64,000 nt of DNA from Orbicella franksi. Lineage: Eukaryota. This document shows, in pieces, positions 1 through 64,000 of this stretch. The position numbers and the translations under genes are program-made. Positions within the stretch are counted from its first letter, which is position 1, and each line of letters opens with the position of its first letter. Below the pieces are notes generated by a model, which was not told where the DNA came from, did no database searches, and saw only the letters and a list, made by a program, of their open reading frames with translations. Location: the NCBI GenBank assembly GCA_964199315.1, contig OZ116701.1, positions 24,366,001 through 24,430,000 on the forward strand, written 5' to 3'.

Positions 1-38701: not shown

Positions 38702-41700
38702 TGTCATGTTTAAGCTTGCATAAATTAGAATACATTATGTTGCACGTGACGAGTGGTGTTGTTGAATAAACGAATTCAAGATGTCGCTGTGTGCGTCCAA
38801 GTCTTAGTGACAAACATTACATGGTACCAGGAGTAAAATGGATTCGTTCAAGCCTCCGGAAGCTTTGTCGCTTCAAGGAAATCCAAGTGAAAATTGGAGA
38901 AGATGGGTCCAACGATTCGACCTTTATCTGATGGCGTCTGGCAAAATAAAAGAAGACGAGAAAGTTCAGTGCGCGATCCTGCTTCACGTGATCGGTGAAG
39001 AAGCACTGGAAATTTATAATACCTTTAAGTTTGCTACTGGTGAGGATCCAAACAAGATTGCTCATCTTAAGAAGAAGTTTGAGGAGTATGTCAACCTGAG
39101 AAAGAACACTGTGTTTGAAAGATATCGATTTTGGGAATGCAAACAGCAAGAAGGCGAGACAATTGATCAGTTTATCACCGAGCTGAAAACACGTGCAAAG
39201 TCCTGTGGATTTGGCGATCAGCATGACCTCATGATCCGCGACTGAATTGTGTTTGGTGTGAGAGATACCCGACTGAAAGAACAACTGCTCCGTGAATTGT
39301 CAGACCTTACCCTAGAAAAAGCAGCAAGTGTTTGCAGAGCCGGCGAAGCAAGCTCGAGTCAAATAAAGGAATTGGAAGATTCTGACAAGAGCGTTCCAGT
39401 TCATTGGGTCGGAAACAAGTTCAATTTAAGGCGTCCAAAACCGCCGCATCCTAAATTACCGTTCAACTGTTCGAAGTGTGGTACTAAGCATCTACCAAAG
39501 TCATGTCCTGCGTTTGGAAAGCTTTGTCTCGTTTGTAAAGGAAAAGATCATTTCGCCAGAGTTTGTCCGCAAATGAAATCTCCCGTACACGTAGTCACTC
39601 CGAGCGATCAAGGCGCCATTGGTGGAGTCGAATTAGAAGTTCAATCAGATAATGGAGATCAAGAATTATTTATCGGAACAGTGACTAGTGCACCGCCTGT
39701 CGAAGACTCGGCTTGGTTTACGAATTTACGTGTCAGCGGAACACCGATTAAATTCAAACTGGACACAGGAGCCGAAGCGAATGTGTTGCCACTCAGTGTG
39801 TACTTGAAACTCAGAAATAAGTCACCGCTTTCGGAAACCAGCGTCATTCTCTCATCTTATGGAGACTTCAAGGTTAAACCTGAAGGCACACTAAACTTAC
39901 ACTGTGAAGCTCGTGGAATGAAAGAAAACCTGCCATTTTTTGTCGCCGCTGTTGAGTCACCACCGATTTTGGGACTCTCAGCTTGCCAAAAATTAAATTT
40001 GGTCAGAAGAGTAGAGAGTGTTGCCCAGGCGCCACTCACAAAGGAAGAAATTTTGGATGAGTTTCCTGACGTCTTTACTGGACTGGGCTGTATGGAAGGC
40101 AGTTATCACATTGAATTGGATGATACAGTTGAGCCTGTCATTCACCCACCACGGCGAGTGCCATATAGTCTGCTTGAGAAGCTGAAAGAAAAACTCCAGG
40201 AGCTAGAAGAGAAAGATGTTATTCAGAAAGTGGACAGACCCACCCCGTGGGTTAACAGTCTCGTCATTGTGGAGAAACGTGATGGGTCCCTACGCCTCTG
40301 TTTAGACCCCAGAGATCTTAACAAGGCAATTCGCTGAGAGCACCACAGGATTCCAACTGCAGAAGATATAGCAAGTCGTCTAAGTGGCAAGAAAGTTTTC
40401 TCCATAGTGGATGAAAAGGATGGTTTCTGGCAAGTGTGTCTAGATGATGAAAGTTCTCACCTCTGCACATTCAACACTCCGTATGGCCGTTATCGCTTTA
40501 AAAGAATGCCATTTGGTATAAGTTCAGCACCAGAGGTTTTTCAGAAAAAGAATGAATCCATATTTGGAGACATTGATGGTGTGGAAGTCATATTTGATGA
40601 CATAATTATCGCTGCTAAAGATGAGTTTGAGCATGATACACTCATGAGAAAGCTTTTGCTAAGGGCACGAGAAGCGAAAGTTAAGTTCAACCCAGCAAAG
40701 CTCCAGTACAAAGTCAGTGAAGTCAAGTACATGGGGAACATTGTGTCTGAATCAGGATTGAAGCCAGATGTTGAGAAAGTGCGAGCCATAGTTCAAATGC
40801 CATTACCCCAGAACAGAGAAGAGCTGCGGAGATTCTTGGGAATGGTGAACTATTTTTCTCAGTTTATTCCTAATCAGTCAGAAGCTACTGCCCCCTTGCG
40901 AAGCCTGTTGAAGAAAGATGTAGTTTGGATCTGGTCACATGAGCACACACAGGCAGTGGAGCATCTAAAGGAGATCCTGTCAAGTCAGCCTGTTTTAAAG
41001 TTCTTTGATCCTTCTAAGCCAGTCAATTTGCAAGTGGATGCCTCTAAGTCAGGTCTAGAAGCATGCATTCTCCAGGATGGCCACCCAATTGCCTACGCAT
41101 CAAGATCTCTCACCCAAGCAGAAGTTAACTACGCCCAAATAGAGAAAGAACTTCTTGCAGTGGTATTTGGCTGCGAGAGATTCAATCATTATGTTTATGG
41201 TAGACCAGTAGATGTTATGTCAGACCATAAACCGCTGGTATCAATCACAAAGAAGCCACTGGTTAATTCTTCTCCAAGGCTTCAACGCCTGCTTCTGAGA
41301 CTTCAGAAGTATGAAGTCAACATCTCTTATGTTCCAGGCAAATACATGTATGTAGCAGATACACTCTCAAGAGCCTTTCTGAATGAGCAGCCTACAGATG
41401 ATGATTTGAACGATGACATGGAGGTGATGGTCCATAGCCTCATTACAAATCGTCCCATGAACCAGGAGAAATTGGCACAAATGAAGTCTGCAACAGCACA
41501 AGATGAAGACCTTCAGAAATTATGTACAGTTGTTAAGAATGGTTGGCCTTCCCACAGAAGCCAATTGCCTGCATCAATTGCCCATTACTGGAGTCTTCGT
41601 AGTGAAATTCATGAAGTAGAAGGCCTGTTGTTCCTTGGCCAGAGGCTCATAATCCCACAAGATATGAGACAAGCTGTCCTGAATTGTATCCATGAGAGTC

Positions 41701-43150
41701 ACCTTGGTATTGAAAAGTGTAAGTCAAGGGCCAGAGCTGTAGTCTATTGGCCAGGCATGTCTACTGCAATTGAGAGACTGGTGGCTAAATGCCCAGTGTG
41801 TCTCAAGTATCAAAGAGAGAACCAGAAAGAGCCTCTCCTGCCTCATGAAGTTCCCCAGAGACCATGGCAGAAGCTTGGTGCAGACATATTTGAACTGAAC
41901 ACTAACTCTTATCTAGTTGTGGTTGACTACTACTCTAAATATCTGGAACTTTGTCTTATGAAAGACAAGACAGCTAGCTCTGTTATAACTAGCATGAAAT
42001 CAATTTATGCCAGACATGGTATTCCAGATGAAGTTGTTCCCGACAACATGCCCTTCTCAAGCAAGGCTTTCCGTAATTTTGCAAGTGAGTGGGGATTTGA
42101 AATCTCCACATCAAGTCCCAGATACCCACAGTCCAATGGGATGAGTGAAAGAGCAATCCAGACCATCAAGAATTTACTTAGAAAGGCTTGTGCAGACGGA
42201 AATGACCCCTACATTGCTCTACTGGAGTACAGGAACACACCCATCTCTGGACTTAAGGAGTCACCTGCTCAGCTGTTAATGAGTCGCATGTTGAAGTCCA
42301 AACTACCTACTGTGGAGTCTCTCTTGAAACCTCAAGTGGTTGATAGCCCCCAACAGAAGCTGCAACAGCGGAGTGATAAGCAGAAGATGTACTATGACCG
42401 GAATGCTAAGCAGCTGCCGAGTATTAAGGAGGGTGAAACAGCTAGAATAAGAAAAGGAAAGACTTGGGAGCCTGCCATTGTTACTGCACAACATAGTGCT
42501 CCAAGATCCTACATAGTTGCAACACCTGATGGTACCACCTACCGACGAAACCGTCATCACCTGCTCCCAACAGTCGAGTCGCCTCCACTGATCGCAGGAC
42601 CAGCTATTGATGGGCCAGGCGTGCCTGTAGTAGCCGAACCGCCAGTTGCCGTCCCACCACCTGATGCTGCCATGCCCTCCCTAAACTCATCCAGCCATTG
42701 CAGTCCTCAACAGACACAGCGTACTTCCAGCAGCCGAACTGTCAGATTACCAGCAAGATTCAGAGAGGACTATGTTATGAACTGAACTGTCCACACTCAG
42801 TAACCAGACATTGAATCAGACTGTTTTTTTTTTTTTATTTGCTTACTACTAGGCTGTGTTATTGTTGGTTATGGGGAAATTCCAGTTAATAGTGACAACA
42901 GTGTGGAACAGACATTTTTAGCAATTTTCTGTGAACTGTTGTCACATAACTTGTTGACCTACTTTGTTATTCCTTTGTTTTCTTTTGTTTTCGGTTTTGT
43001 TTATTTATTTTTTTTTATTGGAAAGGAAGATGTCATGTTTAAGCTTGCATAAATTAGAATACATTATGTTGCATGTGACAAGTGGTGTTGTTGAATAAAC
43101 GAATTCAAGATGTCGCTGTGTGCATCCGAGTCTTAGTGACAAACATTACA
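38702..43150 (+). mobile_element. Complete Ty3/Gypsy LTR retrotransposon (Mag-like)
   Basis: 120-bp LTRs 38702-38821 and 43031-43150 (4 mismatches by eye), TSD ATAGA, PBS TGGTACCAGGAGT (tRNA-Leu-UAA-like), PPT GGAAAGGAAGA. Confidence 0.97.
38838..42785 (+). pseudogene. Gypsy gag-pol: single frame with two in-frame TGA stops (39243, 40335)
   Basis: IRD*IVFG and AIR*EH replace the consensus Arg. CCHC knuckle, LDTGAEAN, FDDIII, QVDASK, SHLG..KC, PDNMPF, NGMSERA. Confidence 0.93.
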
Positions 43151-43225
43151 ATAGATGATTGTTGACTGTTCTTGTTCAAGAACCCTATCTATCGACGAAT
43201 TCGATCGGATCAGTACAGTAACTGA

Positions 43226-43507
43226 AAATAATTCAACAGAAATCACTCAAATGCAGTGAGATAAGTAAATAGCATAGGAATGAACGGAAAACATTAAATG
43301 AAACAAAAATAAGTTAAATTGCAAAGAATACTCACACTGATGATGAAGATGAGTTCCAAAACCTATCGAAAAGACGAATGTGATTAGATCGGTTACTAAA
43401 TAATTCAACAGAAGGCACTCAAATGAAGTGAGTTAAGTAAATAGCATTGGAATGAACGCAGAACATTAAATGAAAGGAAAATAAGTTAGGTATTTGCACA
43501 GAATATA
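43226..43507 (+). repeat. Imperfect ~170-bp tandem repeat; the second copy is split by the 43508-45829 element and a third partial copy lies at ~45850-45925
   Basis: AAATAATTCAACAGAA..CACTCAAATG...GGAATGAACG...TACTCACACTGATG is repeated; the split copy resumes at 45830. Confidence 0.7.
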
Positions 43508-45829
43508 CAGTACAGCCCAAAAATAATGCACGCGCAAGAAGTGGCGCAAGAAGATCTTACGCTGCAAGAACACGCAAACCGCTGCAAAAAGTAAAAATGT
43601 CGCGTTTTTGCGGTTTACCCGCAAGAACATTCAAAACGTGAGAAGTTGAAAGTCTAACCACAAGAAGCCGCAAGAAGTTGAAAATCTAACCGCAAGAAGC
43701 CGCAAGAACTTATGAATCTTACCGCAAGCCGCAAGAAGGTGCAAGAAGTTGTTGCAGGTCAGACAGTCTGTTCGTTTATAAGTGCTATGTTGGTGGTCAA
43801 AATGCTCAGCGTTTGCTCGCAATGTTATCCATAAGATATGTCACTGCAGTGGGAAGAGATATATTTCCAACAACTGAGACCAGATCTGGATTTATGTTTG
43901 CTTATACTGTGAAAATAATATCGAACGCACTCGCATGTTCATGACACCTACAGGAAAAAAGCCCTTCGATCACTTGCACAGTCTGCTGGCAGATTATGCA
44001 ACAATTACAAAATGTCTCCAAATAATGAAGCTCATGAGGAAACAGTCCACGTAGAAAAATCGAACTACGATGTAGTTAGTCTTGGTTCCAACACTTTTTG
44101 CTTCTGAATGCAAAATTCAGAAGTGTTGTCTTCTTCTTGCGGATATATGAGCGAAGACAACTCAAGGCTCGATTTCCGTCGCTTTCTCAAGTCTGTAATG
44201 GAGTCTAAGAAACCTTTTGTTCAAATCGCACACTGAACCGCAAAGACTGCATGTGCACTACGATGTTGTAAATTTCTTTAAGAACTTTTCGGAGAGTTAG
44301 TATTACAGGCGAAAAGCCCTTGCAGAAAATATGTTGTGTTCCTAAAGAAACAGTAATCAAGGAAACTTGAAAGTCACCTATGGAAGCGAACCTCGTAAAT
44401 TCTACCCTGTTTGCAATGCGGTAAAACATTACCGGTATAACTATGGTTGTGATAAGCACATAAATGATCTTCTGAACAGTGAAATCTCACAAGTTTGCCT
44501 TATGCATTCCTCTTATTTTGAAGAGAATCCCATTGAACGAAATATTTCAAGACAGCATGCACTGATAACAATCATGTTGTTGTGATGCCTCGAATTTGCA
44601 TAAACTCTTCAAACATCACTGATGCGTGAAAAGTCACGCTTTTGTCATGAATGCATGTAGTCCTGTGCTTGTTTTCGCGGACTGAGAAACTTGCTTGTTT
44701 CAAAATTTGGGTTACACTTGGAAGCTACTTCCCAGTAAATATGTGTTTTTTTAACCTTTGTTCTGGACAGAAAAAGCCATTTCAAATAAGCTCATTTCGC
44801 ACTGCTTAATCACACCGCAGGTCCGGGACTCCAGGACACATCGTAATAATAATTGTAAACAGTAAAATTTCCTTCATGTCGCCCAAAGCAAAACAAAGTG
44901 AACCCAGTATCTAATTCAGAACCAACTGATAAAACATGTACTGTTACTAAACTGATGAAAATAAATATAAACCAACAAAAAGCCAAAGGGCTTATCTCTG
45001 TGTCAATCTGTACAGTTATTTTGAGACACTCTCAATTCACAGGTTGCTTAGCACATGACCAAAATCTTTCCACTGTCAGTGATAAGATCTACCAACTGAT
45101 TTATTCGCGAACGAAAACTCTCTCCAAGGACGACCTCAACAGTGTTTAGACTTTATATGGCTTACACTTTAGAACTTATAATATTGGTCACATCATTAAC
45201 AAGATTCCCAAGATCTCTTGTGTAATGGTAGCCGTGTATGTAGTAAGGTCGACGATTTGTTATATTTGTTGACGTTTTGATGGATTGAAATACTGCTTTG
45301 TAGAACATGTAAACAGCAGCTCACGCCGATCAATGAATTTGAAGTTTCATCAAACGCGTATCCGTTCATTACTTTTTCTTTGGCCGTTCCTGGGGATCGG
45401 TCCAAATTTGAATTAAGTTAGACTCATGAAAAGTTCGTGGTCTGAACTGAACTTTAGAGTTTAAATTGTCAAGAGTTAAGAATTTGTCGTTTTAATGCTT
45501 CTTACGGTAAGTGCGGCGCTAAATCTGTTTTTTCCGTTGTGTTTTTTAGGACCTGTCGCCAAGACAGTACTGTCTTAATATGGATTTTCGCGTGCTAAGA
45601 TGTTAGCACAAAGAAGTTCTTGCGAGTTGAAAATCCTACCGCAAAGAAGTTCTTGCGTATCGAAAATCCAACCGCAAAGAAGTTCTTGTGGTTTTAACTC
45701 CTAACCGCAAAGAAGTTCTTGTGTCTTGCAGGATCAAGGTGCAAGCAACCCGCAAGAAGCCGCAAAAAGTTGACAGCTTGCAGACGCAAAAAGAAGTTCT
45801 TGCGCGTGCATTATTTTTGGGCTGTACTG
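43508..45829. mobile_element. 2.3-kb non-autonomous DNA transposon: 33-bp perfect TIRs, TA TSD, CGCAAGAA subterminal arrays
   Basis: TA|CAGTACAGCCCAAAAATAATGCACGCGCAAGAA ... TTCTTGCGCGTGCATTATTTTTGGGCTGTACTG|TA; many CGCAAGAA-like copies at ~43530-43760 and ~45610-45810. Confidence 0.9.
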
Positions 45830-46210
45830 TACTCACACTGATGGTAACGATGGTAGCACAGGAATGAATGCAAAATGTTAAATGGAAGGGAAATAGATTG
45901 TAAAGAATGTATACTCACACTGATCCCAAAGTTGAAGATCGAAGAGGATCGAGCTCAAACAATGTGCTTCCTACTTGTCGCAAGGCATTGTGGTAAAGAA
46001 TGCAACTAAACGCAAGGGATTGTGGTACAAAATGTAAAACAGAAGAAATTGAGAATTTGCGGCCCTTATTGCCTTATAAGCAAGATTATAACTGCTGCTT
46101 CGCTCGCTGTGCAGCAATTATTACAATAATAAATTATTAAATGATTAATAATATTAGTTATGCGCTTTATGAACATTTATCAAAGTATTGTTTCACAAAT
46201 GACCATTTTT

Positions 46211-46652
46211 TTTGCGTGACGAATAAATGTGATGCCAGAAGGAAATGAAGAGTCATTTCTATTTTAAGCATGAGGCATGAATAGCGCATTTTCTTTGAAG
46301 AGCTGGAATTATCTTCGCAGAATTCAACATTCATAGTCCAGCGGGTCCCCTACTTGGCTGAAGGTCTGGATCCACCACTGGCATTTGACCTTGTATCGTA
46401 TATACTATATCGTATGTCGTATATCACGCTACAAGGTATAGCAACTTTTGGTGAGTGTGCTTGCTTGAAAGGTCTCTCCTGTTCCAAACCCCAATCACAC
46501 TCTTAAAGCCAACAAACAATACAAATTTCCCAGCTAAAATGCCACACCGACTTTTATATTCTATGTAGAGATCTGCGGAAGGATAACTTCATGCTTAAAT
46601 TAGAAATGACTCTTCATTTCCTGTCAGGCATCACATTTATCCGTCATGCAAA
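46211..46652. mobile_element. MITE with ~65-bp TIRs
   Basis: TTTGCGTGACGAATAAATGTGATGCC...GAGTCATTTCTA.TTTAAGCATGA inverted at 46588-46652. TSD not evident. Confidence 0.7.
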
Positions 46653-46897
46653 CCTGACTTACACCTGACTTATTGACTTATACCTGTTTTGCCTTTCCAC
46701 CTAGCTCATTAAAATTAAATGTGGACTTCACACCGAACTCGGACCCAAATTTTAATTTAAGCATAGTGAAGTAAAGCCGATAGCCAGTAGCGGAAAACTG
46801 CGGCAAAAATATTGTGAAGCCATGTGAAGTGTTTGTTTCTTATGTGAACTCGTAATAGTCTCGACACCACATCGTCTCTCCTCGTCTCTGTCTTTCA

Positions 46898-47026
46898 GGC
46901 CTATGTTTCACAAAGTACCATTTCACAAAGTACCGTTACGCAAAGTACCATTTCGCAAAGTACCGTTTCACAAAGTACCATTTCGCAAAGTACCGTTTCA
47001 TTTTGTTTCGCAAAGTACCATAAGCC
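46898..47026 (+). repeat. 15-bp minisatellite (TTTCRCAAAGTACCR) x ~7, bracketed by GGC(C/T)TATG...CATAAGCC
   Basis: Directly visible; a related AAAGTAC array lies at ~51130-51200. Confidence 0.8.
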
Positions 47027-47078
47027 GACGGTGTACACGTGGAATTTCAATGCCGCGGGCATTGTGGTAGCCAAGATC

Positions 47079-47675
47079 TCATTCCATAAAATTTCTTAGC
47101 ACTTCTTCGGTATCTTCTCGTACTTCTGGGGTATTGAAAAATTTGATATTCTCTCTCCTGGAATAAGCTTCAAGGTAGAGGTTCTTGGAGGTGATGTCGT
47201 TTATTTGGTTGGTGAGCTTTCTCTCACTCTCAATCAGAAAGGTTATTCTTTTATTTTGCTCCTCCATCTGCTTCTTTAACGCATCTTGATGTTCCTTACA
47301 CTTGTCGCCATTGAAACTGCAAGACTTCTTTAATTCTGCTATGTCGTTCTTAGCCTTTGCTTCAAACTCTTCAAGCTTGGCCATTCTTGCCTTGAGGTTT
47401 GCCAAATTGGTTTCAATATTTCTGATGGAGCTTTCAATTGAATCAAGCTTACTCAGTCTTGCGATGATGGAGTTCAGTTCTGCAAATTGTTCGATTTTGC
47501 TGAGAGCCTCCATGATTTCATCATTTGCCTCATAGTCTCTGTTTGGGTTCTCGTCTGCTGTTTCTACAAGATCTCTGAGTTTTTTTGCTTCATGCAAAGG
47601 CAAAGTCTTGTCTCCAGAACTTGTAGATGATCTATTTCTGCGTTTTCTGATAAGGTTAGACAATTTTTCAGCCAT
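47079..47675 (-). pseudogene. L1/Tx1-type ORF1, 5' fragment
   Basis: Long coiled coil followed by LEAYSRRENIKFFNTPE...EDTEEVLRNFM (start of the RRM); cut off at 47079. Confidence 0.75.
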
Positions 47676-49072
47676 GAAAAGCTTTTGGAAGGCAGATGGC
47701 TTTTAGCTTGCTCCTCTGCCATCACTCGGCCCAATCTCCTGTTTAACACTTCTTTGTGTACTGCTACTTTTCTATTTAAATTGATGGGCCTATTGTATAT
47801 CTAAAACCTACATGAGTGACGATTCTCATTTGATGACGGTTTAGCTTGCTAAGTAAAGTTCTGCATTCCACAAAGCTTATGCAAAAGGGTCAACCTGCAT
47901 TGTGAACCGTCAAAATAATAGTTTAGCCATTTCAGGGTTGTTGCGTGACAATAGTCACGCACGTATACTTATCAACAACAGGAGACCAATAACAGAAAAA
48001 TTTGGAATTGAGAGGCAATAACACATCACTATGTACCTTCTTTCCTTCATCTTTTCTCCTAGCAGATTTTTTAGGTCACCCAAAGTAAGAGTGCCCTGTA
48101 ACACAGCACACTATTTTCTAAGTACCAATGCCCTATCCTCACGAAAAACAAATGCAGCGCAAAGTGATGGACTAAAAGTTAAAGGAAGGATTGGAAAAAA
48201 CATTGAAATTGCGTAGCTACTAAAACGCGGAACCACCCAAAACGACCCAAAATGACCCAAATGACCCACAACTATCCACAACGGCCCACAACAAACCCAA
48301 AACGATCCAAAACGACCCACAACAAACCAAAATATTCCAAAACAACCAAAAACGCCTTTGATAGTTTTTAAACACTGTCTTGGATTGTCTTGGTTGACTA
48401 AACTCATCTCCAGGGCTCCCCGACAAAATAAAATAACTGGAAAACAAAATAACTGGATTCTGATTGGACGAGAGCAGTACTCCCTAGGAGAACCTATTGC
48501 TATTTACTTTTCTTTCCGAAGTTGACTGGAAGTCTTCCGACGAATTTCGAAGTTGATCCGAACACTAACGAAAATTTCTGATGTCGATTCGAAGACTTTT
48601 GGAGTTGAACCGAAGTTTTCCAAAGATTTTCCAATGTCAGCCCGAACACTTAGGAAGGTTTCGGATGTTTACCTGGAGTATTCTGAAGACGAACCGAGGA
48701 GGAATTTTGTTGAGGTCGAGCGAATTCCTATACTTATTTTTTTCGTGAGCCTCGAAGGAGGAGGGGGGGTGATGGTTGGCATGAGGAGGGGTGTATCTCC
48801 AATTATTCACGCTATGAAAATGTAGTGTACTGTATTTTAATTGAGAAAATGCCTTGTCTTAAAATGAGTCTGCAAAGACATACCAGCGATTTGTTTTTTC
48901 ACATGATATGCTGTTTCCTCCTCCTCCTTGTCCCCCGAGGAGACTTCAGACTTTACGACTTCCTGAGGCAAAGGGAAGAGCCACGTGACTCCACGTGATG
49001 AAATGTTGCGTTACAGTTACAATTTGGGAGAAAATACAGATCCAATCATTGCCACGCATGCATGCGTAGTCG

Positions 49073-52000
49073 ATGATGGCGGCCTCACAGGAAGACCAAG
49101 AACATATCTCAAGTCCTATCCTATATCCTATATCTCTTTATGCCATAAGGCACATAAGGCTTTGACATTCTCTTTCCAACCACTATGGTTTGCAGCGAGG
49201 TTTCTGACATTCGCCCATGACTGTCACCCAGCTGTTTTCCTTTCATCTTCAACCATTCTCCTCCATGTTGTTTTGGGTCGACCAGGCCTTCTTTTCCCTT
49301 CTGGCCTCCATTCCAGAGCTGTGACACAATGTTCCTCTTTGTCTTTCCTCATTATATGTCCAATCCAATTCCATCTTCTACGTCTGATTTCATCACTCGT
49401 TCTGTTCACTCCTGTGTTCTCCTGAATTTGTTGGTGGGAGATGGTCTGAGGCCATGTTATCCTTAAAATCCTCTTCATGCACTTGTATTGGAAACCGTCC
49501 AGCTTCTTTGCTTCTGTTTTCGTAAGTTTCCAAGCTTCACAGCCATACATCAAAACTGACCTAACAATTGTTTTAAACAATTGTACCTTCGTCTTTCTGC
49601 CAATCTCACTGATGCCCCATATTCTTCGCATCCTATAAAAAGCCTGTCTAGCTTTACTCAGCCTATGCTGTATGTCCTTGGTTGTTCCACCTTCTTTGTC
49701 CAGCAGTGCGCCTAAGTACACAAACTCTTCCACCTCTTCTACCTGTTCACCATTAATCTCTATTTGTTGGTCGTTTTTGGCATTCACCCGCATGACTTTT
49801 GACTTCTTTGCATTGATCTTAAGACCGACCCTTGCAGCTTCATCGGCTAGTCTGTTGGTCTTATCTCTTATGTCGACGTACCTAGACAACAACAAAGCGA
49901 TGTCGTCTGCAAAGTCTAGGTCCTCTAAGACCGAGGTGAACTTCCATTGTATACCAGTTCTTCTACCTTCCGTAGTTCTGCTGATGACCCAGTCAATTGC
50001 AAGTAGAAATAGGAAACCAGACATGACACAACCTTGCTTTACTCTTGACTGGACTTGAAACCATTCTGTTGTTTCACCCTCATCTAGAACTGCACACTCA
50101 AAGTTGTTGTACATCGCCTTCATCAATTCGATAAGCTCTTCTGGGATTCCGTGCATTGACATGATGCTCCACAGACTTTCTCTATGTACAGAATCGAACG
50201 CTTTCTCGAAGTCTATGAAATGGGTGTACAGAATTGCGTTCCATTCGCTGACTTGTTCAAGTATATTCCTGAGAGGAAAGATCTGATCAATGGTGCTTCT
50301 GTTCCCTCGAAAACCTTCTTGTTCCTTCCTCAGGATGTTGTTGACACCTTTTTTGATTCTACTTATCAACACTCTTCCAAAGATCTTACTGATGACTGGT
50401 AACAGTGTAATACCTCTCCAATTTGTACATTCGCATAGGTCACCCTTCTTGGGTAACTTTACTATCAATCCTCTATTCCAACTTTTTGGTGCTACGCCCT
50501 CTTCCTTCACCTTTTTAAACAGTTTTGTTAGTTCCTGTGTTCTCTCATCTAAATCTGTTTTTAGAAGTTCGGCTACTACGTTATCGAGTCCAGCTGCCTT
50601 TCCATTTTTCGTTGCTTTTATAGCACTTTTCACTTTGCTTGGTCGAAATGGTCCAATATCAAATTCTCCGTCATTTTGCCTTCTTTCCATTTCACGGGGC
50701 TGGGTCTTTGTTGAGTACTGCATCAAAGGGTTCTTTCCAGATCTTCAGTCTTCTGCTCCCCTCATTTGTCGGTCTCCCATTTTTATTGTTTACTGCTGTA
50801 CTCACTCTTCTCATCTCACCCGTCAAGGTCTTCACTATTCGATGTAATTCCCCATATCTCAAGTATGGATACTTTATGTTTGTGTTTTCATATGACCGCT
50901 CTGTAGCTTGTTACCTTTTTTGTAACTTTGAGCTAAATAGAACTTTATTTAAGAAAAGCCAATTCTACTCCTTTGATGCTGATAAACAGCCCTCTCACGG
51001 CTTGCTTCATTCATTTCTATTTCTTATTTTGTAGAAGTCATTATTTCATCTGATTCATATGACACAGAAAATGGTGAGTGACTTGGGCTAGAACTATAAT
51101 CTTTACTATAGTCATTAATGAAATTTTTCACTTCACAAAGTACAGATTTTTCACTTAGCAAAGTAGAGATTTCGCAAAGTACAATTTTGCAAATTACAAT
51201 AAATAAACATGCTTCCCTTATGTATTTGCAGATCTTCCACAGTATCTATCGTCAGCAAGGCCACCAAAGCTGGAGGAAAGAGGTGCTGTTCATAAGGTAA
51301 AGCTTCATTTGTAGGGAAATTCTCAAATGTTGTTTGTGTGATTGTAAGGGCAAGAATATGAAGGTGCTATTGCTTCCATTTTCACTGTGGGGGACGTGTG
51401 GATTTTCACCGACTCAAAGCCGGCCATGAAGTTACATTTATTTGATATAAGCAACTGGAAGCTAAACCTCAGAAATCGTTTTATCCATTTTGTACGGCTG
51501 GTCATTTTAGCAAAGGACAAATTTTATACCGTTAAATATCTGGTTGGGCCACAGTTTAATTTAATAGGGCAAAGGTCGCACTTTTTCCACGATGTCGCAG
51601 CATTCTGCCACAGGGGGGTCGAGGGGGCGCACGTTTGCGAAATATCTTCTTTTTCGATTCTGTTTCATGTACGGTTTGTACCAATGATTACTTCAAACAG
51701 CAACTCCGAGCTCTAAAAGCAACATTTCATCAGCTTAAGAAACAAGCTGACTAATTTGGACCTTATAAGTCTGCACACCAGGCGTCTTTGCGCCATTGTG
51801 ACACTAATGATGGATGATAAATGATCCCGGTGTTTCAGGTTTGATTTAATTTTTTTCCATTTAAGTTTTTTGATTGGAGTTTTTTTTACCAATTCCCATT
51901 TAAGTCATTTAGCATGGAAGATATGGCCTGCTTTGGGGCAGAACACCAGTACGGTTTCCTTGACCACATGTCTACTCATGACACAAAGGTCGCACATGTC

Positions 52001-55000
52001 ACGCAGAATTTGTGTGGTAAACATAGGTGCTAAATGGGACCTCTGCTCAATGAGAGTTATCTTTCTGATCTGAGCGTAACGGAAATTATAGCCAAAATTC
52101 TAAGTACTGGTAAGGGAAACAGTTTTTTTTCGTTAAAAAATTGAGTCCACTTTACGAAACAGCAACCAGAGGGCATTATCGTGCTGTGATCTGAAATAAG
52201 AACAAACAGGGTTTAGAAAGCCCGTTTCCGGTAGTTAGGTCATCTGGCGGAAAACGGACTTTTCTCGCTTGCAGTGCACCATTTTTTACCGACCAGTTTT
52301 CTGGTCGGTGAGGGACTGCAATGGGTTGAGATGTAAGAGAAGCTATAAACGTGGGTCTAACAAAGCTTGGCTTCAAGTAAATTCGATGAGCACAGTTTTC
52401 ACAGACAATTTAGTTGATCAGCTTTCTTTGTCCAGCCTCGCACCAACGAAAAATTCTCAGTTCACGCAAGCTGGCGACTTGGTGAGGCCCGTTTTAATAA
52501 AGGCTTTCGGCGATAACTCGGGTTCGAAACACCTTCCACGCACAAGATACAGACTGTTTTTTTCGATTTTGAGGAAGCACTGACCGGGAAACAGATTGCT
52601 AGGGTCATGTCAATTTATTGTGAAATTCACACGCATATCCAGTCATTTGAGGAATGATTTGAATGAGCGATAAGCAGGCGGGCTGTCAAATTAACTTCAC
52701 ACCCATCACTTTTCATGGCTACAATATGCAAATTAAATTTAATCTCTTGCAGGCGGAACAAGTCAAATAGTTTGAAAGCTCAAGAGAAACCTCGGAAGAC
52801 TGCGCTATTTAATGCGTGCGGTTCTCAATGTTATTTTGAAAATTAAGAATTCGCTTTTCAAGGCGCAAACTGTCATTACATTTAACAGGAAAATTTTGAG
52901 AGGGTGGTAAACGGGGGGTATAGATCATGTTTCACTGAAAATAAAACAGCCCTTTCACAATTCACGAAAAATATATTGACATTTCACGGGAAATAAGAGA
53001 AAGTGTTTTAGAAAATCACGGTTCACAGCTACTATGGAAATCACAATTCACGAGGAAAAAAATATACGTGTTCAGTTTCTGGTGTGCCGCTGGGACTTGC
53101 TGGGACCCCTCCACTTCCCGTTTTCTATTTTGCATCCCTATAAGACTAGACACCAAAAATCTCCATTCCTACCCCTATCCCTACCCTATTCCAGACTCGT
53201 TTGTTCTGTATACTTGCTGAAAACATGATTCCTTAAGAGAAACATTATTCTGTTATATCTTGTCTTAGGATTGTCAAGAGCTCAAAAGTAGACCGGAGAG
53301 TATTCTCTCATCTTGTTCTGGGTGAGTGACAACATCAATACAACTTGCATGTAGTTTATAGTTTCTTTTCAGTATTCATTTTATTATTGTTACTTCTGCA
53401 TCATATGTCTTTAAAGAAATTACCCTTAAAAAACGCTTTTATGTCTAACAGAGAATTTGACAGCTACATTAATATCGATCAATATCCGATACATTAATAT
53501 AGATTAATATCTTTCCACAGGGAGAAAAAGGAAACTATAGAAAATCTGGAAGGAGATCACCATAGCATTCTTAATATCCTCCTACAAAATCCTGAAGACT
53601 TCAACCTCAAACAGAAGCCTTCCGGAATAAAAGAGAACAAGATGTTCACGCTGGATATGAGAGAGATTCCAATATCATCTGCCAAAGCAGATGACGATGG
53701 GTCATATATCTCCAAAAGCTCTGCTACAAAGTTCTATATGTACAATGCGGAGGGGTCGCGCACATCCCACAAGGATGAAAATGGCAAATGGTACGTCAAC
53801 ATCAGAACCTTGAAAGGATACAAGAGACAAAACATTCCAGAAGACGAAATATACGAGCTTAGACGAGAGTACCACACAAGTAAGCACAATCCTGATTTCT
53901 CTCGATCGATTACCACAGTTAAAGCTTATACAGAAAAAGAACCAAGGCCCTTTTATGTTGTAATGTATAAATGGGCAGATGGGGTGGAACAACACTTTAA
54001 GCTTCCTCGGCACGGAAACGCCACCAAACCCACCAGTGGTCAATACTACAGGAAGGATCCCAGTCTTTTCGCCAAGGTCGATAATATGCTAGAAAAGGGA
54101 TTATCGACGGAGCAAGTTTATAATTCCATTGCCAGAAAGGGAGCCGGTACAGTTAGCGAAGTTATATCTGGTCCCAAGTTAGTTGACAACAGAAAGCTAT
54201 CGTTAAAGGCGAAAGAAACTTCAACTTGTTCCACTGGCAAGAAAAAATTCAAAAGTGAAGCAGAGGAGATGGTTTCCTGCCTACAAACCGTTTCTCTCCT
54301 CCAAAGTGTAACATTCACGAAAGAAAGTTACATTGCTTTCAATAGTCTCCCCAACATGATCAATGACTTACACCGCTTCTGCGTAAATGGCAATGTGATA
54401 CTCTGTGTGGACACAACATTCGAACTTGTCGAAGGGCTGTGGCTCACTGACATGACTTACACAAATGAAGCCCTCACTAATTTGAATGGTAAAAACCCAG
54501 AGTTCCCTGGGCCCAACTTTTGGCACTTTCGCAAAACCAGGGACTGTTATCGAAGATTTGCTGGCGAGCTTGTGATTAAGAAGCCAGAGCTGCTCGGAAT
54601 TAAAAAGATTGGCCATGACTTAGATAAAGCACTATCACAAGGACTATGTGACATTTTTACAGATGCCAAGAAGCTTTGGTGCACTCAGCATATGCAAGAG
54701 CACGATCTCCAAAAGCTCAAATCTCTTGGGTGTAACCAACGGTCTCAGTCGAGGGTGATGGCTGATATATATGGAATGCAAGATGATGTTCTTCTACAGA
54801 ATGGTTTAGCAGACACTGAGGACGAATGCGATTTTGACGCTAGACTGGAAAGTTTAAAGCCTGTGTGGGAAGAAATAGCCCCTGGTTTCCACCATTGGTT
54901 CAACAGCAACCGATCGAAGCTGTTCAAAGATTGCCTCGTTCTCTCAGCAAGGGAAAGTCTGAGCATTGAAGGCAGATTTTACACAAATGGGCTCGAATTA

Positions 55001-56184
55001 AAGCACAAGCTTCAAAAGAAGAAAATGGCCGAAGAGGATGTCCCTAAAGAGGTGGCAGCCGTTACTTCCCAACTGCTCACGTGGGCAGAGGACTTCTACT
55101 TGGAAGAAGAGAGGGCTATACAAGGTCTCGGAAAGTACCGTCTTGCCGCCGGATATGACCGTTTTCAAGTAGATCCCGTAACGTGGAACAGATGGGGCCC
55201 AGCAAGGCAGGCTCAACATCTGGAAGCTTTCAGAGCCTTTGTACCAGGCTTGTATGACACCTACGTCAAGGCGAAGTCTGCTGGTCTGAAAGTGACTCCA
55301 AATGCTACGAAAAGAAGAATGCATTTACCTGAACCAGAATTATTTACGGACCGCATTTCACCACCAGCTTGCAAGAAGGTAGCTGTTTCACCGTTGGTCA
55401 TCTCTAAAGTTGGCAAAGAAGCCAAATGGACGGTAAATATTTAGATACGACATAGACATAAAAACGTAATGCTATTGATAGTACCCCTTTAGATAGAAAG
55501 CAATCATAAAGTTAGTAACGCTGTCAAGTTAAAGTGTGATTCTGTGAAAACTGACCAAATTCGGAGTTTTACAGGTTGTTGAAACTGGAGAAAACATCAA
55601 TGTGTCTCAGTCGACCGTGTTTTGTTTTATCAACTTGATTAATAAAATAAAAGCGAAATTTTAATAACTACAGTCACATACCATTTATTGAAATATTGCA
55701 ACAGTTATATTGTGGAGCTAAGGTAACTCATTCCATTATTGATGCTCGCAATGTCTTTTGTTTTTGTTTTTCTTTGTGTTTCATTGTTTAGGTAAAACCA
55801 AAGAAGGATGCTCCAAACCTGCAATTACTGGATCCAGACAGAATTTCTGGGCAGCAGTACGAGCTAGTTTGTAGAAATGACCATAAACTTTGTCCAAAAA
55901 ACATGCAAAGGTGTGAACAGTGCAGGGTCGCATTTCACCAGGCTGACATCGTGTTGGTCAAGACGGTTGGAATTCGTGAACGGACAGACAAGAAGACAGG
56001 AAAGGTTGTGAAATACGCGGGGAATGTGTATCTCCATTATCTCACAAAGTGTCTCAAAGAGTTCGATCAGCGTTTCTCATTCTCTGCCATAACCGTGCCA
56101 GCAAGAACACTTACATTCTTACCTGAAGGGAGCCACAACAGCTTTGTAGCGAAAGGGTTACAAGTTGAACATGATGAAAAGTAA
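49073..56184 (+). CDS. MULE transposase, six-exon model (49073-49112, 51035-51073, 51232-51296, 53269-53321, 53521-55432, 55792-56184), 833 aa
   Basis: All introns are GT-AG with matching phases (2502 nt, no internal stop). Motifs: LCVDTTF (D), PEFPGP..WH..K, KIGHDLDKAL (D), WCTQH (CxxH), FYTNGLELKH (E), C-terminal CEQC...H...C. The large exon is secure; the small 5' exons are a manual prediction. Confidence 0.8.
49115..50852 (-). mobile_element. 5'-truncated RTE-clade LINE with a 12-bp TSD
   Basis: Uninterrupted 500-aa RT ORF 49224-50726 (KLPKKGDL..C.NWRGI, FIDFEKAFDSVHR, VKQGC, LDFADD, RRRRWNWIGH, GRPKTTWRR); GATATAG-type tail at ~49115-49140; TSD CATATCTCAAGT (49103-49114 / 50853-50864). 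Confidence 0.95.
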
Positions 56185-56221
56185 CTTAGTGTGGTATTTT
56201 CGAACATGATAACATTAACTC

Positions 56222-57108
56222 GTGCCTTAACAGTGTCGAAGTCAGTGAGCATCACCTGTCTTGGTAATTATATTACGCTATGTCGCCTCAACATTGAAAT
56301 GCATTCAGAGATATGTTAGGAAATCTTTTTATAGTTGTTGTTCTTGTTTTGTTATAGTTTTTTATATGTAAAGGGAGAGACACTTGTGCCTTAACAGTGT
56401 CAAAGTCAGTGAGCTTCACCTGTTTTGGTAATTACATTAAGCACTTTCTCTTCGATAAGGAAATACATTCAGAGATATGTCAGGTTATCGTTTTATAATT
56501 GTGGGTCTTGAAAAGTTTTCGATATAAAGGGAGAGACGCTAGTGCCTTGACAGTGTTGAAGTCAGTGAGCTTCACCTGTTTTGGTAATTACATTAAGCAC
56601 TTTCTATTCGATAAGGAAATGAACTCAAATATATGTTAGGTTATCGTTTTATAATTGTGGGTCTTGATAAATTTTTGATGTAAAGGGAGAGACACTTGTG
56701 CCTTAACAGTGTCAAAGTCAGTGAGCTTCACCTGTTTTGGTAATTACATTAAGCACTTTCTATTCGATAAGGAAATGAACTCAAATATATGTTAGGTTAT
56801 CGTTTTATAATTGTGGGTCTTGATGAATTTTTTATGTAAAGGGAGAGACACTTGTGCCTTAACAGTGACGAAGTCAGTGAGCTTCACCTGTTTTGGTAAT
56901 TACATTAAGCACTTTCTCTTCGATAAGGAAATATATTCAGAGATAGGTTATCGTTAAGAATTGTGGGTCTTGATAAGTTTTTGATGTAAAGGGAAAGACA
57001 CTTGTTCCTTAACAGTGTCGAAGTCAGTGAGCTCCACCTGTTTTAGTCATCCTGGTTTAGGTAATTACATTAAGCACATTCTCCTCGAGAACGAAATGCA
57101 TTCAGAGA
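56222..57108 (+). repeat. Tandem array of ~156-bp units (~5.7 copies) in the MULE 3' region
   Basis: GTGCCTTAACAGTG...AAGTCAGTGAGC recurs at 56222, 56386, 56542, 56698, 56854 and 57004. Confidence 0.92.
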
Positions 57109-58089
57109 AATATATTTTTAAGTAGGAATAGGCACTTGTTCGGTAAATCAATAAAGTAAATTAGAAGGATGAGTATGTCTCATATTTAATTTATTATTAC
57201 GTTATGAAATGTTGAGGGCCTGCCTGCAGTCAGGATCGTCAACGTCAGCCCCTTTAAAAAGAACTCCTTCAGCACCAAGATATGAAGTCTTTAGCAGAGA
57301 TAAATTTCATATCTCCAAGCAACCATGTAATATTCTGTTTATTATAACAAAAACCTACTAATTACGATGTTTTTGAAGATTTTCCGAAGATTTCAAAAGA
57401 TTTGCAAAATGTTGTCCGAAGGTCATATGAATGTCTCCGAACATTTTCCGAATTTTTTCGAGAATTTCCGAAGATTGCCGAAGATTGACAAGGAAGATCT
57501 GATGATGTTTTGACTTAATATCGATTTACTTTCGCTCATTCAGCATTTAAACATGGCAAACTTGTCACAAAATGTTTCGAAATCGATATCTTAACATCGG
57601 GGAGCCCTGGGGACGAGTTTAGTCAAACAAGACAGTGTTAACTATCAGAGGCATTTTTGGTCGTTTTGGAATATTTTGCTTCATTTTGGGTCGTTTTGGA
57701 TCGTTTTGGGTTCGTTGTGGATGGTTGTGGGTCGTTTTGGGTCGTTTTGGGTGGTTCTTCGTTTTAGTACTTACGATTGAAATTGGCATCTCAAAGAACA
57801 GGCCTCTTAATATTTTAAGAGAGGTAATGATACCAGTAAAATTAAACACCACTAGTGCATGAGCATTTTTTACACCTTCCTCAAGAGCAGCACATAAGGA
57901 GCTTTTCTACTGACAGATGGTACTGGTGATTCCAGATTTAAAGCATCAACAATCATTTACAGCATGGCAACTTTCAGCTTTCTAAGCTTTCTATCCCAAA
58001 CTAAACTGTAAATATTGAACGGAAAAGGACCGCTTTCCTTGCTGAGGCGAAGTTATATTCTTCCTCTACCACACGAAGATCTATTTCGA

Positions 58090-58613
58090 AAACTAGTTGA
58101 GAGCGCCCTTTTGCAGAAAGGCAGGAAAAGTACAAGGAAATCTGCTAGGCGGAAAGAAATTCAGAGCTTGCAAAGAGTTTTTCTCCACCAGCGTCTTTGG
58201 CGTGTCTCATTTCCGTGGTGACGACCTCGGGATTTATTTTCTTGCTGTTCCTTGCACGATATTGAACTTTGCCTCCAAATATTCCCGTTGCTTTTCATTG
58301 AACTTGTACGGTTTTTTCCACCCCTCAAGGCCCACCCTTCGTCAGAAAAAAGTGATGCTACGTTGGAAAACGTGGGTTAAAATGGTGTCTTAGGATTACG
58401 GTAAATTGACCATTGCACATTACCTGGCCTTGTAAGAAGCAGCTTCCACTCGAAGTCAACACCAGAATCATTGCTGATTTTTTGAAATGCAAGATGATTA
58501 TACATTTTCTTTGTACATACTTGTATGGTAACGCATTTTATATCAGCAGGTCTTTCCTTACTCGAACTGCACTCTCCACCCACTAGCGATGAAGAACCAC
58601 AAGCGCATGCCAT
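58090..58613 (-). pseudogene. Internally deleted Sola-like transposase relic (N-terminal exon next to the C-terminus)
   Basis: Cys-rich N-terminus CGSSSLVGGEC...EWKLLLTRPG|gt, then WALRGGKKPYKFNEKQREYLEAKFNI...KINPEVV..EMR.AKD...SEFLS..QIS.YFS, homologous to the C-terminus at 31744-32100. The catalytic core is absent. Confidence 0.55.
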
Positions 58614-59064
58614 GATAGAATATAAATAGTTAGTCAGAAAGCATTTGCTGTGAAGTGAAGTGTGTGCTGCAAATAACTTTTACCTGAACTACTCATGCTC
58701 AGTAGCTAGTCAAATCGATCCCTATCTCAGGCAACTTCTTGCTGATCACATTGTCACGCAACACAATTTAGGGATGTGATTGGGGACAAGTATTTTCACT
58801 GGCCTAAAAATCAAATCTTCATTGAGGTAAACTTTATGAAAAAAGTAGCAATGTGATGAATAGCGTATTGAGAATTCCAAAGCTAGGAATCAATCTCTTA
58901 ATTAACGTTTTAGAGGATTTTTGTTTCATGTAATAATGTCTACTATTTTTATTTTCAAAGCTCAAGTAAGATATTTAATCATAAAGTAAGAAACATAAAT
59001 GTCTTAGTGATATACACCAATTCTGGAATAGACCATATCTCAAACTTTTTCGTGAATGGAAATT

Positions 59065-59830
59065 TTGTTTATTTATTAAGCTTCGGCCTACTATTACACA
59101 TAAAGAAAAAAACAAAAAACAAAAAACAAACAAAAAAACAAAAAAACAAAAACAAAAAACAAAATGCCCAGGGGAGCTGCTACAGCTTAGCCAATTACAG
59201 CGGCCCCCTTAGATATAATTAAGAGACAAAATTATACAATATATATAAATCTAAATCTAGTAAAGGGAGCTTAAAAGCAGCAATGTAGTGGGCGCGTTAA
59301 GGTCTTGGTGGTATTGCACTTTGGGCAAATTGTCCGCAATTTGGCATGATCGACTTTGTCAAACGCCTTACTCATATCAAGATAAATAACGTCCGTCTGC
59401 CTCCCAGCGTCGAACTGCGCCCCTACGTAGTCAAGAACGCTGGTTAGTTGAGTAACGCAGGACCTGCCAGCTAAGAAGCCATGTTGGAAGAGGCTTATCT
59501 TGTGATGTAAGTGATCTTTCAGTCCCGCTAATACACAGCGCTCAAGTACCTTTGAGATAACAGGGAGAAGGGAGATTGGGCGATAGTTCTCAACGAGCTC
59601 ACGTTTCCCTGTCTTGAAGATTGTGACCAAGTTTGCGAGTTTCAAGTCTGAAGGAACCACTCCTAGCCGCAGGGATTTGTTGAACAGCTTCGTGAGAGAT
59701 GGTGCGATCTGTTCAGAGGTTTCTTTTAATAGACGGGAAGGGATTCCGTCAGGACCCGTTGCCTTATTTACATCCAGCTGCCTTAAATAGGCCAAAACCT
59801 CTGTGACTGAGATCTGTAAGTCAACAAATA
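59065..59830 (-). mobile_element. CR1-group LINE fragment with an internal deletion
   Basis: KATGPDGI, NYRPISLLPVISKVLER, QHGFL.GRSC.TQL, YLDMSKAFDKVDH joined directly to the C-terminal TICPKC segment; T-rich 3' UTR (A-rich on plus, 59103-59163) and an AATAAATAAAC tail. Confidence 0.85.
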
Positions 59831-60275
59831 GGGGCCCATCTAAAGGTGATGGCCGTGCTGGATGCCTATAAAAATACTACAGCAAAGCAGGCAAGTGTTT
59901 ACTAGTGGTAGTGATATTGTAAAGTTTAGCGTGACGTTCCTTGTTTAATTAAATTATAGTTGTTGTCTATGTTTTAAGGATATCCCTTTCACGTTTCACA
60001 AATTTTGTATTTCCGTTACTTGAGTGGCTATCTGTACTTGTTATAACAAAAGTATTAGTTATATTGCATGATATCCATGTCAAAAAGGATCCATCGAAGC
60101 CATAGGCAAGTTCACTACTGTGTGAAATAGTTTGTGACTCATAATAAAGTACTACAGTAGTGCTATTGAAAAAAACAAACAGATTGGTCTATTGATAAGC
60201 TGAGTTGTATAAACTTGTTTGAACTTCATATATTGGAGTTATTTCAATTCTTTACCTTAAAAGATTTAGTGGAAA

Positions 60276-60410
60276 TGTGTGGTTCCAGAAAATATCCATA
60301 CCCCCCCACAGATGGGCAATGGAAATTTGTAGGGGGTGGGGGGGCTAAAAGATAGAAATTTCCGAGGGGTATGGGGGTGCCAACGAGAACAATTTTCCAG
60401 GGTTATCCAC
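60276..60410 (+). mobile_element. Left end of a TGTGTGGTTCCAGAAAATATCCATACCC-type MITE
   Basis: Terminus recognised from memory as a common invertebrate MITE end. No matching right TIR seen. Confidence 0.4.
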
Positions 60411-61118
60411 AAACGACGCGAAGTGTGCGAAACAAACTTACCTGAATTATTTTGATTTGTAGCGCCATAAAATTTGAAACAGATGCCCTTTCCAAAAAGA
60501 AATTCAAGATGTTAGTCTGAAACGCCTTTTTCTTTGCTGGGAGATCGTGGTCATCCTTTGGACGAAGCATCATTCACTTTACTTTTGCGCACTCTGCACG
60601 CAAGATAAATCAAGATGGCCGACCGTAGCAAGTTAGTACCCAGATCCCTAGGTCTCATGTCTACCGGAAGAAAACATAATTCTACACCGGAAGTTTATTT
60701 TTTCTTTATTAACTTTAACTGTCAATCCTCACTAGATCTGTAAAAGTTAAATGTGCAAAATTATACACAAAGTGAGCACTAAAATGATTTATAAACTCAT
60801 AAATATTTTCATCAAGAAGCCTTTTCTTAGAAATTAGAACTTTCCTTGTTTTTCCGCATGGTTAGCGGGCAATTACAACACCCACTGGATTGATGAGTCC
60901 TTTTTAATTTTATGACTTGAACAAAACGTACAAAACAACTTAATGCGAAATTGATAAAAGAGCCGAAGTATTTAATTCGCTACAGTGTAGCAAACGTATT
61001 ACTTGCAAAATATTCGGTACCTAGAGGATTCACCGCTTAGCATATGGAGTCATCGCTATCGCTCTCGGTAGGCTGGCTTTCAACTCTTAACAATTGTTTT
61101 CAAGCTTCCGTTGCTTTC

Positions 61119-62024
61119 TTAAGGGCATCCTGGGCCCATCTGAGCATCTAAGTCTTTCTCAATCTCATCTACTCTGGCGGAGGCTAGTTTTCGTTCAGAC
61201 TTATCTGTACTGTCAACAAATTCCTGCCTGGCTGTTGTTAAATTTTCTTGGGTTTTTCGCAAAGCGGAAATGGCTGCATCGACACATTCCGTGTTTTTCT
61301 CAACTGTCTTCTTCAACATTTGAAACTTTTTCAGTTCATCAGTTGAACATTTTGAGGCGATTTCCTTGTTGACTTCCTCGATTTGATCTTTTAAAATGTC
61401 AGTTTTCTTTAGTGACCACGCAACATTGATCGCTCCTTGGATCTCTCCAGGCTTGAAGGTCTTGAGAGCGTTGCTCCTGCATAATTCTTCTGCTTTGTCA
61501 TTCCAAAACTGTCAGTACGACTTTTGTATACCTGTGCTTTCATTGACCTCTTGCTCACTGAATATCTTCACCTTTCGCGCTCTAGCTGCCGAAAAAGGTG
61601 TAGGAGAAGGTCGTGGTGTTGCTGTGCTGGGTCAAATATGTCAAATAGTGTCGGTTGGTGACTGATCTTGGTTTTTTTGTGGTGGAACTTGATCTTGATC
61701 GCCATCTCTTGACTTAGTTGGCACGTGGTTTAAGTCTGGTTCATTGGCCTTTAAGTTGATCACTTGTTCTCTAAGCAAGTAAACTGCAAAATTAGTTTCT
61801 TCCTTTAGCACACACTGGCTCAATTTTATAGCAGCTTCTTGTTTGACACCAATGACGATGCACTTGTTGTTTAGCAATCTGGTGAACTTGTAATGCGGTG
61901 GCAACACGTCGCTGACCTGTTCATCTAAAGTGTCATGGCGAAACGTTTTCAGGCTAATATCAAAATTCTCGATTATCACTGAGCAAGAAATACTTTCGTT
62001 CACATAAACAAGGAGATCCAACAT
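61119..62024 (-). pseudogene. Unknown protein: ubiquitin-like N-terminus, HMG-box-like segment and coiled coil; three in-frame TGA stops
   Basis: Track ORFs 61641-62024 and 61119-61319 share a frame. The sequence between them reads ...SY*QFWNDKAEELCRSNALKTFKPGEIQGAINVAWSLKK. Domain calls rest on pattern resemblance only. Confidence 0.5.
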
Positions 62025-62596
62025 GTTTGTGATAACTTTGAAAACAAGGTGACTGGCAGTTTTGAAACTCTCATGGGAGTGATTGGCGGATTTGACAAGT
62101 TAACATTTCCTCTCTTGACAGTTCGCACGTTTGAATTGGCCGGTTCAAATAGAAACCATGTAAAAGTTGTCAGAAAGCTGTCAAAATTTTAACTTAATGT
62201 AAAGCACTTTTGAGTATGTTTGTCTAGTTCTAGCGCTATACAAGTCTATTATTATTATTATTAAAATGTAATCAAAAAGCATTCTAAGGTGGCAACGGTG
62301 CCGTGCGCTTTAAATTCTCATTAAAGTGGGAAATACTAAGTTAAAAAAAATAGAGAATAAAAATGGTTTAAAACGTGGTAAACTGGATATTTTTTTACAG
62401 TTTTCCAGTCTGAACGTGAAAAATGATCACTTCGAGAGCGTGTTTTAAATCAGTTGCGCTTTGTCGGAATTTGTCACCTTTTGTCAGTTTCAAATAATCA
62501 GCAATATTGTGCGTGACACGTTTGCGATCCCTTTACTTCGCGTACAGATAGCTTTGTAAGACAACCGGGTATAGCGTGTACTACTGCTAGTTTAGC

Positions 62597-64000
62597 ATGG
62601 TGCTTCAAGATCTGTGATGTTTGGAAGCTGTGTGCAGCGATTTCTACGCATTCTGTAGGGCATGTGAGGAACTGGAGGGACAGTGGACTAAAAGTCTTGC
62701 TTGGAGAGCTGGTGAGAATGGTTCAAAACATTTCCGACCTAAACACGTGGATGAAGTCTCCCGGCAAATCATTCCAGCAAATTTTCGCAGAATGTCGGTC
62801 GTTCCAATAACATCTACTGGTGATGGCAACTGCTTGTTTAATTCAGCTAGTCTGGCGATTTGTCAAACAGAAACCTTGGCCGTTGAACTGCGACTACAAA
62901 CTTGCCTTGAACTTGCCAAGAACAGGCAATTCTACCGAAATCACCCTGTGTTGGCAAATGCAAGAATTCCCTACTGCGGAAAAGATGGCCTTTGTGTGAT
63001 GTCTGTAGAGACACTGTGTGACCTAACTTGTTTTTTGTCAAGTTTGTCTAAAGTTTATGGTGATAATGACTTTGAAAGAGCCTTTGACCATGAAATCATG
63101 AGAACATGCAAGAACTATTCTTACAGCAGCACTTTGCAAATCATGGCCCTAGCGAGTGTCCTGGGGGTTCCTATTGAAATGGTTTACCCAGATCAGAAAA
63201 ATAAACTCTTGCCTGTGTATCAGAACATATTCCATCCAAGACAACCCTTTAATCAGTCCAGCCTTGCTGTGAGAATCATGTGGACAAACACGCTTGGTTG
63301 GCCTGACCGCTCTAAAGAGTTCGTGGTAAACCATTTTGTTCCCTTGTTTAATGGAAGTGATCAAGCGTCAGTGGGGCAAGTCGAGGCTGCAAAAACGCCG
63401 GAGGAAAATGAAAACCCGTGGTTCATTGTCATTAATAAACGGAAGTCAAGTGCGAAAATAAACCTTTCAACCGGGATGCACGCGGATGGCAAAACAAGCA
63501 GGAACCCTCAAGATTTAAAGCATTGGCAAAAGCAAAAACGAACCAGCTCAACCAGACAAAAATCGGAATTAGGGAAGAAAGAGAGGAAACCCTGTAACAG
63601 AGAAAACCCGAAAAAGGAGGCAGAAGCAGTAAAAAAAGTCGTGATGATAGACACAAGGACTTGAAGTTTGAGGATTTGGAGGCAAGAAAAGAACAAAATG
63701 GCGAAGCCTACGGAGGAATACTGGGAGTACCTCTTACGAAAAAGAAATATACTGAGGATACAGCAAATCCACATTTCATAAGTGAAGATAAACCTGAAAG
63801 TGATCAAAACACCAAGGAAAAGGAGGACACTTCTCCAAATTGTGATCAAAAGAAACAACAGAGAAACGAAAGTAACATTTTGCAGAAGAAAGAAAAAGGC
63901 CATGAAAATTCAAAGGTGACGAATAGCGAAATGTGTGGCCAAAGCAAAAAGGAGAAGCAAGAAATCAAATGCAAAACAGGGAAATCTGAAATTGATGCTT
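62597..64000 (+). pseudogene. Vertnin-like OTU cysteine protease / deubiquitinase ORF, continuing (frameshifted) past the right edge
   Basis: STGDGNCLFNSASLA (catalytic Asp/Cys), ELRL..CLEL, IMALASVLGVPI..VYP, IMW, NHFVPL (His). ATG 62597 is followed by an in-frame TGA at 62615; a charged linker stays open in another frame from ~63630 to 64000. Confidence 0.8.

Follow-up and report, generated by a model that had tools for sequence, protein, structure and literature searches.

A low-copy Mutator-like DNA transposon with a spliced transposase gene and a C-terminal CCHC domain in a stony-coral genome

The window analysed here is a stretch of 64,000 nucleotides from the Orbicella franksi genome assembly GCA_964199315.1 (contig OZ116701.1, positions 24,366,001 to 24,430,000), and all positions are counted from its first letter. 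It contains an element of 9,564 bp bounded by a 5′ terminal inverted repeat (TIR) at 48212..48423 on the forward strand, with CGTAGCTACTAAAACG as its first bases, and a 3′ TIR at 57597..57775 on the reverse strand, both delimited by a repeat search of the window together with a reading of the ends. The two arms, approximately 212 and 179 nt long, show 86-92% complementarity by block (48212-48259/57728-57775, 90%; 48256-48366/57640-57750, 86%; 48386-48423/57597-57634, 92%) and are kept in sister copies. The 5′ arm carries about 12 copies of a 10-bp subrepeat at 48231-48354, and its terminus recurs in five other genomic copies. Abutting the outer TIR ends are the left (48202..48211) and right (57776..57785) copies of a 10-bp target-site duplication (TSD), ATTGAAATTG, which match at 10/10 positions. 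Mutator and Mutator-like elements (MULEs) often have long TIRs, from tens to hundreds of base pairs, and TSDs of 8-11 bp; the window element shares both traits.

The flanks of the element are part of a dispersed repeat found at least 13 more times in the genome. At C11:13406818-27 and C3:15795264-73 the left and right flanks run directly into each other and share exactly one 10-mer, ATTAAAATTG, and the single 10-mer at these paralogous empty sites proves one insertion event. TIRs, TSD and the empty-site paralogues at C11 and C3 therefore agree with the preliminary description of this DNA, which had taken the inverted repeats of about 200 bp and the exact 10-bp duplication as the limits of a single insertion.

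The transposase gene lies on the forward strand, with predicted exons of 40, 39, 65, 53, 1912 and 393 nt and GT-AG borders. Exon 2 (51035..51073) is joined to exon 3 (51232..51296) by a 158-nt RNA joint in contig X1, which departs precisely at the exon 2 acceptor; exon 3 is joined onwards by a 2022-nt joint on the C7 copy (X1, X11), and exon 4 (53269..53321) has RNA joints on either side in the same two contigs. Exon 5 (53521..55432, 637 codons) is an open frame for a beta-rich N-terminal domain and a DDE catalytic domain, followed across a 359-nt joint (X1, X11) by exon 6 (55792..56184, stop included), which encodes a CCHC zinc-finger domain. On the C7 sister copy, which is free of the nested retroelement described below, the joints of 359, 199, 2022 and 158 nt in the RNA contigs correspond exactly to window introns 5, 4, 3 and 2. 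RNA contigs from two studies thus contain four of the five predicted junctions to the nucleotide, and transcription and splicing of the transposase gene follow the prediction almost exactly: introns 2-5, micro-exons 2-4 and the last exon of the first six-exon model stand, while the use of exon 1, and with it a junction for intron 1, is not supported by the RNA contigs.

When the genome was searched with the core exon and exon 6, nothing matched beyond the element copies and paralogues found, and in the aligned sister copies the introns are still there wherever those parts survive, so the RNA joints do not stem from DNA; a processed retrocopy as their source is unlikely on the same grounds. Among the 40 contig variants listed, 33 agree with the window copy and not with the C7 copy, and RNA of the window copy is present in 13 RNA-labelled runs. 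Two raw poly-A runs carrying the species label, X23 and X24, yielded 3 and 0 reads, too few to gauge expression.

Predicted exon 1 (49073..49112, forward strand, 40 nt) supplies an ATG which, together with its GTATGG donor, is kept in three sister copies, and it resembles, weakly but in collinear order, the N-termini of two gene models, P0016 and P0036, from Pocillopora and Stylophora. No junction in the RNA contigs examined supports its use. Beginning 2 nt beyond its boundary is a 5′-truncated, non-LTR (RTE-like) retrotransposon on the reverse strand (49115..50852; Pfam RVT_1, E 8e-30), with a reverse transcriptase ORF at 49224-50726 and a 12-bp TSD, CATATCTCAAGT, at 49103-49114 and 50853-50864. 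Three other copies lack it, and their alignments skip 49115-50852. The transposase had been described as intact, which is an overstatement, since this later insertion changes the donor context from the GTATGG of the other three copies to GTCCTA. Exon 1 is thereby compromised; it was probably used in the ancestral element, and the window copy would now be at best weakly capable of producing full-length transposase.

In exon 5 the codons of the putative catalytic residues start at 54410 (D), 54617 (D) and 54995 (E), with the CxxH motif at 54680-54691. D297, D366 and C387 show no variation across 25 aligned homologues, and H390 and E492 almost none; the catalytic spacings are 69 and 126 residues, with C387-x2-H390 and with E492 inside N-x2-E-x2-H. 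A DDE triad with a C/D-x2-H motif soon after the second D is a Mutator/MULE trait. Pfam and homology searches of the transposase were made exon by exon, and neither MULE (PF10551) nor Transposase_mut (PF00872) nor SWIM matched the core exon at E <= 0.1, so the expected direct hit to the MULE profile did not materialise and the profile link is transitive, running through paralogues in the same genome. These align with the core exon at E 1e-30 to 1e-37 and 28% identity, and themselves fall just short of the curated cut-offs for MULE (27.2 bits against 27.6) and SWIM, and below that for Transposase_mut (16.6 bits against 21, E 0.004). No relative turned up among PDB sequences in profile searches. 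A protein of 89% identity, P0001, is among the homologues. In the ESM Atlas the nearest clusters of the core exon are MULE (score 0.95), and the top Foldseek match of the catalytic domain is the ISCth4 transposase (E 1.5e-4), a member of the IS256 family, the recognised prokaryotic relative of Mutator (10.1101/2021.09.26.461848). ISCth4 (PDB 6xgx, 6xg8, 6xgw) is the best structural match over exon 5 residues ~253-544 (230-236 aligned), although sequence identity is only 7-9% and this bacterial protein lacks both the beta-rich N-terminal domain and the CCHC C-terminal domain of the window transposase. Motif, paralogue bridge and fold together place the element among the Mutator-like transposons, and the proposed layout of a D/D/CxxH/E core with a C-terminal CCHC finger in place of SWIM is upheld.

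The C-terminal domain has just four conserved metal ligands, C41, C44, H82 and C87 of exon 6 (codon starts 55912, 55921, 56035 and 56050), spaced Cx2Cx37Hx4C. Exon 6 is 72% identical to its Pocillopora counterpart and 38-43% identical to jellyfish and hydrozoan homologues, and the domain is conserved across Cnidaria and covered by no Pfam family. Searches with exon 6 gave no Pfam match at E <= 1, PF00645 and PHD included, and none among PDB sequences; the ESM Atlas returned uninformative, unnamed clusters with scores <= 0.88, and the C-terminal region of P0033, used in a word-based homologue search, recovered only itself. Distant paralogues in the same genome have the same C-terminal domain together with a SWIM-like finger. 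For the exon 6 structure model (pLDDT 86), both aligners placed zf-PARP, as in PARP-1 and DNA ligase III-alpha, first among folds: Foldseek with E 0.02 and probability 0.97, VIA with Z 5.2-5.4 over 80-92 residues, nearly the entire domain, and an rmsd of 3.5 over 80-85 residues. The Z values lie below the tool's approximate value of 8 for a clear match. The exon 6 domain and zf-PARP share the CCHC ligand order, but zf-PARP has a shorter spacing, about Cx2Cx28-30Hx2C, and the sequence searches gave no signal. The modelled domain may thus weakly resemble PARP-type zinc fingers, with perhaps only a common arrangement shared. The literature searched yielded no report of a PARP-type zinc finger in a transposase.

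The family comprises six TIR-bounded or TIR-bearing copies, dispersed in the genome and about 3% diverged, with no near-identical copies among them. Two sisters likewise have 10-bp TSDs (10/10 at C12:15.00 Mb, 9/10 at C7:7.15 Mb), so that all three complete copies have a TSD of 10 bp. The dispersed copies with their TSDs are indirect evidence of transposition by excision and reinsertion. Every copy except that in the window is frameshifted, truncated or deleted. Exons have diverged like introns, with a lineage-specific N:S of 21:9, and by these two measures no purifying selection on the window copy was detected. With exons diverging like introns and all other copies broken, the suggestion that the family is young and possibly mobile is not borne out, and the element belongs to a cnidarian transposon family as an ordinary member, present in few copies and decaying neutrally. 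Between the gene and the 3′ TIR lies a subterminal minisatellite of 156-bp units at 56218..57044. Its units number 5.3 in the window, against about 7 for the C12 and about 27 for the C7 copy.

Two alternatives concern the placement of this lineage. That the transposase is instead hAT, P, Transib or RAG-like, thus a member of a different RNase-H-fold superfamily with a superficial likeness to MULEs, would fit the blank direct Pfam MULE search and the Z scores of 8-10 that Hermes, the P element and RAG1 also reach; we regard it as highly improbable, since both aligners rank ISCth4 well ahead of the rest (VIA Z 11.8-13.2 against at most 9.7 for Hermes, P element, RAG1 and integrases) and the paralogues approach the MULE and Transposase_mut profiles, albeit below the cut-offs. 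TSDs measure 8 bp in hAT, 7-8 bp in P and 5 bp in Transib elements, whereas the 10-bp TSD, the long TIRs and CxxH after the second D all suit a MULE. Within the superfamily, membership of the Rehavkus branch, rather than of canonical Mutator/MuDR, would by analogy account for the long TIRs, the variable-copy minisatellite directly before the 3′ TIR and the C-terminal zinc finger other than SWIM, given that Rehavkus elements (Repbase) are described with long TIRs, a non-SWIM C-terminal zinc finger and, ahead of the 3′ TIR, a variable subterminal tandem repeat (PMC6446971; 10.1101/2024.12.02.626372). Rehavkus elements, however, have a 9-bp TSD and a PHD finger and are reported from arthropods and annelids, against the 10-bp TSD of three complete copies, the CCHC finger and the cnidarian host seen here. 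The PHD-finger search was blank, the conserved metal ligands number only four, and in the distant paralogues this C-terminal domain occurs beside a SWIM-like finger, as in canonical MULEs, leaving a Rehavkus affiliation rather unlikely.

A different question is whether the window copy has become a host transcription unit, that is, a chimeric or domesticated transposase gene driven by a promoter upstream of the element. X1, the sole RNA contig to extend 5′ of exon 2, lacks exon 1 and has in its place 29 nt whose unique exact match within the window is 37708-37736, outside the element; they belong to an upstream exon at 37708..37737 (forward strand), followed by GTTTGT, about 10.5 kb from the element. 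The 5′ LTR of a neighbouring LTR element was considered as the setting of this exon and ruled out, the LTRs being at 38699-38821 and 43028-43150. The X1 splice, the 30-nt upstream piece that is open in the transposase frame, the fact that the window copy alone has exons 2-6 all open, and its RNA in 13 runs would all suit such a unit. However, the junction is seen in one contig of one run only, the upstream exon sits in a 3-copy repeat with the same 29-mer in one C5 copy, and an in-frame TGA at 37704 would intervene should the exon reach further upstream; TIRs and TSD are intact, and selection is undetectable on the window copy by N:S or by exon against intron divergence. Domestication is accordingly quite improbable. 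Somewhat less so, yet still doubtful, is a broader conjecture in which the unnamed CCHC domain of a cnidarian-wide MULE lineage with SWIM-bearing paralogues would be a diverged break-sensing finger of the PARP/ligase-III type and the window copy would be nearing co-option, the latter in view of its transcription from an exon that lies beyond the element. If true, the domain would serve a Mutator transposase as a module for recognising its substrates, either intermediates that are nicked or in hairpin form or the ends of the transposon.

The reading we prefer is that the stretch 48212-57775 is very probably a single insertion of an autonomous-type MULE, a cut-and-paste DNA transposon. It landed in an older dispersed repeat, duplicating 10 bp of target, and encodes a transposase with a short acidic leader from the micro-exons, a beta-rich N-terminal domain with an IS256/Mutator-type RNase-H-like DDE domain, and the CCHC domain; by analogy with other MULE transposases, it presumably cuts at the TIRs. 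The RTE-like retroelement entered later, 2 nt past the exon 1 donor, and the locus is still transcribed, with introns 2-5 removed exactly as foreseen; the single transcript fragment extending further upstream starts at the exon 10.5 kb outside the element.

Surveys know cnidarian MULEs mostly by their catalytic domains, and the entries include MuDR-1_NV and a 'Ghost subgroup Cnidaria' with a TIR of 177 bp (PMC6446971). Like other animal MULEs, the window element has long TIRs (~180-210 bp) and a TSD of 10 bp, and its one transposase gene encodes a DDE core in which CxxH follows the second D and whose fold is closest to that of IS256; unlike them, it has no Pfam MULE or SWIM match, six exons of which three are micro-exons of 39-65 nt, a C-terminal CCHC domain outside Pfam families and a subterminal minisatellite. 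It belongs to a known type and leaves the known working of such elements unchanged. A fully delimited cnidarian MULE is now on hand, with TIRs, TSD, paralogous empty sites and RNA-verified exons (exon 1 excepted), and Pfam's MULE profile is seen to overlook a family widespread in corals, jellyfish and hydrozoans. The unnamed C-terminal finger and the Rehavkus-like minisatellite could help to position the lineage in the Mutator/Rehavkus tree.

The element at 48212-57775 is a well-delimited Mutator-like (MULE) DNA transposon, a group already known from cnidarians through MuDR-1_NV and the 'Ghost' subgroup with its 177-bp terminal inverted repeats (TIRs) (PMC6446971). A repeat search of 47500-58500 recovered three pairs of inverted arms, at 48212-48259/57728-57775 (48 nt, 90%), 48256-48366/57640-57750 (111 nt, 86%) and 48386-48423/57597-57634 (38 nt, 92%), and subrepeats of ~10 bp are the building blocks of these TIRs. 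Reading of the ends places the 10-mer ATTGAAATTG at 48202-48211, directly before the 5' end (CGTAGCTACTAAAACG...), and an identical copy at 57776-57785, directly after the 3' end. Both flanks belong to a dispersed repeat present in at least 13 further copies (82-88% identity). At two of its sites, C11:13.41 Mb and C3:15.80 Mb of the same assembly, the matches to the left and right flank meet with an overlap of exactly ten bases, a single ATTAAAATTG standing between the two flanks in the alignment. Because these paralogous empty sites hold one 10-mer between joined flanks, the 9,564 bp are a single insertion that duplicated 10 bp of its target, which bears out the preliminary description, where TIRs and an exact 10-bp duplication had been taken to delimit one element. 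The target repeat covers the flanks 47740-48211 and 57776-58300, and adjoining it, at 47079-47675 on the minus strand, is a coiled-coil ORF resembling LINE ORF1.

The complete assembly (497 Mb; window at C4:24366001-24430000) was searched with the core exon in six frames and with the TIR, and six elements of the family were found, the window copy included. Two sister copies are complete (C7:7147366-7158724 and C12:15004004-15011986), one is 3'-truncated (starting at C12:14612436) and one is internally deleted (C7:13941643-13948857); a 0.8-kb element with the same TIRs at both ends (C4:17060914-17061738) is likely a non-autonomous, MITE-like derivative. The two other complete copies are flanked by target-site duplications (TSDs) of 10 bp as well, CATCTAAGAA agreeing at 10/10 positions and ACATATACCT/ACAGATACCT at 9/10.

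MULE transposase genes with introns are known (MuDR). The six plus-strand exons predicted for the window copy, at 49073-49112, 51035-51073, 51232-51296, 53269-53321, 53521-55432 and 55792-56184, were all reproduced in length, borders and phase. Each of 13 RNA-labelled runs contains at least half of the sampled words of 53269-56184 (the full tally of 20 data sets with such matches covers 13 studies), and two raw and two contig runs were placed on the C7 sister copy, which is free of the retroelement described below and accommodates all six exons within 6 kb (L013:3400-9399). Joints skipping 359, 199 and 2022 nt are present in contigs of both X1 and X11, two RNA contig sets from different studies, and one skipping 158 nt in X1 as well; all joint ends read CT..AC, that is GT..AG on the gene strand, and with the window exons mapped onto L013 they are the exact borders of exons 6/5, 5/4, 4/3 and 3/2. 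Searches with the core exon and exon 6 matched only the copies reported here, none of them intron-less, and introns 4 and 5 align in the sister copies retaining those parts, so the joints reflect RNA splicing. Four of the five proposed introns thus have junction support, but that of exon 1 is absent from the sole contig passing exon 2. Window-copy letters stand at 33 of the 40 listed contig differences from the C7 copy, and the transcripts therefore come from the window locus or its allele in another colony. X1 contig depth reaches ~340 over ~50 nt of intron 3 (L013:6603-6654, ~window 52970-53020), with loose ends on both sides, probably a short repeat common to abundant unrelated transcripts. 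One X11 contig departs from the reference where intron 5 meets exon 6 (L013:3834) and continues in 27 unrelated letters; this loose end, where contig depth is 375 (L013:3800-3999), may represent either an alternative junction or a repeat.

In all three long sister copies, the alignment that begins at the 5' TIR breaks off at window 49114 and picks up at 50853; 49115-50852 was therefore inserted later, and in the window copy alone. This segment encodes a minus-strand reverse transcriptase (Pfam RVT_1, E 8e-30) and carries the 12-bp TSD CATATCTCAAGT on both sides; its 3' UTR is short, with a short repeat of TATAGGA type at the end. This RTE-like element inserted 2 nt past the predicted exon 1 boundary, and the exon 1 donor, CAA|GTATGG in sister copies, reads CAA|GTCCTA in the window, where it is compromised.

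The single contig extending past exon 2 diverges from the reference precisely at that exon's acceptor, and the 29 nt beyond are an exact, unique match to window 37708-37736, 10.5 kb upstream of the 5' TIR, with GTTTGT next. This piece lies in a three-copy repeat, and the same 29-mer occurs in one C5 copy; cis splicing from an upstream exon of the window to exon 2 is the simplest reading. The piece is open in the transposase frame, lacks an ATG and is preceded by TGA at 37704; with no in-frame ATG in exons 2-4 either, the long frame of the chimeric transcript would start only at 53642, and would lose the ILNILLQNPEDF motif conserved upstream of that position in all homologues. As for exon 1, there is indirect support that it may be the ancestral start: its ATG and a good donor are retained in three sister copies, and the Pocillopora and Stylophora gene models have 'MASFQEDPE' and 'MAAS...EDPE', collinear with 'MMAASQEDQE'.

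The repeat unit containing the 30-nt exon joined in RNA to exon 2 spans 35740-46108, has three genomic copies (94-96% identity; the others at C5:23.43 Mb and C5:17.25 Mb), and is interrupted in the window by insertions at 36686-37502, 38702-43150 and 43509-45853. A plus-strand LTR retrotransposon at 38699-43150 (LTR remnants 38699-38821 and 43028-43150, 97% identical; gag/protease/RT/integrase ORFs at 39249-42785) is inserted in this unit and absent from the C5 paralogue, and a second LTR-type retroelement, with integrase, RT and protease ORFs, occupies 27021-30414 on the minus strand.

Of the transposase gene described as intact, exons 2-6 are all open, and in the window copy only, but the exon 1 donor has been altered by the RTE-like insertion. 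In the C7 copy exon 6 is broken by a 2-nt deletion, and in one C12 copy exon 5 has lost 1 nt; exon 6 is missing from the other C12 copy. Divergence between copies is 2.9-3.2% for the core exon and 1.1-4.6% for introns and the 5' region, and lineage-specific non-synonymous:synonymous changes number 21:9 in the window and 12:4, 13:6 and 17:6 in the others (sites 1506:405), a pattern close to that of neutral decay after a shared burst. With this divergence, near-neutral change and no sign of present-day mobility, the view of a young, possibly mobile family is not supported.

Paralogues, ESM Atlas clusters, an alignment motif and the modelled fold together place the protein in the Mutator superfamily. 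Pfam gave no match for the 600-aa ORF or exon 6, but own-genome paralogues of the core exon (E 3e-30 to 3e-37, 28-30% identity) carry PF10551 MULE just under the cut-off (E 5e-6, 27.2 bits against 27.6), as well as PF00872 Transposase_mut and PF04434 SWIM. Homologues with 37-73% identity occur in Pocillopora, Stylophora, Exaiptasia, Rhopilema and Clytia, none with a precomputed Pfam domain, and in the ESM Atlas MULE clusters lie nearest (score 0.95, 181 shared features; commonest phylum Cnidaria). The proposed D/D/CxxH/E core was recovered in a 25-sequence alignment, where D297 (VDTTF), D366 (GHDLD) and C387 (CTQH) are invariant and H390 of CTQH and E492 (TNGLELKH) nearly so, which is the MULE signature. 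The AlphaFold model (pLDDT 82.5) best matches ISCth4 (Foldseek E 1.5e-4; VIA Z 11.8-13.2 over 230-236 residues, against Z ≤9.7 for Hermes, P element, RAG1 and integrases), a transposase of the IS256 family, the accepted bacterial relative of Mutator (10.1101/2021.09.26.461848).

The C-terminal finger proposed in place of SWIM is likewise conserved: exon 6 can be aligned to the C-terminal ends of homologues known in full length (72% identity in Pocillopora, 38-43% in medusozoans), with C44, H82 and C87 invariant and C41 nearly so (≥90%). The same CCHC module ends distant SWIM-bearing paralogues of the genome; it must therefore have been added alongside SWIM rather than derived from it, and the family of the window copy has lost a recognisable SWIM. 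For the domain model, which is confident (pLDDT 86), two aligners independently rank PARP-1 Zn1/Zn2 and the finger of ligase III-alpha first (Foldseek E 0.02, probability 0.97; VIA Z 5.2-5.4, rmsd 3.5, 80-85 residues, below the tool's clear level); Pfam and PDB sequence searches gave no signal linking the domain to PARP-type fingers, and the modelled likeness is a lead only. A non-SWIM finger together with a minisatellite before the 3' TIR, here of 156 bp with 5.3, ~7 and ~27 units in three copies, recalls Rehavkus (PMC6446971; 10.1101/2024.12.02.626372), from which the family differs in its TSD of 10 rather than 9 bp and in lacking a PHD finger. Long open frames, of 665-795 aa, are also present in other MULE families of this genome. 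At one locus, C8:1.90 Mb (frames of 487 and 331 aa), a SWIM-like motif alone was seen, with no Pfam SWIM match, and two others, C10:8.21 Mb and C10:0.29 Mb, combine a SWIM-like finger with the same C-terminal CCHC domain.
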